From contig CAKPCB010000002.1 of NCBI GenBank assembly GCA_934141245.1, positions 43,076-107,075 of the forward strand: a DNA stretch of 64,000 nt. The letters are read 5' to 3'. The notes beneath the pieces are model-generated. The model saw only the letters and a program-made list of their open reading frames with translations, had not been told where the DNA came from and did not search any database. Made by a program: the position numbers and the translations under genes. Positions within the stretch are counted from its first letter, which is position 1. Each line of letters opens with the position of its first letter. Below are positions 1 through 64,000 of this stretch, in pieces. The DNA comes from an uncultured Bacilli bacterium (GTDB taxonomy: Bacteria; Bacillota_I; Bacilli_A; RF39; UBA660).

Positions 1-1768
1 CTTATCAGTTCCAAAAAAGAATAGTAATTTTAACTTATTTAATTATAAAAAATATTTATATAATGAAAAAATATATTATATTTTAAATGTTAATGACTTT
101 AAAATAATTAAAAATTCTAGGAACCCTTTAACTATTTTAAAAAATAAAATTTCAAGGTCTTTAAATACTAATGATAAAGCAGATAAATATATAAGGGGAT
201 TTATATTAGGTGATAGTCAATACTTTGATAAAGAAATAATGGAAAAATATAGAAAAATTGGTATCAGTCATTTGTTTTCCATTTCTGGAATGCATATTTC
301 ATCAATAGTTATGTTAGCTGAAAGAATTTTAAGAAAGCTTAAAATAAAAGTAACAAATATATCCATTATTTGTATTATTTTTGTCTTAATTTATATGTAC
401 TTAACTAGTTATACTTCATCTGTTATGAGAAGTGGCATATTTTTTATTGTTTTAAGAGTAGTTAAAATATTAAGATTAAAAATAAGTACTATAAAATGCT
501 GCATATTAAGTCTGTTTATTGCAATCATGATTAATCCATTTATCGTGTATAAAATGGGATTTATTTATTCATTTGTGATTTCATTTTATTTAATTTGTTT
601 TAGAAAAGTTATATCCAATAAAAACAAATATATATTTAAAATACTTATAACTTCATTTATTTCTTGGATTGTAAGCATTCCTATTTCAACTTATTTTTTC
701 TTCAATATAAATATATTAACACCAATATATAATGTTATAGTAATACCTATTGTTACATTTTTAATATTTCCATTATCTTTTCTTACATTTGCTTTTAAAC
801 AATTAAAACCAATTTATTTAGGATGTATAAATCTTTTGGAGTTTTTAACTGATTGCTTTTGTAAATTAAATTCAAATATCATCTTAAAAAAGCCAAATCT
901 ATTTTTAATTATTGTTTACTTTATTATAATCACCTTTATTCTATATAGATTACAATATAATGATAAAAAATATATAGTTTTATTAGTATTAATGCTTTTA
1001 ATACATTATAACTATAATTATATCTTTAAAAGTACCTATTTATTGATGCTTGATGTTAATCAAGCGGATTGCTTTGTTCTTCATAACAACAATATTACTT
1101 TTATGATAGATACTGGTGGTGGAATTGGTTCCGAAAAAAATATAAGTGATGTGTTAAAATCATATGGAATAAGGAAAATAAACTATATCTTTATAACTCA
1201 CGGAGATTATGATCATATGGGTAGTGCAATTAATTTAGTAGAGAGCTTTAAAGTAGAGAATGTAGTTTTTAATTGTGGATTCTACAATGAATTAGAAAAA
1301 GAACTAATTAAAGTACTAAAAAAGAAAAAAATTAAATATTATACATGTATTAAAAGATTAAATATTGATAATAACAGATTATATTTCTTACAAACCAAAG
1401 AATATGATAATGAAAATGATAATAGTAATGTTATTTATACTGAACTTAATGATTATAAATTTTTATTTATGGGAGATGCTGGTATAGATAAAGAAAAGGA
1501 CATATTAAAAAAGTATAATTTAAAAAATATAGATTTTCTTAAGGTTGGTCATCATGGTTCAAATACAAGTAGTAGTGAAGAATTTATAAATAGTATTAAT
1601 CCAAAATACAGTTTGATCAGTGTTGGAAAAAATAATAGATATGGCCATCCTAAAAAGTCTGTATTGGATATATTAAAGAATAGTAAAGTTTATAGAACGG
1701 ATCAGGATGGAAGCATAGAAATAAAGATTAAAAATGGTGGATATAGTATAGAAATGTGTAAACCATAA
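1..1768 (+). CDS. comEC: DNA internalization competence protein ComEC/Rec2, 3' portion (5' end lies upstream of window); competence domain plus C-terminal metallo-beta-lactamase domain
   Basis: Reading frame open from nt 2 through the track ORF 239..1768; motifs GDSQYFD...GISHLFSISGMHI (ComEC competence domain) and MLDVNQADCFVL...ITHGDYDHMG...KVGHHGS (MBL fold). Confidence 0.85.
   Translation, partial: LSVPKKNSNFNLFNYKKYLYNEKIYYILNVNDFKIIKNSRNPLTILKNKISRSLNTNDKADKYIRGFILGDSQYFDKEIMEKYRKIGISHLFSISGMHISSIVMLAERILRKLKIKVTNISIICIIFVLIYMYLTSYTSSVMRSGIFFIVLRVVKILRLKISTIKCCILSLFIAIMINPFIVYKMGFIYSFVISFYLICFRKVISNKNKYIFKILITSFISWIVSIPISTYFFFNINILTPIYNVIVIPIVTFLIFPLSFLTFAFKQLKPIYLGCINLLEFLTDCFCKLNSNIILKKPNLFLIIVYFIIITFILYRLQYNDKKYIVLLVLMLLIHYNYNYIFKSTYLLMLDVNQADCFVLHNNNITFMIDTGGGIGSEKNISDVLKSYGIRKINYIFITHGDYDHMGSAINLVESFKVENVVFNCGFYNELEKELIKVLKKKKIKYYTCIKRLNIDNNRLYFLQTKEYDNENDNSNVIYTELNDYKFLFMGDAGIDKEKDILKKYNLKNIDFLKVGHHGSNTSSSEEFINSINPKYSLISVGKNNRYGHPKKSVLDILKNSKVYRTDQDGSIEIKIKNGGYSIEMCKP
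1518..1713. repeat. Direct repeat copy 1 (comEC 3' coding segment), ~98% identical to 2843..3038
   Basis: Manual alignment: 196 nt identical except about 3 substitutions (ggttc/ggctc, catcctaaaaag/cattctaaaagg). Confidence 0.9.
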
Positions 1769-1783
1769 GAAAGGAGAGAAGAT

Positions 1784-2680
1784 ATGGAAGATAAATATTA
1801 TGAAAATATAAAACAATGCTTAATTGATAATGAAATCTATAAAAAGGTAAAAGACTACTCAAAAGAAAGGAATACTGTTATAACCTATTATGAAATTGGT
1901 AGATTATTAAATGAGGCTGGTGGTAAGTATGGAGATAATATTATAGATGAATATTCTAAAAGGTTAGTTTTAGAAGTTGGCAAAAAGTATAATCGAAGAA
2001 CGTTATTTAGAATGAAACAATTTTATAATGTATTTAGTAATAAAAAAGTGTCAACACTGCTGACACAATTGAGCTGGTCACATTACTTGTTATTAATTTC
2101 TTTAAAAAATTATGATGAAATTATTTATTACATTAATATTGCAAAAAATAACAATTTGTCTCAAAGAGAATTACAAGAAAAAATAAAAAATAATGAATAT
2201 AATAGAATGTCAATAGAAACCAAAAATAAATTAATTTATGAAGAAAAATTGGAAGTAAAAGATTTAGTGCCAAATCCAATATTAATTAGAAATAAAAATA
2301 ATATTGAGATAATTAATGAAAAAGCATTACATAGTTTAATATTAGAAGATATAGAATCTTTTATGCAAGAACTTGGCAATTCATATAGTTTTATAGGTAG
2401 TGAATATAAGATTAAGATTGGTGACAGAAATCATCATATAGATTTGCTATTATTCAATATAAAGTTTAATTGTTATGTAGTAATTGAACTAAAAGTAATA
2501 GAATTTAAAGCTGAATACATATCACAAGTTCAAAAATACATGAATTACATAGATAAAAATGTAAAAGAACAATTTAATAATAATACAATTGGAATATTAA
2601 TATGCAAAAGGGAAAATAAATTTGTAATAGAATATTGTTCGGATGCAAGAATTGCTATAAGAGAATATGAGTTAGTGTGA
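1784..2680 (+). CDS. DUF1016/YhcG-like PDDEXK-fold nuclease family protein
   Basis: 298 aa; C-terminal D..(E)LK PD-(D/E)xK-like motif (IDLLLFN...YVVIELKVIEF) typical of YhcG/DUF1016; RBS GGAGAG upstream. Confidence 0.55.
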   Translation: MEDKYYENIKQCLIDNEIYKKVKDYSKERNTVITYYEIGRLLNEAGGKYGDNIIDEYSKRLVLEVGKKYNRRTLFRMKQFYNVFSNKKVSTLLTQLSWSHYLLLISLKNYDEIIYYINIAKNNNLSQRELQEKIKNNEYNRMSIETKNKLIYEEKLEVKDLVPNPILIRNKNNIEIINEKALHSLILEDIESFMQELGNSYSFIGSEYKIKIGDRNHHIDLLLFNIKFNCYVVIELKVIEFKAEYISQVQKYMNYIDKNVKEQFNNNTIGILICKRENKFVIEYCSDARIAIREYELV

Positions 2681-2842
2681 TATAATATCTATAGGATGTG
2701 ATTATATGACAAAAGAAGAAATTAATAAAATAATATTTAGTCTTGAAGCAGATGAAGATGTCATTGAGTTTGTTAACAAAAGAATAGCAGAGTTAGAAAA
2801 TAATTCAGTTGAAACTACAGTAGGGCATAATTATACTACAAC

Positions 2843-3094
2843 ATTTAAAAAATATAGATTTTCTTAAGGTTGGTCATCATGGCTCAAATACAAGTAGTAG
2901 TGAAGAATTTATAAATAGTATTAATCCAAAATACAGTTTGATCAGTGTTGGAAAAAATAATAGATATGGCCATTCTAAAAGGTCTGTATTGGATATATTA
3001 AAGAATAGTAAAGTTTATAGAACGGATCAGGATGGAAGTGTTATGTTTAAAATTAAAAATAATAAAATAAAAACATGTAGTGATAGTACTTAAA
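2843..3094 (+). pseudogene. Displaced duplicate of the comEC 3' end (repeat copy 2 plus an alternative 19-codon tail ...DGSVMFKIKNNKIKTCSDST*), no start codon, out of frame with the upstream small ORF
   Basis: Translates to KNIDFLKVGHHGSNTSSSEEFINSINPKYSLISVGKNNRYGHSKRSVLDILKNSKVYRTDQDGS..., the same peptide as ComEC residues ~430-495; divergence begins right after RTDQDGS. Confidence 0.8.
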
Positions 3095-3345
3095 GTCGAA
3101 ATATAGCTAAAATTGCTAAGTGAAATTTGACAATATAGCAGTATAATGATAATAAAAAATGTGAGATAAGCATATTATTAAGTGTAGAGGTTTATAATTG
3201 ATGAGAATTAAACTAATAAAATTTAATAAAAATGTAACATTTTATAATTATATTCCATAATATATACTGTAACACTATATAATAGTGTTTGTAATAGATT
3301 GGGGGTTAATTATAACCCTCTTTTATTTGTATAAATCATAGGGAC

Positions 3346-3374
3346 TTGAAAAAATACAAAAAATGTGCTATTAT
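3346..3374 (+). promoter_or_regulatory. Sigma-A type promoter TTGAAA-17-TATTAT upstream of the HD-domain gene
   Basis: TTGAAA 3346-3351, 17-nt spacer, TATTAT 3369-3374; RBS AAGAGGTG at 3397-3404 precedes the ATG at 3415. Confidence 0.5.
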
Positions 3375-3414
3375 GTTACATATCGATTAAAAAAGATATT
3401 AAGAGGTGTAATTA

Positions 3415-3927
3415 ATGGATTACGAAAGTAAGTTTTGTGATAAGCAATATTTAAGTATTGTTCAAGATATATTAAAAGATGATGAAGTTTTAAAACTAAA
3501 AGAAATCACTCATCATGGGCTTGATAGATTAGGGCATTCATTAAGAGTATCATATTATTCATATAAAATTAGTAAACTTTTTGGGTTAGATTATCAGAGT
3601 GCTGCAAGGGCAGGGCTATTACATGACTTCTTCTTTGAAAGCAGTAAAGGTAAAAAACCAACAGAAAGATTAAAAAATTTGGTTAATCATCCAAAATATG
3701 CATTAAAAAATGCAAACGATCGTTTTTACTTAAATAATATTGAGAAAAATATCATTGTATCGCATATGTTTCCTGTTTCCATAACAGTTCCAAGATATAT
3801 TGAGGGCTGGATTGTTAATTTAACAGATGATGTTGTTGCAATAGGTGAAATATGTTACAAGTCAAGAGTTAAATTATCATATGCAATTAATTTTATATTT
3901 ATATTTTTATTTGCAAATTTTAGATAG
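3415..3927 (+). CDS. HD domain (HDIG-type) phosphohydrolase family protein
   Basis: 170 aa; H..HG...H....LLHD motif (ITHHGLDRLGHSLRV...AGLLHDFFF). Confidence 0.6.
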   Translation: MDYESKFCDKQYLSIVQDILKDDEVLKLKEITHHGLDRLGHSLRVSYYSYKISKLFGLDYQSAARAGLLHDFFFESSKGKKPTERLKNLVNHPKYALKNANDRFYLNNIEKNIIVSHMFPVSITVPRYIEGWIVNLTDDVVAIGEICYKSRVKLSYAINFIFIFLFANFR

Positions 3928-3933
3928 AAAATA

Positions 3934-3961
3934 AAACAGTTGAAGCTGTTTTATTTTTTTG
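3934..3961 (+). terminator. Rho-independent terminator after the HD gene
   Basis: Stem aaaacag/ctgtttt with loop ttgaag, followed by a T-run. Confidence 0.6.
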
Positions 3962-4113
3962 TGAATTTTTTGTTTTTACCTAAAGTTATACAGATATTTA
4001 TATCAGTACTTAAATATTATTTTGACAAAGACTTAATGATTTTAAGTTCAGATTGTAAATTCTTTTAAAAAGTAGTACAATTATTATAGTTTATATAAAG
4101 GTGGTGATAACCT

Positions 4114-4734
4114 ATGGCAAATCAAATGCTGCAAACTTTTGATAATACATTTCTTGGTGTGTTAAACATGACGTGGCCTATGATTCTGATTTCTGTTGTG
4201 GTTTTATCTTCACTTAGATTATCCTACTTATTAAAAAGCAAGGAGAATTTTTGTTTATATAAAGAATTACTAAATTTATTTTTTGTGGTATATATATTAT
4301 GTTTGTTTCAAGTGGTTACTTTTCAAGATGTGAGTAGTTTTGGGACAAATAATTTTATTCCATTTAAAGAAATTCTTAGATATAATTTTGGTAGTAGATT
4401 ATTTATTAAGAATATAATTGGAAATGTTGTTATGTTTATACCATATGGTTTTTTTATCTCATATTATGGGAAATCAAATAAATGGAAAGGTGCATTGTTA
4501 CTAGTACTTATCGCTTCTACCGTAATTGAATGCACTCAACTAGCAATCGGTAGAGTATTTGATGTTGATGATATACTATTAAATGTTGTTGGCGGTATGC
4601 TTGGCTATTTAATTTATAAATTATTAAATAAAACTGCTAATATTTTGCCAAAAGTGTTTAAATCAGCAATATTTTTGGATATTGTTACAATTATATTGTT
4701 TATAATTTTTTCTGCTTATATTATATGGAGGTAA
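4114..4734 (+). CDS. VanZ-like family membrane protein
   Basis: 206 aa polytopic membrane protein; FIPFKEIL...NVVMFIPYGFF...DVDDILLNVVGGMLGY pattern typical of the VanZ family. Confidence 0.55.
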   Translation: MANQMLQTFDNTFLGVLNMTWPMILISVVVLSSLRLSYLLKSKENFCLYKELLNLFFVVYILCLFQVVTFQDVSSFGTNNFIPFKEILRYNFGSRLFIKNIIGNVVMFIPYGFFISYYGKSNKWKGALLLVLIASTVIECTQLAIGRVFDVDDILLNVVGGMLGYLIYKLLNKTANILPKVFKSAIFLDIVTIILFIIFSAYIIWR

Positions 4735-4735
4735 T

Positions 4736-5185
4736 ATGGAAATAGGAATTTTTAATGAAACTAATGAAGATTTAGAAAAAGAATTGAATTCTTTACAAGA
4801 ATTACTTGAAGATTTTTGCAAAAGAGAACATTTGGACAACGTCATATTTAACATAATAGTAGTTGATAAAGATACTATTCACAGTATTAATAAACAATAT
4901 AGAGGAATAGATAGAGAAACAGATGTAATAAGCTTTGCATTAGAAGATGACAAGATTGTAAAAGAACCAGATAGCATTAGAGTTTTGGGCGATATATATA
5001 TATGCCTTGATAAAGTAAAAGAACAATCAGTTGAATATTGTCATTCCTTTAAAAGAGAGTTCACTTTTTTAGCTGTTCATGGTTTACTACATTTACTAGG
5101 CTACGATCATATGAAGAAAGAAGAAGAAAAAGTGATGTTTGCTAAGCAGGAGGAGGTATTAAATTATTATGGGATTACTAGGTAA
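4736..5185 (+). CDS. ybeY: rRNA maturation endoribonuclease YbeY
   Basis: 149 aa; HGLLHLLGYDH zinc-binding motif; conserved position ahead of dgkA-cdd-era-recO. Confidence 0.9.
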   Translation: MEIGIFNETNEDLEKELNSLQELLEDFCKREHLDNVIFNIIVVDKDTIHSINKQYRGIDRETDVISFALEDDKIVKEPDSIRVLGDIYICLDKVKEQSVEYCHSFKREFTFLAVHGLLHLLGYDHMKKEEEKVMFAKQEEVLNYYGITR

Positions 5186-5573
5186 TAAAAAGTATAATTC
5201 AAATAAAAACAAAAACATAATTGAAAGCTTCAAACATGCTTACAACGGTGTTGTATATGCTGTGACTAGGGAAAGAAATATGCATATACATATAACTGTT
5301 GCAATCTTGGTTATTTTGTTTGGCATTTTTTTTGAAATTAGTTATGTAGAGTGGTTAGCATGTTTAATCTTGATTGGATTGGTTATTTCATTAGAACTTG
5401 TAAATACAGCTATAGAAGCTACGGTAGATTTAATAACGATTGAAGAAAACCCCCTTGCTAAAGTTGCAAAGGACACATCAGCTGGTGCCGTTTTTGTATT
5501 AGCAATCTTATCTGCATTTATAGGTATAATAATATTTCTACCTAAAGTTTTTGATTTTTTAATAAATTTATAA
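5169..5573 (+). CDS. dgkA: Diacylglycerol kinase / undecaprenol kinase family protein
   Basis: 134 aa, three TM helices, ...VNTAIEATVDL...AKDTSAGAV motif; operon context. Confidence 0.8.
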   Translation: MGLLGNKKYNSNKNKNIIESFKHAYNGVVYAVTRERNMHIHITVAILVILFGIFFEISYVEWLACLILIGLVISLELVNTAIEATVDLITIEENPLAKVAKDTSAGAVFVLAILSAFIGIIIFLPKVFDFLINL

Positions 5574-5583
5574 TGGAGGCGTT

Positions 5584-5970
5584 ATGAAAGATAAATTAAA
5601 AGAATTATTAAATAATAGCTATTGTCCATATTCTAATTTTAGAGTTGCTGCAATTGTTGTTATGAATGATGGATGTGAATTTACTGGTGTAAATGTAGAA
5701 AATGCTGCATATGGTTCTTCAATATGTGCTGAGCGTAGTGCAATACTTGCTGCTATATCAAATGGATATAAAAAAGATGATTTTAAGAAGTTGTATGTAA
5801 TGTGTGATAATAAAAAAATAGGAATGCCATGTTTTGCATGTAGACAGGTAATATCAGAATTTTTTAGTAATGAAGATACTATTATATGTATGAATCCCGA
5901 TGGAGATACTATGAATTTTAAGGTAAGCGATTTATGCCCATACCCATTTAATAGTGAGGATTTAAAATGA
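5584..5970 (+). CDS. cdd: Cytidine deaminase
   Basis: 128 aa; CAERSAI and PCFACRQ zinc-ligand motifs. Confidence 0.85.
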   Translation: MKDKLKELLNNSYCPYSNFRVAAIVVMNDGCEFTGVNVENAAYGSSICAERSAILAAISNGYKKDDFKKLYVMCDNKKIGMPCFACRQVISEFFSNEDTIICMNPDGDTMNFKVSDLCPYPFNSEDLK

Positions 5971-6854
5971 AAAGTGGATTTGTAAGTTTAGTTGGTAGAC
6001 CAAATGTTGGTAAATCAACATTATTGAATAGTATTTTAGAAATGAAGCTTGCAATTACGTCCAACGTAGCAGGAACAACTAGAAATATAATACAGGGAAT
6101 ATACAATGATGATGAAAGCCAAATAGTTTTTATAGATACACCCGGTATTCATAAACCTATAAATAAACTTGGAACTTATTTAAATCGCAAAGCATATGCA
6201 ATGGCTGATGATGTTGATATTAATTTATTTATTATTGATGCTGCTAGTGGCTTTGGTAGAGGAGATAAGTTTATATTAGAAAGGTTAAAGGAAATGAATA
6301 AAACCACTTTTTTACTTATTAATAAAGTGGATCAGATAAAAAAAGATGAATTATTGAAATTAATTGATCAATATAAAGACCTTTATAATTTTAGTGAAAT
6401 TATACCTATATCAGCATTAAAAGGGGATAATGTTGAAGACTTAATTAAAACAATTAAAAAATATTTAAAAAATGATATTAAGTATTATCAAGATGATGTA
6501 ATTACTAATGTTAGTCGTAATTTTATTATTGCTGAAATGGTAAGAGAAAAATTACTTAGATTAACAAAAAAAGAGGTTCCACATTCAATAACATGTTTGG
6601 TTGAAAATTATGATGATGTTGGTGATTATATTAATATCAGTGTATTAATAATTGTAGATAGAGATAATTTAAAAAAGATAATAATTGGTAAACAAGGACA
6701 AATGTTAAAACAAGTAGGAGTTGAAGCAAGAACAGATATTGAAGAATTTTTAGGCAAAAAAGTATTTTTGCAAACATATGTAAAAACAATTGATAATTGG
6801 AGAGATAGAGAAAAATATTTAAAGGAATTTGGATTAAATGAGATAGAATTCTGA
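5967..6854 (+). CDS. era: GTPase Era
   Basis: 295 aa; G1 GRPNVGKST, DTPG, NKVD motifs, C-terminal KH domain. Confidence 0.95.
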   Translation: MKSGFVSLVGRPNVGKSTLLNSILEMKLAITSNVAGTTRNIIQGIYNDDESQIVFIDTPGIHKPINKLGTYLNRKAYAMADDVDINLFIIDAASGFGRGDKFILERLKEMNKTTFLLINKVDQIKKDELLKLIDQYKDLYNFSEIIPISALKGDNVEDLIKTIKKYLKNDIKYYQDDVITNVSRNFIIAEMVREKLLRLTKKEVPHSITCLVENYDDVGDYINISVLIIVDRDNLKKIIIGKQGQMLKQVGVEARTDIEEFLGKKVFLQTYVKTIDNWRDREKYLKEFGLNEIEF

Positions 6855-6970
6855 TTAAACTAAATCAATATATATCATTATATAATAGGTGATATATATG
6901 GAACAGTTGATATGGGAATTATTTAAAAAAACAGGGAATATTAAATACTATCTACTTGCTAAGAAGATAG

Positions 6971-7708
6971 GTGAAGATAATGCAATCAATAAAAGTGATG
7001 GGAATAATAGTAAGTGAAACTAATTATAGCGAATCTAGTAAAATACTTAATATATTGACTAGGGATTTAGGAATAATTAGTGTAATATCTAAAGGATGTA
7101 GAAAGCTAAAAAGCAAGTTAAGAAGTGTAAGTACAAAACTTATATATGGTGAATTTATTATTAGCTACAAAAAAGATGGACTTTCAACATTAATAGATGT
7201 AAATAGCGATTATATATTTAGAAACATAATGAGTGATATTAATACAATCAGCTATGTGTCGTTTATTGTTGAACTTGCAACACAAGTTGCTAAGCAAAAT
7301 AATGATGCTAATATTTTTGATATTTTAATAACTGCTTTAAAAAAAATAGAATTAGGACTTGATCCTTTTGTGATACTTCTTATTGTTGAATTAAAATATT
7401 TAAATTATTTGGGCTTAAGTATTAGCTTAGATTGTTGTAGTAATTGTGGTAATAGTAATAATATAGTAACACTTAGTAGTGATAGGGGAGGCTATATTTG
7501 TAGTAATTGTTATCAAAATGAATTAATAGTAACTAAAAAATCAATTAAAATTATTAATTTGTTGTACCATGTGGAATTAAACAATGTTACAAAAATTACT
7601 TTATCCGATAAAACAAAACAAGAAATAAATTCATTTTTAGATGAATATTATGATAAATATAGCGGATTGTATTTAAAAAGTAAACATTTTATAAAATTAA
7701 TTATTTAA
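6971..7708 (+). CDS. recO: DNA repair protein RecO
   Basis: 245 aa; C-terminal CxxC...CxxC zinc finger (CCSNCG...CSNCY); conserved position after era. Confidence 0.85.
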   Translation: MKIMQSIKVMGIIVSETNYSESSKILNILTRDLGIISVISKGCRKLKSKLRSVSTKLIYGEFIISYKKDGLSTLIDVNSDYIFRNIMSDINTISYVSFIVELATQVAKQNNDANIFDILITALKKIELGLDPFVILLIVELKYLNYLGLSISLDCCSNCGNSNNIVTLSSDRGGYICSNCYQNELIVTKKSIKIINLLYHVELNNVTKITLSDKTKQEINSFLDEYYDKYSGLYLKSKHFIKLII

Positions 7709-7716
7709 GAACAAAA

Positions 7717-7735
7717 GAATAAAAAATTTTTATTC
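7717..7735 (+). terminator. Weak palindromic terminator after recO
   Basis: gaataaaaaatttttattc perfect palindrome. Confidence 0.35.
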
Positions 7736-7744
7736 GAATTGGTC

Positions 7745-8340
7745 GTCGATGATTCCAACATTCCTACTTCATAGAAAAAGTAACCTTTATTCTCCATAGG
7801 CTTAAATCCCAATAGTCGCTACCGTACTTTTTTGCTTTCTATTTTTTTCTATTGCTTTCTTCTTTATTTTTATTTAACTTGCAAAGTGCTTTTTTATCCC
7901 TTCAAACATAATATTTATACTTGCATTTATATCTCTATCATTTGTATTGCGACATTTTTTGCATTCCCACACTCTAATTTTTAAATCATTTGTTATTTCT
8001 GTTTTACTATCACAGTGACTACATATCTTACTACTTGCATAATAGGTATCTACTTGATAATAATATTTCCCAAGAAGTTTTGCCTTTTACTTGCCTACAT
8101 AGTTTTCTTTGCATTCTTTTTAATCTTTTTTCTCTTTTATTTATCTCTTTTGGATTAGGGTATTTTTCTCCATCACTTGTTACTACTAAGTCCTTTATTC
8201 CAAGATCGATTCCAACTATACTTGTTGGTGTTATTTTTTTATGTGTTTCCTCTTCTTTTGTAAAAATTAAAAGATTATTGTTTGCATCTTTTATATCTAT
8301 TTTTATATTACTATATTTTTTGTTTTTATAAATACTCGTT
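7745..8340 (-). mobile_element. Degraded IS200/IS605-family element: internally deleted tnpB (IS605 OrfB-type RNA-guided nuclease) remnant plus right-end / omegaRNA-scaffold-like region
   Basis: Minus-strand translation gives ...SIVGIDLGIKDLVVTSDGEKYPNPKEINKREKRLKRMQRKLCRQVKGKTSWE (RuvC-I) then, after a frameshift with ~100 codons missing, VDTYYASSKICSHCDSKTEITNDLKIRVWECKKCRNTNDRDINASINI (TnpB zinc finger + RuvC-III). The GC-richer structured segment 7745-7880 lies downstream of it. Confidence 0.7.
7874..8245 (-). pseudogene. tnpB: tnpB pseudogene (no start codon, frameshift, RuvC-II region deleted)
   Basis: As above; stop of the zinc-finger frame at 7874-7876; N-terminal frame terminates at 8031-8033. 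Confidence 0.65.
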
Positions 8341-8386
8341 ATACAGTTTGTTCTATAGCTTTGTTTACTGAATTTACTTTTAAAGG

Positions 8387-8412
8387 TAAAAAAATAGGAT
8401 CAAAAATCCTAT
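8387..8412 (-). terminator. Rho-independent terminator of the arginase-family gene
   Basis: ataggat-caaaa-atcctat hairpin followed (on the minus strand) by a 7-nt T-run. Confidence 0.65.
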
Positions 8413-8422
8413 CTTTTACTAA

Positions 8423-9307
8423 TTAAAGCATATTAACTATTTTATTTATTAATTCTAAAACAATTTTAAGAGTTTTGTTATCTTTATCGTTTATGGGATT
8501 ATATTCAACTATATCTATTGATTTAATTAAATCTTTATGTTTTAAAAATTCATCAACAATCTTGAATAAATGTTTAGTATTTATACCGTCTTTATATCCT
8601 ACAGATATTCCAGGTGCAATAATCGGATCAAGAACATCTATATCAATGCTTAAGTGTATTCCATTTGTGTTTTGTGTTGCGATTTGAATTGCGTTATTTA
8701 CATTTGTTTCAATATTTCCTGATATAACATCATTTGTTGAATAGACTTTAATTTTACTATTATCCAAGTTTACCTGTTCTAAGGTATCAATATCTCTTGC
8801 TCCAATTATTACAGTATTGTTATTTCTGAAAAAATTACCATCATGGAATTTTGTAAGTTCATATCCATTATTTTTTGTTACAGTAGCAAGTGGAAGCCCA
8901 TGTATATTCCCCGATGCTGTTGTTTTAAATGTATTAAAATCAGGGTGCGTATCTACCCAAATTATTCCTAGTCTATCATTAGTTTTAATTGAAGCAAGTG
9001 CAGATGCAATTGCGATACTATGATCTCCACCTATCACAATATTTATTGAATCGTCATCGCTATTTTTTAATATTGTTTGATATAGTTCATCGTCAAATTT
9101 ATTAATTCTATCAAAGTTTTTTCTTAAATCATTTTTATCTTGACTTTTGCTAGTGCAATCACAGGTAACATCAATAATTTTATTTATTTTTTTCAAATCT
9201 AATTTCTTTATATATTCTTTAACAATTATAGGCCCTTTACTAGCGCCATCTATATTTACTCCGAGATCTGTACAAGCATTTATAATATTAATTTTTTTTG
9301 TATTCAT
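8423..9307 (-). CDS. Arginase/agmatinase (ureohydrolase) family protein
   Basis: 294 aa; GGDHSIA, DTHPD and SIDIDVLDP manganese-ligand motifs. Confidence 0.7.
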   Translation of the reverse strand: MNTKKINIINACTDLGVNIDGASKGPIIVKEYIKKLDLKKINKIIDVTCDCTSKSQDKNDLRKNFDRINKFDDELYQTILKNSDDDSINIVIGGDHSIAIASALASIKTNDRLGIIWVDTHPDFNTFKTTASGNIHGLPLATVTKNNGYELTKFHDGNFFRNNNTVIIGARDIDTLEQVNLDNSKIKVYSTNDVISGNIETNVNNAIQIATQNTNGIHLSIDIDVLDPIIAPGISVGYKDGINTKHLFKIVDEFLKHKDLIKSIDIVEYNPINDKDNKTLKIVLELINKIVNML

Positions 9308-9415
9308 AAATTACACCTCTAAATTAGATAATAATGTAAAAATTTGTATAATTCAATAATAAATATAACTTTTTTACAAGTTTTATTGTATAATTTAGTA
9401 TAGTGGAGTGATAAA

Positions 9416-10858
9416 ATGAAAAAATTAAGTCAAATAATAGACTGCGATTATGATATAGAAATAAAAGGGATAAAAATAAATTCAAAGGAAATAGAACCAG
9501 GGGATTTATTTGTTTGCACTAAAGGCGTTAATGCAGATAGACATGACTTTATTGATGATGCCATAAAAAATGGTGCTGTTGCTGTTATAGTTAGTAGAGA
9601 TGTTAATTGTTCTGTTCCAATGGTAAAGGTTAGTGACACAAATAAAGTACTTCCTATTATCTGTTCCAAATTTTATGATAATCCTGAAAAAAAACTTAAA
9701 ATAATTGGTGTAACTGGTACTGATGGGAAAACATCTACAGCAACTATTATTCAAACTTTAATAGGCTCAGATAAATGTGGGTACATAGGTACAAATGGAA
9801 GAAGTTGCTCAAAGTTTAATAAGGAAATTAATAATACAACGCCAGATAGTGATAAACTGTTTGAATATTTTAAAGACTTTGTAGATGCAGGATGTGAATA
9901 TGTAGTCATGGAAGCATCAAGTGAGGCATTCTTTAGACATAGACTTGATTTAATAGAATTTACAGGTGGTGTAATAACTAATATAACTAAAGAACACCTT
10001 AACATTCATAAAACATTTGAAAATTACATTGACTGCAAATGCATGTTATTTAGACAAGTGGTGAAAAATGGATTTTCAATATTAAATAGTGATGATAGTC
10101 TATATAGTAAAGTGTTTGAATCTTGTCATGGCACCGTTTTGACATATGGTAAAAGCAAAAATGACACATTATTTATCAAAGATATATTTACTAGAAGTGA
10201 TAGAACAATTATGAATATTGTAATCGATAATAAATTATATAATATAGAAAGCCCACTTCTTGGAGAATTTAATGTGTATAATTTGTCCGGGGCTATATTA
10301 TGTGCTTTAAAACTTGGAATTGATATTGATACAATAATTAATAGAATTTCTAACATAAGAGTTTCTGGTAGATTGGAATTATTACCTAATATGGGTCAAA
10401 AATTTAATATTATGATTGACTATGCCCATACACCAAATGGAATAATCAATTTACTTAATTTTATAAATACATTAAATATTAATAGAAGTATAGTAGTAAT
10501 TGGTTCTGCTGGAGAAAGAGATTATTTAAAACGACCTATTATGGGTAAAACTGTTGTAGATAATGCAAGTTATGCTATATTTACTTATGAGGACCCAAGA
10601 AGTGAAGAACCAATTGATATAATTAATATGATGACTTCAGAAATTAAAGATCATAATAATTATGAAGTGGTTGTTGACAGAAGTTTGGCAATTAAACGTG
10701 CAATTGATATGGCAGTAGATGGTGATATAGTATTAATATTAGGTAAAGGTAACGAGACATATCAAAAGTTGAAAAATAAGACAATATATTTTAATGATTT
10801 TGAAGAAGCTAAAAAGTATTTAAAAGAAAGATTGGAACGAGAAAAAGTAGGAATATAG
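9416..10858 (+). CDS. murE: UDP-N-acetylmuramoyl-L-alanyl-D-glutamate--2,6-diaminopimelate ligase
   Basis: 480 aa; Mur ligase GVTGTDGKTST P-loop; C-terminal EDPR (DNPR-like) motif. Confidence 0.9.
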   Translation: MKKLSQIIDCDYDIEIKGIKINSKEIEPGDLFVCTKGVNADRHDFIDDAIKNGAVAVIVSRDVNCSVPMVKVSDTNKVLPIICSKFYDNPEKKLKIIGVTGTDGKTSTATIIQTLIGSDKCGYIGTNGRSCSKFNKEINNTTPDSDKLFEYFKDFVDAGCEYVVMEASSEAFFRHRLDLIEFTGGVITNITKEHLNIHKTFENYIDCKCMLFRQVVKNGFSILNSDDSLYSKVFESCHGTVLTYGKSKNDTLFIKDIFTRSDRTIMNIVIDNKLYNIESPLLGEFNVYNLSGAILCALKLGIDIDTIINRISNIRVSGRLELLPNMGQKFNIMIDYAHTPNGIINLLNFINTLNINRSIVVIGSAGERDYLKRPIMGKTVVDNASYAIFTYEDPRSEEPIDIINMMTSEIKDHNNYEVVVDRSLAIKRAIDMAVDGDIVLILGKGNETYQKLKNKTIYFNDFEEAKKYLKERLEREKVGI

Positions 10859-10900
10859 GCATATACTATAGTATAATAAAATTAATTAAGGTGTGATCAT

Positions 10901-11989
10901 ATGAGAGTAGTAGTCAGCGCTGGAGGAACCGGCGGACATATTTATCCAGCTTTAGCTATTGTTAATAAGATAAAAGAAATGGAGCCTGGTAGCGAAATTC
11001 TATATATTGGTACAACAGACAGGATGGAATCTGTCATAATTCCAAAAATGAAAATTAATTATGTTGGAATTGAGATGCAAGGATTAAATAGAAAAAATAT
11101 TTTTAAAAATTTTAAAGTTATTTCTTCCTTACAAAAAGCATATAAGGAATGCAAAAAAGTAATTAATGAATTTAATCCAGACATAGTATTAGGTGTTGGT
11201 GGATACATTACCTTTCCTGTTATCAAGGCTGCACATGATTTAGGTTACAAGTGTTTTATTCATGAGCAAAATTCTATTCCTGGTCTTTCAAATAAGATTT
11301 TGAAAAGATATGCTACTGTTATTGGAGTTTCATTAGAATCCAGCTTAAAGTATTTTGATAAGACAAAGACTTTTTTCACTGGAAATCCAAGAAGTGAAGA
11401 GGTTATTAACTCTAGGAAAGTTTTAAAGAGCAAATATGGTTTAAAGAGCGAGAAAAAATTGGTTTTAATAGTAATGGGAAGCCTTGGAAGTCAAACTATA
11501 AATAATATAATGAAAACAATAATACCAAAGTTCAAAGCTAAAGATTATGAAGTATTATTTGTTAGTGGTAAAAATTATTATGATGAATATTCAAAGATGA
11601 ATAATATTCCTAATAATGTTAAAATAGTTGATTTTTTGGACAATATGCCTGGACTACTAAAGAATACAGATATTATCGTTTCTAGAGCTGGGGCATCAAC
11701 AATTGCAGAAATAACAGCTGCTGAACTGCCTAGTATTTTAATACCTTCTCCATATGTAACACATAATCATCAATACAAAAATGCAAAGGTTTTAGAGCAA
11801 GCAGGCGCATCTGTTTTGATTGAAGAAAAGGACTTAAATGCTGAAATATTACTCTCAAAAATAGATGATATACTAAATGATAAAGTAAAATATATAAGTA
11901 TGAAGCAAGAGGCATCAAAACTATGCATAAAAAACAGTGCTACTACAATATATAATATTTTAAGAAAAACTATAGATGGTGATAAGTAA
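10901..11989 (+). CDS. murG: UDP-GlcNAc:undecaprenyl-PP-MurNAc-pentapeptide GlcNAc transferase
   Basis: 362 aa; N-terminal SAGGTGGHIYPALA motif. Confidence 0.9.
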   Translation: MRVVVSAGGTGGHIYPALAIVNKIKEMEPGSEILYIGTTDRMESVIIPKMKINYVGIEMQGLNRKNIFKNFKVISSLQKAYKECKKVINEFNPDIVLGVGGYITFPVIKAAHDLGYKCFIHEQNSIPGLSNKILKRYATVIGVSLESSLKYFDKTKTFFTGNPRSEEVINSRKVLKSKYGLKSEKKLVLIVMGSLGSQTINNIMKTIIPKFKAKDYEVLFVSGKNYYDEYSKMNNIPNNVKIVDFLDNMPGLLKNTDIIVSRAGASTIAEITAAELPSILIPSPYVTHNHQYKNAKVLEQAGASVLIEEKDLNAEILLSKIDDILNDKVKYISMKQEASKLCIKNSATTIYNILRKTIDGDK

Positions 11990-12891
11990 TGGACAAATGG
12001 ATTGAATTTATTAAAGAAAATGATATAGGAAAGTATATAACTAATGCCGATTTGAAAAGATTTAATACATATAAAATAGGTAAAACTGCTTATTTAGTTG
12101 TTTATCCTAAAGATACTCAAAAATTAATAAAATTAATGAAATTTATTAAAAGTAATTCAATTAAATATAAAGTTTTAGGAAATGGTTCTAATGTTATATT
12201 TAATGAAGTATATGATGGTATCTTAATTAAATTAGATTGCTTCAATAAATGCACATTTATAAATAATAAAGTTAAAGTTGGAGCGGGATATAATTTAATA
12301 AAACTATCACGTGAAGTTGCAAAAAAATCACTAGCCGGATTAGAATTTGCAGCAGGTATACCTGGTACAATTGGTGGGGCAGTATACATGAATGCAGGAG
12401 CATACAAAAGTGATATGGGCTATATTGTAGAGAATATTAAAGTGCTTACACCTGACTTTAAAATAATAATTATGACTAATAAAGAAATTAAATTTAAATA
12501 TAGAACTTCATTTTTGAAGAGTCATCCTGATTATATATGCATAGAAGCAACATTAAAATTGACAAAGGGCAACAAAGAAAAAATTTTGGAAGTAATTAAT
12601 GAGAGAAAAAACAGAAGACTTGAATCTCAACCCCTTGAATATCCTTCGGCAGGCAGTGTATTTAGAAATCCTGAAGGTATGTTTGCTGGAAAACTAATAG
12701 AAGATTTAGGATTTAAGGGCTTAACAAAAGGTGGAGCGCAAGTAAGTAATAAACATGCAAATTTTATAATTAATATAGGAAATGCAAAACCAGAAGATGT
12801 AAAAGAATTAATAGAGTTTATAAAAGATGCGGTTAAAGAAAGATATGGAGTAGAATTAAAGGTAGAGCAAGAATTTGTTAATTGGGAGTAG
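11989..12891 (+). CDS. murB: UDP-N-acetylenolpyruvoylglucosamine reductase
   Basis: 300 aa; FAD-binding domain, GGAVYMNAGAY and SAGSVF(R)NP motifs. Confidence 0.9.
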   Translation: MDKWIEFIKENDIGKYITNADLKRFNTYKIGKTAYLVVYPKDTQKLIKLMKFIKSNSIKYKVLGNGSNVIFNEVYDGILIKLDCFNKCTFINNKVKVGAGYNLIKLSREVAKKSLAGLEFAAGIPGTIGGAVYMNAGAYKSDMGYIVENIKVLTPDFKIIIMTNKEIKFKYRTSFLKSHPDYICIEATLKLTKGNKEKILEVINERKNRRLESQPLEYPSAGSVFRNPEGMFAGKLIEDLGFKGLTKGGAQVSNKHANFIINIGNAKPEDVKELIEFIKDAVKERYGVELKVEQEFVNWE

Positions 12892-12894
12892 AAT

Positions 12895-13563
12895 ATGCCA
12901 AAAAGAGTAAAGAAGAAAATAAAATTTAAATTAATTCCTATTTTAATATTCTTAATTGTATTAATTATATTGTATTTTGGAGGTTCATACCTAATTAATA
13001 CTAAAATTAAGAATATATATGTGATAGGGAATGATATTTTATCAGACCAAGAAGTCATTAGACTTGCAAATATTGAAGATTATCCAAGCTTTTATAAAAC
13101 TTTTTCTTACACATTGAAAAAAAGAATTAAAAAAAGTGAATTAGTAAAGGATGTAAAGATTAAAAAAAGGTTTTTTAATGTATTAAAAATATATATAGAA
13201 GAATACACTCCTGTACTTATTAAAGAAGGTAAAACAGTATTAGAAAATGGTGTTGCAATTGATAAAAAAGTTGCAAATCTTCCAACTCTTTCTGACTTAG
13301 AAGATAAAGGGGTTTATACTAAATTAATAGATAAGTTAAGTAAATTAAATGCAACTGAAAAAAATCAAATATCTGAAATAATATATACACCTAGTGAATA
13401 TGATAATACAAGATTTTTACTATATATGAATGATGGTAATCATATTTATATTAATATCAGTAAACTTGACAACTTAAATTATTACAGTGAAATATATCCA
13501 ACTTTAAATGGTAAAAAGGGAACTTTGTACTTAGATTCTGGTAATCACTTTGAGCCATTTTAA
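12895..13563 (+). CDS. ftsQ: Cell division protein FtsQ/DivIB (POTRA domain)
   Basis: 222 aa; N-terminal basic tail + single TM, POTRA-like KNIYVIGNDILSDQEV...; position after murB. Confidence 0.7.
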   Translation: MPKRVKKKIKFKLIPILIFLIVLIILYFGGSYLINTKIKNIYVIGNDILSDQEVIRLANIEDYPSFYKTFSYTLKKRIKKSELVKDVKIKKRFFNVLKIYIEEYTPVLIKEGKTVLENGVAIDKKVANLPTLSDLEDKGVYTKLIDKLSKLNATEKNQISEIIYTPSEYDNTRFLLYMNDGNHIYINISKLDNLNYYSEIYPTLNGKKGTLYLDSGNHFEPF

Positions 13564-13564
13564 A

Positions 13565-13591
13565 AAATAAAAACACACTCTTATGAGTGTG
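13565..13591 (-). terminator. Terminator hairpin serving the minus-strand small gene 13601..13858
   Basis: cacactc-ttat-gagtgtg stem-loop followed on the minus strand by tttttatttttt. Confidence 0.55.
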
Positions 13592-13600
13592 ATTGATCAA

Positions 13601-13858
13601 TTAATAATATGGATAGTAATAGTTATTATAATAAATAGGCATTGGTTGAGGGTAAGGCGCTGGGTAATAATTAGGTCTATTATTTCCTATTGCATAGCCT
13701 GCAACTCCGCCAAGTAATAATGGGGCAATAAATCCTCCACCTACAAACCTATCTGAGTTTTGATTAATATATTTTGGATTGCTATTTATTGGTCTATATG
13801 TGGCATTATTACTATACATATTTTGACTGTACTGTGGTATTCCATTATAAGTATACAT
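13601..13858 (-). CDS. Small Tyr/Pro/Gly-rich protein (possible spore coat-like or glycine-zipper membrane peptide)
   Basis: 85 aa; GGGFIAPLLLGGVAGYAIG core and C-terminal YYPAPYPQPMPIYYNNYYYPYY; own terminator. Confidence 0.3.
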   Translation of the reverse strand: MYTYNGIPQYSQNMYSNNATYRPINSNPKYINQNSDRFVGGGFIAPLLLGGVAGYAIGNNRPNYYPAPYPQPMPIYYNNYYYPYY

Positions 13859-13922
13859 AAAATTCCTCCCTACAGTAGTTTATGAATTATTAATATTAAT
13901 GTGAGACAAATATAAAAGCAGA

Positions 13923-14807
13923 TTAGTTATCTGCTTTTTGTAATCTTACAAAATTTATACTTGGATGATTGAATAGTCTAACTGGATAATTATTTGTTCC
14001 CAAACCTCCAGTTATTAATAATTTTGTATTAGAAATTGTATATTCTTTTTCATTATATTTCATGTATCCATTTTTTTTAATTAATCCTTTTAAATAAGGA
14101 AGTCTAAATTGACCATTAATTGATTTTGACGCAAAAATTAATTCTGGATTATTGTATTCTAATATACTGTCAGTTAAATCGGGTTCATAAACTAAATTTA
14201 TTTTAAATATATTTGAATCGTTTTCATAATTTATATTTGGTATTGATGAGATTCCCCTTAATATAATTGGATTGGAATCCTGAAAATAAATTTTTTCTGT
14301 TTTATCAATTACAGATACAAAACCGGAATCATTTAATATTTTGATTGAATTATCATCATCATTATTTCCAATAACATAGTATTTTCCTACAGTTGAATCA
14401 ATTTTTTTGAGAGTTTTTATTAGATATTCCTTGCTTGCATCATCTAAATTATAGTCCTTATGCTTTAATCCACCTGAGAATAATACTAAGTCTGGCTTTA
14501 GCTCGTTTATTTTTTCCACATAATAATTAATGTCGTTTGAATATGGATTATAATAAATATCTCCAAACTGAACTATTTTAAAACCGTCAAATGAGCTTGG
14601 TAAATTATTATATTTTAATGAATATTCTCTAACTACGATTCCAAGATTTGCTATGTAACGTAGTGAAATAAATATTGCTAATAACACAATAAATGTGGTT
14701 ATAAACACCTTAAATATTTTTACTAATATAGACTTTGTTTTTTCCTTTTTTTCTGTACTTTCAATCTTTTTTCTTTCTTTTTTGTTTTTTTCTACACGAC
14801 TTAACAT
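13923..14807 (-). CDS. Membrane-anchored calcineurin-like metallophosphoesterase-family protein (tentative)
   Basis: 294 aa; N-terminal TM; FGDIYY...DLVLFSGG...VIGNNDD resemble degenerate metallophosphoesterase motifs. Confidence 0.35.
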   Translation of the reverse strand: MLSRVEKNKKERKKIESTEKKEKTKSILVKIFKVFITTFIVLLAIFISLRYIANLGIVVREYSLKYNNLPSSFDGFKIVQFGDIYYNPYSNDINYYVEKINELKPDLVLFSGGLKHKDYNLDDASKEYLIKTLKKIDSTVGKYYVIGNNDDDNSIKILNDSGFVSVIDKTEKIYFQDSNPIILRGISSIPNINYENDSNIFKINLVYEPDLTDSILEYNNPELIFASKSINGQFRLPYLKGLIKKNGYMKYNEKEYTISNTKLLITGGLGTNNYPVRLFNHPSINFVRLQKADN

Positions 14808-15502
14808 AATATCATACCTACTAAAAATATATTCATTAATGTCATAATGGCATTATGTATTGAGTGCATAATGATAGGACAACAAATATTATCTGTTTTA
14901 TAATACATATATGCTAATGCAATTCCTAAACTAGAGTAAGGCAAAATGTATAAATAGTCATACACGTTATCTATAGAAAATATCACATGTAATGCTCCAA
15001 ACACTATTCCGGAAACAAGAACAAAAATATATTTATTTTTAAAAATACATCTAAATGATTTTCTAAATACCAGTTCCTCTAATAATGGGGCCATTATTGC
15101 TGTGTTGATAATCATAATTATAGGAGAAGCAGATATGTAACTTCTTATAGCCTCTTCGTTATTAGCAATTTCATTAGGTGAAAAAAGATTTATCGTTAAA
15201 TTAAATAGTGCCATTACTATTAAACCGACACACCATATTTTAAATGATTCATCAAACAATTTATTCCTGTTTTTTATAAAATCTTTAACATCTTTTTTTA
15301 TATCGTTTCTAAATAGTATTAATAATATTGAAATAGTTATAATAGATGAAAACAAGCCTAAAATAAGTTTGCCATTTATATCTAAATTTTTTGTATTTAT
15401 ATTTAATATAGAAATTGGAATAAGTTGAAATAAATCACTAAAGAAAAATAATGTGATTGCTACAAAAAATATAAAGTGTTTATTATTTAATAATTTTTTC
15501 AT
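14801..15502 (-). CDS. CPBP family intramembrane glutamic endopeptidase (CAAX protease / Abi family)
   Basis: 233 aa polytopic; EELVFR and FGALH...H motifs. Confidence 0.7.
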   Translation of the reverse strand: MKKLLNNKHFIFFVAITLFFFSDLFQLIPISILNINTKNLDINGKLILGLFSSIITISILLILFRNDIKKDVKDFIKNRNKLFDESFKIWCVGLIVMALFNLTINLFSPNEIANNEEAIRSYISASPIIMIINTAIMAPLLEELVFRKSFRCIFKNKYIFVLVSGIVFGALHVIFSIDNVYDYLYILPYSSLGIALAYMYYKTDNICCPIIMHSIHNAIMTLMNIFLVGMILC

Positions 15503-15646
15503 TTAAATCCTCCTATATTAATTTTAAGATTAAGTAATAAAACTGTCAATAAATATAAAACAAACTTTACATAAATAGATTAACAATTGTTAACTTCATA
15601 TGATATACTATAATAGGTTATTTAATTATTAAAAGAGGTGTTATTT

Positions 15647-16948
15647 ATGAAATATTATTGTATAGGTATTAAGGGTGCTGGTATGAGTACACTTGCAAAT
15701 ATATTGAGTGACTTAGGTAATGAGGTTAGTGGATATGATGATACAGTTAAATATAAGTTTACTGAAGAGGGATTAAAAAGTAGGGGTATTAAGATTTATC
15801 ATGAACCACATTCAATAGATAGCGATACTATTGTTACTTATTCTAAAGCCTTTTCTGATAATCATCCAGAGATAAAGAGAGTTAAAGAGCTTGGACTTAC
15901 CATAAGAGATTATAATCAGGTTGTAGGTGATGTAACATCGATGTTTGAAACAATTGGGGTTTGTGGAACACATGGTAAAACTACAACTAGTCTTTTGATT
16001 AGCGATATATTAAACAACACATTGGGGTGCAATTATTTTGTTGGTGATGGAACCGGTCATGCAAATAAAAGTAATAAATTGTTTGTAATAGAATCGGATG
16101 AATTTAATAAACATTTTTTAGCATATCATCCAACCGTTGCGGTTATAACAAATATTGAACTTGATCATACTGAGTGCTATCCTGGTGGTATTGAAGAAAT
16201 TAAACAGGCATTTAGAGAATTTGGAAATAAGTCAGAACTAATAGTTGCTTGTGGAGATGATGCAAATATTAGGGACATTACATTTGATAAAAAAGTTATA
16301 TATTATGGATTTAATGATAATAATGATGTTGTTGCCAAAAACGTTAAATTAACTGATAAAGGGGCTTTATTTGATGTTTATATTAATGGTGATTTATTTG
16401 ATAGTTATGAATTACCATTGTTTGGTAAACATATGATTTTAAATGCATTATCAAGTATCATTATTGCTAATAAATATAATATAGATAAAGACTCTATAAA
16501 AAAGTATATTAAAGAATTTAAAGGTGCTAAAAGACGTTTTAAAGAAGAAGATATTAATGGATATATTATAATTGATGACTATGCACATCATCCTACTGAG
16601 ATAGAAGTGACAATTGATGCCGCTAGACAAAAATATCCAAATAAGGAAATCGTTGCTATATTTTTACCTAATACTTATTCTAGGACTGAGGTATTGTTAA
16701 ATGATTTTGTTAAGGCCTTATCCAAAGCTGATAAATCATACATCATGGATATATATTGTGATAGAGAATTGCAAAGTGATTATCCAAATGTTAATTCTGA
16801 CTTACTTATAGAGAAAATAAAAAATGCTGAAAAGATTAGTATTAATACAGTTGATAAGCTATTAAAACATAAGGGTTCTGTGTTATGCTTTATGAGTTGC
16901 ACTAATATATATTTAATATTAGATGAATTTAAGAAAATAATAAGCTAA
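15647..16948 (+). CDS. murC: UDP-N-acetylmuramate--L-alanine ligase
   Basis: Start moved to the ATG at 15647 (RBS AAGAGGTG 7 nt upstream; the track start is an in-frame GTG); GIKGAGMS and GTHGKTTT motifs. Confidence 0.9.
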   Translation: MKYYCIGIKGAGMSTLANILSDLGNEVSGYDDTVKYKFTEEGLKSRGIKIYHEPHSIDSDTIVTYSKAFSDNHPEIKRVKELGLTIRDYNQVVGDVTSMFETIGVCGTHGKTTTSLLISDILNNTLGCNYFVGDGTGHANKSNKLFVIESDEFNKHFLAYHPTVAVITNIELDHTECYPGGIEEIKQAFREFGNKSELIVACGDDANIRDITFDKKVIYYGFNDNNDVVAKNVKLTDKGALFDVYINGDLFDSYELPLFGKHMILNALSSIIIANKYNIDKDSIKKYIKEFKGAKRRFKEEDINGYIIIDDYAHHPTEIEVTIDAARQKYPNKEIVAIFLPNTYSRTEVLLNDFVKALSKADKSYIMDIYCDRELQSDYPNVNSDLLIEKIKNAEKISINTVDKLLKHKGSVLCFMSCTNIYLILDEFKKIIS

Positions 16949-16981
16949 TTATGAATGATTATATTTTATAGTTATTTATTT

Positions 16982-17009
16982 CCTTTGCTTTTGCAAAGGT
17001 CTTTTTTTT
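16982..17009 (+). terminator. Rho-independent terminator after murC
   Basis: cctttgc-tttt-gcaaagg hairpin followed by tcttttttt. Confidence 0.7.
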
Positions 17010-17052
17010 ATTTTAACCTTATGATACAATAAAAACAATTAGTGGTGATATT

Positions 17053-17928
17053 ATGAAAAATATTATAGTAATCGTAGGGCCTACTGGTGTAGGTAAGACA
17101 AAATTAAGTATTGATTTAGCAAAAAAGTTAAATGCGGAAATAATAAATGCTGATTCTATGCAAGTCTACAAGGAACTTAATATAGGTACTGCAAAGATAA
17201 CAGACGAAGAAAAAGAAAAAATACCACATTATCTTTTTGACATAGTAAAGCCTGCCGATATGTATACAGTATATGACTATCAAAAAGACGCTAGGAAAGT
17301 TATTGATAATATATTATCACGTGGAAAAAGAGTTATAATAGTAGGTGGTACTGGTCTATATATTAAAGCTTTATTATATGATTATGAATTTCAAGCAGAA
17401 AATAAAACTTATGACTTTTCAAATATGAGTAATACAGAGCTTTTAGATAAAATTAATAGTTATAATTTAGATATAAATATACATATAAATAATAGGAAGC
17501 GACTTGAAAGAACTTTAACTAGGTTACTTAATAATAATATAAATGCAAATAAATCAAACACAAAATTATATGATTTTTTAGCTGTAGGTTTAACTGTTTC
17601 CAGGGAAAAATTATATAAAATAATTGATGATAGGGTAGATAGGATGATTGATAATGGTTTAGTTGATGAAGTAAAATCATTTTATGATCGTGGAATTCGT
17701 TCTAAAGCCATTAATACTGGTATAGGTTATAAAGAACTATATTTATATTTTGATGGGAAATTAGAACTGGAAGATGCTATTAACCTAATAAAAAAGAACT
17801 CAAGACATTATGCTAAAAGGCAATATACATTTTTCAATAATCAAATGAATATAAAGTGGTTTAATACTAATTATGATGATTTTTCTAAAACTGTACATGA
17901 AATTTATAATTATATAAAAGGTGAGTAA
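17053..17928 (+). CDS. miaA: tRNA dimethylallyltransferase
   Basis: 291 aa; GPTGVGKT P-loop, DSMQVY motif. Confidence 0.9.
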   Translation: MKNIIVIVGPTGVGKTKLSIDLAKKLNAEIINADSMQVYKELNIGTAKITDEEKEKIPHYLFDIVKPADMYTVYDYQKDARKVIDNILSRGKRVIIVGGTGLYIKALLYDYEFQAENKTYDFSNMSNTELLDKINSYNLDINIHINNRKRLERTLTRLLNNNINANKSNTKLYDFLAVGLTVSREKLYKIIDDRVDRMIDNGLVDEVKSFYDRGIRSKAINTGIGYKELYLYFDGKLELEDAINLIKKNSRHYAKRQYTFFNNQMNIKWFNTNYDDFSKTVHEIYNYIKGE

Positions 17929-18649
17929 TATGCAAAGATATTTTGTTAAAGATTTTGATAAAGAATATTCTAATACTTTTACATTAAGCGAAGATGATAG
18001 TTATCATATAATTAAAGTTATGAGATATAAAATTAATGATCTAATAGAGGTTGTATCCAAAGATAATATGTATATTTGTAAAATAACAAAACTTGGGAAA
18101 AATGTTAAATGTGAAGTTAATGAAAAAGTGTTATCAAAAATTACAAATATTCCTAATGTTACAATAGCTCAAAGTCTAGTTAAAGAGCAAAAGATGGATT
18201 ATATTCTTCAAAAGAGTACGGAACTTGGTGTTAATAAAATAATTCCAATTAAGACAATACGAAGCATTATTAAAATTGAAAATGATAATAAAAAAGTAGA
18301 TAGATGGAAAAAAATTGTAAAGGAAGCAAGTGAACAATCAAAAAGATTGGACATACCAATCGTTGAAAAACCTATAAATATCAATGAATTATCAGCATTA
18401 CAGTATGATTATAAAATTTTATGCAGTGTAAATGAAACATCAATTAATATAAAAAAGGCATTACAAAATGTTAAATATAGTGATACAATATTAATTGTGA
18501 TAGGTCCAGAAGGTGGATTTGATAAAAAAGAAGAACAAGTACTAATTGATAGTGGATTTATTTCAACTTCACTTGGAACTAGAGTTTTAAGAACTGAGAC
18601 AGCACCTTTGTTTGTACTTAGTGTAATTAATTATATATTTGAGGAGTGA
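17921..18649 (+). CDS. rsmE: 16S rRNA (uracil1498-N3)-methyltransferase
   Basis: 242 aa; MQRYFV start, PUA-like N-terminus, C-terminal GPEGGF SPOUT motif. Confidence 0.85.
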   Translation: MSNMQRYFVKDFDKEYSNTFTLSEDDSYHIIKVMRYKINDLIEVVSKDNMYICKITKLGKNVKCEVNEKVLSKITNIPNVTIAQSLVKEQKMDYILQKSTELGVNKIIPIKTIRSIIKIENDNKKVDRWKKIVKEASEQSKRLDIPIVEKPININELSALQYDYKILCSVNETSINIKKALQNVKYSDTILIVIGPEGGFDKKEEQVLIDSGFISTSLGTRVLRTETAPLFVLSVINYIFEE

Positions 18650-19524
18650 TAAATGTGAAGTTTATTATAGATTTTATATTGAATAATGACACCATAATAA
18701 TGGCTTCTCTGTTTTTACTAATAATTGTACTATTACTTATTGTTGTAATAATGGATGCTGTTAATAGAAGAAAAAATTCAAAAAATGCAAAGTTAGTTTT
18801 AAAAAATGAAAATAATAATATTACGGATGTATTTAAAGAAAATTTATCTGAAGAAGTCGATTTATCAAAAACCAAAGACTTAGGTGAATATACAACGAGT
18901 TTAAATAATGACTCAAAAAACTCTGACATTGCAGAGATTAAATATGTTGATGAAGATGATGAAGAGTTGGAAAAAACTAAAGCACAACTTGAATTAAAAA
19001 ATTTGAAAGAAGAATTATTAAAAGCTGAACTTAAAGAAAAAACTGCTGCTGAAAAGGCAGTAATGATTGGGGATGAAGAAGAACAAATCCCTACAATAGA
19101 AAATTCTATTGACCAATTTGAATTAAGCCAAGAAGAAAATGCAATAATTAGTTTAGATCAATTTAATAAAGTAAGTGATAAGATATATAACGATAATGAA
19201 ATAACTCAGTATAAAGATGAAGGTAATGAACCAATAAGTATACAAGAGCTTGAGAAACTTTATAATTCTAATGAAACAGTAATTAAAGATGATATTAATA
19301 CTGATGTTAAAGAAGAAAAAATTGCAACAGCTGAAGCAATTCAGTCTAAATTTAAAAGTAGCCCTATAATATCTCCAGTTTTTGGAATAGATGATGGTGG
19401 CGATGAAAACATAAATAATATGGCACTTGAAAATACTGCAAATTTAGATAAGCTAAATGAAGAAATACGAAAAACAAATGAATTTTTAAATACTTTAAGA
19501 GAGTTAAGAAAAAATCTACAATAG
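18646..19524 (+). CDS. Hypothetical membrane-anchored acidic coiled-coil protein (true start probably the internal Met near 18703)
   Basis: Single N-terminal TM (MASLFLLIIVLLLIVVIM) then a Glu/Lys-rich helical region; no recognisable catalytic motif. Confidence 0.35.
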   Translation: MINVKFIIDFILNNDTIIMASLFLLIIVLLLIVVIMDAVNRRKNSKNAKLVLKNENNNITDVFKENLSEEVDLSKTKDLGEYTTSLNNDSKNSDIAEIKYVDEDDEELEKTKAQLELKNLKEELLKAELKEKTAAEKAVMIGDEEEQIPTIENSIDQFELSQEENAIISLDQFNKVSDKIYNDNEITQYKDEGNEPISIQELEKLYNSNETVIKDDINTDVKEEKIATAEAIQSKFKSSPIISPVFGIDDGGDENINNMALENTANLDKLNEEIRKTNEFLNTLRELRKNLQ

Positions 19525-19650
19525 ATATATTCTTAACTTTTTTAAATTTTACTACTAAAATATGTTTGACATATTAATAAATATATAATAATATTTATTG
19601 GTGTTTTAAATAGAATTATTGTTAGTATAACATTATAGGAAGTGTGAAAT

Positions 19651-20919
19651 ATGAAAGTTGGTATTTATACATTAGGATGTAAAGTTAATTCATATGAAAG
19701 TGAGTTTGTTAGAAACTTACTTGAGAATCATGGATATGAAATATGCGATTTTACGGATATTTGTGATATATATATAATTAATACATGTACTGTTACCAAT
19801 ACAAGTGATATAAAATCAAGAAAAATTATTAGACAAGCTAAAAAAAGAAATAAGGATGCATGTGTTATTGCAATGGGTTGTTTTATTCAGGCATCTAAAA
19901 ATAATATTATTGATGAAGTTGATATTGCAATAGGTAATAAGGATAAAAGTAGAATATTAGAATTAATAGATAAATATTATAAAGACAAACAAAAAATTAA
20001 TGATTTAAATAAAAACTTTGATGATAAGTTTGAAGATATGTTTATAGAAAATTATAAAAGTAAAACAAGAGCTTTCGTTAAAATTCAAGATGGTTGCGAG
20101 AATTTTTGCAGTTATTGCATTATTCCTTATGTTAGAGGAAAGTGTAGATCCAAAGATTTTGATAAAGTTATAAATGAAATTAGGCTATTAGCTGATAATG
20201 GTTTTAAAGAAGTTGTATTGACAGGTATTCATACTGGTAATTATGGTGTAGATATAAATAGAACTTTTGCAGAATTGTTAAGAGAACTTGTTAAGATAAA
20301 GAAATTAAAGAGACTTAGAATTTCTTCAATAGAAATAAACGAACTAAATGATGAAGTTTTAGAAATTATTAGAAATAATAAAATTATTGTTAATCATTTG
20401 CACATACCTATACAGGCAGCATCTGATAATGTGCTAAAATTAATGAATAGAAAATATACTTTGGGTGAATTTCAAAATAGAATTAAAAAAATAAAATCTA
20501 TTAGAGATGATATGAATATAACAACTGATATAATTGTTGGATTTCCACAAGAAACAGATGAAGATTTTGAAAAAGGATTAGATGTAATTAAAAATATTGG
20601 TTTTAGTAAGCTTCATGTTTTTCCATACTCAAAAAGAGATAAAACCGTTGCAAGTAAAATGCCACAAATTGATGATAAAATAAAAAAAGAAAGGGCAAGA
20701 ACATTATTAAAGTTATCGTCCTATTTAGAAACAGAATATATGAAAAAGCATTTAGGAAGTGAGGTAGAGGTCCTTGTTGAAACTAACAATGGAAAATATG
20801 CTTTAGGACATACTACTAATTACTTAAATGTTAAAATATATAATTCAAATGCAAAAAGCGAAGATTTAATAAACGTTAAACTAACTAAAATTGAATATCC
20901 ATTTATAATAGGGGAGTAA
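19651..20919 (+). CDS. mtaB: Radical-SAM tRNA methylthiotransferase, MtaB/YqeV-like (MiaB family)
   Basis: 422 aa; N-terminal MTTase domain (TLGCKVN), CxxxCxxC radical SAM motif (CENFCSYCIIPYVRG), C-terminal TRAM; adjacent to rsmE as in yqeU-yqeV. Confidence 0.75.
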   Translation: MKVGIYTLGCKVNSYESEFVRNLLENHGYEICDFTDICDIYIINTCTVTNTSDIKSRKIIRQAKKRNKDACVIAMGCFIQASKNNIIDEVDIAIGNKDKSRILELIDKYYKDKQKINDLNKNFDDKFEDMFIENYKSKTRAFVKIQDGCENFCSYCIIPYVRGKCRSKDFDKVINEIRLLADNGFKEVVLTGIHTGNYGVDINRTFAELLRELVKIKKLKRLRISSIEINELNDEVLEIIRNNKIIVNHLHIPIQAASDNVLKLMNRKYTLGEFQNRIKKIKSIRDDMNITTDIIVGFPQETDEDFEKGLDVIKNIGFSKLHVFPYSKRDKTVASKMPQIDDKIKKERARTLLKLSSYLETEYMKKHLGSEVEVLVETNNGKYALGHTTNYLNVKIYNSNAKSEDLINVKLTKIEYPFIIGE

Positions 20920-20926
20920 TTATCCC

Positions 20927-22225
20927 TTATTTTAATGCGTTTTTAACGCGATTTAGGTGGCATAATGTTACAATCAGTATATTTATACTAATTGAAGCTA
21001 AAAAGCCATATATGCCCATAAAATAAGCTCCTATAAATATTATTAAGCACTTTAATAATATACTAATAGTATTATCAATCACTATATATTTTGCTCTATT
21101 TATAGATTGAAGTGTAGAAGCAAGTGGTGCTTGTATATAATATAGTATAAATATTGGTGCTAGGAATCTAATATAAGTTGCACCTTCTTTTGTTTTATAT
21201 ATTAATTGTAGAAAATATTCTGGAAATATAAATATAATTATTGTAATTGGTATTCCAATAACTAAAGAAAAGAATATAGCTTGTTTTAGTTTTTTCTTTA
21301 CATATTCATTTTTCTTGTTAAAATATGCATTTGAAATGACTGGTAATAATGCACTACTAATAGCATTTGTAAAAAAACTAGGAAGTAATAATAGAGGCAT
21401 TACATATCCTTCAATTATTCCATATTCTTTTGTAATACCAAGTATTGAAATATTACTTAATGTTGCTGCTGCAGTTAATATTATTGGTTCAAAAAAATAT
21501 CCTATTGATCCAATTAACCTACCACCTGTTGTAGGTATTGCTATTCTTAGTATTTCTTTAATATTAAAAACGTTTGGCTTTATATCACTTTTAGTAATTT
21601 TAAATGATTTTGGAATAAATAAAAATAAAATAAAAATTGAAGTAAATTCACTTATTGCATTAATGGCCACTAAACAACTAACAGCATATATTAAATTTTT
21701 ATTAAATAATGTTGGTATTATTGTAACAATTAAAATCAATCTGATAATTTGTTCAAATATATTTGAAAGAACATGTGGTAACATTTTCTGCTTTCCAAAA
21801 AAATAGCCTCTTAGTATGCTTGATAAACTGTCAAATGGTAATACTATTGCAATAGCAAGTATTGGGTAATAACAGCGAGGATCTTTTAATAATTTGAAAG
21901 ATAATATAGGTGCAATAATAAATATTATTATCATTAAGATTATGTTAAGAATTAATGAAAATGGAATTATTGAAAACACTATATTTTTATTATTATGATT
22001 GTCTTCTGCAACCAATTTACTAATTGCAACAGGAAATCCTAACTGTGAAATAGTCATAAATAATGCAAATGTCGGAAAAATTAACATGTATAGACTTATA
22101 CCTTCTGTTCCGACAATTCTTGTCATTATTATTCTAATAACCATTCCAAGAATCTTTGTTATTGCTCCCCCTATAATTAATATTATTGTTGATATTAAAA
22201 ATTTTTCTTTTTTCATATTCACCAA
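20927..22225 (-). CDS. MOP-superfamily polysaccharide/lipid-II flippase (SpoVB/MurJ/Wzx-like)
   Basis: 432 aa, ~12 TM; N-terminus LISTIILIIGGAITKILGMVIRIIMTRIVGTEGISLYMLIFP typical of the SpoVB/polysaccharide biosynthesis family. Confidence 0.55.
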   Translation of the reverse strand: MVNMKKEKFLISTIILIIGGAITKILGMVIRIIMTRIVGTEGISLYMLIFPTFALFMTISQLGFPVAISKLVAEDNHNNKNIVFSIIPFSLILNIILMIIIFIIAPILSFKLLKDPRCYYPILAIAIVLPFDSLSSILRGYFFGKQKMLPHVLSNIFEQIIRLILIVTIIPTLFNKNLIYAVSCLVAINAISEFTSIFILFLFIPKSFKITKSDIKPNVFNIKEILRIAIPTTGGRLIGSIGYFFEPIILTAAATLSNISILGITKEYGIIEGYVMPLLLLPSFFTNAISSALLPVISNAYFNKKNEYVKKKLKQAIFFSLVIGIPITIIIFIFPEYFLQLIYKTKEGATYIRFLAPIFILYYIQAPLASTLQSINRAKYIVIDNTISILLKCLIIFIGAYFMGIYGFLASISINILIVTLCHLNRVKNALK

Positions 22226-22290
22226 ATAATATGTAAATTACATTAATGTAGAACATAAAAAAAATACCATTTAGGTAAATTTTATTTTTT

Positions 22291-22383
22291 TTATAAAAAA
22301 TAAGCTAGTATAGCAGCGGCAGAAGATAATACCATTGCAAGTAACAAGACAATTGTCACTATCTTTACTACAGTTTTATTCAT
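22291..22383 (-). CDS. Unannotated 30-aa hydrophobic peptide (MNKTVVKIVTIVLLLAMVLSSAAAILAYFL)
   Basis: Not in the ORF track (too short); ATG preceded by GAGGTG at ~9 nt spacing; single predicted TM helix. Confidence 0.25.
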   Translation of the reverse strand: MNKTVVKIVTIVLLLAMVLSSAAAILAYFL

Positions 22384-22485
22384 TTATTAACACCTCATAT
22401 AAATTATAACTAAATTATATGAAAAAGTAAATCTTTATTCATATTTAAAATCAAATCTTAATATCATTAACTGGGTGATATAGTA

Positions 22486-23118
22486 ATGAATAAAAAAATA
22501 TATGCAGCAAAGAAATCAATTATAATGCAGAAAAAATTCTATTTATTTTTAATTACATTAATGACTACAGGAATTATTGCAGGGATAATTTTTATTTTTT
22601 TCTTAAATAAAAATGATAAGAGTAATGTAACGCAAGAAGTTCAAAACTTTTTTAACTTGGTTAAAGTCAGTGAAGGAGTAAATTATAGTAAATCCTTATT
22701 AAATACTCTATTAATTAATATTGGATATGTATTATTAATATGGTTACTTGGTATATCAGTCATTGGATTCCCAATAATACTAGCTATATTATTTATGAAA
22801 AGTTTTATATTTGGTTTTTCCGTTTCGTCCATTATATCTACATATGGTTTTAAAGGAATCTTAGCAGCTATTTTATATAATTTTCCTCATAATATAATAT
22901 TAATGTTACTGTATTTATTACTAGGATTTTACTCGCTTTCATTTTGTTATAAATTATTTTGTCATCTATTTTTGAAAAAAAGCATTAATTTTAGTAGTGG
23001 AATGAATAAATACTTGAAAATTCTAGTTATTTCTATTATTGTTACAATTTTGGTTTCTTTATATGAGGTATTTTTATCTACTTATTTCATTAAACTTTTT
23101 ACAATACTTATAAAATAG
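22486..23118 (+). CDS. spoIIM: Stage II sporulation protein M-like (DUF95) membrane protein
   Basis: 210 aa, 4-5 TM helices with topology and size matching SpoIIM/DUF95. Confidence 0.45.
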   Translation: MNKKIYAAKKSIIMQKKFYLFLITLMTTGIIAGIIFIFFLNKNDKSNVTQEVQNFFNLVKVSEGVNYSKSLLNTLLINIGYVLLIWLLGISVIGFPIILAILFMKSFIFGFSVSSIISTYGFKGILAAILYNFPHNIILMLLYLLLGFYSLSFCYKLFCHLFLKKSINFSSGMNKYLKILVISIIVTILVSLYEVFLSTYFIKLFTILIK

Positions 23119-23144
23119 TGTATAATTAATCTTGGTGAATTTTA

Positions 23145-24251
23145 ATGAAAAAAGTAGTAATTGGTATGAGTGGTGGAGTAGATAGCAGTGTTGCAGCTAT
23201 ATTATTAAAAAAAGCGGGTTATGATGTTGTTGGGCTTTTTATGAGAAATTGGGATAGTTCAATAAATAATGATTTTTTAGGCAATCCAAATTTAAATAAT
23301 AATATATGTCCACAAGAACAGGACTATAATGATGCAATAGAGGTATGTAAAAAGTTGGGGATTGAATTACATAGAGTTGATTTTGTAAAAGAATATTGGG
23401 ATAATGTTTTCAATTATTTTTTAGAAGAGTTAAAAGTAGGCAGAACACCTAACCCAGATATTATGTGTAATAAATATATAAAATTTGATGCCTTTGTTAA
23501 AAAAGCAAAGGAACTTGGTGCGGATTATATTGCAACAGGCCACTATGCAAAGATGGAAAATGGTAAGTTATATAAAAGCTTTGACAAAAATAAAGATCAA
23601 ACTTACTTTTTATCTCAACTATCTGAAGAACAATTAAAAAATGTGCTATTTCCACTTGGTGATATTGATAAAACTGAAGTGAGAAAAATTGCTTCTAAAT
23701 ACGGATTAATAACCGCTAATAAAAAAGATTCCACTGGCATCTGCTTTATTGGTGAAAGGAATTTTAAAGAATTTCTTAAAAATTATCTGCCAAATATTCC
23801 TGGTGCCATTATAAATATTGAAAATGGTGAAAAATTAGGTACTCATATTGGCCTTATGTATTATACAATAGGTCAAAGAAAAGGGCTTGATATTGGTGGA
23901 AATGATGAACGATTATTTGTTGTTGGTAAAGATCTTAATAAAAATGTACTATATGTAGCTTTAGGAGATGATAATGAATATTTATATTCTGACAGCTGTA
24001 TAGTTGATAATATTAATTTTAATTGTTCAATCAGGCCATCAAAATGCAGTGCAAAATTTAGATATAGAGCACCAGATTATCCAGTTGAAATTGAATATTT
24101 GGATAATAATCAACTATTAGTTAAATATGATTCCATTAAAGCAGTAACACCTGGGCAAGCTTGTGTATTTTATTTAAATGATCAATGCTTAGGTGGAGGA
24201 ATAATAAAAGAGGTTAGAAAAAATAATGAAAAATTATGGTATTTGTTATAA
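23145..24251 (+). CDS. mnmA: tRNA-specific 2-thiouridylase MnmA
   Basis: 368 aa; PP-loop [15 protein letters not shown], catalytic Cys motifs. Confidence 0.9.
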
Positions 24252-24376
24252 CATTTTAATATAACAAATATTTTTTTGTTTGTCTTTATTTTACCAAAAA
24301 TATAATTGTCAATTTACACTTGATTTTTGTAAATTAAAATGTTAAACTGTTTATAGTTAGAAGGGTAGGTATTAAG

Positions 24377-25144
24377 ATGCAGGAACTAAAGAAAATAATT
24401 GATGATATTGGTATTTCAAAAGTTAGACTAGCAAAATATTTAGGCGTTTCAAGGCAAATGCTTTATAATTATTTAGCATTATCTAAAATTGAAGAGTTAC
24501 CCAAAGAAAAAGCAACTCGACTTTTTGGCCTTTTAGGAATAGAAAATGAAAAAGACTTGGATAGCATTAAAATTGATGGAAATTATATTATTGAAGTTGA
24601 AGGCCGTTTAAATGAAGGCGTTAGAGATTCATCAGAAAGAGAAGTCCTAACAGATTTAAGAAATTTTAATAAAAAAGAACAAGAATTATTGACTGATATA
24701 ATAAACTTATTAAAAGAAAAATTGATGGATGACAATACAAAAACGACTTTTAATGCATACACATATTTATATCATTATTTGCAATCTATGGATAACAACA
24801 AAGAATTAAAATATATTTTAGCATATATGTCTAAATCCATGGGATTCACCGATCCAAATGAATTTGTATTTAATCCAGATCAGCAATTTATATTTGAAAG
24901 CATTATGTTTTCAGGAATGATTTTATATACAAATGGTAATGCATCTAAGTTGAAATTAGCAGAATCGCATAATAGATTTGAAAAATATATAGAGCAGAAA
25001 AAAGAAGAAAAGTTAAGTAGAACTCAAGAATTAAATACAGCTAAAGTACAAGCTTTAAAAGAGCTTGGATATACCGAAATAAATGAATCAAATGCAAAGG
25101 AAGTACTTGAAAAGATTGCTGAAATACAGTCAAGAAAAGTATAA
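24377..25144 (+). CDS. XRE-type helix-turn-helix domain protein of unknown function
   Basis: 255 aa; N-terminal HTH (ISKVRLAKYLGVSRQMLYNYL), remainder helical. Confidence 0.45.
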   Translation: MQELKKIIDDIGISKVRLAKYLGVSRQMLYNYLALSKIEELPKEKATRLFGLLGIENEKDLDSIKIDGNYIIEVEGRLNEGVRDSSEREVLTDLRNFNKKEQELLTDIINLLKEKLMDDNTKTTFNAYTYLYHYLQSMDNNKELKYILAYMSKSMGFTDPNEFVFNPDQQFIFESIMFSGMILYTNGNASKLKLAESHNRFEKYIEQKKEEKLSRTQELNTAKVQALKELGYTEINESNAKEVLEKIAEIQSRKV

Positions 25145-25160
25145 ATTATAACATTAATAG

Positions 25161-25201
25161 AGTAGTGTAGTAGTAAACAGTAAAAATACTACTACTTTTT
25201 G
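25161..25201 (+). terminator. Rho-independent terminator after the HTH gene
   Basis: gtagtagta...tactactac 9-bp stem followed by ttttt. Confidence 0.7.
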
Positions 25202-25810
25202 TTTGGGTGAATAAATTTAAAAATAACAGGAAATTTAATGTAGATGAAAAAAATAATAACAAGATTATTAATATAAATATTATTTAATTCTTTTAAAATT
25301 AAATAATATAATTATAAAATTATTTGTTCATATTGTAAAAACTAATAATACGATTCATAATATGAAAAATTTACATACTTTTATAAAAAATTAGAAATAA
25401 ATAACAAATATAAACTTAATATTAATATTTATTCTCCAAAATTATGTTACCTTTCAAACTTCCGATAATTGATATTATGTTGCCTTTGATATTTCTGATT
25501 TGATTTTTTAATCCTAAATTTAATAATAAATAATTTTAAAAAAATTACTATAATATTTATTTTTATATCCTTCTTCCCTAATTAAAATAGTTTAAATAAA
25601 TTATATATTAATTCTTTTTATATTTGCTTATTTATTTTTAACTTATAATTTATTAAAATTAAATTTTTCTACCTAATATTATAGGATCATCATATTTTGC
25701 ATTGAGATGAATAACTATGCATCTTTTTATATTTCAATACAAAATATTTATTAATATTTTATACATATTTCTTCCCTTTTGATTAAGACTAATTAATAGG
25801 AGGGAAGTTT

Positions 25811-26011
25811 ATGACAAAGAAAAACACTAGTAATCAGAAAATACATTGCGATGTTAATAGTTGTATTCATAACGATACAGATAAATGTTGTTGTGAGCTT
25901 GATGAAATAAAAGTTAGCTGTAATTGTTCTGAAGATAATGTAACTGAAAAAAAAGAAACTATATGTGAGAGTTTCGAATGTAATTGTGGATGTAATAACA
26001 AAGCAGAGTAG
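25811..26011 (+). CDS. DUF1540-like small cysteine-rich protein
   Basis: 66 aa with spaced Cys pattern CxVxxCxHN....CCC.....V.C...... repeated; RBS TAGGAGGGAAG. Confidence 0.5.
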   Translation: MTKKNTSNQKIHCDVNSCIHNDTDKCCCELDEIKVSCNCSEDNVTEKKETICESFECNCGCNNKAE

Positions 26012-26030
26012 GCCTCTTCCCTATTCTGCT

Positions 26031-27203
26031 TTATTTTAATTTATCTAAGAAACTCTTCCCTATTCCAGGGTTAATTACATCAAAATTATCTGCAATGGTT
26101 GCACCAATATCTGCCATAGTATCTAATATGTCCATTTTACCAGGCTCTTTAAAATATCTGTTATAAATTATAACTGGTACATTTTCCCTTGTATGTGCAT
26201 TTGAAATAGTTGGATCATTACCATGATCTGCAGTTATAATCAATAAATCATCATCTTCTAATTTATTTAATATTAATGGTATTTCAACATCTAATTCCTC
26301 AATACTATGTGCATAGCCCTCTACATCTTTGTTGTGTCCATACATACTATCAAAATCATTTAAGTTAATCATACATAATCCAGTAAAGTGTTTTTCCATT
26401 ATATCCATTAATTTACTGATTCCTTCGCTATTTCCTTTGTTAGATTTAACTACTTTAGTGATGCCTTCACCATTGAATATATCATTAATTTTACCTATAG
26501 ATATAACACTATAGCCCTTATCTTTTAATGAATTTAAAACACTTCTAGAAGGTGGCATAACGGCATATTCACATTTTTCACTTGTAAATCTATATTTACC
26601 ACTCTTACCAGTAAATGGCTTTGCAATAATTCTAGCTATCTTCCAATCTTCATTAATTGTAAGTCTTCTTATTTTTTGACAATATTCATTAAGCTTTTGA
26701 ATTGGAATAACATCCTCATGTGCGGCAACTTGTAGTGTAGAATTATATGATGTAAATAATATGACTGAGCCATAATCAATATGTCTATCGCCTAATTCAT
26801 TTATTATATCGGTACCATCACCTGATGTAACCTTATTTCCAATAACTCTTCTTTTAATAAGTAATTCGATTTTATCAATCAATTCAGTTGGGAAACCTTT
26901 ATCTGTAAAAGAGTGAAACGGAGTAAAGTTTTCAATTCCAACTATTTCATAGTGTCCTACAATACTATCTTTTCCTGCATTTTTGGGTTTAGCAATAGTA
27001 TAATATGCATCTACATCATTATTTTCACTCATATTAATGGTATTCATTATACCAAGTCTTTGCAAATTTGGAATAAATAGCGGATATTGTTCATTAATAT
27101 TTTTTAAAGTGTTTGCACCTATATCACCATATTCTTTTGCATCGCTTGCTTCCCCTACTCCAAGAGAATCTAATATCATTAAAAAAATTCTTTTATATTT
27201 CAT
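26031..27203 (-). CDS. deoB: Phosphopentomutase
   Basis: Start moved to MKYKRIFLMILDSLGVGEA (track start is an upstream in-frame Met); alkaline-phosphatase-like metalloenzyme motifs (DSLG, TADHGNDPT). Confidence 0.85.
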   Translation of the reverse strand: MKYKRIFLMILDSLGVGEASDAKEYGDIGANTLKNINEQYPLFIPNLQRLGIMNTINMSENNDVDAYYTIAKPKNAGKDSIVGHYEIVGIENFTPFHSFTDKGFPTELIDKIELLIKRRVIGNKVTSGDGTDIINELGDRHIDYGSVILFTSYNSTLQVAAHEDVIPIQKLNEYCQKIRRLTINEDWKIARIIAKPFTGKSGKYRFTSEKCEYAVMPPSRSVLNSLKDKGYSVISIGKINDIFNGEGITKVVKSNKGNSEGISKLMDIMEKHFTGLCMINLNDFDSMYGHNKDVEGYAHSIEELDVEIPLILNKLEDDDLLIITADHGNDPTISNAHTRENVPVIIYNRYFKEPGKMDILDTMADIGATIADNFDVINPGIGKSFLDKLK

Positions 27204-27204
27204 T

Positions 27205-28116
27205 TTAATTATCTCCTTTTTTGCTTCTAGGATGGTACAACTCATAGTCTTCTTTTATTTTATTATTTGATATATGAGTATATATTTTAGTAGTAGCAAT
27301 ATCGCTATGTCCTAGTAACTCTTGTATCACTCTTAAATCTGCTCCTCTTTCAAGCATATGCGTTGCAAAAGAATGTCTAAGAGTATGTGGTGAAATTTCT
27401 TTCTTTATTCCTTTTTCAATCAATAGTTTCTTTAATATTTTAAAAAAACTAAATCTACTAAGCTTAGTACCAAACCTATTAAGAAACAAATAATCATTTT
27501 TTTTATCTTTCAATAAAATATATCTATTATCAAGATATTTATTAATATAAAATATAACATATTCACCGATAGGTACAATTCTTTCTTTGCTACCTTTTCC
27601 CATGCATCTAACAACACAGTTTTCTAAATCTAAATCACCTAATTTTAAATTTAATAATTCACTGATTCTAAGACCAGTTGCATATAACAATTCTAACATA
27701 GCTTTATTACGATAGTCAAATACAGTATTGCATTCAATATTTAAGAGCTTATCCACTTCTTCAACTGTCATAGTTTTAGGTAGTGTTTTTTTTAATTTTG
27801 GTCTTTCTATTGTTTCAGCAACATTTGTTTTTATATAACCTCTTTGATATAGATAGTTATGAAAGTTTTTAATAGTTGTTAATTTTCTTGCAATACTTGT
27901 TATTTCATATTTTTCATTACTTAATTTTTCTAGGTAAAGCTCAATATCTCTAGTTTTAATATTAGCTGTGTTGTTAATACCTCTTTCATTTAAAAAATTC
28001 ATGTACTTTATCAAATCCTCTAAATATGATTCGACTGTATTTTTAGATAATCTTTTTTCAAACGTAACAAATCCAATATAATTGTTTATATCGTTTTTCA
28101 TATTATTGTAAACCAC
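27205..28116 (-). CDS. xerD: Tyrosine site-specific recombinase XerD-like
   Basis: 303 aa; R...HxxR...Y catalytic residues (HTLRHSFATHML...LGHSDIATTKIYTH); immediately upstream of deoB as in the Bacillus ripX-drm arrangement. Confidence 0.75.
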   Translation of the reverse strand: MVYNNMKNDINNYIGFVTFEKRLSKNTVESYLEDLIKYMNFLNERGINNTANIKTRDIELYLEKLSNEKYEITSIARKLTTIKNFHNYLYQRGYIKTNVAETIERPKLKKTLPKTMTVEEVDKLLNIECNTVFDYRNKAMLELLYATGLRISELLNLKLGDLDLENCVVRCMGKGSKERIVPIGEYVIFYINKYLDNRYILLKDKKNDYLFLNRFGTKLSRFSFFKILKKLLIEKGIKKEISPHTLRHSFATHMLERGADLRVIQELLGHSDIATTKIYTHISNNKIKEDYELYHPRSKKGDN

Positions 28117-28209
28117 CTAACTCACAACTTATATTATATCACAATTTAGTTTTCTTTAATAGACAGATAATTTTGTATATGATAAAATACATATGAAAAA
28201 GGTGATATT

Positions 28210-29439
28210 ATGGATAAACCACTTGCACTCAAATTGGCACCTAAATCATTAAAAGATGTATATGGTCAGTCACATTTGATTGGTGATAATAAAATAATTT
28301 CTAATATGGTTAAAAATAAAAAAATATTTTCTATGATTTTATACGGTAAACCAGGTATTGGTAAGACGTCAATTGCGAATGCAATAGTAAATGAATTAGG
28401 TCTTAGATATAGATTTTTAAATGCTACAATTAATAATAAAAAAGATTTAGATATAGTTATTGAGGAAGCAAAAATGTATGATGGAGTTATTCTTATTATG
28501 GATGAAATTCATAGGTTAAATAAAGACAAGCAGGATATATTGCTACCGCAATTAGAAAGTGGACTTATTACATTAATTGGTTTAACTACTTCTAATCCAT
28601 ATCATAGTATTAATCCGGCAATTAGAAGCAGATGTCAATTATTTGAACTTAAAGACTTAGAATCAAAAGATATTGTAAAAGCACTAAATATGGCCGTTAA
28701 AAGCGAATATTTGGAAGGAATAAAGATAGATGAAGCTGCTATAAATTATATTGCTAGCCTTTCTGGAAATGATTTAAGATTTGCATACAACCTACTTGAA
28801 GTTGCGTATTCCACATCAAGTAATAAAACAATTAATATAGATCAGATAAAGGAGATTAATAATAAGCCAGTATTTATACATGACAAAAATGAAGATGGTT
28901 ATTACGATGTTCTAAGTGCATTTCAAAAGTCTATAAGGGGAAGTGATGTAGATGCTAGTCTTCACTATTTAGCTAGGCTTATTGCTGCAGGTGATTTAGA
29001 TAGTATTTATAGAAGAATGAGTGTTATTGCCTATGAAGACATTGGACTTGCTAATCCATCTATTGGCCCAAAAGTAATGGCTGCAATTCAAGCTGCAGAA
29101 TTAGTAGGATTGCCAGAAGCTAGAATTCCTCTTGGAACAATGGTTACTGAAATGGCTTTATCTCCAAAATCTAATACTGCACACATTGCTCTTGACAAGG
29201 CATTAGAGGATGTTGAAACAGGTAGAGCTGGTGCAGTACCAAGTCATATAAAAACTAATTCAAATGATTATAAATATCCACATGATTATCCAAATGCATA
29301 TGTAGTACAACAATATCTACCAGATAATTTAAAAAACAAAAAATATTATGTTCCTAAAGATAAAGGTTATGAACAAAACATCAAATATGTTTATGATAAA
29401 TTAGAAAACATTAAAAAAAACACCTCAAATTCAAATTGA
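28210..29439 (+). CDS. rarA: Replication-associated recombination protein A (AAA+ ATPase RarA/MgsA)
   Basis: 409 aa; Walker A GKPGIGKTS, Walker B ILIMDEIH, MgsA C-terminal domain. Confidence 0.9.
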   Translation: MDKPLALKLAPKSLKDVYGQSHLIGDNKIISNMVKNKKIFSMILYGKPGIGKTSIANAIVNELGLRYRFLNATINNKKDLDIVIEEAKMYDGVILIMDEIHRLNKDKQDILLPQLESGLITLIGLTTSNPYHSINPAIRSRCQLFELKDLESKDIVKALNMAVKSEYLEGIKIDEAAINYIASLSGNDLRFAYNLLEVAYSTSSNKTINIDQIKEINNKPVFIHDKNEDGYYDVLSAFQKSIRGSDVDASLHYLARLIAAGDLDSIYRRMSVIAYEDIGLANPSIGPKVMAAIQAAELVGLPEARIPLGTMVTEMALSPKSNTAHIALDKALEDVETGRAGAVPSHIKTNSNDYKYPHDYPNAYVVQQYLPDNLKNKKYYVPKDKGYEQNIKYVYDKLENIKKNTSNSN

Positions 29440-29450
29440 AGTGTTTTTTA
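29419..29450. terminator. Bidirectional terminator between rarA (+) and the adhesin gene (-)
   Basis: aacacctcaa...ttgaagtgtt hairpin flanked by A-run and T-run. Confidence 0.5.
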
Positions 29451-29451
29451 A

Positions 29452-32052
29452 TTAATCTTCTTGTTTTTTCTTACTTAATATTAATGCTATTGTACCAATT
29501 ATGCTAGTATTTGATAAATAATAAGTAGTATAAATACCTGTTTTTGGAGGAGTTATATCCCCTTTTGGTTCAGATACATAATATACTTTAATAACATTAT
29601 CTTCTGTATCATCTATTATTAATGGTGCAGTATCACTAACAAATCTGTAACCAGCTGGAAGCTTCTCTTTATAATTAGTTATAACATCACCATAAGTAAG
29701 ATTTTCAAAATATTCAGTCTTACTACTATCAATGTTACCATCATAATAGTATTCAACACGATAGGTTAAATTATCTTTCTTAGTGTAAATAACATTAATT
29801 ATATTTTCACCATCGATTATAATGTATGGCATGTCAGTAGCAATTACACCACTATTGTAACCTTTTAGAGGTTTATATAAATCTACGTTGATGTCTTCTT
29901 TATTGATAATAGACTCAAATGTTTGATTATTAACTACTTTTTCACCAATAGCTTCAGTATTTAAACTATCCTTGTAGTAAACTACTCTATAAGATAAATC
30001 CGCTTTTTTAGTATAATAGAATATTATTTCCGTATTTTCTTCTTTTAATATAAATTCTTGTGTATCTTCACCTACTACATTATATCCAGAAATATTCTTA
30101 GCTTTTTCAGAGTAAGATTCTAAATATGATTTATTATCTCTATATTCAGTATCAGCTAACTCTTTATCAGTGCCTTCTTCTAAATATTTAACACTGTATT
30201 TAAAGTCATTTCTCTTTTCATAGTAGAATATAACAACTTTATCTTCAGCATCAACTTTAATTTCTTGAGTTTTATTACTTACAAGTTTATATCCATATGG
30301 TGCATCTTTTGCTGTTTCAGTATAAACTTCTTCAAAAGTTTTATCATTTCTAACTTCAGAAGCTAATAACTCTTCATTATTTGCTTTGTCTAAATACTTA
30401 ACTGTATAAGACATATCATCTCTTTTAACATAACATACTTTTATTATGTTATCTTCTTCTTTAATTTCATATGGCATATCAGTTTCAATAGTACCATTTC
30501 TATAACCAATTGAAGGTTTATATTTATTTATATCAATATCAGCAGATTGTATTTTATCTCTGAATGTTTGATTACCTTTAGTGTTATCTGCATCATTTGA
30601 AATTTTTTCTCCATCTTTGTAATACTCAACTGTATATGATAAATCTGTTTTCTTTGTATAAACAACATTTATTATGTCATTTTCACCAGTTACAGTGTAT
30701 GGCATATCAGTAATTATTTCACCATCTTTATATCCATTAGGCTTATATGCATTAATATCTATATCAGATGTCTTAATTTGAGAATTTTTAGACGCTTGTT
30801 TATTCTTAGTTCCTAACAATGTTCCATTTATACTGTCTTTATAATAATTAACTATATATTCATAATCATTTATCCAATATACTTCTGGACTTGTAGGTAT
30901 TTTTTTCTCATCTTTTTGATTTTTTGAATTTTTATATTCTATATTTGCAAAATCATTTGTTCTGTTCCATCCATCTGGCAAATCATCATCTGCTTTAATT
31001 TTGAAGCTTACACTAGTTCCTTGTTCTGTTATTTTATCTATTTTAAACGTAATATTTTTACCTTGTTGTGTGGTTGGAACTGGTGTTGCACTACCATCTA
31101 CGTATGTAAATCCATCAGCTATAACATCTTTAATAACTGCATCTGTACCAGCTGGAACTTCAACTTCAATACTTGAAGTTATATTATCAAGACTTGTAGT
31201 TAATTGCATATAGTTTCTAGCATCAAATTGATGTTTTTTATCTGTTGCTATTTGATTAATTGTATCAACATCATCATCAGAAACGTCAAAAGCAACTGTA
31301 TAGATTTCTATACCATTTTGTTTTGCTAGATTAGCTGCATTAATTGCATCAGCTTTTGGTTTATCGTAGCTTCCATTAATTTCAGGTCTTCCATCACTTA
31401 ACAACACTATAATCATTTTTGTTGCCTTTGATTTATTTTCTAATAATTTTTGTGTTGCCATATTTAGTGCTGCTGCTGTATTTGTATCACCACTGGCATC
31501 TTGCTTAAAATCATCTGGTCTCCAAGTTGAAAATTTCTTACTTTCAAATTTTCTATTTAGTGTTGCTTCATCCGAGAATGTAACTAATCCTAATTGAGCT
31601 TTGTTATATTTTTCCAATATTTTTTCAGAGAAACTTATAGTTGCTTTTTTTGCTAGCTCATACTTTGATTTCATATAATCATCTGGACAATTATACCAAT
31701 CTTTTTCGCACATTAATTCACCAAAATCAGGACCCATTGTACCAGATCTATCCAATACAAACATGATGTATGGAATAGCTTCACTCGATTGTGTTATTTT
31801 CGTGTTTTTTCCTTTTGCAGTTAAAGTAACTTTATAAATTCCATCTTCATCTGTTTTTTCTACTGTTTTTTTAAGTTTTACATCACCCGGATTAGTGGTA
31901 GAACCAACTGTTTTTTCTCCATTTCTTACATCGCCCTTTTTGTATGTTTCTGCAAAAACTGAAGTGGTATAACCGAAGCTAGTAAATAAAACTGTTACTG
32001 CTAGTATTATTCTTATTATTGCTTCAAACTTTTGGCTTATTATTTTTTTCAT
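29452..32052 (-). CDS. Sortase-anchored surface protein: signal peptide, von Willebrand factor A domain, six ~75-aa repeats, C-terminal PPKTG sorting signal
   Basis: 866 aa; MIDAS-like FVLDRSGTMG; repeats beginning Y(T/S/R)V(E/K/V)YY; C-terminus PPKTG + hydrophobic stretch + KKKQED. Confidence 0.75.
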   Translation of the reverse strand: MKKIISQKFEAIIRIILAVTVLFTSFGYTTSVFAETYKKGDVRNGEKTVGSTTNPGDVKLKKTVEKTDEDGIYKVTLTAKGKNTKITQSSEAIPYIMFVLDRSGTMGPDFGELMCEKDWYNCPDDYMKSKYELAKKATISFSEKILEKYNKAQLGLVTFSDEATLNRKFESKKFSTWRPDDFKQDASGDTNTAAALNMATQKLLENKSKATKMIIVLLSDGRPEINGSYDKPKADAINAANLAKQNGIEIYTVAFDVSDDDVDTINQIATDKKHQFDARNYMQLTTSLDNITSSIEVEVPAGTDAVIKDVIADGFTYVDGSATPVPTTQQGKNITFKIDKITEQGTSVSFKIKADDDLPDGWNRTNDFANIEYKNSKNQKDEKKIPTSPEVYWINDYEYIVNYYKDSINGTLLGTKNKQASKNSQIKTSDIDINAYKPNGYKDGEIITDMPYTVTGENDIINVVYTKKTDLSYTVEYYKDGEKISNDADNTKGNQTFRDKIQSADIDINKYKPSIGYRNGTIETDMPYEIKEEDNIIKVCYVKRDDMSYTVKYLDKANNEELLASEVRNDKTFEEVYTETAKDAPYGYKLVSNKTQEIKVDAEDKVVIFYYEKRNDFKYSVKYLEEGTDKELADTEYRDNKSYLESYSEKAKNISGYNVVGEDTQEFILKEENTEIIFYYTKKADLSYRVVYYKDSLNTEAIGEKVVNNQTFESIINKEDINVDLYKPLKGYNSGVIATDMPYIIIDGENIINVIYTKKDNLTYRVEYYYDGNIDSSKTEYFENLTYGDVITNYKEKLPAGYRFVSDTAPLIIDDTEDNVIKVYYVSEPKGDITPPKTGIYTTYYLSNTSIIGTIALILSKKKQED

Positions 32053-32061
32053 AATTTCCTC

Positions 32062-32766
32062 CTATTTGATTTTTTTAGCATTTATAATTAGATAAGAATT
32101 AGCTGGTTTATAATAGCAAGTTTGAAGTGTAATGATTCTATCATCTAATCCAACTTTTATGCCAGTATCATAAATAGCGTTTTTCATCATCCAATCAATA
32201 TGCTCTAACCACTCTTTGTCATTAAAAGTAATCTTCATGTGATAATTGCTTCCTTCTTTTACAATCATTACAGAAAAAATTTCCCATGTTGTTTCTTCGT
32301 TATTTAAAATTAATTTTATATTTTTATTAGATAAATAAAAATCTTTATTTAAATATTTTTCTAACTCATGAAATGGTATATCTTTTAATGTCTTAGAGTT
32401 ATGCCCATAAATTAATAGTTTTCTGTCATAAAGTGTATTCCTATAGTCCATAAAGATACTTCCTTTATAGTCACTTTTTCCATCCGCTGAGTGATCTAGG
32501 TAATACTCATTATTAGTAGATTGTACTAAATCATTATCTATATTTGTCCCAGGTATTTTGATTTTTCCAATAATATCTTTGTTTTTTGTACTTTGCTTTA
32601 CTTCATTAGTATCGTTGGTATTATTAATAATTCTTTTAATTGTATCATAGTTTTTGTTTTCTTTAATTATGCTAGTATGTTCATCAGATATATGTAAATC
32701 AATTATCATCATAACTGCTACAAATATAGATACAAATATACTTAAATTTTTTTTAACTTTATTCAT
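32062..32766 (-). CDS. srtB: Class B sortase
   Basis: 234 aa; N-terminal membrane anchor, LLIYGHN His motif, TLQTC active-site Cys motif; adjacent to an (S/P)PxTG substrate. Confidence 0.75.
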   Translation of the reverse strand: MNKVKKNLSIFVSIFVAVMMIIDLHISDEHTSIIKENKNYDTIKRIINNTNDTNEVKQSTKNKDIIGKIKIPGTNIDNDLVQSTNNEYYLDHSADGKSDYKGSIFMDYRNTLYDRKLLIYGHNSKTLKDIPFHELEKYLNKDFYLSNKNIKLILNNEETTWEIFSVMIVKEGSNYHMKITFNDKEWLEHIDWMMKNAIYDTGIKVGLDDRIITLQTCYYKPANSYLIINAKKIK

Positions 32767-32981
32767 AATATCAACCCCTTAAATAACTATGAATATTTTT
32801 TATGCATGCGTTATTATAATATGATAAAGTAAACTGTTTGCCAATTAAATTCAAAAATTATTATTGCCATTATACTGCAATATTAATTTTTCATATATAC
32901 ATTTTTTAAATTTGTATATTATATGGGCATTATATTATACTATTTTTATTTATTTTTTATTCAAAAAAAGTAATAATAGTT

Positions 32982-34109
32982 TTATCTATCATTACTTTTA
33001 ACAAATTTATCAAATTCTATAGATTCTGGGCTATCTAGCATTGTTTCATTAAGCTGTTCTAGTAATTTTTTCTGTTCTTTACTTAGCTTTTTTGGATTTT
33101 TGACTTCTAGTATTACGTACATATCACCGGTTCTTCTTGTTGACTCATTTTTAATTCCTTTTGCTTTTAATCTATGTTTATCACCAGTATTACTTGCTGC
33201 TGGAATTGTTAATGTTACATTTCCATATAGTGTTGGTATTTCCTTTTTACATCCAAGAATTGCTTCAGTAATAGAAAGAGGAACAGATAAATATATATCA
33301 TCATTATCTCTTTGATAAAATTTATGATCATCTACTATAAATTCTAGATATAAATCTCCTGTTGGACCTCCATTGGCACCAGCTTCACCTTTTCCACTTA
33401 AACGTAATCTGTTTCCATTATCTACTCCAGCAGGTATAGAAACTGTGATAGTCTTTTTTTCTTTTGTATATCCTCTGCCAGAACATTTTGAGCAAGTTTC
33501 TTTATAACTTTTACCTAGTCCACCACATTCAGGGCATGTTGTTTTAGTCATAAAAGAGCCAAAGATTGTCCTCTGCTCTGAAGTAATAGTTCCACTACCA
33601 TGACATTTACTACATACATCTTCATTAAAGCCACCTTTTCCATCACAGTTACTACATGTATCATATACTTCTAGATTCAAATCCTTTTTGCATCCGTAAA
33701 CTGCTTCCTCAAAGGAAAGTCTAACTCTTAATAATCTATCATTACCACGTGTAGCTCTAGAAGAAGAACCACGTCTTGATGAACCAAATCCAAAACTGCT
33801 TCCAAAAATATTATCAAATATATCACCAAAATCAAAGTCAGAAAAGTCAAAACCTCCAAAGCCACCAGCACCTTGACCACCATTTTGATCAAATGCTGCA
33901 TGCCCAAATTGATCATATTGTTTTCTTCTTTGTTCATCTGATAAAACTGCATATGCCTCTTGTGCCTCTTTAAACTTAGCCTCAGCATCTGGTTCCTTTG
34001 AAACATCAGGATGATACTTCTTTGCTAATTTTCTAAATGCACTTTTTATTTCTGCTTCAGTTGCATCTTTTGATACACCTAAAACTTCATAATAATCTCT
34101 TTTTTCCAT
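32982..34109 (-). CDS. dnaJ: Molecular chaperone DnaJ
   Basis: Start moved to [12 protein letters not shown] (RBS AAGGTGAG 7 nt upstream); J domain HPD motif, G/F region, four CxxCxGxG zinc-finger repeats. Confidence 0.95.
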
Positions 34110-34124
34110 AATACATCTCACCTT

Positions 34125-35939
34125 TTATTTTTTATAAGTTAAATAATATAGTTCCTTAAACTGAAGTAATAAATCTTTAAAGGTTTCTATTGAATCTTCA
34201 ATTACCTTTTTATCGTTCATATCAACACCTGCTATTTTTAATTCGTTAACAGGGTAATCTCTGCCTCCAGTTTTTAAGAATTCAATATAGTCTTTTACTG
34301 CATCTTTTTCATTGTTTAATATTTTATTTACAATTGCAGTAGCTGCTGATAATCCTGTAGCATACTTATAAACATAAAAATTGTAATAGAAATGTGGAAC
34401 TTTTTCCCATTCGTATTTAATTAATTCATCAACTACAGTGTCATTACCAAAATATTTTTGATTTAACTTATAATACTCATTATTTATAATATCAGGAGTT
34501 AATATTTCACCATTTGCTTCTAAAGCATATATTTTTTTCTCAAATGATGCAAACATCGTCTGTCTATATATAGTTGTTCTATATAATTCAATAAGTCTAT
34601 TTAATATATTTAATTTTTCAAAATTATCATTACTGTTATTAAGTAAATATTTAGATAATAAAAGCTCATTTACAGTTGATGCAACTTCAGCTACAAATAT
34701 TTTATACTGAGAATATTGATATGGGTTATTATGTCTAGAATAATAACTATGTACAGAATGTCCTAATTCATGTGCTAAAGTTGATACGTCGTTTAACTCA
34801 CCTTGAAAATTTAATAAAATAAATGGATTTGTTGTATAACTACCACTTGAATAAGCTCCACTTGCCTTGGCAATATTAGGATATTTATCTATCCATCTTT
34901 TTGAGAAGGCTTCATTTATTATTGAAAGATAATCATCTCCTAAAACCTTTAGTGAGGAAACGACAAGTTTTTCTGCCTCATCAAATGTATATTTTTTACT
35001 ATCATAATCATCTAAAAGAGATGCATATACATCATACATGTGTATCTTATCCAAATTTAATATTTCTCTTTTTAATTCTAAATAATCATGTAATGGTTTT
35101 AAATTTGATTCTACTGTAGAAACCAAATTATTATAAATGCTTATATCAACATTATCGGCAAATAATGAGGCTTCCAAAGCAGAATTATATTTCCTTAATT
35201 TTGCTAGTGTATTATTAACTTTGATATCATTAGACAACATTAATGATATTGTGTTTTCATATTTTTTATATCCATTATACAAAGTGTCAAAAGCTGCTTT
35301 TCTTACATTCCTATCTTTACTCTTAATATATAATGAAAAATTAGAATCAGTAATTTCAACTAAATCACCATGTTCATCTTTGATTGAACCAAATTTTAAA
35401 TCTGCATTAGAAAATGTATCATAAATGTTTTCTGGAAAAGATAAAGTTTGCTCAAAGCTTGACAATATTTTTTCTTCAGATTTAGTTAATGTATGTATTT
35501 TTTTTCTAAAAATATTTACAAATACAAATTCATATTCTTTAAGCTCTGGTTTTTCAAGATAAAAATTTTCAATTACTGAATAATCATACTCCAACAATGT
35601 TGGAATTATAAATGATGATACTTCACTATATGTATTTATAATGTTATTTATTTTACCAAACATTTTTTGGTATGCTGGATTATTAGTTTCACTATCTTTG
35701 TTTAAATGCGCATACATATACAAATGATTAATTAATATATCGATTTCTTCATCTTTTTTAATTACTTGATATAAATTATCAGCACTTTCCATCATATCAT
35801 TTTTAAACTTGTCAAAGCCATCAATTAACTTAATACATTTATCACAGTCACTATAAAATGCATCATCATTGTTGTATATAGTAGTTAAATCCCATTTATC
35901 AAAATTGTTTATCTCACTTCTAGACTTTATTTTATTCAT
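34125..35939 (-). CDS. pepF: Oligoendopeptidase F (M3B family zinc metallopeptidase)
   Basis: 604 aa; HELGHSVH zincin motif; size/architecture of PepF. Confidence 0.85.
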   Translation of the reverse strand: MNKIKSRSEINNFDKWDLTTIYNNDDAFYSDCDKCIKLIDGFDKFKNDMMESADNLYQVIKKDEEIDILINHLYMYAHLNKDSETNNPAYQKMFGKINNIINTYSEVSSFIIPTLLEYDYSVIENFYLEKPELKEYEFVFVNIFRKKIHTLTKSEEKILSSFEQTLSFPENIYDTFSNADLKFGSIKDEHGDLVEITDSNFSLYIKSKDRNVRKAAFDTLYNGYKKYENTISLMLSNDIKVNNTLAKLRKYNSALEASLFADNVDISIYNNLVSTVESNLKPLHDYLELKREILNLDKIHMYDVYASLLDDYDSKKYTFDEAEKLVVSSLKVLGDDYLSIINEAFSKRWIDKYPNIAKASGAYSSGSYTTNPFILLNFQGELNDVSTLAHELGHSVHSYYSRHNNPYQYSQYKIFVAEVASTVNELLLSKYLLNNSNDNFEKLNILNRLIELYRTTIYRQTMFASFEKKIYALEANGEILTPDIINNEYYKLNQKYFGNDTVVDELIKYEWEKVPHFYYNFYVYKYATGLSAATAIVNKILNNEKDAVKDYIEFLKTGGRDYPVNELKIAGVDMNDKKVIEDSIETFKDLLLQFKELYYLTYKK

Positions 35940-35954
35940 ATTATCTCCTATTTT

Positions 35955-35989
35955 TGAAGAAAGTCCTAGTCATCCTAGAACTTTCTTCA
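35955..35989 (-). promoter_or_regulatory. Intercistronic stem-loop between the dnaK stop and the pepF RBS (attenuator / mRNA processing or stabilising element)
   Basis: tgaagaaagt...actttcttca 10-bp inverted repeat; no T-run on the coding (minus) strand, so not a full terminator. Confidence 0.4.
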
Positions 35990-36002
35990 TTATATTTATT
36001 TA

Positions 36003-37847
<1,845 letters not shown>

Positions 37848-37852
37848 TTATA

Positions 37853-38578
37853 TTAATCTAACTTATTTACTTTTACTTTTGCAGGTCTTATAACTCTGCC
37901 TTTTAATGTATATCCTTTGTTAAAGACTTCCAAGATAACATCATTTCCTTTTTCACTATCCTGAGAAATCATAACAGCTTCATGAATATTAGGATCAAAC
38001 TCTAATCCTAATGATGGTATTTCTTCAACACCAAATTTCTTAAGAACATCTATCAAATGACTATATATTAATTCATAACCTTCATTATATTTGTCGAATT
38101 CTAATGACTGTCCTTTCATATTTAATGCTCTCTCAAAGTTATCAAGAACAGGAAGAATTTCTAATATTAAATCCATATTTGCAAATTTAAGCATATTAGA
38201 TGTTTCTTCATCTTTTCTTTTTCTATAGTTAATTAGTTCAGCTTTTGAAAGCATTACTTTTTCTTCTAATTGTTTAATGCTATTCTTTAATTCTGATATC
38301 TCTTGTTCATGACATTTGCAATTATCCTCAGATTTACAACCACATTCTTTATTACAGTTACAATCATCTATGCAGCCACACTCACAATTATCACCACAAT
38401 TGCAGTTTTCATCACACTTACAATTACATTTATCTGTGCATTCACATTCTTCATGGCATTCGCAATTATCTTCGGATTTACAACTACATTCTTTATTACA
38501 GTTACAATCATCATTGCAATTGCACTCACAATTAGTTTTTTTAACTTCTTTAATTTCCTCTTTTTTGTTTTTCTTCAT
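37853..38578 (-). CDS. grpE: Nucleotide exchange factor GrpE with an atypical N-terminal Cys-rich (CxC-repeat, metallothionein-like) domain
   Basis: 241 aa; residues ~100-241 are canonical GrpE (coiled coil + ...PVLDNFERAL...FDPNIHEAV...); residues 17-93 contain 25 Cys in CxCxC/CxxxC repeats. Confidence 0.85.
   Translation of the reverse strand: MKKNKKEEIKEVKKTNCECNCNDDCNCNKECSCKSEDNCECHEECECTDKCNCKCDENCNCGDNCECGCIDDCNCNKECGCKSEDNCKCHEQEISELKNSIKQLEEKVMLSKAELINYRKRKDEETSNMLKFANMDLILEILPVLDNFERALNMKGQSLEFDKYNEGYELIYSHLIDVLKKFGVEEIPSLGLEFDPNIHEAVMISQDSEKGNDVILEVFNKGYTLKGRVIRPAKVKVNKLD
38299..38530 (-). repeat. Cys-rich coding low-complexity region of grpE with an internal ~72-bp direct repeat (38317-38389 vs 38461-38532, period 144 bp)
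   Basis: Manual alignment of the two units, ~85% identical; encode CECNCNDDCNCNKECSCKSEDNCECHEE / CECGCIDDCNCNKECGCKSEDNCKCHEQ. Confidence 0.85.
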
Positions 38579-38585
38579 ATAATCC

Positions 38586-39569
38586 CTAACTTTCTATATT
38601 TTCTTTTATAAATTCCAGTAATCTAACAACACGATCATATTCCATTCTCTTAGGTCCAACAATTGCAATAGTACCTTCCTCTAAAGGAGTTTTATATTTG
38701 GTCTTAATAACTGTCATATCATCATCTATGTTATTTTCTTTACCTATATAGACCTTAATATCACTATCATTAGTTTCAACCGCATCAATCAAATTATCAT
38801 CATCAAATTTATCAAACAATTCACTTATCTTATTAACATCATTAAATTCTGGTTGCTTTAACATGTTTTTTCTTCCAACAATATCTACATTTTTATTTGT
38901 AAAGCTTGTAAACACATTATAAAATGCATTATAAAGTCTTTCATGTTCTTTAACATACTTACCAATAATTGGTTTAATTTCATATTCAAGTTTTGATGAA
39001 ACCTCATCGATTGGTGTACCAACAATCATATTGTTAATCAAGTCAACTGTTTTTTTAATTTCTTCAGGATTTATATTAGAAACATTTATATTTTTATGTT
39101 CAACGAATCCTTTATCAGTTATCACTATAACTAGCATTTTTTCACTATTTAATGGAACAACTTGTATTTCTTTTAAATTATTTTCGCAAGATGTTTTTCC
39201 AAGTTTTATTGATGTACAATTTGTCATTTCAGATATTATTTCCAAACTTTTCTTAATGCAATCATCTAACTCTAGTTGATTGTTTTTAAAAATAATTTGA
39301 AGCTTAAGCATATCCTCTGCATTCATCTCTTTTAATTCCATTAAATTATCAACATAATATCTATAGCCTTTTTCTGATGGAACTCTACCTGAAGAAGTAT
39401 GAGTTTTTTCCAGAAGTCCTGCTTCCTCTAATAATGCCATTTCACTTCTTACTGTCGCACTAGAACAATTAAGCTCATCACATATTAGATTTGAACTAAC
39501 TGGTTTAGCTAACTTTATATATTCCAAAACAATTATTTTTAATATTTCATCTTGTCTTTTAGTTAGCAC
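38586..39569 (-). CDS. hrcA: Heat-inducible transcription repressor HrcA
   Basis: Start moved to GTG (MLTKRQDEILKIIV..., RBS GGAGGTG 5 nt upstream; the track start is an upstream GTG); HrcA winged-helix N-terminus; followed by grpE-dnaK. Confidence 0.9.
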   Translation of the reverse strand: MLTKRQDEILKIIVLEYIKLAKPVSSNLICDELNCSSATVRSEMALLEEAGLLEKTHTSSGRVPSEKGYRYYVDNLMELKEMNAEDMLKLQIIFKNNQLELDDCIKKSLEIISEMTNCTSIKLGKTSCENNLKEIQVVPLNSEKMLVIVITDKGFVEHKNINVSNINPEEIKKTVDLINNMIVGTPIDEVSSKLEYEIKPIIGKYVKEHERLYNAFYNVFTSFTNKNVDIVGRKNMLKQPEFNDVNKISELFDKFDDDNLIDAVETNDSDIKVYIGKENNIDDDMTVIKTKYKTPLEEGTIAIVGPKRMEYDRVVRLLEFIKENIES

Positions 39570-39580
39570 TTTCTCACCTC

Positions 39581-39607
39581 CTAGCACTCTTTCTTTTCAA
39601 ATGCTAA
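39581..39607 (-). promoter_or_regulatory. CIRCE operator 2 (TTAGCATTT-N9-GAGTGCTAG) between -10 and the hrcA RBS
   Basis: 27-nt inverted repeat, 3 mismatches to TTAGCACTC-N9-GAGTGCTAA. Confidence 0.7.
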
Positions 39608-39611
39608 TACC

Positions 39612-39640
39612 ATTATAATATTATGCTTAGCACTTGTCAA
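39612..39640 (-). promoter_or_regulatory. Sigma-A promoter of the hrcA operon, TTGACA-17-TATAAT (minus strand)
   Basis: -35 TTGACA (revcomp of 39635-39640), 17-nt spacer, -10 TATAAT (revcomp of 39612-39617). Confidence 0.7.
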
Positions 39641-39654
39641 TATATGAGTGCTAA
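39627..39654 (-). promoter_or_regulatory. CIRCE operator 1 (TTAGCACTT-N10-GAGTGCTAA) overlapping the -35 box
   Basis: Perfect 8-9-nt half-sites with a 10-nt spacer. Confidence 0.7.
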
Positions 39655-39756
39655 TTTTTTAAAATTTTTATTTAACTTGTAAATTTACATATACAAATAC
39701 TTGATAATTAGGAATTTATTAATATATTTGCTATAATATTTCTTAGAGGTGAAATA

Positions 39757-40665
39757 ATGAATAAAGTAATATTAAAATGTGAAAAATTAAATAAACATTT
39801 TGGTAAGAGAAAAATACTTAATGATGTATCATTTGAGCTTTACGAAGGTGATATACTTGGATTTATTGGTCCAAATGGCAGTGGAAAAACAACAACAATT
39901 AAACTAATTTTAGGACTTAATAGTATTGACAGTGGTAAAGTTGAAATAGATGGTTTTGATATAGAAAAACAATTTAATAGTGCTATTGAAAAAGTTGGTA
40001 CAATTGTTGAAAATCCTGATATGTATATGTATTTAAGTGGTTATGAAAATCTAAAATTAATAGCTAACCTTTATAAAGATGTTACAAAAGAAAAAATTGA
40101 TGAAGTTGTTAGGCTTGTTAAGTTAGAGGAAAGAATTAAAGATAAGGTTTCAAAGTATTCATTAGGAATGAGACAAAGACTTGGAATTGCGCAAGCATTA
40201 CTTAACTCACCCAAGTTATTAATATTAGATGAACCTACAAATGGCTTAGATCCAGAGGGCATTAAGGATCTAAGAAATTTACTTAAAGATTTAGCTAAAA
40301 ATCATAATATGGCAATACTAATATCTAGTCATAACCTATCTGAACTAGAAAGCTTTTGTAATAAAGTTTGCATAATTCAAAATGGTAGTGTTATAGAAAC
40401 AGCAGATGTAAAAAAACTAAAAAAGGAAGTTGTTCAATCAAGTTACGTATTTGAAGTTGATTCAACTAGTGAAATAAATAAAGTTATTAATGATGCTTAT
40501 ATATTAGATAATCACAAATTTAAAGTAAGTGTTTCAAGAGAACAGGTACCAAATATTGTTACTAATTTAGTAAATAAAAATATATCAATTTATGAAATAA
40601 AAGAAAATATAATTTCTCTTGAAGAAGCTTTCTTAAACAAGACAGGAGGTAATAAAATTGATTAA
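39757..40665 (+). CDS. ABC transporter ATP-binding protein
   Basis: 302 aa; Walker A GPNGSGKTT, signature LSLGMRQR, Walker B LLILDEP. Confidence 0.85.
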   Translation: MNKVILKCEKLNKHFGKRKILNDVSFELYEGDILGFIGPNGSGKTTTIKLILGLNSIDSGKVEIDGFDIEKQFNSAIEKVGTIVENPDMYMYLSGYENLKLIANLYKDVTKEKIDEVVRLVKLEERIKDKVSKYSLGMRQRLGIAQALLNSPKLLILDEPTNGLDPEGIKDLRNLLKDLAKNHNMAILISSHNLSELESFCNKVCIIQNGSVIETADVKKLKKEVVQSSYVFEVDSTSEINKVINDAYILDNHKFKVSVSREQVPNIVTNLVNKNISIYEIKENIISLEEAFLNKTGGNKID

Positions 40666-42136
40666 TCTTATTAGAAATGAGTTTATAAAACTATTTAAGA
40701 AAAAAAGTATATATATACTTCTTGTGGTAATGTTTGGTTTTATTGTTTTAAATAATTTTTTAACAAAAGAATTTAGTACAGCAATAATTGATGGTTCACT
40801 AGAAGAAGCCAACATTTCATATCTTAAAGAAGAAATGAAAACACTTGATAAAAGTAATCCAGATGAAAAAGCACAATACTATACAGACCTATCCGAAATA
40901 GAAACATATGAATTAACAAAGAAATACAAAGAAGAATGGAAAGTATCTCTTATAAATTTAAAACTAAGAGACATAATATATAATATGAATTTTGCTAAAT
41001 ATATAAATAATGATAAAGAAACATATAATAAAGCAAAAAAAGAATATGATGAATTTTTAAGTGATATAGAAAAAAATGATTGGAAGTTTTTTGCTAACAA
41101 TGATAAAAAGCAACTAGAAAATGAAATAAAAAATTTGAATGCTTACAAAAAAGAAGCTGATAAAGAAGAACAAAAGTCTATAGATGAACAAATTAAGGAA
41201 AATAAGGAAGAAATTCAAAAGATAGAACTAAGACTTGAAAAAAATATTCCTTATTCAGAATCTTATTTAGAGGAAGCTTTAACTAACTACAAAAAAGAGT
41301 TTCCATCATATGAAGAGTATAAAAAATCATTAATAAAAGAAGAAAAAAAAGAAATATCTAAAAAGGATGAGTATAAAACTAAAAACAAATATATTGAGGA
41401 AGCTACTACAAATGCTAAATCAAAATACATGCTTGATAATAAAATTAATTTAGATGATGCTAAAACACTAAGGAATACGTTAATAAACACAATAAATGAT
41501 AATTTTATATTTATAATTATAATTATTGCATCCGTTGCTGGTGTCATTGTTTCTTCAGAATTTGACAAAGGAACAATTAAACTATTACTAGTTAGACCTT
41601 ATAGTAGAAAAAAGATACTTTTATCAAAATACATTGTATCATTATTAACAATCTTAATTGCTATTGTATCTGCTATAATAATGCAATTAATAGTTGGTGG
41701 AATATTCTTTGGATTTGAAAGTTTATCAGTTCCTGTTATTGTATATAATTTCACTCAAAATAAAATAATGAATATTAATGTATTTAAATATATTTTAGAT
41801 AACATTATTGCAATACTACCACAATTTATATTACTTGCAACGCTTGGATTTACTATATCTGTTATAACAAATGTTTCTACTCTTGGAGTTGCTATACCAA
41901 TAGTAGGATGTGGTGCAGCTGATATAATTAATTCAATAGCTATTTTAAAGAATGTTGAGCCACTTAAATACTTTGTTACATTAAACTGGAATTTTAGTAA
42001 TTATTTATATGGTGGAGTTAAATCATTCAGAGGGTTATCTCTACCCTTCTCATTATTAATTTGCATTATATATTTATTAATAATGTTAATTGTATCATTC
42101 GTTGTATTTAAAAAAAGAAATATTAAAAACATATAA
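40658..42136 (+). CDS. ABC-2 family transporter permease with a long charged coiled-coil domain after TM1
   Basis: 492 aa; TM1, ~230-aa Lys/Glu-rich helical domain, then 5 TM helices; translationally coupled to the upstream ATPase. Confidence 0.55.
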   Translation: MINLIRNEFIKLFKKKSIYILLVVMFGFIVLNNFLTKEFSTAIIDGSLEEANISYLKEEMKTLDKSNPDEKAQYYTDLSEIETYELTKKYKEEWKVSLINLKLRDIIYNMNFAKYINNDKETYNKAKKEYDEFLSDIEKNDWKFFANNDKKQLENEIKNLNAYKKEADKEEQKSIDEQIKENKEEIQKIELRLEKNIPYSESYLEEALTNYKKEFPSYEEYKKSLIKEEKKEISKKDEYKTKNKYIEEATTNAKSKYMLDNKINLDDAKTLRNTLINTINDNFIFIIIIIASVAGVIVSSEFDKGTIKLLLVRPYSRKKILLSKYIVSLLTILIAIVSAIIMQLIVGGIFFGFESLSVPVIVYNFTQNKIMNINVFKYILDNIIAILPQFILLATLGFTISVITNVSTLGVAIPIVGCGAADIINSIAILKNVEPLKYFVTLNWNFSNYLYGGVKSFRGLSLPFSLLICIIYLLIMLIVSFVVFKKRNIKNI

Positions 42137-42159
42137 AAAGTTGCATTTTGCAACTTTTT

Positions 42160-43164
42160 TTAATTATCTTTTTTTAATGTAACAAAATTATATGAATCTC
42201 TACACATATCTTCAATATTTTTTGTAGCCTTCCATCCAAGTTCGTTTAATGCCTTTGAAGTATCAGCATAGCATGCATCAATATCACCGGCTCTTCTACC
42301 AACAATTTTATAATTAACTGAGACATCATTAACTCTACTAAAAGTTTCTACTAATTCTAGAACACTATATCCTTGACCGGTACCAAGATTATATGTAAAT
42401 ATTCCTGTATCTTTATTAAGCTTTTCAATAGCACAAATATGACCTAATGCCAAATCAACAACATGGATATAGTCTCTAACACCTGTTCCATCCTTGGTAT
42501 TATAATCATCTCCAAATACACTTAAACATTCTAGTTTGCCTGTTGCAACCTTGACAATGTATGGCATCAAATTATTTGGAATACCATTTGGATCTTCTCC
42601 TAATAACCCTGAGGAATGTGCACCAATTGGATTAAAATATCTAAGTATTGCAATATGCCAAGTATTATCTGATACATATAAGTCTCTTAGTATATTTTCT
42701 ATCATCAATTTAGTACTTCCATAAGGATTAGTAGTAGATAATGGGAAATCCTCCTTTATTGGTAATTTTTTAGGTAATCCATATACTGTAGCAGATGATG
42801 AAAATACCAACTTTTTACAGTTAAATTCATTCATTACCTCGCATAGAGATAGAGTTGAATCTATATTATTCCTGTAATATTTTAATGGGTATTTAACACT
42901 TTCACCTACCGCTTTGTAACCAGCAAAGTGTATAACTGAATTTATTTCATTTTCTGTAAATATTTTTCGTAACAATTCCTTGTTTGCAACATCGCCTTCA
43001 TAAAATACAACTTCTTTTTTGGTAATACTTTCAATATGATTAATAACTTCTTTTTTTGAATTAGATAAATTATCAATTATTATAACTTTATATCCTTTAT
43101 TTAGTAGCTCACAGCACGTATGACTTCCTATATATCCACAACCACCAGTAACTAATATATTCAT
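42160..43164 (-). CDS. galE: UDP-glucose 4-epimerase
   Basis: 334 aa; TGGCGYIGSH Rossmann motif, YxxxK, SSSATVYG. Confidence 0.9.
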   Translation of the reverse strand: MNILVTGGCGYIGSHTCCELLNKGYKVIIIDNLSNSKKEVINHIESITKKEVVFYEGDVANKELLRKIFTENEINSVIHFAGYKAVGESVKYPLKYYRNNIDSTLSLCEVMNEFNCKKLVFSSSATVYGLPKKLPIKEDFPLSTTNPYGSTKLMIENILRDLYVSDNTWHIAILRYFNPIGAHSSGLLGEDPNGIPNNLMPYIVKVATGKLECLSVFGDDYNTKDGTGVRDYIHVVDLALGHICAIEKLNKDTGIFTYNLGTGQGYSVLELVETFSRVNDVSVNYKIVGRRAGDIDACYADTSKALNELGWKATKNIEDMCRDSYNFVTLKKDN

Positions 43165-43215
43165 AAAACTCCTCCTATATTAAGTATATATCAAAACCAA
43201 AAGAAAAGAAAGATA

Positions 43216-43518
43216 TTATCTTTCTTCTTTTATATCACCAAGAGATTTTAATACTTTGTTTTCTAAAAGTTTATATATAAAGTCTGCTCCTAAAAAGCTT
43301 ATTAAACTACTCCATAATGAACTTATAAAATTTAAATTCGAAAAGCATAGAGAAAACATTGTACCAATAACTATAGATGTTATGAGTGAAATAAATATAC
43401 AAACATTACTACATTTAATTGAGAATGCTTCCTTTATTTTCTGAACTAAGCTAGTAATTATTAAACTATTTATAACTGCCATAGTTAAAACCTCTTTAAT
43501 TAAGACATAATTAATCAA
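43216..43518 (-). CDS. Small two/three-TM membrane protein (holin-like, tentative)
   Basis: 100 aa; hydrophobic helices then charged C-terminus (KSLGDIKEER). Confidence 0.25.
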   Translation of the reverse strand: MINYVLIKEVLTMAVINSLIITSLVQKIKEAFSIKCSNVCIFISLITSIVIGTMFSLCFSNLNFISSLWSSLISFLGADFIYKLLENKVLKSLGDIKEER

Positions 43519-43589
43519 AATATATCACCTCATGATAATATATTTATGAGCAAAAAAAAGATATGTATTTTAAGACCATATCTTTTAAA

Positions 43590-46500
43590 TTATTCTACAC
43601 TTTTTAAAGATTCAATCATATCAACTTTCTTTAAAGCAAAATATGTTGTGATATTTACCAATAATGTAAATATAGTTGTGATAAGAAGTGAATATATATA
43701 ACTCTGAATTTTAATAGTTGTATTAAACATAATCAAATCCAATTCACATGTTTTTAATATAAATATTGTTAGAGCTTTTCCTATAAGTATTCCAAATATC
43801 ATACCAATTATAGTAAGTATAGTAGTTTCTCTACCAATATAACTATAAACTTCTCTATCATAGAATCCAAGTACTTTAATAGTAGCCAGTTCTCTTTTTC
43901 TCTCGCTAATATTGACATTAGCTAGGTTATACAATACAACAAAGGCAAGCATACCAGCAGAAACAATTAAGACAATTGCAACAAATCCAAAATTTTTCAT
44001 TGTTGAATCGAACATATTCCTAGTAGAAGATGTAAAACTTATATTAGCTACTGTATCATTTTGTTTAATTATATTTGATAAATCCTTTTCTTCTTGTTCT
44101 GTTAATTCATTAGTCTTTAAAAATAACGTATTGTAATATTCACTATTATATACTTTCTTATCCATATATATGTAGTGTAAAAAATAGTTTTCCGTTATAG
44201 CACCTATTTTTGCAGAATACTCTTTATCGGTTTTTAACTTAATAGTATCTCCTACTTTTAAATCAAGCAATTTAGATATTTTTTCAGAAACAATAACATT
44301 ATTGTTTAATTTATATTTATTGCCTTTTGTCCTGCTTTTAAGGCTTATAAAGCCATCAGGATCTGAAAAAGGTACAATTAATTGAATTGACTGATTTGTA
44401 TCCTTATTCTCTATTTCTACAGCCTCTTTATCAACAATTAATAAATCATTAACTTCATCTAATTTTTTGATTCTTTCAACTTCTGATTTTTTCTTATCTA
44501 AAGGAATATCTGACTTAAATGTAACCTCAACTTGATAATTAAAGACATCTCCATATTGACCTGGGACCATTCCAGTAATACAATCTCTAAGTCCAAATCC
44601 TGCAATTATAAGTCCAGTACAACCTGCAATACCTATAATAGTCATCAAGAATCTTTTTTTATATCTAAACACATTTCTAACTGTTACCTTTCTTGTGAAA
44701 GTTAATCTTTTCCATATAAATCCAATTCTCTCCAACAATACTCTTTTACCTGCTTTTGGTGATTTTGGTCTCATTAAAGTTGCTGGAGCTTCTTTTAATT
44801 CCCTATAACAAGCAAATAAAGTTGCAATTGCTGTACATAATATTGCAATTATTGTACCAGTCAAAGCATAAAACCAATTAAAATCAGTTGCTATTGAACC
44901 AACATTGTACATCATACGATACATATTAAATATTACTGATGGTAAAATTTTAAATCCTATGCAGACTCCAACTATTGAGCCAACAATAGTAGCTAAAAGC
45001 GCATAAATTATATATTTCGAAACAATTTGAATATTATTGTATCCCAATGCTTTTAATGTACCAATCTGATTTCTTTCTTCTTCAACCATACGAGTCATAG
45101 AGGTAAGGCATATTAGTATTGCAACTACAAAGAAAACTAATGGGAATAATTTACCAACATTTTTTATCCTTTGCGTATCCTGATCATATTGATAAAACCC
45201 TAAATTACTATTTCTATCTAATACATACCAAGTTGGTTGCTCAAGACCTTCTAATTCCTTTTTAGCATTCTTAATTTGAATTTCAGCATCTTCAAATTTA
45301 GCTTCTGCTTCTTTTTTCTTTTCTTTTAATAATTTCTCACTTGATATTATTTTATTATATCCTTCTCTTAATTTTTTGTATGATGTTTCTATACTGTTTA
45401 TTGTAGAAGCCTTAGTTTGCTTTAATTTAGCTTCATTTTTATTTAATTCTAATTCTTTTAGATTTATAGTTTGATAAGCCTTCAAAATAGTTTCATTAGT
45501 TGAATTAAGACTTGAAATTGCAGTATTAATTTGTACTAAATTTTTATCTAATAATTGTCTTTGAGTCTTTATAGAATTTATATTTTCATTAACTTGATTT
45601 AGAACTATTGTATTTTTTTCTACTTCTATGTTATTAGATATTAATTCTTCTAATGATGATTTGGTTTCATTCAATTCAAGTAATTTTTTATCTAAGGTAT
45701 CTATTGAATCAGTGATTTGTTTTTTACTTTTTAATAATTCATTTAACTTTTTATCCAATTCATTTTTTGAAGTATTTAATTTGTTTTTTTCTACTTCTAA
45801 TGTTTCTTTGGCATTAGATATTTCTTTTTCAGATTGTGCAAACGACTCATAAGCCGATTTTTTCTTATTATTCAGAAGTTTTACATTAGAATAATAGTCA
45901 TTTTTAGCCTTATTAATATTTCTTTCAGATGAAGCTATTTCACTATTATATTTTTCTTTTTCTGTTTTTAATTTGTTTTCACTATCTTTAATTTTATTAT
46001 TTGCTTTTAAAATTTCTTCATCATATCTCTTAGTAGATATATCTTTAGTTAGTTTTTCAAAGTAACTTGTTTTATCTTTAATTAAATCATTATAGCTATC
46101 TGAAAATGTATTTAGATTTGTATTTAATTTTACATAAGCGTTAGTGTAATAATCTATATTAAAATTATCAATTGGAACATACATATAAAAATTAATTTTA
46201 CCAGATAAAAGCTTTGTAGTTCCACGTTCTAAAGATGTATATATAGGGCTTTTAATTATTCCAACTATGGTAAGTGTTTTTTCTTTTAACTTATCATCTT
46301 CTACTATAATTTTATCTCCAATTTTATGAGACTTTGTATATTGATTTTGTTCTATAACACATTCATTATTATTGGTTGGTAATTTTCCCCTAAGTAAAAC
46401 AATATTGTTTATGTTGCTCTTTTTATCATATGACAATATTTTGATTACTTCCTCGGTTTCACCCTTAACGATTGCATCAAATTCATATCCGGCCTCAACG

Positions 46501-46748
46501 GTATAATCATCGCCATTTAACTTTTCAACATCTTGTTTTGTTATCCCCCATGTTGAAATTAATGTAAAATCCATAAAATTATTATCTTTATAATATTTAT
46601 CTATAGTATTCTTCATATCTGGACTAGTTGCTTTTATACCAGCGAAGAATCCAACACCTAATAGTACAATTAATATTATAGATAGAAATCTTTTGAAGTT
46701 TCTTTTTATTGATACAATACTTTCCTTAAATAATGACTTCATTACCAT
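43590..46748 (-). CDS. FtsX/MacB-type ABC transporter permease with duplicated FtsX 4-TM modules and a ~300-aa extracellular coiled-coil domain
   Basis: 1052 aa; TM1, large extracytoplasmic domain incl. coiled coil (aa ~230-500), TM cluster (~530-690), second extracytoplasmic domain, C-terminal TM cluster; downstream of its ATPase. Confidence 0.7.
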   Translation of the reverse strand: MVMKSLFKESIVSIKRNFKRFLSIILIVLLGVGFFAGIKATSPDMKNTIDKYYKDNNFMDFTLISTWGITKQDVEKLNGDDYTVEAGYEFDAIVKGETEEVIKILSYDKKSNINNIVLLRGKLPTNNNECVIEQNQYTKSHKIGDKIIVEDDKLKEKTLTIVGIIKSPIYTSLERGTTKLLSGKINFYMYVPIDNFNIDYYTNAYVKLNTNLNTFSDSYNDLIKDKTSYFEKLTKDISTKRYDEEILKANNKIKDSENKLKTEKEKYNSEIASSERNINKAKNDYYSNVKLLNNKKKSAYESFAQSEKEISNAKETLEVEKNKLNTSKNELDKKLNELLKSKKQITDSIDTLDKKLLELNETKSSLEELISNNIEVEKNTIVLNQVNENINSIKTQRQLLDKNLVQINTAISSLNSTNETILKAYQTINLKELELNKNEAKLKQTKASTINSIETSYKKLREGYNKIISSEKLLKEKKKEAEAKFEDAEIQIKNAKKELEGLEQPTWYVLDRNSNLGFYQYDQDTQRIKNVGKLFPLVFFVVAILICLTSMTRMVEEERNQIGTLKALGYNNIQIVSKYIIYALLATIVGSIVGVCIGFKILPSVIFNMYRMMYNVGSIATDFNWFYALTGTIIAILCTAIATLFACYRELKEAPATLMRPKSPKAGKRVLLERIGFIWKRLTFTRKVTVRNVFRYKKRFLMTIIGIAGCTGLIIAGFGLRDCITGMVPGQYGDVFNYQVEVTFKSDIPLDKKKSEVERIKKLDEVNDLLIVDKEAVEIENKDTNQSIQLIVPFSDPDGFISLKSRTKGNKYKLNNNVIVSEKISKLLDLKVGDTIKLKTDKEYSAKIGAITENYFLHYIYMDKKVYNSEYYNTLFLKTNELTEQEEKDLSNIIKQNDTVANISFTSSTRNMFDSTMKNFGFVAIVLIVSAGMLAFVVLYNLANVNISERKRELATIKVLGFYDREVYSYIGRETTILTIIGMIFGILIGKALTIFILKTCELDLIMFNTTIKIQSYIYSLLITTIFTLLVNITTYFALKKVDMIESLKSVE

Positions 46749-47455
46749 TCTATCCTTTCAATTGGAGTAGGATTTTTGTTTATTTCTATTCCTTCTACAG
46801 AACCATTTTTAAACTTTATTACTTTATCTGCCATAGGTGCTATTGCTGCATTATGAGTAATAATAATAACTGTCATTTTATCTTTATGAGCTGTATCTTG
46901 AAGTAATTTTAATATTTGTTTACCAGTATTATAGTCCAATGCACCAGTTGGCTCATCACATAAAAGTATTTTTGGATTTTTTGCTATAGCTCTAGCAATT
47001 GCAACACGTTGTTGTTCTCCTCCAGATAATTGAGAAGGAAAATTATTCATTCTATCTTTAAGTCCAACTTTTTCTAAAATTTCTATAGGAGGCAATGGCT
47101 TTTTACAAATTTCTGTTGCAAGCTCAACATTTTCTAGTGTTGTAAGATTTTGTATTAGGTTATAAAATTGAAAAACAAAGCCAATATCATTTCTTCTATA
47201 TTTTATTAATTGTTTTTTTGTATATTTTGTTATATCTTTATTAGCAACTATAACCCTACCACTAGTTGCACTATCCATTCCACCCAAAATATTTAATGCT
47301 GTTGTTTTTCCAGCACCACTAGGCCCAAGTATAGTTACTAATTCTCCTTTTTCTATTTCAAAGTTAGTATTATTAAGTGCTAGAACACTCACCTCACCAC
47401 TTTTATATTCTTTTTTTACATCTTTAAACTCAATATATGCCAATATAATCACCAT
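46742..47455 (-). CDS. ABC transporter ATP-binding protein (MacB/LolD-type)
   Basis: 237 aa; Walker [10 protein letters not shown], signature [14 protein letters not shown], Walker [12 protein letters not shown]. Confidence 0.9.
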
Positions 47456-47556
47456 TTTCCTTTTTTAACAGTACAGTATTTTATCACTATTAATATCAAA
47501 AATCAACACCAACAAAAGCTAGTGTTGATTAACCATCAAAATAATTTAAAAACATT

Positions 47557-48168
47557 TTATTTTTTATTTAATACTTTATATTTTACATTTAACGAATTAT
47601 TAGAATAATAATTATCATGTATTTGCTTAATAAGTTCTGTAATTTCATCAGCAGTATAAAATGACTTAGGATAAAGCATTTCCTTTATATAATAAGTAAT
47701 ATTTTTATGATCTAAAACTCTATATCCATACTCATTATTTAATATACATTCACTAATATCTTCAATATACTGTTTTTCTTCTAATGATTCAGGATTCCTG
47801 TACCATTCTGGAAGAATAATAACTTCATCCACTAATAATTCACCATTTTCAACATTTAACATTTGAAAATGTATATTTTGTGATTTGTCTTTATATATAT
47901 TATTTCTTAATAACAATATCTCATTAGTACCTGATTTATCTATTAAGTATATATTTACATGTTGTAAATTAGAAATATCAACAACACTAGTTAAATGATA
48001 AGAACTTTCGCTTAAAGTATATGAAAACCCTAATACTTTTTTATCAATATTTTCATTATTACTACAACCTGAAAATAAAACTGTAGTAGCAATTGAAAGA
48101 GCTAATACACTCTTAAGAACCTTTAAGTTTATAGTTCCTTTATATTTATTCTCTCTATTTAATTTCAA
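47557..48168 (-). CDS. Putative lipoprotein (first gene of the lipoprotein-ABC-FtsX cluster)
   Basis: 203 aa; signal peptide with lipobox LFSGC. Confidence 0.45.
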   Translation of the reverse strand: MKLNRENKYKGTINLKVLKSVLALSIATTVLFSGCSNNENIDKKVLGFSYTLSESSYHLTSVVDISNLQHVNIYLIDKSGTNEILLLRNNIYKDKSQNIHFQMLNVENGELLVDEVIILPEWYRNPESLEEKQYIEDISECILNNEYGYRVLDHKNITYYIKEMLYPKSFYTADEITELIKQIHDNYYSNNSLNVKYKVLNKK

Positions 48169-48186
48169 TCAAATCCCCACCTACAT

Positions 48187-51135
48187 TTATTTATTTACGC
48201 TATCAAGCTTTACACTAACTAACTTACTTACACCAGATTCTTGCATTGTTATTCCATATAACATATCAGCATATTCCATAGTTTTTGTTTTATGTGTAAT
48301 AATTAAAAATTGCGTTTTATCTTTATAATTATTTAAATATTGTCCAAAATTATCAACATTTGCTTCATCTAATGCAGCTTCTACCTCATCAAATAAGCAA
48401 AAAGGAATAGTTTTTATATTTAATATTGCAAAAATCAAACATATCGCCGTAAGTGTTTTCTCACCCCCAGATAGCAAATTTATTGATGTTAATTTTTTAC
48501 CTGGTGGACTAGCAATAATATCAATCCCAGTCTCTAATAAATTTTTTGGATCAGTTAGTTTTAATTCTGCACTACCACCTTTGAAAAGTTGTTTAAATAC
48601 TTTGTTAAATTCTATTTTTATATTATTAAATGTATTTAAAAACTCTTCTTTCATAACGGAATCCATTTCTTCTATTATTTCTAATAACGTTTCTTTTGCA
48701 TTTAACAAATCATTTCTTTGAGAAGACAAAAATTCATATCTTTCTGAAACTTTTCTATAGTCTTCAATAGCTTGAATATTTACCATTCCAATTCTTTTTA
48801 ATGCATCTTTATATGAAATAACCATTTTTCTTGCATCATCTTTATTAATTTCAAGAACATAATTTGCCTTAGCTTTTTCATAAGTCATTTCATAATCAGT
48901 ACTTAGAATAGATAAATAATTGTCAAGTTTAATATTCATACGATTTTGTGAAATTTCATGTTCTTTTAGTTCTTTCTCAAATTGATATAACGAACTATTA
49001 TTAACTTTAATTTTTGCTTGCTCCTCATCCAATTTAGAATTTATATCATCCTTTTGTTTCGTTAATAATTTTAGTTGCCTTAACATATCTTCTTTTTTTC
49101 TATTTGTATCATAAAATAAATTTAATATTCTTTCTTCTTCTTTATCTAGGGATGAGTCAATAATATTTTCTAATGACTTTAATTCTGATATAACCGCATC
49201 ATATCTTTCATTTAAATCATTATTAATATTATTTTTAATATTTATTTTTTCCTGCAATTGAACTATTAATATTTCATCATTTTTTATAGCAGTATTATTA
49301 GTATTTATTTTATTATCAATTTCTTCTAAACTACTTGGATATGTAGCTAACAACTCGTTTAATTCTTGTTCTTCATTTTTTAATTTGACTAATTCTTGTT
49401 TTTCAGAAAATATACTCTTTGTAACATTAATACTACCACCACTCATTGTTCCACCAACATGAACAACATCACCATCTAATGTAACAATTTTATATCTTTG
49501 ACCAATTTTTTTACTGATTCTATTAGCTGTATCAATATTATCTACTAATATTACATTTCCAAGTTGATTAGACACTATATTATAATATTTTTTATCATAC
49601 TGAACTATATCTGACATAATTGATAAATATCCATTATCATCACTTAATACATCCATAGTATCAAGATCTATTCCTCTTGGTTTTATAACACTAATAGGGA
49701 AAAAAGTAGCCCTTCCAAGTCTATTCTCCTTTAGATAATTAATAGCATTTTTAGCTGATACTTCATCATCTACAACAATAAATTGTTTTACTGATGCAAG
49801 TGAAACATCTAAAGCCTTAATATACTTTTCATCAGTATCTATCAAACTACCTAATGTATTATGAATACCATTTAATCTGGGATTAGATAAAACAGCTTTA
49901 ATACTAGAACTATATGTACCTCCACTTTCTAAAAAATCATTAATCATATTAATTTTATGTTTTACTTCGTTAAGTGACATTTTTTTATTATTAAATTCTT
50001 GCTCTAATGATTTTCTTTTTAAATATATATTGTTTATTTCTAACTGTAATTTATTAATTTTAATATTTAAATCCTCAAACTCTTTAGTTAATTCTTGAAT
50101 ATCTTTTTCTGTTTTATATTTATCGTTGTCAAGTTTTAACTTTATCTCTTTAAGGTTAATAATATTGTTATGAACTTTATCATCTGTTGCACTATATTTT
50201 TTTCTTTCATTAAATATTTTCTTTTCACCATTTAATCTTTCCTCTTCTTTTGTAAGAATTAAAAGATTATTGTTTGCATCTTTTATATCTGTTTCTAATT
50301 TCAACAGTTTAGATTTAAGTTCAATTATATTAGTGTCAAAATTAGTACCTTTCAAATTTAAATTCATTAGGGAATTATTTAACTCTTCAATTTTCTTTTG
50401 ATGTTTTTTTATGTCCTCATTTAATACTGTAATTTCATCTGCAAGCAATGAAACCTCAACATTTTTTAATTTTTCTTTTATATCCAAATATTCAGTTGCT
50501 TTTTCAGATTGCTCTTTTAATGGTTCAACTTGTATTTGTAGCTCACCAACAATGTCATCAACTCTCTCTAAGTTATTGTTAGTTTTGTCAAGTTTTTTTA
50601 AGGCTTCTTCTTTCCTCTTTTTATATTTTAATACGCCAGCTGCACTTTCAAAAATAAACCTTCTATCATATTCTGAATTTGATAATATTTTTTGTACTTC
50701 ACCTTGTGAAATTATATTAAATGAATTCTTACCAATTCCACTGTCTAAAAACATGTCTGTAATATCTTTTAATCTGCATTTTTCATTGTTTATGAAATAT
50801 TCATTTTCACCGCTTCTATACACTCTTCTTTTAACGGTTACTTCATTATAAGGTAAATTTATATAATTATCACTATTATCAAAAGTAAGTGAAACAGTTG
50901 CAACATTAAGTGGTTTTCTGCTTTTTGAACCAGAAAAAATAACATCACTCATATTAGTATCACCACGTAGTGATTTAACAGATTGCTCACCTAAAACCCA
51001 TCTTACTGCATCTACAATGTTACTTTTTCCACTTCCATTTGGTCCAACTATACATGTTGTTTTGCCGTTTAATTCAATTGTTAATTTATCAGCAAAAGAC
51101 TTAAAACCAGTTGCACTTATTTCTTTTAAATACAT
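48187..51135 (-). CDS. smc: Chromosome segregation protein SMC (short, 982 aa)
   Basis: N-terminal Walker A GPNGSGKSNI, hinge region, C-terminal LSGGEKTLTAI...LFDEVEAALD. Confidence 0.9.
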   Translation of the reverse strand: MYLKEISATGFKSFADKLTIELNGKTTCIVGPNGSGKSNIVDAVRWVLGEQSVKSLRGDTNMSDVIFSGSKSRKPLNVATVSLTFDNSDNYINLPYNEVTVKRRVYRSGENEYFINNEKCRLKDITDMFLDSGIGKNSFNIISQGEVQKILSNSEYDRRFIFESAAGVLKYKKRKEEALKKLDKTNNNLERVDDIVGELQIQVEPLKEQSEKATEYLDIKEKLKNVEVSLLADEITVLNEDIKKHQKKIEELNNSLMNLNLKGTNFDTNIIELKSKLLKLETDIKDANNNLLILTKEEERLNGEKKIFNERKKYSATDDKVHNNIINLKEIKLKLDNDKYKTEKDIQELTKEFEDLNIKINKLQLEINNIYLKRKSLEQEFNNKKMSLNEVKHKINMINDFLESGGTYSSSIKAVLSNPRLNGIHNTLGSLIDTDEKYIKALDVSLASVKQFIVVDDEVSAKNAINYLKENRLGRATFFPISVIKPRGIDLDTMDVLSDDNGYLSIMSDIVQYDKKYYNIVSNQLGNVILVDNIDTANRISKKIGQRYKIVTLDGDVVHVGGTMSGGSINVTKSIFSEKQELVKLKNEEQELNELLATYPSSLEEIDNKINTNNTAIKNDEILIVQLQEKINIKNNINNDLNERYDAVISELKSLENIIDSSLDKEEERILNLFYDTNRKKEDMLRQLKLLTKQKDDINSKLDEEQAKIKVNNSSLYQFEKELKEHEISQNRMNIKLDNYLSILSTDYEMTYEKAKANYVLEINKDDARKMVISYKDALKRIGMVNIQAIEDYRKVSERYEFLSSQRNDLLNAKETLLEIIEEMDSVMKEEFLNTFNNIKIEFNKVFKQLFKGGSAELKLTDPKNLLETGIDIIASPPGKKLTSINLLSGGEKTLTAICLIFAILNIKTIPFCLFDEVEAALDEANVDNFGQYLNNYKDKTQFLIITHKTKTMEYADMLYGITMQESGVSKLVSVKLDSVNK

Positions 51136-51218
51136 TTAAATCACCCTATCTACATAAATAAGATTATACTATATAACAAAAAAAATCACAATAAAAAAGG
51201 ACTTATAAGTCCAATAAT

Positions 51219-52061
51219 TTAAAATTTTAATTGCTCACCACTGTATTGATTAAATTCAATTTTTTTAACTTTTTTTACTTCCTGATGTTCAACTTCTTTT
51301 GGGTTAGAAGATTGAGGCATATTTTTATAATCCTGATATGTTAGAAATAGTCCTCTATATAAATGATATTTATTAAATTCATCTAATAAATAATCTTTAT
51401 TATGCTCTAATATGCATGTAGCCTCACTATCTAAGCCAGTTGACTTATATATCTTATTTATATTAATCATTTCTCTTACACTATTTATAATAGATTTTGT
51501 TTTGAAATGAGAAGAATTTAAATAAAATGATGAGAATGATGTATCAAATGTAGATAGTTTTTGTACCAACATATCTTTTTGCCTCAAGATCTTATAATCT
51601 TTTAATTTATCATTTTCAATATACTGCAATAATTCAATTAATTCATAATTATTATAAACTAGCTCAATAAATCTATTTGATCCATTAGTAGAATAAGTAG
51701 CAGACAAATCATATACGTCCTTAATTATTGATAATCTTTTTAACAAATCCTCTTCACTAGAAAATTGTGAAGTAAACCTATCTATTTCACTTAATTGATG
51801 TTTTACAGACTTATTAACTTTAGACATAGAAATATTTCTATCTATATTTATCATTCTATATAAGTATTTATTTTCTTTTGACAATTTAAAGTCAATTACT
51901 TGATCACTAGCTGCATATTTTATTCTACATAATATAACAAACCTGTTAATAGCTTTATTTTTCATATAATCCCCCGCTGTTGAGGAGATTATATCATATT
52001 TTAAGTAATAAGTCAAAAAAAAAGAATGCTTTTTGCATTCTACCTGTTTACTAATAAGCAA
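51219..52061 (-). CDS. Hypothetical protein (start possibly at the internal Met MKNKAINRF...)
   Basis: 280 aa, no recognisable motif. Confidence 0.3.
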   Translation of the reverse strand: MLISKQVECKKHSFFLTYYLKYDIISSTAGDYMKNKAINRFVILCRIKYAASDQVIDFKLSKENKYLYRMINIDRNISMSKVNKSVKHQLSEIDRFTSQFSSEEDLLKRLSIIKDVYDLSATYSTNGSNRFIELVYNNYELIELLQYIENDKLKDYKILRQKDMLVQKLSTFDTSFSSFYLNSSHFKTKSIINSVREMININKIYKSTGLDSEATCILEHNKDYLLDEFNKYHLYRGLFLTYQDYKNMPQSSNPKEVEHQEVKKVKKIEFNQYSGEQLKF

Positions 52062-52944
52062 TACTCTTCATATTTATAAATCCAGATACTCTATCTAAAT
52101 TAATTAATTCTACTTTATTATTTGAATTTCCAATAATACTATTCCATTCATTATTTACTGATACTGCTATTCCAATATGCTGATTTTGATCTATTATAAC
52201 TAAATCACCATTGTGTAGTGAAGACTTATCGGTGTACCAACGATTATTATTTTTAGCCCAATTTATATATTCAGAAACATCGTCTACATCACTAATTCCC
52301 TTATCTTTTAATGAAACTTTTGTAACATTAAATACCCAATTGATAAATGTTGCATCCCAAACGTTTCCATTATTACCAAATTTTTGATAATTATTATCGC
52401 CTTTATTTGCCGTACAATCACTTAAATTCTCATCAGTTGCTTTTTCTACATAACCAACTTGTGAGCAAGCAACATCAACAACATCAATACCAACTTTACA
52501 CTTTATAGTTTCATTACAATAATTATCAATATTTAAGTTTTTTAAATTATCAGTATTGTTATCCTTTTCTTTTATTATTGCATATAAAGTTGTATTTTCA
52601 GTGATTTCGATTTGCTCATTTACTTTAAAAACTTCACCTTTGCCATTCTTATTTTTAGACCATCCAATAACGACATAACCATTTTCAACACTAATATTAG
52701 GAGTGGTAACAGTACAACCTCTTCCGTAGTCTAAACACTTAGCACTTAAACTTGTTATACTACTTGCATTTTGTTTATCATACGTAACAGTGTGTATACT
52801 AGCAAAAGCTGCGTTTTTATCATCACCTTTTATTTCATTATTATCATCATTTTTAAAAATAAATGAACAGCTTGCTAATCCAATACATATAAATCCAAAT
52901 GCTGCTAAAATCACAATAGCAAAAGTTCTCTTTGTATTTCTCAT
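52051..52944 (-). CDS. Putative secreted/lipoprotein cell-wall hydrolase with C-terminal CHAP/NlpC-like domain (tentative)
   Basis: 297 aa; signal peptide + LASCSF lipobox-like; C-terminal Cys...His pattern (SDCTANKG...WDATFINWV...GDLVIIDQNQHIGIAV). Confidence 0.4.
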   Translation of the reverse strand: MRNTKRTFAIVILAAFGFICIGLASCSFIFKNDDNNEIKGDDKNAAFASIHTVTYDKQNASSITSLSAKCLDYGRGCTVTTPNISVENGYVVIGWSKNKNGKGEVFKVNEQIEITENTTLYAIIKEKDNNTDNLKNLNIDNYCNETIKCKVGIDVVDVACSQVGYVEKATDENLSDCTANKGDNNYQKFGNNGNVWDATFINWVFNVTKVSLKDKGISDVDDVSEYINWAKNNNRWYTDKSSLHNGDLVIIDQNQHIGIAVSVNNEWNSIIGNSNNKVELINLDRVSGFINMKSIAY

Positions 52945-53044
52945 ACTTTAAATATCCTCTCAATTATATTCTAACTAATCTAATATTAGAGCATATTTAG
53001 TTGTTTGTCAATGTTATCAAATTGTTTTTATATATATTTTACAT

Positions 53045-55210
53045 TTAAAAATTAACAGGGTTTATATCTATATCTATTTTTATATTATTATTTCCTTTGT
53101 AATGGTTTATAAGAGATTTTAATACAAAATTAAGTTTTTCTGATTTTTTATATTTAATAATTATACCAAATCTATATTGATTATTAAGTTTAAATACATT
53201 ACATATTGTGGGACCAAGTATTATCAAATCAGGTAGTTCTTTCCTTAAGTAACCACCCACTTTTTTACTTTCATCACTCAAATATTCATAGTTTTTACCA
53301 ATTATTTTTACATATGCTAAATAATAATATGGCGGGTATGATAACTTCTTTCTTATAGACATCTCCGTATTAAAAAAGCCTATATAATCATGATTTTTTG
53401 ATAGTGAAATTGCATAATGATTTGGATTATACGTTTGTATAATAACACTACCTTCTTTTGTTGATCTACCACTTCTTCCTGCCGTTTGAGTTAACAACTG
53501 AAATGTATATTCACTACTTCTATAGTTTGGCATCAAAAGCGAAGTATCTGCATTTATAACCCCAACCAAAGTAACATTACTAAAGTCATGTCCTTTTGCA
53601 ATCATTTGAGTTCCTAGTAATATATCATATTTGTTATTTTTAAAATCTTTTATTATTTTTTCATATGATCCCTTTTTAGATGTTGTATCCAAATCCATTC
53701 TTACTATTCTTGCATTAAAAAGCTTATTAAGTTCCTCTTCAACTTTTTCTGTACCAACACCTAAATTTTTCATACTTTTCTCACCACATGATGGACAAAT
53801 TTCTGAATTTTTAGTTGCATAACCGCAATAGTGACATCTAAGTACATTTGAAGACTTATGATATGTAAGTGTAATATCGCAGTGTGGGCATTTAACTGAG
53901 TAACCACAATTACTGCAAGTCACAAAAGAAGAATATCCCCTTCTATTTAATAAAAGTATTATTTGTTCTTTTTTTAAAAGAGTTGTATTTATTGCATCTA
54001 TTAAACTCTTAGAAAATATAGAACCCTTATTTTTTTCTTTATTCATATCAACAATATCAACATGTGGTAATTTATTATTATTTATTCTATTAGGTAATTC
54101 AACCTTTCTATATATGCCCTTAAGTGCTCTCGCATAATCATCAATTGTAGGAGTTGCACTTCCTAATACAACCTTTGCATTATTAAACTCTGCACGCTTT
54201 TTTGCTATATCAATAGTGTTATATTTTGGATTATTTTCTTGCTTATAAGTACTAGTATGTTCTTCATCTATAACAATAAGCCCTAAATTTTTAAATGGTG
54301 CAAACACAGCACTTCTTGCACCAACAACTATGTGTGACTCACCAGACATTATTTTTCTATATTCATCATACTTTTCACCTTCGCTAAGCTTACTATGTAA
54401 AACAGTAACCATATTACCAAAACGTGAACTAAATTTTTCTATTATTTGCGGAGTTAAAGATATTTCAGGTACTAAAAAAATACTATCTTTGCCAAGTTTC
54501 AACATCTCATCAATTAATTCCATATATACTTGAGTTTTTCCACTTCCTGTTACACCATGCAATAAAAAAACAGAATTTTTATCATCATTTAAAATGTCAT
54601 CCTTTACTTGCTGTTGCTGAGGAGTTAATTTAAACTTTTCTTTTAATTCAGTTGTAGACTGTTTTAACCTATATTCCTCAACTTCTTCTACGTTCAATAT
54701 ATTATTTTTTATAAGTGTATTGGTTATTGATGCTGATATTTTTCTAAGTTCAACAATACTACAAGAACCCTTAGATTTTACTACCTCTATAATTCTTTTT
54801 TGGTTATCGCTAAGTTTATTTAAATTAGTATTATTATTTAAACTAACTATCTTTACTATTTTTTTATTTACTTTTGAATTACTTTTAGCTTTCAATGCCT
54901 TAGGTAACATTATTTGATAACAAGATATTAAAGTTGAATAGTATTCATTACTCATCCACTTACCAAGATTTAATAGTTCATTATTTAATATTGGAAATTC
55001 GTCAATAACTTCTAAAATTTTCTTTAACTCATATTCACTATCATTGAAATCTGCAATTCCTACTACAAAACCTTCAATTATTCTATTAACAAATTCAACC
55101 TTTACTCTTATACCAATCTGTACTTTTTCTCTTAATTCATCAGGTATTAAATAATTAAAAGTCTTATCAACATTTATGTTTGATATTTCAACTAAAACTT
55201 TAGCGATCAT
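53045..55210 (-). CDS. priA: Primosomal protein N' (replication restart helicase PriA)
   Basis: 721 aa; DEAH-box helicase GVTGSGKT / DEEH, double CxxC zinc-binding region (CSNCGYSVKCPHCD...CHYCGY...CPSCG). Confidence 0.9.
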   Translation of the reverse strand: MIAKVLVEISNINVDKTFNYLIPDELREKVQIGIRVKVEFVNRIIEGFVVGIADFNDSEYELKKILEVIDEFPILNNELLNLGKWMSNEYYSTLISCYQIMLPKALKAKSNSKVNKKIVKIVSLNNNTNLNKLSDNQKRIIEVVKSKGSCSIVELRKISASITNTLIKNNILNVEEVEEYRLKQSTTELKEKFKLTPQQQQVKDDILNDDKNSVFLLHGVTGSGKTQVYMELIDEMLKLGKDSIFLVPEISLTPQIIEKFSSRFGNMVTVLHSKLSEGEKYDEYRKIMSGESHIVVGARSAVFAPFKNLGLIVIDEEHTSTYKQENNPKYNTIDIAKKRAEFNNAKVVLGSATPTIDDYARALKGIYRKVELPNRINNNKLPHVDIVDMNKEKNKGSIFSKSLIDAINTTLLKKEQIILLLNRRGYSSFVTCSNCGYSVKCPHCDITLTYHKSSNVLRCHYCGYATKNSEICPSCGEKSMKNLGVGTEKVEEELNKLFNARIVRMDLDTTSKKGSYEKIIKDFKNNKYDILLGTQMIAKGHDFSNVTLVGVINADTSLLMPNYRSSEYTFQLLTQTAGRSGRSTKEGSVIIQTYNPNHYAISLSKNHDYIGFFNTEMSIRKKLSYPPYYYLAYVKIIGKNYEYLSDESKKVGGYLRKELPDLIILGPTICNVFKLNNQYRFGIIIKYKKSEKLNFVLKSLINHYKGNNNIKIDIDINPVNF

Positions 55211-55386
55211 ATATAATACCTCCCTAATACCATGTTACAAATTGATTATATAATTTAAACATACGTTTGTAAAGAACAAAGAATAAATTAAGTCTTGCTA
55301 TTTTAACCATATTTTCACTTTACAGATGAAATATTTTTTATTCCATATGGATTTAAATTACGTAACGAACAAAAAAGCAAAGAATT

Positions 55387-56373
55387 TTAATTCTTTGCAA
55401 ATAGTTTCCTTTTTATTCTTGGTTCCGCAGCTTTAAAAACTGTCTCAAACATTTTCTGTTTATTTTCTGCTTCATTAAATTCTACAAATGAAAAAATTAT
55501 ATCATCTAAAATTGGCCCTACACAATATTTATCTAATAAATTATTAAAGCTATTTGTTTCTATTATTTTCAATATGATTTGACAATTCTTAGCTATTGAA
55601 TTATTTAATTCCCGATATTTTTCAATAATATAAAAATCTTTAATCATATATAGAATTAGTAAATCATAATTATATCTATCATTTTCACGAAGTATTTCAA
55701 TAAAATCTCTTACAAATGATCTTGCATAGTATTCTGATATATAATCTTCAAAATTATATTCTTTTTTAAAATCTTCTAGATAATTCAAATACATACAATA
55801 TATATCATCTTTTTCATATAACTGCGAATATAATATTTTATCAAAAATATATAAAGGATTAATCCTTTCAAGATATTTATCAGTTTTTACATCATACATT
55901 GATTTGTGATGTTTTTCAAAATTCGTATAGCTTATAAAATCTAGTGATGAAAGCAACATAGATTGTAATAATTCGGGATATTCATTAATATAATCAATAA
56001 CATCATCTACAGATTTAAATTTTGACATTTCCTCATATGAATAGTCATAATCAATAGTAACATAATTTTCATCTGAATCGGATAATAAATCAGGATTGTT
56101 TAGTAGCCAAAAATCTGTCCAAATAACACCAATAACTTTTTTATATAATTCATAATTTGTGTTAGCCATTCTATTAAAAATTGTGGTAAAATCAAATATT
56201 TCTTTTTCATCCTCACCATATTCATAGTATTCAGCATCAATATCATCATCAATATCACCATCAACATCAAAGAAATTTAAAGATTGTTTAAAAATTTCAT
56301 TTAAATGTTCATTATATAAATCTTTAACAAAATTTCTTATAATATCATTTGGATTATTAACATCTATTCTCAT
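55387..56373 (-). CDS. Hypothetical acidic cytoplasmic protein
   Basis: 328 aa; Asp/Glu/Tyr-rich N-terminal region, no known motif. Confidence 0.3.
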   Translation of the reverse strand: MRIDVNNPNDIIRNFVKDLYNEHLNEIFKQSLNFFDVDGDIDDDIDAEYYEYGEDEKEIFDFTTIFNRMANTNYELYKKVIGVIWTDFWLLNNPDLLSDSDENYVTIDYDYSYEEMSKFKSVDDVIDYINEYPELLQSMLLSSLDFISYTNFEKHHKSMYDVKTDKYLERINPLYIFDKILYSQLYEKDDIYCMYLNYLEDFKKEYNFEDYISEYYARSFVRDFIEILRENDRYNYDLLILYMIKDFYIIEKYRELNNSIAKNCQIILKIIETNSFNNLLDKYCVGPILDDIIFSFVEFNEAENKQKMFETVFKAAEPRIKRKLFAKN

Positions 56374-56500
56374 ATAAATTCACCATGTTCCCCTGTTATT
56401 TAAACTAATTTTAAAGTATCAAAATATATCTTAATATGATAACAATCAAGAAAGCAATTGTCAATAGAAAAAGAAATGATAACAAATCATTTCTTATAAA

Positions 56501-57382
56501 TTAAACATTTCCATTAATTTGACTCATAACTTCGCTAGCAAAATCATCTACTCTTTTTTCCATTCCTTCACCAACTTCGAAACGAACAAATTTTACAACT
56601 TCTGAATTGTTAGCTTTAGCATAACCTGCTACATCTAAGTCTGGATCTTTAATAAATGCTTGTTCAAGTAAACAAACTTCCTTATAAAATTTATTTATTC
56701 TTCCGTTAACCATTTTTTCAGCTATTTCTGCAGGTTTTCCCTCCTCAACAGCTTGTTTTTTAATAACTTCTTTTTCATGATCAACTACATCTGCAGGAAC
56801 ATCATTTCTTGATAAATATCCAGGATTCATTGCTGCAACATGCATAGCTACATCCCTTGCTACATCTTCATTATTTCCATTCAAAACAGTAACAACATTT
56901 ATTTTACCAAGATTTTGATGATTATAAACACCAAATACTTGATTATCATTTTTTTCTATAATTTCAAATCTTCTAAAACTAATCTTTTCACCAATTTTTG
57001 CAATCAAAGCAATTAAACTAGTGTTAACAGTTCCATCTCTCATAGGAAGTTCTAAAGCTTCTTCAATACTATTTGGTTTATTAGTTAAAACAGTTTTAGC
57101 AAGTTCTGATACAAAACTAGTAAATTCTGAATTCTTTGCAACAAAGTCAGTTTCAGAATTAACTTCCAATATAACAGCTTTATTTCCATCAACTAATATT
57201 TGACTTAAACCTTCAGCAGCAATTCTAGATTCTTTTTTAGCTGCCTTTGAAATTCCTTTTTCTCTTAACCAGTCAATAGCTTTATCCATATCACCATTTG
57301 ATTCTTGTAAAGCTTTTTTACAATCTAGCATTCCTGCGCCAGTTTTTTCTCTTAAATTTTTTACATCACTCGCACTAAACAT
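56501..57382 (-). CDS. tsf: Translation elongation factor Ts
   Basis: Start moved to MFSASDVKNLREKTGAGMLDCKKAL (RBS AGGTGA 6 nt upstream); UBA-like N-terminus and EF-Ts dimerisation domains. Confidence 0.9.
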   Translation of the reverse strand: MFSASDVKNLREKTGAGMLDCKKALQESNGDMDKAIDWLREKGISKAAKKESRIAAEGLSQILVDGNKAVILEVNSETDFVAKNSEFTSFVSELAKTVLTNKPNSIEEALELPMRDGTVNTSLIALIAKIGEKISFRRFEIIEKNDNQVFGVYNHQNLGKINVVTVLNGNNEDVARDVAMHVAAMNPGYLSRNDVPADVVDHEKEVIKKQAVEEGKPAEIAEKMVNGRINKFYKEVCLLEQAFIKDPDLDVAGYAKANNSEVVKFVRFEVGEGMEKRVDDFASEVMSQINGNV

Positions 57383-57391
57383 AATAATCAC

Positions 57392-58396
57392 CTATTTTAA
57401 AACTTCAAGAAGTTCGTCTTTCTTTAATTTTGAATATCCTTTAATGCCTTTTATTTTAGCCATTTCTTTTAGTTCAGTTAAAGTCATATCTTTAATATCT
57501 TTCATAACATCTTTTAAGTCTTCAACAACTTCTTTTTTTGCTTCTTTTATGTCTTTTTTTGTAGACTTGATATTTTCTTTAATAGTTTCCTTAATTTCTT
57601 CTTTTTTATCCTTTACAGATTCTTTAATATCTTCAATTTCTTCTTTAATTTCTTGCTTCTTTGCTTTCTTATCTAATTTATTTTTATCTTCTTCTGTTAA
57701 ATAATCAATTACTTCATTTCCATTAACTTCTGCAATTGCATTAGTTAAAGCACCAAGCATTAATTTAACACTTCTAACTGCATCATCATTTCCTGGAATA
57801 ACATAATCTACCATATCTGGATCACAGTTAGTATCTACTATACCAAATACTGGAATATTTAATATTCTAGCTTCTTTAATAGCATTTTCTTCTTTACGTG
57901 GATCAACTATAACTATTGCATTAGGCAATTTTTTCATTTCTCTAATACCACGTAAGTTCTTATTTAATTTATCATACTCTTTTTTAATTTTAATTACTTC
58001 TTTTTTTGGTAAAAGATCAAAAGTTCCATCATTTTCCATTGTTTCGATTTCTTCTAATCTTTTAATTCTAGAACGAATTGTTTTAAAGTTAGTTAAAGTA
58101 CCACCAAGCCATCTTTCATTAACAAAATACATATTTGTTCTTGTAGCACATTCCTCTGCTGCTTCTTGAGCTTGCTTTTTAGTACCTACAAACAAAACTT
58201 TTCCCTCTGCTTCTGCAATCTCTTTCATTGCATTATAAGCTTCATCAATTTTTTGAGATGTTTTTTGTAAATCAATTATATATATATCATCACGTGAAGT
58301 GAAAATATATTCTCTCATTTTTGGATTCCATCTTCTTTTTTGGTGTCCAAAGTGAACACCTGCTTCTAATAAATAATTCATTGAAACTACTGTCAT
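57392..58396 (-). CDS. rpsB: 30S ribosomal protein S2 with ~85-aa C-terminal Lys/Glu-rich extension ending in a Rho_N/SAP-like motif
   Basis: 334 aa (canonical S2 is ~240-260); core S2 motifs ([11 protein letters not shown]...); tail ...[32 protein letters not shown]. Confidence 0.9.
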
Positions 58397-58483
58397 TTTT
58401 TTCTTTCTCCTTTTCGTTATACACTTATTAATTTCTAAAATTTATCACCCTAAGGCACTAGATAAATCAATTCATTAATATGA

Positions 58484-59044
58484 CTATTTTAATAAATCTA
58501 CTATATCAGCTTTTTTAGAACCAGCTGGTATAGCAATGTTTTTTGATGCTGCTAATTCTTTTAATTCTGCAACTGTCATTTTTGATAAGTCTTTTTCTTC
58601 TTTAACTGTTTCTTTTTTTGCAGTTTTAGTATCAGCTTTTACATTTACAGATTCTTTTTTTACTGCAACGGGTTTACCTTCTTTTTTTGCCTTTAATGCT
58701 TCTTTTGCAACATTTACCATTTCAGTAAATGCCTTTGGATCATTAATTGCAATTTCTGAAGCCATTTTTCTATTTATTTCAACACCTGCATAATTTAAGC
58801 CTTCAATAAATCTAGAATAACTAATTTCATTTTCACGACATGCAGCATTGATTCTAGTAATCCATAATTTTCTAAAATCTCTTTTCTTTTGTCTTCTATC
58901 ACGGAACGCATATTGTCCTGAATGCATTAATTGTTCTTTGGCAGTTTTATATAATCTGTGTTTGCTTCCAAAATAACCTTTAGCTGCTTTTAAAACTTTT
59001 TTATGGCGAGCTTTTGTAGTAACTCCATTTTTTACTCTTGTCAT
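58484..59044 (-). CDS. rplT: 50S ribosomal protein L20 with ~68-aa C-terminal extension ending in a Rho_N/SAP-like motif
   Basis: 186 aa (canonical L20 is ~118); core [19 protein letters not shown]...; tail ...[31 protein letters not shown]. Confidence 0.9.
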
Positions 59045-59067
59045 ATTTTCCTCCTATTTAATTACAT

Positions 59068-59253
59068 TTAGATTAAATCCTTTAATCTATTAAAGTCAGC
59101 TTTACTTAACTGAGAACCTTTTCTATTTTTTCTGTTAACATTTGTTGATTTATAACCAGTATTATGTCTACTTCCTGGTTTTCCAATTTTGTAATCATTT
59201 TTTCTTTTGTTAAAAACCTTTTTACTTCCTTTATGAGTTTTTAATTTTGGCAT
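59068..59253 (-). CDS. rpmI: 50S ribosomal protein L35
   Basis: 61 aa, MPKLKTHKGSKK... basic; position between infC and rplT. Confidence 0.8.
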   Translation of the reverse strand: MPKLKTHKGSKKVFNKRKNDYKIGKPGSRHNTGYKSTNVNRKNRKGSQLSKADFNRLKDLI

Positions 59254-59269
59254 AATTTTCCTCCTATAA

Positions 59270-59794
59270 TTATTTTTTTGGTGTTAATAACATTATCATA
59301 CTTCTACCATCAAGTTTAGGTTGTTGTTCAACAACTGATAAGTCTTCAAGTCTAGCTGCAAATTTTAATAATACATCCTTACCAATTTCAGTATGTGCCA
59401 TTTGTCTTCCTTTAAATCTTATTGTTACTTTTATTCTATCACCTTTTTTAAGATATTTAGTAACCTGTTTTATTTTAGTTTCAAAATCACCAACATCTAT
59501 TACTGGCGATAGTCTAAACTCCTTCAATTCAGACATATTAGCTCTTTGCTTCTTTAAAGCTTCTTTTTCTTTTTTTGCTCTTTCATACTTGTATTTGTTG
59601 TAATCCATCACCTTACAAACTGGTGGATTTGCATTTGGACTTAATAATACCAAATCTAATCCAGCATAATTTGCTAGTGTTAATGCATCTGCAATTGGTT
59701 TTACTCCAACTTGCTCTCCATTTGGTCCAATAACTAAAACTTGACTTACTTTAATTTGCTCATTAATAAGCAGATTATTTTTAGTATTTGCTAT
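59270..59794 (-). CDS. infC: Translation initiation factor IF-3, probable non-AUG (AUA) start
   Basis: IF-3 N- and C-domain sequence (INEQIKVSQVLVIGPNGEQVGV...); GGAGGTG RBS (revcomp of 59801-59807) 6 nt upstream of an ATA codon; the track's upstream Met extension lacks an RBS and adds non-IF3 sequence. Confidence 0.8.
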   Translation of the reverse strand: MANTKNNLLINEQIKVSQVLVIGPNGEQVGVKPIADALTLANYAGLDLVLLSPNANPPVCKVMDYNKYKYERAKKEKEALKKQRANMSELKEFRLSPVIDVGDFETKIKQVTKYLKKGDRIKVTIRFKGRQMAHTEIGKDVLLKFAARLEDLSVVEQQPKLDGRSMIMLLTPKK

Positions 59795-59799
59795 ATAAA

Positions 59800-59945
59800 A
59801 CACCTCCATTAAATATAAAAAGTGGACACAATGTATCCACTTAAAGCACAATCAAATTTAATAAATTAAAATCAATCAGGCATAAACCCACTGCTATACG
59901 CTAAGTCGGGTGGATGTGGATGCATCTCTTTCCTCTTTAAATTTA
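59800..59945 (-). ncRNA. Structured 5' leader of the infC-rpmI-rplT operon (L20-leader-type autoregulatory RNA)
   Basis: ~150-nt leader between the promoter and the infC RBS containing an unusually GC-rich, self-complementary block (gatgcatccacatccacccgacttagcgtatagcagtgggtttatgc) in a 25% GC genome. Confidence 0.5.
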
Positions 59946-59952
59946 CGTTAAT

Positions 59953-59981
59953 ATTGTAATATAATTACTTCTATTTGTCAA
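59953..59981 (-). promoter_or_regulatory. Sigma-A promoter of the infC operon, TTGACA-17-TACAAT (minus strand)
   Basis: Revcomp of 59976-59981 = TTGACA; 17-nt spacer; revcomp of 59953-59958 = TACAAT. Confidence 0.65.
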
Positions 59982-60441
59982 TTGTTTTTTTCTTTTCTAG
60001 CATTTTAATATATGAATCTTTAAACATTTCGGAAAAACTAAAATCATTTTCAAGTAAACCAAATTCATTTAAAATCTCCATAAATTCAAAATATTCTTGA
60101 TTGCATAGACCAGCAGAGTTTAACAAAATAAATTTGTTATAAATTTCCAAAAGCTTAATTGCATACTCTTTTGATATTATTTTCTCATCAACTAATATTT
60201 TAACTTTATAATTTATTAAAACTATATCAATTCTTGTATCATCATCAGAATTATAAAAACTATTTGTTTGATTTGAATTAATTATTTCACCCATTGTTCT
60301 TGTTTTAAATAATTTTTCTAATGATCTATTTAACATCAAATCAATTTCTCTTAGAAAATTTACTGTTTTAACCGGATTCATTATTTTAATACCTTTAACA
60401 CTATTACTCATACTTATTCCTTTCTCTACAGCAATTAACAC
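59971..60441 (-). CDS. Hypothetical protein
   Basis: 156 aa ORF, no recognisable motif. Confidence 0.3.
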   Translation of the reverse strand: MLIAVEKGISMSNSVKGIKIMNPVKTVNFLREIDLMLNRSLEKLFKTRTMGEIINSNQTNSFYNSDDDTRIDIVLINYKVKILVDEKIISKEYAIKLLEIYNKFILLNSAGLCNQEYFEFMEILNEFGLLENDFSFSEMFKDSYIKMLEKKKTIDK

Positions 60442-60498
60442 TTATACATCAAATAATTAAATTTGTCAACATAAAAAGAAAAAAGGAAGAAAAACTTC

Positions 60499-61485
60499 CT
60501 AATTTTCTCCTTCTTCTAACATTGTTGTAATAAATATTCCATATCCTTTTGTATTATCATTAACTATAGCATGAGTAACTGCCCCTATTATTTTATTATT
60601 TTGTATAATTGGACTACCACTCATACCTTTTATTACGCCATTTGTTTTATTTTTTAATCTTTCATCTGTTATTTCAAATAATATGTTTTTTGTCAAACCA
60701 TCTCGATTTACTTTAAGAACATTAATATCAAATTCTTCAATATTATTTTCATTTAAAACAGTTAATATTTTAGCACTACCGATCTCTATTTCATCTGGCT
60801 GTGCAACTTTTTTTAATCTAGTCCTATCAAATTTATTAGTATATTTACCAAAAATACCACTAATTGTGTTTTCATTTATTGTTCCATATGTTATATCATC
60901 ATTAAACCTTGCATTTTTTTCACCTGTCGTTGTATCAGTACTTTTAGTTATACCTACTATACTGGCACCAAATATTTTTCCATCTTTTACTTCAATTTTT
61001 ATATTTGAGTTTGATTCAATAATCTCGTGGCCTAAGGCACCATAAATTTTTGTATTAGGATCTATATATGTTAGAGTTCCAATTCCAGTTATTTGATCTT
61101 TTACATATAAGCCCGTTTTATATACATTATTGCTATCCTTAACTAGGCTTAATTTAATATTAGTTTCACTGTTATTTCTTAATACAGTAAACTCTACAGG
61201 ATTATCATTTATATTTTCATTTATTTTTTTAATCATATCATTTATAGAGGTTACTTCTTTATTCGAAACTTTTATGATTTTATCCCCATTAATAAATCCT
61301 GCATCTTTTCCAATATCTTTCCCATTTACTTTATAAAAGCCAACTACCATTATCCTTTTTGAATTGATTTCTATACCAACATTATTTCCTCCAACAACAA
61401 CATAATCAGAATAAGCTAGCACATTAAATGGCATAATAAGTAATAGAAGAAGAATTATTTTTTGTAGTTTTATTTTAAAATTCAT
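60499..61485 (-). CDS. spoIVB: SpoIVB-type sporulation serine peptidase (PDZ + S55 peptidase domains)
   Basis: 328 aa; signal anchor, PDZ (GDKIIKVSNKEVTSINDMIK), catalytic YGALGHEI and GMSGSPII motifs. Confidence 0.7.
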   Translation of the reverse strand: MNFKIKLQKIILLLLLIMPFNVLAYSDYVVVGGNNVGIEINSKRIMVVGFYKVNGKDIGKDAGFINGDKIIKVSNKEVTSINDMIKKINENINDNPVEFTVLRNNSETNIKLSLVKDSNNVYKTGLYVKDQITGIGTLTYIDPNTKIYGALGHEIIESNSNIKIEVKDGKIFGASIVGITKSTDTTTGEKNARFNDDITYGTINENTISGIFGKYTNKFDRTRLKKVAQPDEIEIGSAKILTVLNENNIEEFDINVLKVNRDGLTKNILFEITDERLKNKTNGVIKGMSGSPIIQNNKIIGAVTHAIVNDNTKGYGIFITTMLEEGEN

Positions 61486-61559
61486 GATATCATCTCCTTT
61501 TAAATATAACTACATTATTATTATGTAACATATAAAAAAAATTATAATAAAAGAATTAG

Positions 61560-61787
61560 TTATTCTTCTATTTTAAAGTCTTCTAATTCTCCTTTTTTAT
61601 TTAAAATTTTATTAATACTTTCTTCTGCATTTTTTAATTTTTCATTACATGAAGATGCAAGTTTCATTGCAGTATTAAACTTTTCAATCGCATCATCTAA
61701 TGGAACATCTCCATTTTCCAAATCTTTTACTATTTTCTCTAATTGATTTAACGATTCTTCAAAACTAATTTCTTTCTTTTCCATCAT
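61560..61787 (-). CDS. xseB: Exodeoxyribonuclease VII small subunit
   Basis: 75 aa; SFEESLNQLEKIVKDLENGDVPLDDAIEKF. Confidence 0.85.
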   Translation of the reverse strand: MMEKKEISFEESLNQLEKIVKDLENGDVPLDDAIEKFNTAMKLASSCNEKLKNAEESINKILNKKGELEDFKIEE

Positions 61788-61798
61788 AAAATCTCCTT

Positions 61799-63049
61799 CT
61801 ATATAATTTCTGCTTTTATATTACCATCTTGCAACTCAATATCTATTTTATTTCCCTTTGATAATTTATTTATACTATCTATAACTTTATTATCTTTTTT
61901 TACAATTGAATATCCTCTTTTTAAAGTTAAAAGTGGATTTAAAACTTCAAGTTTTGATAATATTTTTATATAAGAATGTTTATTAGCAATTAAAACATTA
62001 TTTATAGAAACATTAAGTGATGTTTTTATAGTATCAAGTGTATATTTATTCTTTTCAATTATGTTAGAATACCCATTAATTAATCTTTCATAAGTATTAT
62101 CAAACTTTTGTTCCTTTACTTCATATATACTAATTGGATTTCTAATAATAGGGCTATCACAGATTGAGTTTAATGATTTACTTTTTGATTTTAATATATT
62201 ATTAATACTAGTATTAATTCTAATATTAATTTGATTCAAATAATTTAATACATCATTTATATTAGGGACTGCCATTTCTGCAGCTCCAGTTGGTGTTGGT
62301 GCTCTTAAATCAGCAACAAAATCAGATATTGTAAAATCAATTTCGTGTCCAACTGCTGAAATTACTGGCACATCAAGTTTATATATTGCACGTGCTACTC
62401 CTTCATCATTAAAACACCATAAATCTTCAATTGAACCACCACCGCGGCCAATTATTAATACATCCAAATCATAATTTTTTGTAAGTTCTATATTTCTAAT
62501 TATATCATCACTTGCTTCTGCTCCTTGTACTAAACTAGGAAATAATATTGTTTTTGCAAGTGGCCATCTTCTTTTTATAGTAGATAATATATCTTTTATT
62601 GCAGCACCTGTTGGAGCGGTTATTATTCCGATAGTATTTGGAATTTTTGGTATCTTTTTCTTCTTTGATTGATCAAATAAACCTTCAACTTCCAATTTCT
62701 TTTTCAATTTTTCATATGCTATATAAAGATTACCAACACCATCTTCAATCATTTCATTTACATAGATTTGATAACTTCCACTTGCTTCATACACACTAAC
62801 TTTCCCTACTACCATTACTTTCATACCATCTTCTGGCATAAATTTTAGCTTTGATGCACTTGATGCAAACATAATCGCATTAATTCTAGTATTTTCATCT
62901 TTTATTGTAAAATACAAATGGCCTCTTGTGTGTGCTTTAAAATTTGATATTTCACCCTTTAAATAAATAGTATTTAAATTAATATCATTATCAACAATAT
63001 ATTTAATATACTTAGTAAGTTGAGTAACTGTAACATATTTATCATTCAT
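61799..63049 (-). CDS. xseA: Exodeoxyribonuclease VII large subunit
   Basis: 416 aa; N-terminal OB fold, catalytic core (GIITAPTGAAIKD..., IIGRGGGSIEDLW). Confidence 0.9.
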   Translation of the reverse strand: MNDKYVTVTQLTKYIKYIVDNDINLNTIYLKGEISNFKAHTRGHLYFTIKDENTRINAIMFASSASKLKFMPEDGMKVMVVGKVSVYEASGSYQIYVNEMIEDGVGNLYIAYEKLKKKLEVEGLFDQSKKKKIPKIPNTIGIITAPTGAAIKDILSTIKRRWPLAKTILFPSLVQGAEASDDIIRNIELTKNYDLDVLIIGRGGGSIEDLWCFNDEGVARAIYKLDVPVISAVGHEIDFTISDFVADLRAPTPTGAAEMAVPNINDVLNYLNQINIRINTSINNILKSKSKSLNSICDSPIIRNPISIYEVKEQKFDNTYERLINGYSNIIEKNKYTLDTIKTSLNVSINNVLIANKHSYIKILSKLEVLNPLLTLKRGYSIVKKDNKVIDSINKLSKGNKIDIELQDGNIKAEII

Positions 63050-63087
63050 ACTATGCCTCTCAAAAGAAAAGATTAAATAATGAATTA

Positions 63088-63489
63088 TTAATCTATTTCC
63101 TCATGATATATTTTATCTAAAGTTGCGTTAATCATTTTTGTAACTTTTTCATCACTATACTTCTTTGATAATTCTACTGCTTCATTAATCGCAACAATGC
63201 TTGGTACATCTGTGTATTTTAATTCATAAATACCTAAACTTAATATAGCTTTATCTACTTTACTTAATCTATCGATATTCCAATCAACTAAGTATTTATT
63301 TGCTAAGGAAGAAATTTCATCTTGATTCTTAATTATTCCTAATACAGTATTATTAATAAAATCATTTTCAACCTCAATTTGCTCTTTTATTAATTCAGTT
63401 ATGTCATATTTTATATTGGCAGATGACATTATATATACTTGATATAAAACCTTTATTATTATTTCTCTTGATTCACTTCTGTTCTTCAT
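63088..63489 (-). CDS. nusB: Transcription antitermination factor NusB
   Basis: 133 aa; NusB helical fold signature; upstream of xseA as in Bacillus. Confidence 0.9.
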   Translation of the reverse strand: MKNRSESREIIIKVLYQVYIMSSANIKYDITELIKEQIEVENDFINNTVLGIIKNQDEISSLANKYLVDWNIDRLSKVDKAILSLGIYELKYTDVPSIVAINEAVELSKKYSDEKVTKMINATLDKIYHEEID

Positions 63490-63574
63490 AACACTTCACC
63501 TAGAAATGATTTTATCATAAATAAAAAATAAAGTCATTAATAAACTTTATTTTTTATAATTTATAAACTAAGTA

Positions 63575-64000
63575 TTAATTATTACAACTATAATTAGTGT
63601 TAACATAATCTTTAAATTCTTTTATAAATTCAAGTGTTGTGTGGTTCAAGTACTTTTCACGATAACAAATGCTAAATTTTGTGGTTGGTGTTTTAAAATC
63701 AATTGGAATTTCAAATAGTTCACCATTTTTAAATTCTTTTTCTAGGCATTTTTTTAATCCCCATCCAATTCCAACTCCTTCTTTTGCTAATTCTTTTGCT
63801 AGGGAAATATTATAAATTCTATAATTTTTGGACAGAATCATATTTTTTCTCTTAAACATTTCCTCTAATGCATTTATATCATCATACCCTCTTTTAGGTA
63901 GTAATATTGGATACTCAATTAATTTATTATTTTTAGAAACATATTTGTTATAGCATTCCTTATTACCAAAAAAGCAATTATCTAATTCACATAATATTTC
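63575..64000 (-). CDS. LysR-family transcriptional regulator, C-terminal substrate-binding portion (N-terminus beyond window end)
   Basis: Reading frame stays open from 63859 to the window edge (checked codon by codon); LysR effector-domain-like sequence. Confidence 0.5.
   Translation of the reverse strand, partial: EILCELDNCFFGNKECYNKYVSKNNKLIEYPILLPKRGYDDINALEEMFKRKNMILSKNYRIYNISLAKELAKEGVGIGWGLKKCLEKEFKNGELFEIPIDFKTPTTKFSICYREKYLNHTTLEFIKEFKDYVNTNYSCNN

Follow-up and report, generated by a model that had tools for sequence, protein, structure and literature searches.

In staphylococci, SCC elements occupy the 3' end of rlmH (orfX) by means of a large serine recombinase, and ccr-less pseudo-SCC occur in composite arrays. 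In Streptococcus thermophilus, CIMEs occupy the fda 3' end together with ICESt1 and ICESt3; their integrase is of the tyrosine type, the att repeats are short, and the helpers are conjugative. In E. coli, e14 and phage 21 enter icd and supply a diverged 3' end, leaving the old end downstream as a pseudogene repeat. Rhs and CdiA loci undergo C-terminal displacement that produces orphan modules, the newest nearest the expressed gene and the older ones decaying. ComEC is the channel for DNA import in transformable bacteria. Two Streptococcus pyogenes prophages with serine recombinases, Phi1207.3 and Phi10394.4, integrate into comEC, and these insertions simply disrupt the gene at a GA dinucleotide (PMC4260502). 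Prophages are known to inactivate competence genes and so to avoid deletion by transformation. The S. pyogenes insertions fit the idea that shutting down transformation lets prophages evade chromosomal curing (PMC12637031). Genes for DUF1016 and dinD/RhuM proteins are statistically enriched in type I R-M hsdS shufflon loci, where inverted repeats and invertases switch specificity (PMC9881135).

Here we describe an insert in comEC in a 64-kb stretch of DNA from an uncultured Bacilli bacterium (64,000 nucleotides, hereafter the window). We interpret it as a decayed, nonautonomous mobile cassette that lacks an integrase and is lodged in the 3' part of comEC, belonging to an att-associated family that has recently spread by homologous recombination, and assign this reading a probability of roughly 0.7. 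To what could be read from the sequence alone, the comparison with relatives adds lineage-wide arrays, a homology block of ~570 bp, a 14-nt junction that truncates a small ORF, and a phage attachment site.

Like SCC, the comEC loci hold co-oriented tandem cassettes at one location in the 3' portion of a conserved gene, with att-type repeats between units, and the recombinase is of the large serine type; many cassettes have no recombinase and would depend on supply in trans, and the cargo is accessory and defense-like. Unlike SCC, the target falls within the sequence for the catalytic metallo-beta-lactamase domain, some 570 bp short of the stop codon, so that a cassette must carry about 189 replacement codons, and each insertion leaves a long displaced gene fragment. 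The integrases found here are phage-borne only, and recent spread looks like homologous recombination. CIMEs are comparable as nonautonomous, att-flanked elements beside the 3' end of a housekeeping gene that build arrays by accretion, with mobilization proposed to use the recombinase of a related element, but at comEC the candidate helpers are serine-integrase phages and the repeats are long coding pieces. As with e14 and phage 21, the frame is restored by the 3' end of the element and the original end persists downstream in a direct repeat. Whereas e14 is a single element with its own integrase, the window cassette has no recombinase, its right junction resembles a microhomology deletion, and relatives have arrays.

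The topology of a full-length gene followed by co-oriented 3' fragments, each with a conserved piece and its own partner gene, is identical to that of Rhs and CdiA loci, including the newest module nearest the expressed gene and the decay of older ones. Unlike those, the variable payload is a separate gene and not a toxin domain plus its immunity protein, the gene that hosts the array encodes a DNA-uptake channel, and the fragments are delimited by arms of a phage att site. We did not classify the locus as an Rhs/CDI-type displacement array; the displaced segments are conserved metallo-beta-lactamase halves under purifying selection, the cargo is a nuclease or Bro-N gene and not immunity-like, and the topology is all that is common to both. 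Integron gene cassettes, which are defined by an IntI tyrosine integrase and attC sites, were also rejected, the separators being comEC fragments and serine-integrase att arms, with no integrase in the loci. [quoted passage not shown] Like hsdS shufflons, the loci place the same two cargo families beside repeated partial gene copies with site-specific recombination; unlike shufflons, the repeats are direct and show no sign of inversion.

Organization of the comEC 3' region

The features are as follows, all on the + strand.
1..1768 (listed ORF 239..1768): comEC, DNA-uptake channel, N-terminus cut by the window start
1199..1225: HGDYDHMG codons of comEC (CACGG AGATTATGATCAT...), intact and unoccupied in the window
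1518..1713: repeat copy 1, in expressed comEC, residues 605-669 of the 687-aa protein
1714..1768: tail1, cassette-supplied replacement C-terminus (...SIEIKIKNGGYSIEMCKP, then stop), assigned by comparison with locus L096
1784..2680: yhcG-like PD-(D/E)XK nuclease gene, cassette cargo
2706..2867: orf53, truncated small ORF, its last codons out of frame into repeat copy 2
2843..2856: right junction, 14-nt microhomology ATTTAAAAAATATA common to the intact small ORF and comEC
2843..3093: original comEC 3' end, now displaced, made up of repeat copy 2 (2843-3038) and tail2 with stop (3039-3093)
3301..3320: intrinsic-terminator-like hairpin, original end of the comE operon
3415..3927: HD-domain gene, conserved right flank

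The comEC protein matches the Pfam domains Competence and Lactamase_B, and at full length has 687 aa (L081, 4291..6354 of the full contig). Aligned in register, 1518-1713 and 2843-3038 form a direct repeat with 193/196 identities; a repeat search of the window reports the pair as 1497-1735 and 2822-3060, and found no third copy in the 64 kb. The edges are sharp, with identity collapsing at 1714/3039, where the differing tails begin, and at 1517/2842. One mismatch is synonymous (1558), and the others change Pro to Ser in the conserved YGHP (1649) and Lys to Arg (1656). The insert spans 1714-3038 (1,325 bp) and comprises a foreign comEC tail, yhcG, the truncated small ORF, and one repeat copy. 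The displaced end has neither a start codon nor a 5' part, and the hairpin downstream of tail2 is the sole + strand terminator-like site in 1400-3500. The original prediction had been of a 196-bp, ~98% identical duplication of the comEC 3' end, in which copy 1 continues through a tail to the functional stop and copy 2 carries a different tail and no start codon. The duplication is real, comEC is open through tail1 to its stop at 1766-1768, and the copies part from 3039 onward.

Empty and occupied alleles

A strain ~99% identical to the window (L082) has an empty site, in which comEC with a single repeat copy and tail2 is followed by the terminator. There and in L084 and L089, comEC ends ...DGSVMFKIKNNKIKTCSDST after one repeat copy; in L082 that end lies 321 nt before the HD gene, the distance from tail2 to this gene in occupied and empty alleles alike. 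Window bases 1-1713 are 98.8% identical to L082, and 2843-4200 correspond to L082 7429-8786 at 99.0%, with copy 2 and tail2 contiguous with comEC there. The occupied arrangement recurs in five other independent assemblies (L083, L085, L092, L093, and L094). Flanks of occupied contigs are 100% identical to one another, and those of empty contigs differ by 0.5-1%. An empty site with tail2 is also seen in a strain of 94% identity (L088). Given the empty site in so close a strain, tail1, yhcG, orf53, and one repeat copy are an insertion polymorphism, and copy 2 with tail2 is the original comEC end, displaced. Repeat copy 1 is 100% identical to the sole copy in L082, L084, and L089; copy 2 bears three derived changes, at which all three empty alleles have the copy-1 states. 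The insertion into the comEC 3' end with a replacement C-terminus that had been postulated is supported by these three empty alleles, which have the arrangement that the proposed search of related loci was expected to reveal. The insertion is in the coding 3' part with the frame kept by element sequence, and the original 3' end is kept as a direct repeat, with the empty site present in relatives; the element encodes no site-specific recombinase of its own.

The window comEC is a chimera, resident up to 1713 and cassette-supplied beyond. Its left junction, a homologous crossover, falls within continuous homology. Tail1 has a counterpart of the same type (SIEIKIKNDGYSIETCKP) in L096, from a species with a different downstream flank, where it precedes a 91%-identical yhcG. 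Identity to L096 is ~80% in the repeat block, 90-100% from ~1743, and falls to 40% immediately past the yhcG stop; the excess of tail1 and yhcG over the adjacent comEC block indicates that they were imported. The 14 nt of the right junction also occur at 1518-1531 in comEC. The alignment there reads ACATTTAAAAAATATATTTCAG in L104, TAATTTAAAAAATATAGATTTT in comEC, and ACATTTAAAAAATATAGATTTT in the window.

Cargo genes

yhcG starts 15 nt past the comEC stop, on the same strand, and is preceded by AAGGAGAG. Both YhcG Pfam domains (PF17761 and PF06250) exceed their gathering thresholds: DUF1016_N at 7.9e-26 (91.2 bits, cut-off 32.8) and YhcG_C at 8.5e-35 (120.4 bits, cut-off 32.5). The product also matches PADLOC PDC-S02 (8e-61) and phrog_22762. 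PDC-S02 and PDC-S13, the entries hit in the PADLOC search, are both candidate defense systems. Read by eye from the translation, a D...ELK motif is present (HHIDLL...VIELK, HHIDLLLFNIKFNCYVVIELK). Our literature search found no experimental paper on anti-phage or nuclease activity of PDC-S02/YhcG. The cargo is probably an anti-phage or anti-mobile-DNA nuclease transcribed with the competence operon.

A small ORF of the orf53 type always accompanies this yhcG lineage and lies directly 3' of yhcG in the comEC arrays L104, L100, and L098. Its homologs (P0121-P0135) run on as ...TTFK(K/E)YISEKTHYKAGEKLEDAE, up to 92 aa; orf53 has no Pfam match. Neither cassette ORF has a recombinase domain in Pfam, homologs of phage serine integrases are absent from the cassette, the 64-kb window, and ~100 related comEC loci, and ~35 cargo proteins scanned against Pfam include no integrase. 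The domain and PDC-S02 matches bear out the yhcG-like nuclease that had been called at 1784-2680, and the surveyed loci bear out the lack of an integrase in the insert. The small ORF had been given as 55 codons at 2706-2873; it does run out of frame into copy 2, but it ends at 2867 and has 53 codons.

A cassette family in related gut Bacilli

We surveyed 58 loci of related uncultured gut Bacilli with at least 1.5 kb after comEC; most are metagenome-assembled genomes, in which repeats can cause chimeric joins, and their labels are Bacilli, Tenericutes, Erysipelotrichaceae, and Clostridium sp. CAG. In 51 of the 58, the region after comEC holds yhcG, a Bro-N gene, comEC 3' fragments (one to five, on the same strand), or a combination of these. 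Extra fragments occur in 35 loci, all co-oriented with comEC, yhcG in 43, and Bro-N in 24; seven have none of these. The standard unit begins with H, by which we mean the 3' half of comEC counted from the HGDxDH codon onward (~570 bp, about 189 codons). Cargo (yhcG or a Bro-N/DinD-like gene, sometimes with more genes) starts 11-16 nt past the H stop, and the unit closes with a terminator hairpin and one phage attP arm abutting the displaced resident H (H'). The Bro-N/DinD-like gene, which has no nuclease domain, fills the same slot in the same architecture in 20 loci, and the arrays hold many unrelated cargo genes.

Cargo segments of different species match at 88-99% identity even where the comEC cores of those species reach no more than 66% or fail to align, which shows horizontal transfer between species. 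Where selected pairs were compared, the tract they have in common starts on its left within H or at the HGD codon, and blastn homology between the window and other species begins at 1200-1202. Part of this jump in identity reflects stronger protein constraint: pN is 0.14 in H versus 0.39 upstream. Across random species pairs, the saturation of synonymous divergence in H (median pS 0.57) comes close to that upstream (0.60), so H is not universally exchanged, and recent exchange is shown for a subset of pairs alone.

A phage attachment site at the HGD codon

Most of the long comEC fragments begin at the HGDxDH codon. Among all 53 fragments, 28 begin at residues 497-501, preceded by one of two conserved motifs, A (27 nt; 16 loci) or B (12 loci), that are found on this strand and at this place only. 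Motif A, at 27/27 nt plus CATGG, is identical to one arm of an inverted-repeat phage attP (the L108/L110 phage), which adjoins a 473-aa integrase gene in IMG/VR phage contigs. The integrase domains (Resolvase, Recombinase, and Zn_ribbon_recom) are those of a large serine integrase. In relatives, such phages use an attB whose crossover core and B' arm are located at the HGD position. L124 is a lysogen attL in comEC, with ...NYLIIT/HG joined to the phage P' arm plus integrase, and L109 has the same kind of junction. Temperate phages with a large serine integrase therefore target this comEC codon, and the cognate recombinase of the cassette-bounding arm uses the same chromosomal site. The junction types found are P-O-B', P-O-P', and B-O-P'. 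Under known large-serine-integrase rules, integration of a P-O-B' (attR-type) circle into attB is not obviously allowed. Even in tracts that are otherwise nearly identical, the HGDxDH codons at the att core differ.

Half-sites of a known recombinase lie at cassette ends in the family, not in the window copy. Motifs A and B do not occur in the window, and whereas relatives have the phage P arm at the right junction, the window copy lacks recognizable att at both junctions. The window cassette, from which the att arm is gone, appears to be linked to the att-bounded family by its homology to L104 and by shared architecture.

Origin of the window cassette

The displaced fragments of relatives are bounded by a phage att arm at the target codon of the integrase, which suggests that the comEC 3' duplications trace back to site-specific events at a phage attachment site. 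Integrase genes being absent from every cassette, any site-specific step must depend on an enzyme provided in trans. The more recent spread would have been by homologous recombination, in which H serves as a homology arm that travels with the cassette. Because comEC itself encodes the channel for uptake, natural transformation would be the probable route if these bacteria are competent. In the window, a left crossover at the conserved RTDQDGS codons (1713/1714) would have replaced only the tail. The precursor may have resembled L104, which has yhcG, the small ORF, a terminator, a degenerate motif B, and a 183-aa H' in undeleted form. Loss of ~790 nt between the 14-nt microhomologies would then have deleted the att arm and cut short orf53 and H' alike. 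The former comEC end, pushed 1,325 bp downstream, would now be a decaying relic, and the occupied allele would segregate against the empty one within the species. Both repeat copies are of resident type and no single simple crossover with a foreign donor fits, so we assume a multistep history or a conspecific donor. The earlier likening to elements that integrate at gene 3' ends fits the serine-integrase attP arm bounding displaced fragments in relatives, and the proposal of either a decayed element or a recombination-installed cassette agrees with the missing integrase.

Several other explanations deserve weighing. The occupied arrangement could be ancestral, with the empty alleles produced by deletion between the direct repeats and no recent insertion. 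Direct repeats of 196 bp separated by 1.3 kb would be prone to deletion, the empty alleles are exactly what a crossover between 1657 and 1713 would yield, and the orf53/H' junction is not brand new, being shared by P0122 (89% ORF identity) and by L115, where it sits in a more decayed and more complex array. We nevertheless judge this unlikely: the 94%-identical L088 is likewise empty with tail2, occupied flanks are mutually identical whereas empty ones differ, and the L096 comparison marks tail1 and yhcG as imported, so that even if some empty alleles are deletions the cassette entered the lineage horizontally. We regard as very unlikely that yhcG is a free-standing homing endonuclease copied in by break repair, with the comEC tail co-converted. 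A nuclease-less gene fills the same slot in 20 loci, unrelated cargo is common in arrays, and homing, which inserts without target duplication, leaves neither the 196-bp duplication nor phage att arms; it would also need both alleles in one cell with the nuclease pre-expressed, which transformation does not provide. This is set against a PD-(D/E)XK nuclease with an intact motif that is always attached to the comEC 3' end, short comEC tracts that accompany yhcG in recent transfers (-88, -44, and -11; -55 in the window), and a replaced tail that could remove the target site.

The downstream fragments might instead be silent cassettes for switching the ComEC C-terminus, as in pilS- or vls-like systems; the benefit suggested for such switching is escape from phage integration or from a ComEC binder. 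All fragments are co-oriented, 22 of 23 long ones keep an open frame as far as the native stop, with the same dN/dS (0.08-0.24) as expressed copies, and the att-core codons vary as noted above. The count of intact ORFs is biased to single-HSP fragments, however, and expression until recently explains the low dN/dS (L007_F1 is 99% identical to the expressed L004 copy). Many fragments have internal deletions or truncations, that of the window retains just 83 codons with a Pro->Ser change in a conserved motif, and return of a fragment to the expression site is demonstrated in no case; we find switching highly improbable. An assembly artifact, a collapsed or misjoined repeat, has next to no probability. 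Although the short contigs L084, L086, L087, L089, and L090 start inside or at the edge of the repeat, each junction is crossed by the five other occupied assemblies, which come from different samples and assemblers. The copies differ at three positions, L082 combines copy-1 SNP states with tail2 (a combination missing from an occupied genome), and the SNPs cap exact repeat stretches at 90 nt, below k = 141 (the L082 name is k141_451605).

Implications and a possible role in repairing comEC

If the reading as a decayed, recombination-spread cassette is right, a single comEC codon across a whole order of uncultured, genome-reduced gut bacteria may display the other side of the conflict between prophages and transformation. 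Serine-integrase phages split comEC, and integrase-less cassettes with a spare 3' half and a candidate defense gene would keep the gene whole, displaced halves accumulating as a fossil record. It would also be a new landing pad for defense genes in unculturable bacteria, a natural case of cargo between portable homology arms and att half-sites, and a source of directly testable serine integrase/att pairs with a defined 5-nt core. For annotation, the 3' third of comEC can differ in history from the remainder of the gene in these genomes, and downstream "comEC fragments" are not random pseudogenes.

More tentatively, and with a chance that we consider low, units of comEC 3' half, cargo, and P arm could be minimal satellites that mirror the phage, competence-repair cassettes delivering a defense nuclease. 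The circular form would carry an attR-type site (P-O-B'), and integrase with a directionality factor would insert it into the attL of a comEC split by a phage or mini-element. The outcome would be a restored, intact comEC (B-O-B') and a P-O-P' junction, with the invader trapped on the downstream side; the reverse step, excision of the units, would need only integrase (attB x attP). Such satellites would add a new party to the conflict that sets transformation, as chromosomal curing, against prophages that disable it. In L118 the sites run comEC-H-yhcG...P_A-O-P'[unit]P_C-O-P'[unit]P_C-O-B'-H', the order that this proposal predicts.

A polymorphic insertion at the 3′ end of comEC

The original prediction of a duplicated comEC 3′ end holds, with 193 of 196 bases common to window positions 1518-1713 and 2843-3038. 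The edges of the repeat are sharp: identity collapses at 1517/2842 and again at 1714/3039, where two differing yet homologous comEC tails start (tail1 after copy 1, tail2 after copy 2). No third copy occurs within the 64-kb window. The comEC product matches Pfam Competence and Lactamase_B, and the predicted YhcG-like nuclease is borne out by matches of the 1784-2680 product to DUF1016_N and YhcG_C. The small ORF that follows (orf53) comprises 53 codons (2706-2867), not the 55 (2706-2873) given earlier. It has no Pfam or PHROG match; its sole PADLOC match, to AbiEi, is at chance level (E 0.0097) and was rejected. The G+C content of the window is 25.9%, and no tRNA genes or Rfam families at gathering threshold were found in the whole 64 kb.

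Features of the duplicated region (window positions)
1518-1713: copy 1 of the repeat, in the expressed comEC
1558: mismatch between copies, synonymous
1649: mismatch between copies, Pro to Ser, in the conserved YGHP
1656: mismatch between copies, Lys to Arg
1784-2680: yhcG
2706-2867: orf53
2843-3038: copy 2 of the repeat, followed by tail2

Same-species contigs were recovered from public assemblies by exact-protein lookup with the HD-domain protein (3415-3927) and YhcG, and the insertion is polymorphic among them. The window's own contig (L081/L091) is included. The empty site that had been predicted exists: L082, a contig from another sample (98.8-99.0% identical), joins window 1-1713 directly to 2843-4200. 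Its comEC encodes 687 aa ending in ...DGSVMFKIKNNKIKTCSDST and is followed by 321 nt and then the HD gene. The same join is present in two further contigs (L084 and L089), and a 94% strain (L088) is empty too, with a tail2-type end. This join defines an insert of 1,325 bp (1714-3038) and identifies copy 2 plus tail2 as the displaced original end of comEC, as had been proposed. At the three SNPs all three empty alleles (L082, L084, and L089) have the copy-1 state and the derived states are in copy 2; the displaced end is apparently under relaxed constraint. Five contigs (L083, L085, L092, L093, and L094), obtained with other assemblers from other samples, span the occupied arrangement, and for the window we exclude an assembly artefact. 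A short contig (L115; 914 nt, coverage ~1.6x) has the orf53|comEC junction of the window and a 99%-identical relic; its upstream part comprises another cargo gene, the 27-nt motif B described below, a comEC fragment stub, and an internally deleted yhcG. The contig points to a third allele of greater complexity, either in the window species or close to it.

Junctions of the insert

We compared the window with L096, a contig from another species, in which the downstream neighbourhood differs. The repeat block is ~80% identical, tail1 and yhcG are 90-100% identical, and identity is 40% directly past the yhcG stop, a pattern that places the left crossover at the conserved RTDQDGS codons. The comEC of L096 ends in ...SIEIKIKNDGYSIETCKP, which is of the tail1 type and precedes its 90-100%-identical yhcG, in agreement with the earlier claim that the insert supplied a replacement C-terminus.

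The right junction is a microhomology. Homologs of orf53, invariably 3′ of yhcG in comEC arrays, run on as ...TTFK(K/E)YISEKTHYKAGEKLEDAE for up to 92 aa. The sequence ATTTAAAAAATATA is common to the intact small ORF and comEC (14 nt; 2843-2856 = 1518-1531), and the window changes from one to the other within those 14 nt. The closest complete relative, L104 (77.6% identical over window 1154-2856), has yhcG and the small ORF, then ~440 nt leading to a terminator hairpin, a degenerate version of a 27-nt motif, and a 183-codon comEC fragment; another yhcG and an HD gene complete the order. The order of events that we infer for the window lineage is that a ~790-nt deletion between microhomologies would have converted an L104-like architecture into the present one. 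A single simple crossover was rejected, since one copy should be of foreign type after either Campbell insertion or double crossover with a foreign donor, whereas both are of the resident type; a conspecific donor, several steps, or later homogenisation must therefore be assumed. A second recurrent, microhomology-based junction class fuses the Bro-N 3′ end (...KSLKELEK) to comEC at about residue 597 (EKDILxKYN; L029 ~8350, L051 ~8384, and L066 ~5680); the window junction lies nearby, at residue 605.

Arrays downstream of comEC in related genomes

Scanning species-representative genomes with the comEC protein, we retained the best 80 loci (44-57% identity), all from MAGs of uncultured gut or rumen organisms (labels: Bacilli, Tenericutes, Erysipelotrichaceae, or Clostridium sp. 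CAG). Array counts are based on the 58 of these with at least 1.5 kb past comEC; most relatives are MAGs, in which chimeric joins at conserved repeats are possible. Additional comEC 3′ fragments, between one and five per locus and always in the comEC orientation, are present in 35 of the 58 loci. A yhcG gene was identified in 43 and a Bro-N/DinD-like gene in 24, and seven loci have no extra fragment, yhcG, or Bro-N. At 50 of 58 loci no more than 120 nt separate the comEC stop from the start of yhcG or Bro-N; the gap is 11-13 nt in the case of yhcG and 16 nt in that of Bro-N. Further cargo includes NUDIX, histidine phosphatase, DUF218, FGase-like, radical-SAM-like, and DUF488-like genes and many orphans, and most ORFs (129/136) are co-oriented with comEC. 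There is no recombinase among ~35 scanned array cargo proteins. Serine-integrase homologs are absent from ~100 comEC loci and the 64-kb window, consistent with the initial observation that the cassette carries no integrase. A fixed link between tail type and cargo type was rejected, as MF-type tails are found ahead of Bro-N, yhcG-1, and yhcG-2. Beside the comE operon, one locus (L017, 4152-4746) has a full-length OLE RNA (Rfam RF01071, 368 bits) just 5′ of comEA-comEC, and two have an adjoining glmS ribozyme (L003 4519-4666; L004 4550-4695, - strand), an ordinary element that serves as a synteny marker.

Cargo has been transferred between species. Genomes whose comEC 5′ parts are unalignable or no more than 66% identical have cargo segments with 88-99% identity; in one pair (L001 and L007; 99.3% over 596 nt) the segment belongs to the first module in one genome and the second in the other. 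The tract common to two species stops directly after the cargo and begins either within the comEC 3′ half (361, 88, 44, or 11 nt ahead of the stop) or where that half starts. Of eleven selected pairs, one simply consists of close relatives; in the other ten, the step in identity (38-60% to 84-95%) lies no more than ~20 nt away from the HGD codon. Universal recent exchange between species of the comEC 3′ half from the HGDxDH codon (H, ~189 codons) was rejected: the random-pair median pS, nearly saturated, is 0.57 in H versus 0.60 upstream. In random pairs pN is 0.14 in the 3′ half versus 0.39 upstream, so part of the general identity step reflects protein constraint. Judging from these comparisons, recent exchange is seen in only a subset of pairs.

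Fragment boundaries are phage attachment sites

Just over half of the displaced fragments (28/53) start at residues 497-501, in the HGDxDHMG motif. Ahead of the H codon in these 28 are a terminator hairpin and a conserved non-comEC 27-mer, either motif A (ATTCGACTTACTTTTTGACAATCACCA, 16 loci) or motif B (ATTCGTATGCATAAACGTATGTCACCA, 12 loci). The 27-mers are confined to fragment boundaries, on one strand only; neither occurs in the window, with up to 3 mismatches by sequence search or up to 6 by regex scan. Rfam (at gathering thresholds) and ARAGORN detected no known RNA or tRNA at the junctions in the window or in nine array loci, so we rejected an origin of the 27-mers as tRNA or riboswitch pieces.

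Motif A is present in two IMG/VR phage contigs, where the order is motif A, CATGG, an inverted copy of the outer half of motif A (AGGTATGTGGTTAGTAAGTCGAAT), and the stop codon of an ORF whose 473-aa product has Resolvase, Recombinase, and Zn-ribbon domains. By its layout, this site is a classical large-serine-integrase attP. Related integrases (65-73% identical) have an attP with the same CCATG core and related arms. Motif B has no exact match in viral contigs, and a related P arm was found only in L111 (18/27 by our own count). A metagenome scan with the other arm recovered L124, in which comEC (...SKLNYLIIT|HG) is joined to the phage arm and a 93%-identical integrase, making this a lysogen attL; L109 has a junction of the same kind. 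The scan also revealed P-O-P′ junctions (P, phage arm; O, core; B, comEC arm) inside integrase-less comEC arrays. One of these, L118, has the order comEC, yhcG, orf147, P_A-O-P′, orf255, P_C-O-P′, XRE-like ORF, P_C-O-B′, comEC fragment. As a speculation, this order fits intermolecular attL x attR recombination, with P-O-B′ as the attR type. No viral contig carries H, so no phage was found to bring its own replacement.

Some junctions depart from this pattern. At L036 4727-4909, P-arm-like sequence is joined straight to ...HGSKTSS, the CATGG of the HGD codon being replaced by the second comEC CATGG (window 1553-1557, within VGHHGS). Either a secondary core-like site or loss of the DNA separating the two CATGG motifs could account for it. 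In L121 (a 166-kb contig, 274-302; the partner is G+C-rich DNA), L119, L123, and L128, the phage P′ arm adjoins non-comEC sequence; these junctions may represent secondary integration sites, other hosts, or chimeric contigs. In 3′ halves otherwise near-identical between species, mismatches cluster in the HGDxDH codons at +2 to +14 (att core and B′ arm), within the first ~15 nt past the H codon (L001/L045, L017/L034, and L034/L042, among other pairs). The cluster could reflect escape from phage integration, or merely the true edge of the recombination tract.

Origin of the cassettes

The feature in the window is best explained as a decayed representative of a non-autonomous cassette family, in which each cassette would comprise a replacement comEC 3′ end and cargo. 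The family would accrete at the attachment site of comEC-targeting serine-integrase phages, presumably using their integrase in trans, and would spread from strain to strain by homologous recombination, with the comEC piece as homology arm and transformation as the putative vehicle. Ancestral synteny with secondary deletions can account for some empty alleles but leaves the foreign tail and yhcG unexplained. Homing by the YhcG nuclease fails to account for the duplications, the att arms, or the occurrence of non-nuclease cargo at the same position.

A silent-cassette system that varies ComEC is suggested by the displaced fragments of ~189 codons (L003, L004, L007, L017, L023, L045, and others), 22 of 23 of which are open to the native stop, although this count is biased to intact fragments. 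Fragment dN/dS values (0.08-0.24) are indistinguishable from those of expressed copies, but open frames and low dN/dS are also expected from recent expression. The intact long fragments point either to fast turnover or to some force preserving reading frames.

Gene-targeting integration with a replacement 3′ end is known from e14 at icd, and recombinase-less cassettes accrete at the 3′ end of a conserved gene in SCC at rlmH and CIMEs at fda. Also known are a serine-recombinase prophage in comEC, Phi1207.3 (PMC4260502), and conflict between transformation and prophages (PMC12637031). We found no description of comEC arrays or of the combined feature set in the open-access literature. The combination for which we found no precedent has four elements: 570-bp replacement of half a comEC catalytic domain, displaced halves in arrays with phage att arms at their boundaries, cargo of the yhcG or Bro-N kind, and comEC chimeras throughout a bacterial order.

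Cargo and transcription

The window YhcG matches PADLOC PDC-S02 (8e-61) and Bro-N cargo matches PDC-S13 (3e-96), PDC entries being candidates only; both also match phage protein families without assigned function. A D...ELK nuclease motif is present by eye in the window YhcG. DUF1016 and dinD/RhuM genes are reportedly enriched beside recombining hsdS loci (PMC9881135). The cargo may function in defence.

Between 1400 and 3500, the + strand has a single terminator-like site, 3′ of tail2; co-transcription of yhcG, orf53, and the relic with comEA-comEC is therefore probable. An antisense terminator-like hairpin lies within yhcG at window 2048-2066 (- strand; GTGTCAGCAGTGTTGACAC plus a T-run), and a similar one in the yhcG of L004 (7810-7828). 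The TTGACA of motif A and the TATGAT of the HGDYDH codons form the best sigma-70-like match in the L004 region (9002-9029; 11/12, spacer 16), as likewise at every motif-A junction. This promoter-like match could drive the displaced fragments and the cargo behind them. Conservation of motif A as a promoter was rejected, since motif B lacks the -35 element and the phage attP accounts for the conservation. Motif B supplies an in-frame ATG (MHKRMSP-HGD...).

Follow-up and report, generated by a model that had tools for sequence, protein, structure and literature searches.

A probable decaying relic of a tnpB-only IS200/IS605 element, with a degraded omegaRNA, between recO and an arginase-family gene in an uncultured Bacilli bacterium

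The window analysed here is a 64-kb stretch of DNA (64,000 nucleotides; G+C content 26%) in which recO, at 6971-7708 on the plus strand (stop codon 7706-7708), and an arginase-family gene, at 8423-9307 on the minus strand, converge on a 714-nt interval. On the arginase side the interval opens with a terminator-like hairpin of that gene on the minus strand (AAAAGATAGGATTTTTGATCCTATTTTTTT, 8388..8417), read from the sequence; this hairpin is host DNA outside the insertion sequence and forms the upstream (5') limit of the feature studied here, homology to TnpB starting 3 nt downstream of it. From that point to the recO stop codon, the minus strand (7709-8384) carries fragments of a TnpB of the IS200/IS605 family. 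Translations from the window matched the Pfam models PF01385 (OrfB_IS605; 1.9e-12, 47.9 bits against a cutoff of 30.5) and PF07282 (Cas12f1-like_TNB; 7.2e-16, 58.5 bits against a cutoff of 26.3), as well as the NCBIfam model IS200_TnpB (4.2e-31), the last reaching 108 bits where the full-length cutoff is 425. Judged by these scores, the database matches lie far beyond chance. The original prediction had described the region as an internally deleted IS200/IS605 tnpB remnant and had tied that description to similarity with TnpB models (PF07282 or OrfB); the matches, together with the alignment described below, bear it out. Its start had been placed at 8340, and the TnpB homology in fact begins at about 8384.

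The closest intact copy, from Clostridium sp. CAG:710, was used as the reference (L122); it encodes a TnpB of 375 aa at L122:337-1464 and has no tnpA. Alignment to L122 establishes, at the level of sequence, the identity of every fragment, the right-end boundary and three lesions. Read along the minus strand, a WED-domain fragment of ~29 codons (FKSKFSKQSYRTNCITSIYKNKKYSNIKID, 8299..8384; codons ~94-122 of the 375-aa reference), the peptide of which is also found in P0070, is followed by a tract at 8246..8298 that is identical at 52 of 53 positions to positions 50290-50238 of the window, within smc. Beyond it lie a RuvC-I fragment (HKKITPTSIVGIDLGIKDLVVTSDGEKYPNPKEINKREKRLKRMQRKLCRQVKG, 8084..8250; codons ~174-230; the PF01385 match), which stops at a deletion junction at 8084|8083, and a C-terminal fragment in a shifted frame (7874..8083; codons 307-375 plus the stop codon at 7876-7874; the PF07282 match), which holds the zinc ribbon (CSHC...CKKC) and the RuvC-III DRD motif. 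The first reading frame, at 8306-8064, contains VGIDLGIKDLVVTSDGE and has the RuvC-I Asp codon within 8213-8199; the second, at 8083-7874, reads KLLGKYYYQVDTYYASSKICSHCDSKTEITNDLKIRVWECKKCRNTNDRDINASINIMFEGIKKHFAS followed by the stop, with CSHC at 8023-8012, CKKC at 7963-7952 and DRD at 7939-7931. RuvC-I and then, after a frameshift, the zinc finger and RuvC-III thus sit on the minus strand where they had been predicted. Divergence from L122 is uniform along the relic, with identities of 73/79 (92%) for the WED fragment, 161/167 (96%) for RuvC-I, 183/197 (93%) for the TNB region and 128/137 (93%), plus indels, for the omegaRNA.

The first lesion is a 5' truncation. Homology begins at 8384 (codon ~94), with codons 1-93, promoter and left end all absent, and comparison with intact copies revealed no left-end sequence in the window copy. 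In the relatives, the left-end boundary is a T-rich ...TTAT/TATAT (the TAM) before (T/A)ATAAGGAA...; no left end lies beside a TAM in the window copy. The third lesion in order along the strand is a frameshifting deletion of 227 nt (L122 1028-1254, codons ~231-306) at 8084|8083, with the junction GTAAAAG|GCAAAAC and AAAG as microhomology. It removes about 76 codons of the 375-aa reference, fewer than the ~100 originally proposed. Because the RuvC-II region is deleted, no nuclease can be made, as had been anticipated from the loss of the RuvC-II glutamate: of the catalytic triad D-E-D, the aspartates of RuvC-I and RuvC-III are retained, and the region of the RuvC-II glutamate is gone, with the frame shifted.

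Between these two, the second lesion replaces ~142 nt of tnpB (codons ~127-172), immediately after ATAGATATAAAAGA, by the smc-derived tract. Its source corresponds to smc codons ~281-298 in the same orientation, and BLASTN within the window aligned 57 of 60 positions (E 1e-21). In a three-way comparison of the window, smc and L122, which was used to define the patch, both junctions fall in microhomologies (AGATATAAAAGA, 12 nt, on the left and GAGGAA on the right), the sequence found only in smc amounts to ~34 nt, and the tract is in frame with both smc and tnpB. The patch is no misassembly, because it is present in the independent assemblies L006 and L009. It has the textbook signature of templated repair or of a template switch, and would provide a clean natural case of a microhomology-mediated templated patch in a bacterial chromosome. 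The stretch KIDIKDANNNLLIFTKEEE, which had been read as TnpB, is largely this copy (8298-8246). A tblastn/blastn match at ~50.2 kb that resembled a second TnpB copy is smc, from which the patch derives. The original description as a tnpB remnant with its 3' end stands, the 5' truncation and the smc-templated patch having been overlooked.

With these lesions, the relic retains neither an intact TnpB ORF with a complete RuvC D-E-D triad nor a TnpB start codon, and the N-terminal HTH and WED/REC domains are absent apart from the WED fragment. No minus-strand ORF longer than 35 aa was found in the relic region, the longest in a TnpB frame being 32 aa. On this reading of the frames, no TnpB can be translated from the relic beside recO, and there is no intact tnpB elsewhere in the 64-kb window. 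A plus-strand ORF of 113 aa at 7990-8331 was rejected as an artefact of codon bias; the same antisense frame is open opposite the intact L122 tnpB.

Downstream of the tnpB stop codon, an A-rich spacer of 42 nt (7832..7873, minus strand), which carries a private insertion of ~12 nt relative to L122, leads into the omegaRNA scaffold and right end (7709..7831, minus strand). We built a covariance model, R1, from 28 non-identical omegaRNAs adjoining full-length tnpB genes. The family consensus comprises a P1 hairpin, P2 enclosing P3, P4, and a terminal palindromic hairpin, P5, and 8 of the 22 predicted pairs show compensatory changes in the alignment (n = 28). R1 matched the window over its full length at 7706-7831 on the minus strand (112.9 bits, E 1e-27), in the position and orientation of an omegaRNA; the claim that the tnpB 3' end and an omegaRNA scaffold directly follow recO was therefore correct. 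The elements map, on the minus strand, to 7824-7810 (P1), 7800-7796/7767-7763 (P2), 7790-7775 (P3), 7758-7739 (P4) and 7735-7717 (P5 hairpin), although the scaffold is degraded. Sequence common to at least 30 relatives stops at ...TGTTC, beyond which the flanks diverge; in the window this conserved terminus (TTTTGTTC, 7716-7709) abuts flanking DNA at 7709, flush with the recO stop codon. With the right end at 7709, the would-be guide is therefore TTAAATAATTAATTTTATAA (7689..7708, minus strand), host DNA that runs antisense to recO and covers its stop and last six codons. In a permissive scan, the Rfam family RF02841 (Ref70, Enterococcus sRNA 70) scored 22.2 bits (E = 1) over 7721-7830 on the minus strand, below its gathering score of 115. 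Eight relatives with better-preserved omegaRNAs gave no match to it at E<=1, and the literature searched makes no mention of Ref70; we treat this match as chance. A second trace of a right end and omegaRNA in the window, at 55274-55374 on the minus strand (28.6 bits, E 7e-5), is much more degraded and is unrelated in structure to the relic beside recO.

A protein search showed short TnpB fragments to be numerous in gut metagenomes. To place the relic among its relatives, we took a 25-nt motif (GGTAGCGACTATNGGNATTTAAGCC) that lies beyond the tnpB stop and scanned one genome per GTDB species for it, which gave at least 118 loci, hosted by MAGs of uncultured gut Bacilli or 'Tenericutes', by Candidatus Onthousia and by Clostridium sp. 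CAG:710. A full-length TnpB frame (about 375-393 aa) lies upstream of 33 of these loci, and many others are preceded by fragments or by nothing. In intact copies, conservation begins ~100-130 nt upstream of the ATG, right after unrelated host terminators, and the left end carries a TTGACA-17-TATAAT promoter. Since these copies have no tnpA and are bounded by conserved ends, they are tnpB-only (IS1341-type) elements. The family is very abundant in uncultured gut Bacilli. No name for it was found in anything searched, and the present work supplies an omegaRNA model (P1-P5, with covariation) and a right-end boundary for it. We also observed tnpB-less mini-elements in the relatives, consisting of the left-end promoter, a few codons, the omegaRNA and the right end. 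Within each of three sets (L059/L060, L050/L057 and L020/L030/L075), the internal junctions are the same although the elements sit at two or three separate loci, which implies mobilisation; elements made of a left-end promoter and an omegaRNA have thus spread in the lineage.

We then compared the window omegaRNA with those of its nearest relatives. Its R1 score of 112.9 bits is 24 bits lower than theirs (L122, 136.7; L001, 134.4; L016, 132.4). Of the 22 modelled pairs, 20 are intact and two are broken (non-canonical), and P5 is shortened. Private changes, polarised with L122 as the outgroup to the pair formed by the window and L001, comprise a C to T in P1 that turns a G-C pair into G-U, an A to G in the P1/P2 joining region, an A to T in P3 that breaks a pair (U-U mismatch), a GG to AT in P4 that destroys the apical helix, and a 5-nt deletion in P5. 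The scaffold folded alone has a minimum free energy of -19.9 kcal/mol (z +0.26) and is no stabler than shuffled sequence; neither the P1 helix of the family nor the apical helix of P4 forms in this fold. By comparison, P1-P5 were all recovered in the folds of L122 (-27.5 kcal/mol, z -1.97), L001 (-27.2 kcal/mol, z -1.73) and L101 (-32.9 kcal/mol, z -3.44), so that the structure in the window is not intact at the level of functional copies. Single-sequence folding of 7700-7900 gave no signal (z -0.03), and the omegaRNA structure is visible only from the family alignment. In the spacer and omegaRNA together we counted five private substitutions and two indels in 166 nt, against one substitution in ~190 nt of the adjacent coding remnant. 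That one substitution, the only private one in the TNB coding sequence, changes to Ala the Pro of YYPSSK, which is otherwise invariant in 20 relatives. The omegaRNA is not conserved better than the dead coding fragments, and destabilising changes accrue in it at least as fast. The scaffold has been kept because of its position at the undeleted end, and not through maintenance.

Independent metagenome assemblies of this species carry the recO relic at 99.97-100% identity, and its junctions were found solely at the recO locus (in the window, L006 and L009); contigs built from short reads tend to end within it, which is what a repeated sequence would lead one to expect. Judging from these assemblies, the relic has become fixed in the species. 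RecO identity drops to 68% and 62% in the next lineages, and no genome with a value between 68% and 99% was found in the collections searched. Both lineages have the gene order ybeY-dgkA-cdd-era-recO-cinA-murE-murG, with a recO-cinA spacer of 13-27 nt, and in the 68% lineage an arginase gene is also present, between cinA and murE. In these lineages cinA thus occupies the position of the relic, and they are too diverged for the exact pre-insertion sequence or the TAM to be reconstructed; cinA is not detectable anywhere in the 64-kb window. A further locus, L071, has arginase-murE in common with the window, but not recO.

From these comparisons we infer the following order of events and lesion mechanisms. 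The element would have entered directly behind the recO stop codon in the minus orientation, its right end facing recO. A later deletion would have taken tnpB codons 1-93 together with the promoter and left end, and probably cinA too. Some 142 nt of tnpB would have been replaced by microhomology-mediated template switching from smc, 42 kb away, and a microhomology-flanked deletion of 227 nt would have cost tnpB the region of the RuvC-II glutamate and put the remainder out of frame.

We consider it probable (roughly 0.86) that 7709-8384 on the minus strand is a neutral, decaying relic of a tnpB-only (IS1341-type) element of the IS200/IS605 family. The mechanistic reference for such elements is the homing described for the ISDra2 and ISGst TnpB-omegaRNA systems, in which, once TnpA has excised the element, TnpB-omegaRNA cuts the vacated donor site again and the element is thereby restored by copying (Meers et al. 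2023, PMC10055086). In the relic, the absence of a left end means that a TnpA-type transposase cannot excise or mobilise it, so that no donor joint arises. As the tnpB ORF and the promoter are gone and the scaffold is destabilised, no plausible role remains for it, and the best treatment of it is as neutral spacer DNA separating two convergent genes. The 714-nt interval should accordingly be annotated as a tnpB pseudogene with a degraded right end and omegaRNA, and not as a gene or sRNA.

The relic resembles IS1341-type elements in its TnpB HMM matches, in having the scaffold between the tnpB stop and the right end, and in the use of the flank as guide. Intact relatives, however, have a tnpB of 375-390 aa, a conserved left end with promoter, a right end in GTTC and no adjacent tnpA, whereas the window copy is without left end, promoter and codons 1-93, ~127-172 and ~231-306, and is immobile with no protein product. 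Like PATE or MITE-like derivatives, it arose by deletion and has kept its right end and omegaRNA; the mini-elements of this kind in relatives keep the left end and promoter and are thereby mobilisable and transcribable, whereas the window copy has lost both, and it is not one of several copies with two ends and the same internal structure. A likeness to TldRs lies in a TnpB-derived, RuvC-inactive sequence with a guide-RNA scaffold beside a host gene. TldRs, however, are conserved, uninterrupted ORFs in which the WED/REC domains are complete, and their guide is complementary to the target promoter (PMC10705468), whereas the relic has no ORF and its guide is the insertion flank, equal to the recO 3' flank alone. 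Its position, from the tnpB 3' end into the right end, is that of the sotRNAs, ncRNAs that overlap the 3' end of IS1341-type tnpB in the sense orientation and were detected as transcripts (PMC4615843); the relic is known from sequence alone. Decayed IS200/IS605 copies and omegaRNA-bearing PATEs have already been described (PMC10055086), and what is new is therefore confined to one more member of an IS family without a name and to the model of its omegaRNA.

The original prediction had suggested that such an element may persist as an RNA gene or as a first step of exaptation, and the score deficit, the broken pairs, the shuffled-like folding energy (z +0.26) and the loss of left end and promoter speak against this. 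On this view the relic would be a working omegaRNA gene without a tnpB of its own: the scaffold would have been retained because it is transcribed and serves a TnpB encoded at another place in the genome, either intact or devoid of nuclease activity, and it would act as a guide RNA or regulate recO as an antisense to its 3' end. The scaffold is still recognised at E 1e-27 with 20 of its 22 pairs intact, and on that basis may keep residual binding to TnpB supplied in trans; tnpB-less elements with a left-end promoter and an omegaRNA are many in relatives, some of them at several loci with the same junction; PATE elements often encode omegaRNAs that need TnpB in trans (Meers et al., PMC10055086); and there is a precedent in a solo omegaRNA upstream of pta that is far more conserved than its flanks (1/140 against 70/529 variable columns, p 7e-7). 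The window copy, however, lacks the left-end promoter that drives the mini-elements, and a scan of 7500-8600 showed no excess of promoters (10 sites against 8.3 expected in shuffles, none of them strong), although read-through from the co-oriented arginase-family gene could transcribe the omegaRNA. Private changes are more numerous in the omegaRNA than in the dead coding DNA next to it, and it has lost ~7.5 kcal/mol along with the P1 and P4 apical helices. The guide, moreover, matches its own flank alone in the window: beside this cognate site there is one site with 3 mismatches, no second target with <3 mismatches was found in the window, and the total of matches is at chance level; a tnpB to supply the protein is likewise missing from the 64 kb. 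We regard this explanation as unlikely.

A second alternative is that the relic has been exapted in cis, as the 3' UTR or terminator of recO, with the smc tract acting as a 53-nt antisense to smc mRNA and so coupling recO and smc. The P5 palindrome lies directly after the recO stop codon, and our scan found a single plus-strand terminator-like site before the 8388-8417 hairpin, a short one at 8212-8228, so that recO transcripts probably read into the relic; in such a read-through transcript, the smc tract (52/53 identical) would be antisense to smc. The argument is, however, purely positional. P5 on the plus strand has no U-tract, the microhomology-flanked patch is explained by repair or template switching with no need of a function, and comparative support is lacking, a close sister species not having been found. 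Exaptation in cis is thus highly improbable. That the omegaRNA, like the solo omegaRNA upstream of pta, is transcribed (by arginase read-through) and loaded in trans onto a TnpB-family protein from another locus, or that the smc tract acts as antisense to smc in recO read-through, appears very unlikely; if the former were true, the lineage would possess dispersed, chromosomally fixed guide RNAs, a guide repertoire with neither CRISPR nor arrays. Least credible of all is the expression from the relic of a TnpB-derived mini-protein (zinc ribbon and RuvC-III), for although many short TNB-only ORFs of 75-123 aa occur in metagenome protein sets, one of them an in-frame 123-aa HTH+TNB fusion at a relic between parB and soj (P0013), the sole ORF over the fragment in the window has 32 aa, a GTG start and no promoter, its invariant Pro is mutated, and the parB-soj counterpart is not conserved, being frameshifted in other assemblies.

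Having found the neutral relic to be the preferred reading of the recO locus, we note some observations on other loci of the family. The parB-soj relic is frameshifted in L001-L005, as against the in-frame fusion in L016 (P0013); these loci (L001/L016) and the window have no genes in common, and the listed samples do not overlap. Recurrent TNB-only proteins of 95 aa start at a conserved Met just after RuvC-II and lie mostly on ~1-kb contigs, and were set aside as gene calls on fragments or pseudogenes.

The solo omegaRNA upstream of pta was observed in four MAGs (L036/L056/L092/L105). It is left-end-truncated; the left-end promoter still lies upstream of it, a terminator hairpin follows closely, and the contrast in variable columns (1/140, against 70/529 in flanking coding DNA; p 7e-7) makes it apparently subject to constraint. 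The idea of exaptation is better placed at this locus than at the recO relic.

In the tnpB relic that adjoins the recO stop codon (7709-8384, minus strand), about 142 nt of tnpB have been substituted by a 53-nt tract (8246-8298, minus strand) identical at 52 of 53 positions to smc codons ~281-298 (50238-50290, minus strand, inside smc at 48187-51135). The tract is in frame with both smc and tnpB, is bordered by microhomologies of 12 nt on the left and ~6 nt on the right, and is also found in the independent assemblies L006 and L009. The tract resembles a patch left by template switching or ectopic repair, with smc, 42 kb distant, as the template. The omegaRNA end of the relic (7721-7830, minus strand) gave a weak Rfam match to Ref70 (Enterococcus sRNA 70, RF02841) aligned across P1 and P2; at 22 bits (E = 1) this match falls short of the gathering score of 115, and it was not recovered in eight relatives with better-preserved omegaRNAs.

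The relic also marks a difference in gene content. In the two nearest other lineages for this locus (RecO identity 68% and 62%), a 155-aa CinA-domain gene (PF02464) lies directly after recO (window 7709-8422 compared with L135:4730-5250 and L137:4736-5325). In the window species the tnpB relic takes its place, and cinA is found neither at the recO site nor elsewhere within the 64-kb window; the gene was probably lost through an IS-associated deletion.

A second right-end/omegaRNA trace was detected in the window at 55274-55374 (minus strand; 28.6 bits, E = 6.6e-5 with R1, our covariance model of the family omegaRNA), between an ORF ending ...KRKLFAKN* and a priA-like start at ~55210. It is far more degraded than the recO-linked omegaRNA, retaining AATTTAA, a hairpin resembling P2/P3, and the terminal TTATTCTTTGTTC, and has no TnpB coding remnant beside it. 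In a related gut Bacilli genome, another relic of the same IS subfamily lies between parB/noc and soj (L001:5858-6400, L016:4001-4540), and is 92-93% identical to the window copy over the 3' 355 nt. This relic has a single deletion, different from those of the window copy, joining HTH codons 1-~61 to the C-terminal zinc-ribbon/RuvC-III fragment (TNB); the fusion is an in-frame 123-aa ORF in L016 (P0013), but L001-L005 carry a frameshift. The relic keeps an intact left end and an intact omegaRNA (134 and 132 bits).

The tnpB/omegaRNA family seems to be in widespread decay across these small genomes. The metagenome-assembled genome (MAG) CAKOUW01 has at least seven omegaRNA-core copies (L020, L030, L039, L053, L061, L075 and L096), and the DNA fetched around these seven held no intact tnpB (0/7): one copy has a frameshifted full-length tnpB, and the others are fragments or mini-elements. 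Nine distinct TNB-only proteins (P0014, P0020, P0026, P0027, P0029, P0031, P0033, P0035 and P0038), each of 95 aa and with 60-70% identity to the window fragment, begin without exception at the conserved Met just past the RuvC-II motif; they probably represent genes called on fragments or in pseudogenes.

The mini-elements (~300-450 nt) consist of a promoter-bearing left end, a handful of codons, an omegaRNA and a right end, with tnpB absent or nearly so. Their insertion sites lie directly 3' of terminator T-runs (flank ...TTTAT(T) preceding (T/A)ATAAGG). An identical internal deletion junction is shared within each of three groups, L059/L060, L050/L057 and L020/L030/L075; flanking genes differ among the copies, which lie within one MAG, in the first and last of these, and the difference is seen in right-end flanks only for L050/L057. 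Identical junctions at differing flanks imply that these groups moved by transposition as non-autonomous PATE/MITE-like elements.

OmegaRNAs are also found beside host genes. An orthologous solo omegaRNA without tnpB lies upstream of pta in four MAGs (L036:4633-4751(-), L056:7606-7724(+), L092:2867-2985(-) and L105:777-895(+)), with a TTGACG-17-TATAAT promoter ~110 nt 5', a fixed guide (AGCGAGAAAAAAATGTTAAATC) and a terminator hairpin whose stems are kept and whose loop is hypervariable. Its scaffold and guide have 1/140 variable columns, against 70/529 in flanking coding DNA (P = 7e-7 by Fisher's exact test). This makes the pta-linked copy a candidate maintained omegaRNA, which would act in trans or as a regulator. 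An omegaRNA relic between ftsA and ftsZ (L017:5954-6077, plus strand) has a TTGACA promoter upstream; its would-be guide, directly after the right end (ATAACTGATTAAGGAGGAACAATC), spans the ftsZ ribosome-binding site.

Follow-up and report, generated by a model that had tools for sequence, protein, structure and literature searches.

A short stretch of smc inside a decayed tnpB gene: probable scar of a templated microindel in a gut Bacilli genome

We analyzed a 64,000-nt stretch of DNA (the window) from an uncultured gut Bacilli with low GC content (26%). Between recO (6971–7708, + strand) and an arginase-family gene (8423–9307, − strand) lies a decayed, tnpB-only element of the IS200/IS605 family. 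recO flanks the element's right end, which adjoins the recO stop codon and includes an omegaRNA-like region (7706–7873, − strand) that is kept in the related copies L022, L023 and L037 up to about 7706–7711. The arginase-family gene flanks the left end, and its terminator, a hairpin followed by a T-run (8387–8412, − strand), abuts the truncated tnpB. Conceptual translation of the minus strand from about 8385 to 7874 gives matches to OrfB_IS605 (PF01385, 8.5e-12) and Cas12f1-like_TNB (PF07282, 4.4e-15). Elsewhere in the window, an intact smc gene (48187–51135, − strand) encodes a protein of 982 amino acids with the Pfam domains SMC_N and SMC_hinge.

The ancestral tnpB was inferred from paralogous or orthologous IS copies that are 88–96% identical. 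A protein search with the remnant gave close TnpB relatives. Intact copies include L021 and L022, which are from metagenomes, and L037, which encodes a 375-amino-acid TnpB in Clostridium sp. CAG:710 and is the closest intact relative. Among genomes that carry the IS, the nearest relatives are 'Clostridium sp. CAG:710' and Hadza gut MAGs labelled 'uncultured Bacilli bacterium'. We take these to be RF39-like Bacilli with reduced genomes. Scanning genomes for the right-end/omegaRNA pattern turned up 11 copies of the IS in related MAGs; the window's own locus is not among the copies from that scan.

What is left of tnpB in the window falls into three fragments, all on the minus strand. Fragment A (8299–8384) corresponds to codons ~94–125 of the 375-amino-acid intact protein and is 93.9% identical to L037. 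Fragment B (8083–8245) corresponds to codons ~172–230, is 95.5% identical to L037, and includes the RuvC-I motif GIDLG (at 8199–8213). Fragment C (7874–8082) encodes the zinc-ribbon/TNB region and the DRDINAS motif, ends with a stop codon at 7874–7876, and is in a different frame from B. The frameshift between B and C is due to a 227-nt deletion (L037 1029–1255) at an AAGG microhomology, which also removed the region of the RuvC-II glutamate, so the remnant lacks a complete RuvC D-E-D triad in an intact ORF. Homology to tnpB begins at 8384 (codon 94), right after the terminator of the arginase-family gene; the first 93 codons and the left end of the IS are missing, and only the right end is conserved in the window. 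Upstream of the remnant's open stretch, there is no start codon in frame. Judging by its reading frames, the remnant is clearly a pseudogene.

The 5' truncation (8384–8394) starts within about 2 nt of the left end of the IS in a sister lineage (L026:4583–4640, where TTTTTTTA meets TCTTATAGG...). Because these boundaries nearly coincide, the 5' deletion would span from the left-end boundary to codon 94 of tnpB. Simple microhomologies (CCTAT, ATC) gave no clean solution for this joint, and aberrant excision associated with the end of the element is a conceivable source of the truncation. Internal deletions at short repeats are also found in other IS copies of related genomes (P0044, P0049/L023 and P0112). 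We noticed that P0049 (the L023 copy, with 25 member sequences) has an in-frame ORF of 123 amino acids that fuses the N-terminal HTH directly to the C-terminal zinc-ribbon/TNB, and that P0044 and P0112 are fusions of a similar kind, left by internal deletion and with the joint at a GKYY repeat. The decayed copy in L023 (5001–5372) lies on a 122-kb contig, between two parB-like genes and soj/parA.

A scan of 7300–8700 against Rfam gave sub-threshold matches only: a tRNA-like match on the arginase terminator, and a match to Ref70 on the right-end region. The latter ('Enterococcus sRNA 70'; 7721–7830, − strand) scored 22 bits (E = 0.48). It is possible that Ref70 RNAs are themselves associated with tnpB.

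Within the remnant, positions 8246–8302 match positions 50238–50294 of smc at 55 of 57 bases, and if the alignment is stretched to 8305, at 57 of 60. Our direct comparison of the two sites in the window thus confirmed the match that had been reported in the original prediction. Retranslation of the minus strand also gave the same peptides as before: DIKDANNNLLILTKEEE for smc and DIKDANNNLLIFTKEEE for the remnant, where GIDLG follows 13 codons on. Both of the mismatches are A in the remnant and G in smc (+ strand). The count of two A/G differences was right, although one of them (at 8299) is native tnpB sequence that lies to the left of the crossover. The exact core of the match is 34 nt (8265–8298, identical to 50257–50290). 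When the window was simulated 30 times with a third-order Markov model, exact direct repeats reached no more than 16–22 nt, so the match is not due to chance, as had been argued from its length. Besides this pair and two local duplications elsewhere, the window has no long repeats.

The original prediction named two ways that it could fail, namely that the patch is a widespread repeat or that it is an assembly chimera. The patch is neither. There are two copies in the window; a search for the 34-mer in representatives of 185,579 species (GTDB, one genome per species) gave no match, and a search of JGI metagenomes gave one match, which is an smc contig. As for assembly, L011, a contig of 153 kb that was assembled from a different sample (ERZ27287454), is identical to window positions 7600–8500 at 900 of 901 bases. 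Contigs L014 and L027 likewise have the patch in the context of the remnant, which brings the total to at least three independent assemblies. Also, four Logan contigs (k = 31) that extend from the arginase side (L012, L016, L018 and L019) all stop exactly at 8269. This is the branch point in the de Bruijn graph that is predicted if the 34-nt core occurs twice in each sample, with the other occurrence being in smc.

The patch had been described as lying next to the tnpB remnant, but it is internal to the tnpB reading frame, with tnpB coding sequence on both sides. The match is a mutational scar, in which 27 bases of smc replace 138 bases of the decaying tnpB. Reading along the coding (minus) strand, the patch (8246–8302) begins with 4 nt of native tnpB (8299–8302), whose likeness to smc is due to chance. 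Next is the left crossover microhomology, AGATATAAAAGA (8287–8298, 12 nt), which is the same in smc and in the intact tnpB copies L021, L022 and L037, and which encodes D-I-K-(D/E) in both genes. The smc-derived tract, TGCAAACAATAATCTTTTAATTTTTAC (8260–8286, 27 nt), matches smc at 26 of 27 positions and is not found in any of the intact tnpB copies. In a BLAST comparison of the remnant to L037, the unmatched part is exactly 8260–8286. The sole difference between the tract and smc, at 8264, places a phenylalanine in the remnant where SMC proteins have a conserved leucine. Last is the right crossover microhomology, AAAAGAAGAGGAAA (8246–8259), which encodes K-E-E-E in both genes. Compared to tnpB from L021, the right anchor has 10 exact nucleotides, one mismatch, and 3 more matching nucleotides. 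Since the glutamate codons at this anchor differ among tnpB copies, the right microhomology is 10–14 nt, depending on which glutamate codons the ancestor had.

The replacement is also apparent from the proteins. Intact TnpB reads NIKIDIKE-[46 aa]-KEEE..GIDLG, while the remnant reads NIKIDIK-DANNNLLIFT-KEEE..GIDLG. More fully, the ancestral protein as represented by L021, L022 and L037 reads ...NKKYSNIKIDIKE KMIKVPKLGLVKIRGYRNLNELTDRIINITIEKEKTNKYYVSVITE KEEE TPKKITPTSIVGIDLG..., and the window reads ...NKKYSNIKIDIK DANNNLLIFT KEEE THKKITPTSIVGIDLG. At the DNA level, and with the joints marked by slashes, intact tnpB is ...AATATAAAAATAGATATAAAAGA / AAAAATGATAAAGG...(138 nt)... / AAAAGAAGAG(A/G)AAACACC; in the remnant, just 27 nt lie between these flanks. 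The 138 nt that were lost correspond to codons ~126–172, just upstream of RuvC-I. The uniquely smc part of the match is just these 27 nt; counted together with the anchors, the tract is at most 53 nt. The two anchors, at about 26 of the 57 nt (about half of the match), are similarity between tnpB and smc that predates the event; they are similar because both genes encode DIK(D/E) and KEEE with A-rich codons. Since tnpB and smc read both anchors in the same codon phase, the net change of −111 nt is in frame. The replacement does not account for two additional substitutions by the right joint (CAT versus CCA).

Which copy is ancestral was to be checked against relatives, and the relatives point to smc. 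The matching segment (50238–50294, − strand) encodes codons ~281–299, in the N-terminal coiled-coil arm, and is native to smc. SMC orthologues at 96%, 75%, 74% and 68% identity have 980–986 amino acids and are colinear through this segment (IK.LN..LL.LTKEEE.LNGEK), with no indel. For the 75% orthologue, the DNA at the segment is diverged yet homologous. As the SMC orthologues are colinear, and as the tract is absent from intact tnpB copies, comparative sequence analysis indicates that smc was the donor and the tnpB remnant was the recipient. Capture or gene conversion of an smc fragment, which was one of the original suggestions, thus had the right direction; it did not anticipate that the patch lies inside the ORF, that it replaces 138 nt, or that only 27 nt are uniquely from smc.

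A sister lineage, whose arginase is 93–95% identical (amino acids) and whose smc is 92.8% identical (nucleotides), bears on the age of the insertion. In its contigs L024–L026, an intact left end of the IS and the start of tnpB follow the same arginase terminator. Because the IS is at the same site in both lineages, the insertion would be older than their split, and the window's lineage holds a decayed copy. The sister contigs end at most 17 nt into tnpB, and the allele from before the event was not recovered at this locus; a scan of JGI metagenomes with the arginase-terminator pattern gave no match for it either. L028 (k = 31, from the same sample as the sister contigs) runs unbroken through the smc 34-mer, which hints that the sister lineage does not have the patch.

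We propose that the patch is a non-functional scar left by a single exchange at two stretches that the genes share, with 138 nt of tnpB giving way to smc sequence. We consider this to be very probable. In this event, a short stretch of smc, either from the cell's own chromosome or from a conspecific's, would have been swapped for the 138 nt, and the joints would have fallen in stretches that tnpB and smc happen to share (12 nt and 10–14 nt). [quoted passage not shown] Four things about the product fit SPDIR: the tract is short and ectopic, its donor lies elsewhere in the genome, there is microhomology at either joint, and the two partners are otherwise unrelated. Alternatively, the same outcome would be expected from template switching or break repair mediated by microhomology. 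The DNA duplex energies of the anchors are roughly −9 to −12 kcal/mol (a crude estimate), and the anchors are far shorter than the length that is usually needed for RecA-dependent homologous exchange. Competence genes (comEC and a comEA-like gene) are nearby, so the donor could equally well have been the cell's own smc or an smc strand taken up from a conspecific. The composite structure of the patch, the direction from smc to tnpB, the microhomologies and the pseudogene state follow from the sequence comparisons. We infer both the molecular route (single-strand annealing or template switching) and the absence of function; SPDIR, template switching and two-step events would all be expected to leave this same sequence.

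The GC skew and the gene orientation flip at about 25.5 kb, which gives no power to separate these mechanisms. We noticed that in the region around the flip (24000–27000), genes switch from mostly the + strand (239–25144) to mostly the − strand (26031–63489). At the switch, GC skew goes from about +0.2 to about −0.25, and cumulative skew has its maximum near 25 kb. It looks like a replication terminus is inside the window, in which case the tnpB remnant and smc are on opposite replichores. The switch lies in a long AT-rich intergenic region that contains a small cysteine-rich ORF (25880–26031, + strand; MTKKNTSNQKIHCDVNSCIHNDTDKCCCELDEIKVSCNCSEDNV...CNCGCNNKAE).

Other features of the window are also worth describing. 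The 3' end of comEC is duplicated as a 239-nt direct repeat (1497–1735 and 2822–3060, 91% identity) whose copies flank a gene for a YhcG/DUF1016 PDDEXK nuclease (ORF 1784–2680). Strain L001 does not have window positions 1949–3140 (most of yhcG and the second copy of the repeat), so this is a strain-variable indel. And a GrpE homologue (37853–38578, − strand; Pfam GrpE at residues 84–239) has an N-terminal extension of about 80 amino acids that is made up of cysteine-rich repeats (CECNCNDDCNCNKECSCKSEDNCECHEECEC...). At the DNA level, the extension is a family of direct repeats (38303–38534); such a metallothionein-like N-terminus is unusual for GrpE.

Because a + strand transcript across 8246–8302 would be complementary to smc mRNA, we also considered that the locus makes an RNA, with 34–57 nt of complementarity to smc mRNA, that regulates smc as a trans-acting antisense sRNA derived from the scar. 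On the + strand, recO lacks a strong intrinsic terminator ahead of the IS end, which would leave room for such a transcript. However, there is a terminator-like hairpin and T-run (8212–8228, + strand) between recO and the patch. A consensus scan of the + strand found 11 promoter-like sites, as compared to 9.8 in shuffled sequences, and the only candidate + strand promoters near the patch begin inside it. No Rfam family scored above threshold, and the patch is fully accounted for as a product of recombination. Strains are nearly identical at the patch, so that conservation beyond that of a neutral remnant is not discernible. We think that an antisense regulator is very unlikely. The more specific idea that the scar was co-opted, so that readthrough from recO across the dead IS, with 34–57 nt of perfect or near-perfect complementarity to smc mRNA, modulates the synthesis of SMC, also seems highly improbable to us. 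If it were true, it would be a regulatory antisense RNA that was born of illegitimate recombination in a transposon remnant.

Another possibility is that smc sequence was captured as flanking DNA, by aberrant transposition of an IS or IStron copy that was once in smc. The orientation of the patch relative to tnpB does correspond to the coding sense of smc. But the patch is internal, with tnpB codons 94–125 upstream and codon 172 onward downstream; it is about 375 nt past the start codon of tnpB and farther still from the left end of the IS. Furthermore, smc itself is undamaged and lines up with its orthologues throughout the segment, and in the sister lineage the IS is at the same site between arginase and recO, so the element did not come from smc. 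This makes flank capture extremely unlikely.

That the patch is an omegaRNA guide or a retargeting module, tying TnpB to smc, is hardly credible. Nothing but its proximity to the tnpB remnant suggests this. In TnpB systems, the guide adjoins the right end on its 3' side, which here means positions below about 7706; the patch, inside the ORF, is some 540 nt from there. The local tnpB is also frameshifted and lacks the RuvC-II region. The original prediction had correctly placed the patch away from the guide position, which is within the 3' end of recO rather than at 7710–7745. Given this distance, and with promoter-like sites at the level of shuffled sequence, we found no support for its antisense or RNA-guided alternative.

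Chance similarity between AT-rich coding regions that are rich in Lys, Glu and Asn does account for the two anchors (26 nt), but the 34-nt exact core is beyond the 22 nt reached in simulations, intact tnpB does not have the 27-nt core, and an assembly chimera would not recur at the same junction in independent assemblies of different samples, so we discount chance or misassembly as explanations of the whole match almost entirely. Finally, the two copies could be the template and variable repeats of a diversity-generating retroelement, as both differences are A in the remnant and G in smc (+ strand), but with just two differences among many adenines, one of which (8299) is native tnpB outside the tract, and with an smc segment that is conserved among orthologues instead of hypervariable, the probability of this is negligible.

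If the patch is a scar of recombination, as we propose, then no RNA-guided or regulatory account is required for a housekeeping gene and a transposon remnant to have a 57-nt match, and the chief value of the finding is explanatory. As a natural case of a templated microindel, it is also unusually clean, in that the donor, the recipient, both joints, and the approximate ancestral sequence are identified. And it suggests a simple way to mine MAGs for such events: the signature would be a pseudogene, otherwise alignable, that is broken by a short exact copy of sequence from elsewhere in the genome, with microhomology to the donor on either side.

The recipient resembles IS1341-type elements, which are tnpB-only: OrfB_IS605 and TNB domains are both recognizable in the window's copy, and its right end, where the omegaRNA-like region lies, is conserved. 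Unlike those elements, it has no left end, and its tnpB lacks the first 93 codons, the part that precedes RuvC-I, and the RuvC-II region. Nothing in the family corresponds to the smc tract.

Template switching of the FoSTeS/MMBIR type yields deletions with short templated insertions and with microhomology at each switch point. This scar is similarly a deletion with a short insertion that was copied from elsewhere and with microhomology at the joints. In contrast to SPDIR, the nascent strand switches templates, and no free single strand is incorporated; in this case the products would be the same.

Microindels produced by SPDIR are 3 to about 100 bp long, come from single-stranded donors that are intragenomic or extragenomic, and have simple or extended microhomologies at both joints; the hallmarks of SPDIR are annealing of single strands at the replication fork and suppression by RecA, DprA, RecFOR, RecJ and ExoX (bioRxiv 10.1101/2023.11.22.568220; 10.1101/2024.07.02.601687). 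In the same detection assay, plain deletions were 3–195 bp and SPDIR patterns were about 100 bp, and the authors state that reports from outside Acinetobacter are scarce (bioRxiv 10.1101/2023.11.22.568220; 10.1101/2024.07.02.601687). Our case has a short heterologous tract (27 nt, or at most 53 nt with the anchors, against ~3–100 bp for SPDIR) from an ectopic and probably intragenomic donor. This donor is identifiable and otherwise non-homologous to the recipient (smc codons ~281–299, a segment native to smc in orthologues down to 68% identity). There are microhomologies at both joints (12 nt on the left; 10 + 3 nt, or up to 14 nt, on the right). As with SPDIR, the donor and the recipient are otherwise unrelated, and the product resembles a cluster of polymorphisms or an indel. 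Unlike the SPDIR events, our case is in the genome of a natural, uncultured gut Bacilli and is known from its sequence instead of from a selection assay. Also, the recipient tract of 138 nt is longer than the ~100 bp that is usually quoted, and is near the top of the reported deletion sizes. This type of mutation is known but rarely documented, and we view the scar in tnpB as a new and apparently natural instance of an SPDIR-type templated microindel.

Follow-up and report, generated by a model that had tools for sequence, protein, structure and literature searches.

A metallothionein-like cysteine array in the N-terminal tail of GrpE from uncultured low-GC Bacilli

Few co-chaperones have been studied as much as GrpE, yet what its tail does has long been debated. 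A 2025 review called the role of the disordered N-terminal tail unresolved (PMC12987570). The grpE gene of an uncultured Bacilli bacterium, located in the stretch of 64,000 nucleotides that was analyzed here (the window), gives this question a different form: what is a tail with 25 cysteines in CxC repeats, and what might it do on a nucleotide exchange factor? The peptide quoted in a preliminary description of the locus is exact and the reading frame given there is right. The protein is divided as follows:

37853..38578, (-) strand: grpE ORF encoding 241 aa, Cys-rich tail included (stop codon at 37853-37855)
38531..38578, (-) strand: leader, residues 1-16, MKKNKKEEIKEVKKTN, of mixed charge, read from the tail sequence
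38312..38530, (-) strand: Cys array, residues 17-89, delimited by Cys spacing, composition and AlphaFold2
37856..38308, (-) strand: canonical GrpE core, residues 91-241, from Pfam, AlphaFold2 and matches to solved structures

The ORF is a GrpE by profile, by fold and homology, and by its hrcA-grpE-dnaK context under CIRCE. Residues 84-239 match the Pfam GrpE family (PF01025; 161.4 bits, E = 2e-47, cutoff 25.8), covering positions 10-165 of the 165 in the profile, and the core matches the solved GrpE structures 4ANI (5e-28) and 1DKG (2.7e-21). The AlphaFold2 model comprises a stalk helix (residues 91-131), two further helices (135-152 and 159-181) and a beta domain (184-238), with pLDDT of 76-93 for helices and strands; the normal coiled coil and beta-domain first described after the array are borne out. 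Residues 91-241 contain zero Cys, and 25/25 Cys of the protein fall within residues 17-89. This array (25 Cys in 73 residues, 34%) is built of CxC units separated by acidic or Asn spacers of 3 or 5 residues, with 2 His, no aromatics and Cys-to-Cys spacings of 2, 4 or 6 only. The enrichment has P = 7e-31 against the background of 1.06% Cys in 18 long ORFs of the window. The ORF is a GrpE with a genuine metallothionein-like Cys array in its N-terminal tail. An internal start that would free the array from GrpE was looked for in the ORF and none was found. Two antisense ORFs, 38303-38611 (+) and 38316-38582 (+), were dismissed as low-complexity mirror images of the array.

Contrary to the first proposal, the usual acidic, disordered tail is not replaced: the tail around the array remains acidic (24 D/E vs 14 K/R) and has no predicted fold, and the leader is kept. 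AlphaFold2 gives residues 1-81 a pLDDT below 50, with no secondary structure in the array and a confident core, as expected if folding occurs only around metal. In E. coli, a Glu-flanked hydrophobic motif of the GrpE tail transiently occupies the DnaK substrate site and lowers substrate affinity (PMC12915176). By analogy, the Glu-flanked hydrophobic patch EEIKEV in the leader of the window GrpE is a candidate counterpart of this motif, which binds the DnaK substrate-binding domain; a hydrophobic residue is present in the leader of 84/89 distinct Cys-rich tails. The canonical tail (E. coli residues 1-33) is similarly disordered and acidic, precedes the stalk and has a comparable leader patch, whereas the window GrpE has a 73-residue Cys array inserted between leader and stalk. 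The array adjoins the stalk, with ~3-13 residues between the last Cys and the stalk in the Cys-rich tails. A lipoprotein or secretion signal was also considered for this GrpE and dismissed, the leader having no hydrophobic stretch.

The surrounding genes and control elements are as follows:

38586..39587, (-) strand: hrcA, a 333-aa ORF as listed (Pfam HrcA, 1.6e-46)
36003..37832, (-) strand: dnaK, 609 aa (HSP70, 3e-247)
32982..34121, (-) strand: dnaJ, with a normal CXXCXGXG zinc-finger domain (domain search)
39612..39640, (-) strand: promoter-like TTGACA-17-TATAAT, 12/12 matches, upstream of hrcA (promoter scan)
39627..39654, no strand: CIRCE-like inverted repeat 1, TTAGCACTC...AAGTGCTAA, which overlaps the -35 hexamer (hairpin scan)
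39581..39607, no strand: CIRCE-like inverted repeat 2, with 3 mismatches to the consensus (sequence scan)

An hrcA-grpE-dnaK operon under CIRCE control is typical of Firmicutes. The clean frame and intact operon of the preliminary description hold, with flanking hrcA and dnaK confirmed by Pfam; pepF (34125-35939) separates dnaJ from dnaK. The DnaK is 92% identical to that of 'Clostridium sp. CAG:710'. On other contigs, gene callers start hrcA 6 codons later, giving 327 aa. The hairpin at 39627..39654 appeared terminator-like in the scan and is read, from its sequence, as a CIRCE-like operator, and the second repeat falls after the -10 hexamer and ahead of the ribosome-binding site of hrcA. Together, the perfect promoter upstream of hrcA and the pair of CIRCE-like sites indicate that the operon is stress-induced.

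The array contains an internal DNA repeat:

38447..38534, (-) strand: repeat copy 1, 88 nt, residues 15-44 (DNA repeat comparison)
38303..38390, (-) strand: repeat copy 2, 88 nt, residues 63-92 (DNA repeat comparison)

The two copies are 144 nt apart and 76/88 nucleotides are identical (86%). Two units of ~72 bp and ~85% identity had been proposed at first; the repeat is real and its true length is 88 nt, and the inference of expansion by internal duplication is upheld. Tandem Repeats Finder returned nothing on the array, the repeats being dispersed rather than head-to-tail. A 27-nt exact run common to both copies (38342-38368) is the crossover point of a 193-aa allele, a clean deletion whose ends lie in the two 88-nt repeats. 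Within the species of the window, GrpE ranges from 193 to 247 aa and its array from 9 to 27 Cys with an invariant core; the natural alleles have 9, 11, 17-19, 21, 23-25 and 27 Cys, and the 9-Cys allele is common. The 241-aa form comes from samples that include SRR24987723, SRR14368333 and SRR8845380, the 193-aa form from SRR5580036 and SRR5580391, and a 217-aa form from Hadza samples. From strain to strain of one species, the length of the array is hypervariable, and part of this variation may be mutation-driven (by slippage or recombination at the internal repeats) and not selected.

The Cys-rich tail is a lineage-wide feature of GrpEs from low-GC uncultured Bacilli and is not unique to the window genome. 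It is present, with 6-29 tail Cys, in 72/118 of the closest GrpE orthologues, so that many of the related grpE genes, whose comparison had been suggested at the outset, also encode Cys-rich tails and the feature is not the one-off that it first appeared. A more distant GrpE group, with cores 36-38% identical, also carries the array. Higher-GC bacteria (>= 33% GC) among those recovered have ordinary acidic GrpE tails with 0-2 Cys. Cys-free subclades are nested among the Cys-rich clades; together with the common 9-Cys allele, these show that the array is dispensable in evolution, a point against the metal-binding reading given below. A literature search found no paper describing a Cys-rich GrpE, in keeping with the earlier remark that no GrpE with such a domain was known.

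Across 87 distinct arrays, the mean composition is 32.4% Cys, 27% D+E, 13.5% N and ~0.1% aromatics, with a consensus unit of C-[NKE]-C-[GND]-[DE]-[END]. CxC accounts for 50% of the Cys gaps and Cx3C for 28%, compared with 21% and 10.5% in shuffled arrays, and none of 1000 shuffles was as high as the observed values. The spacers vary and the Cys pattern is kept across GrpE cores down to ~45-50% identity. Toward the stalk, His becomes more frequent: in 20.5% of arrays it fills the x position of the final CxC, compared with 2.3% for internal CxC units, and it follows the last Cys in 24/91 arrays. Mixed sites of Cys and His are typical for Zn. The arrays agree in composition and pattern with the operational definition of a metallothionein (Cys of ~15-35% with few or no aromatics, and regularly arranged CxC, CC or CxxC motifs), from which we infer metal binding; the definition also describes a small free-standing polypeptide of <10 kDa that binds several metal ions in metal-thiolate clusters, and the array is part of a longer protein, the 241-aa GrpE.

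Database searches that used the array by itself returned no scored match. A word-index protein search gave 1 candidate and none that scored. Phmmer gave 0 matches in the PDB and 0 among 1.84e9 representatives, where the array's own cluster was also missed, and Pfam at E <= 10 gave 0 matches, including to metallothionein families of the bacterial SmtA/BmtA type. Although neither a curated metallothionein family (Pfam) nor a solved structure (PDB) matches the array, these negative family searches carry little weight because the same HMMER-based tools miss the array's own cluster: the empty results show that the tools are blind to the array, not that relatives are absent. Profile and word searches were replaced by a scan of metagenomes with a degenerate DNA regular expression, which found the same CxCx[DE]x arrays forming the terminal tails of a SlyD-like FKBP (L195), a CusF-like copper protein, two Thioredoxin_3 proteins (L125, L199), an AhpC/TSA lipoprotein and a ferredoxin. 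Each of these hosts is a metal or redox protein. In the window and ~860 kb of related loci, a search for further acidic ORFs rich in CxC yielded GrpE alone, apart from spurious frames; the other Cys-rich ORF of the window is an ordinary DUF1540 protein.

Taken together, the composition, the pattern and the other host proteins of these arrays make a metal or redox function plausible. The reading that we place first, with belief and doubt in about equal measure, is that the array is a metal-thiolate tail for sequestration and buffering on an abundant stress protein. It would bind thiophilic ions such as Zn(II), Cu(I) and Cd(II) as metal-thiolate clusters. The 20 Cys of mammalian metallothionein bind 7 divalent ions, and scaling from this protein would give ~8-9 divalent ions per GrpE chain; in the GrpE dimer, the two arrays would leave the foot of the coiled-coil stalk next to each other. 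Under the CIRCE/HrcA heat-shock promoter, more metal- and thiol-buffering capacity would be made when proteins misfold. Capacity could be tuned between strains via unequal recombination among the internal repeats, and the strain-level variation in copy number, with the core unchanged, fits a capacity-type function, by analogy with modular metallothionein expansions. A secondary effect is likely: because the array sits between the hydrophobic patch of the leader and the stalk, its state (unfolded apo, compact metal-bound or disulfide-linked) should affect the reach of the tail to the DnaK substrate-binding domain.

This last effect could also be the main one. The array may be chiefly a regulatory switch, its oxidation or metal state altering the tails, so that GrpE would sense redox state or metal on behalf of the Hsp70 cycle; a conformational change of the tail or a cross-link of the dimer would then tune nucleotide exchange or tail-mediated substrate release. 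The EEIKEV patch lies N-terminal to the array and is comparable to the E. coli GrpE tail motif (PMC12915176), and the leader hydrophobic residue recurs so widely in the Cys-rich tails that the array would be a tether between motif and stalk, and the nearness of the stalk would cluster the 50 Cys of the dimer. Stress sensing is moreover known among GrpE homologues, through thermosensing and in Mge1 and GRPEL2. These last two belong to the GrpE family of exchange factors and respond to oxidants in their activity, with sensor residues in the folded part, one Met in Mge1 and a Cys pair in GRPEL2. Yeast Mge1 is reported to be an oxidative sensor (PMC3596242), and vertebrate GRPEL2 is regulated by disulfides (PMC6089081; PMC12987570). 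In contrast to these proteins, the window GrpE has a Cys-free core, the candidate sensor being the tail array, and with no conserved Cys in the core there is no homology with either mechanism. A switch would also need only a handful of Cys, and its architecture should stay defined, whereas Cys number differs three-fold within one species and spans 6-29 across species, and nested clades have lost the array. We therefore regard a mainly regulatory role as rather unlikely.

In a related proposal, which we judge unlikely, the array is a metal- and redox-gated tether for the leader patch with a threshold set by its strain-specific length. In the reduced apo state, the patch would gain access to the substrate-binding site of DnaK and favor the release of substrate; metal loading or disulfides would compact or cross-link the tails of the dimer and withdraw the patch, such that DnaK would hold its clients under metal or oxidative stress. 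Array length, arising from repeat recombination, would set the capacity or the threshold.

The array could instead be a tolerated, functionless low-complexity expansion, with Cys hitch-hiking in an amplified unit of an AT-rich genome. The internal repeats and recombination alleles are directly observed, tail length is highly variable within the species when other proteins of the window are uniform in length, and the array is missing in nested subclades. The spacer residues N, K, D and E are those that AT-rich codons favor, and poor conservation is a known trait of GrpE tails (PMC12987570). However, Cys makes up 1.06% of window proteins and 32% of the arrays, and the CxC/Cx3C register is far beyond that of shuffles despite differing spacers and units. 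Between two alleles of the same species, synonymous changes prevail at Cys codons (6 synonymous, 1 non-synonymous) and non-synonymous changes at spacer codons (2 synonymous, 7 non-synonymous; one-sided Fisher p ~0.02 by hand calculation, from an alignment that may pair non-orthologous units). Decay products of the C-to-Y or C-to-S kind are rare, and the observed length alleles are all in frame, although they are drawn from called proteins, in which frameshifted ones would be under-sampled. The presence of the same motif on metal and redox proteins, and of the array in the distant GrpE group, also speaks against a functionless expansion, which we consider quite improbable.

A very small probability is given to the array binding an Fe-S cluster or haem, or acting as a buffer, by sacrificial thiols or as an antioxidant, for an anaerobe without low-molecular-weight thiols. 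Thiol density is very high on this stress-induced protein of a gut anaerobe, and ferredoxin-like and AhpC/TSA-like proteins bear comparable tails, but CxC/Cx3C with acidic spacers corresponds to no known Fe-S motif; 4Fe-4S ferredoxins have CxxCxxCxxxC. An RNA-level explanation (mRNA structure or thermometer) was rejected, since a 301-nt region has z = -1.53 and 8/100 shuffles fold as well; an Rfam scan of the whole window gave no match. Finally, although the region is hard to assemble (in a 71.7-kb scaffold a run of N falls inside the array and the gene is hence called as 133 aa), the array as an assembly artefact or frameshifted non-coding sequence is effectively refuted, as the preliminary description anticipated, by dozens of orthologues with the same Cys-rich tail and by the identical 241-aa GrpE assembled independently in at least 4 samples from two separate collections (ENA, Logan), on contigs 99.3-99.4% identical to the window in DNA. 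The 4 differences in grpE between the window and these contigs are all synonymous, which indicates constraint on the protein rather than on RNA.

The sequestration and buffering reading has precedents on other proteins. The tail of Helicobacter pylori HspA (GroES) acts in nickel sequestration, metal resistance and metalloenzyme maturation (PMC4671568). Both HspA and the window GrpE are heat-shock co-chaperones with a lineage-specific terminal tail rich in metal ligands on an otherwise normal fold. In HspA, however, a GroES, the tail is C-terminal, mainly His with few Cys, and Ni-specific; the GrpE array is N-terminal, with 32-34% Cys in CxC units and little His, and is much longer and variable in length between strains. 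The HspA tail may be seen as a functional analogue of the array, which lies outside the HspA type proper (C-terminal, GroES, Ni). Plant type 1 and 2 metallothionein domains are CxC-rich, with CxCx3CxCx3CxC. The array resembles them in its ~30% Cys without aromatics, its CxC/Cx3C register, its G/D/N/S/K spacers, its lack of fold without metal and its modular duplication, and differs in being part of a co-chaperone, without detectable family membership; the resemblance is most likely convergent. SlyD has a tail with a role in metal sequestration and buffering. There, as in the natural thioredoxin-metallothionein chimera TrxA of Runella aurantiaca, Cys/His-rich tails appear as a module that can be reused on folding or redox proteins, here on a host other than GrpE, and we know of no described link of SlyD-type tails or of this chimera to the Hsp70 cycle. 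TrxA binds heavy metals (PMC13578184).

A gut-bacterial lineage has turned the GrpE tail into a dense Cys array under heat-shock control. The blind spot of profile tools may explain why such arrays stand unannotated on proteins named "nucleotide exchange factor GrpE". The natural allele series (9-27 Cys) is a ready-made dose series. If the array does bind metal, this would be a second core chaperone machine that doubles as a metal buffer, after Helicobacter HspA, and the first such case for the Hsp70 system, and would provide a testable link between proteotoxic stress and Zn/Cu/Cd load or oxidative stress in gut anaerobes. If the array acts as a gated tether, the bacterial Hsp70 cycle would have a direct chemical input of a new kind, which would also offer a natural handle on the role of the GrpE tail.

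The grpE ORF (37853..38578, minus strand) encodes 241 residues, and its translation is an exact match to the peptide quoted in the preliminary description. The N-terminal region is organized as follows:

Residues 1-16: leader, MKKNKKEEIKEVKKTN
Residues 17-89: Cys array
From residue 91: stalk helix, starting one residue after the array end

Residues 84-239 match Pfam GrpE (161 bits, E = 2e-47), and solved GrpE structures align to the core (4ANI, 5e-28; 1DKG, 2.7e-21). AlphaFold2, supplied with a 53-sequence alignment, predicts a core made of the stalk helix (91-131), two more helices and a beta domain (pLDDT 76-93), with residues 1-81 modeled as structureless (pLDDT <50). All 25 Cys fall within the array, neighboring ones being spaced 2, 4, or 6 positions; against the background of 18 long ORFs of the window (1.06% Cys), 25 Cys in 73 residues has a chance probability of ~7e-31. 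This domain was at first held to replace the usual acidic N-terminus of GrpE, but the whole tail remains net acidic (24 D/E vs. 14 K/R, plus 2 His). Overlapping the array on the plus strand (38303-38611) are two antisense ORFs, of 102 and 88 aa; they are a low-complexity mirror of its Cys/Asn codons and unlikely to be genes. The sole other Cys-dense coding ORF within the window (66 aa, 25811-26011, plus strand) belongs to DUF1540 (E = 1.6e-07) and is not related to the GrpE array.

The hrcA-grpE-dnaK operon is intact, as first described, and its surroundings comprise:

Upstream of hrcA: promoter-like TTGACA-17-TATAAT (12/12)
39627-39654: CIRCE-like inverted repeat overlapping the -35 hexamer of that site
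39581-39607: CIRCE-like inverted repeat between the -10 hexamer and the ribosome-binding site
38586-39587: hrcA, 7 nt upstream of grpE
36003-37832: dnaK, 20 nt downstream of grpE
32982-34121: dnaJ, with a normal zinc-finger domain (CXXCXGXG)

Judged by sequence, the promoter-like site and the two repeats point to expression of the Cys-rich GrpE from a classical HrcA-controlled heat-shock operon. A gene for an M3 oligoendopeptidase F (34125-35939, minus strand) is inserted between dnaK and dnaJ and breaks their usual adjacency. Genes for a sortase and a VWA-domain protein of 866 aa (29452-32766, minus strand) come just downstream of dnaJ; although the GC content is 26% and related MAGs are labeled "Tenericutes," these proteins point to a Gram-positive organism with a cell wall.

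The array region is hard for short-read assemblers. A 71.7-kb scaffold from the window's species (L085) carries an N run inside the array (2754-2852) with duplicated sequence on both sides, because of which its grpE is called as a 133-aa fragment (P0015). The identical 241-aa GrpE nonetheless recurs on contigs assembled independently, from four samples or more across two collections (ERZ28018341 in ENA; SRR24987723, SRR14368333, and SRR8845380 in Logan). These contigs match the window at 99.3-99.4% identity, and within grpE they differ from it at only 4 positions, all third-position synonymous, 3 of the 4 lying in the array. That the array is an assembly artefact is thus scarcely conceivable, and the initial judgement to this effect is borne out.

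Nor is the Cys-rich tail unique to the window: it is a lineage-wide trait, broader than first thought. A whole-protein search returned 4184 GrpE homologues, and among the best 120 of these (118 usable) the tail contains at least 6 Cys (up to 29) in 72, 1-5 in 36, and none in 10, so that Cys-rich tails are indeed present in relatives. A second sample of 80 GrpE loci from species-representative genomes was split at 33% GC. The 39 low-GC (<33%) loci are labeled as uncultured Bacilli, Tenericutes, or Mycoplasmatota MAGs, and 12 of them have at least 6 tail Cys, vs. 0/41 higher-GC loci (Bacillus, Clostridia, and others), where the tails are ordinary and acidic with 0-2 Cys. On a neighbor-joining tree of the C-terminal 150 residues, Cys-rich tails extend throughout one broad clade with Cys-free or Cys-poor subclades nested within it, implying repeated loss, or gain, of the array. 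Two metagenomic GrpEs on contigs of 35-36% GC (L102, 642-1280; L126, 14-631), only 36-38% identical in the core, possess 16-17 tail Cys, which a different lineage may have acquired independently. DnaK of the window shares 92% identity with its counterpart from "Clostridium sp. CAG:710," and the window's species is present in Hadza human-gut assemblies.

Within the species, the array varies in length. Clustered at 90% identity, the window GrpE falls in a group of 30 members; the 15 of these that are listed measure 193, 197, 229, 233, 237, 241, or 247 aa and contain 9-27 Cys, while their C-terminal 148 residues differ at 0-3 positions. By way of control, clusters of four other window proteins (604, 721, 480, and 416 aa) are uniform in length, a few truncated calls aside. 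On contigs with the 193-, 217-, or 247-aa allele, the flanking sequence matches the window at 97-99.4% identity, which assigns these alleles to the window's species. The array had been described as a module expanded by duplication of two ~72-bp units about 85% identical; the repeat is real, but its copies span 88 nt (38303-38390 and 38447-38534), with 86% identity and an offset of 144 nt. They share an exact 27-nt run, and shorter 27-nt units recur in the array, spaced by multiples of 6. Tandem Repeats Finder reports no repeat in the array because the 88-nt copies are not head-to-tail. Expansion by duplication is supported by these copies; the 193-aa allele, found on nine contigs (two from Logan), is the exact product of recombination between them, with a loss of 144 nt (48 aa). 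Only three 31-mers tell its junction apart from the long allele. Provided that the Logan graph is built with k = 31, the junction 31-mers must exist in reads, and the allele is therefore real rather than a repeat collapse. Folding of the array mRNA is not unusual (z = -1.53), and an Rfam search of the window gave no match.

The array of the window (38312-38530) was compared by codon with that of a 217-aa allele (L095, 1501-2154). There are 16 differences in 50 aligned array codons and 2 in 152 core codons. At Cys codons, 6 changes are synonymous and 1 is non-synonymous; at spacer codons the corresponding counts are 2 and 7. This is consistent with selection holding the Cys while the spacers drift or diversify, although some aligned units may be non-orthologous. 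With 6 TGT/TGC swaps in 18 Cys codons, synonymous divergence is far above that of the core, an excess that could arise from unit shuffling, gene conversion, or old alleles.

Across arrays the Cys pattern is conserved and the spacer filling is not. The mean composition of 87 distinct arrays is 32.4% Cys, 14.4% Glu, 13.5% Asn, 12.6% Asp, 6.4% Lys, 5.4% Gly, and 3.4% His, with aromatics at ~0.1%. CxC accounts for 50% of Cys-to-Cys gaps and Cx3C for 28%, vs. 21% and 10.5% after per-array shuffling (0/1000 shuffles approach the observed values), and the consensus unit is C-[N/K/E]-C-[G/N/D]-[D/E]-[E/N/D]. His is enriched toward the stalk: in the last CxC of an array, x is His in 20.5% of cases vs. 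2.3% for internal units, and 24 of 91 arrays have a His after the last Cys. The last Cys lies only about 3-13 residues from the stalk. Median leader length is 16 residues, and 84/89 leaders contain a hydrophobic residue, mostly adjoining Asp or Glu.

Array-only queries gave no matches in a word-index search, in phmmer against 1.84e9 representatives or the PDB, or in Pfam. Profile tools being of no use, a metagenome collection was scanned for DNA encoding CxCx[D/E]xCxCx[D/E]xCxC, yielding at least 120 loci. GrpE is the commonest single host (10/120 among the loci listed); others, confirmed by Pfam, are:

L195, 2248-2901: SlyD-like FKBP isomerase, C-terminal array
L125, 10818-11156, and L199, 2465-2782: Thioredoxin_3 proteins, terminal array
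L196, 11929-12297: CusF-like periplasmic copper protein, terminal array
Further hosts: an FMN_bind protein, a ferredoxin, an AhpC/TSA-type lipoprotein, and a SHOCT-domain protein

Two more hosts lack a Pfam match and are read as putative membrane proteins from their hydrophobic stretches. On a contig of 27% GC (L147, 202-1164), an ORF without a Pfam match has an N-terminal CNCGEKCNCGDNCNCGEKCNC array followed immediately by a hydrophobic, transmembrane-like stretch. The variety of Pfam-confirmed hosts makes the array a reusable, promiscuous tail module, many hosts being metal or redox proteins.

The array satisfies the compositional definition of a metallothionein; it is a segment of GrpE rather than free-standing, and matches none of the curated metallothionein families. 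The nearest functional parallel is GroES (HspA) of Helicobacter pylori, whose His/Cys-rich tail sequesters nickel (PMC4671568); SlyD-type tails provide others, as does a heavy-metal-binding thioredoxin-metallothionein chimera found in nature (PMC13578184). By analogy with these, and given its composition, we favor, with about an even chance of being right, a metal-thiolate tail that would buffer or store thiophilic metals. Its metal or redox state could also, or instead chiefly, serve to gate substrate release. The tails of E. coli GrpE bind the DnaK substrate site via a Glu-flanked hydrophobic motif (PMC12915176), and the array sits between the stalk and a comparable leader patch; however, Cys number varies three-fold within one species, and such gating as the main function is possible but unlikely. 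A purely neutral low-complexity expansion is quite unlikely, hard to square with either the conserved Cys register or the distribution of codon changes, and binding of other cofactors is very unlikely. The original observation stands, and its interpretation finds partial support. A literature search found no Cys-rich or metal-binding GrpE, in agreement with the early remark that no described one was known; a 2025 review of GrpE-like factors treats the tail at length with no mention of zinc or metal, and a cysteine passage in it concerns GRPEL2 (PMC12987570). Sequences of GrpE with a metallothionein-like tail that varies between strains are already in public databases, yet, as far as found, they are undescribed. 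If the metal-thiolate reading is correct, a stress-induced, abundant GrpE would carry a buffer or store of thiophilic metals, the capacity of which may be tuned through repeat recombination.
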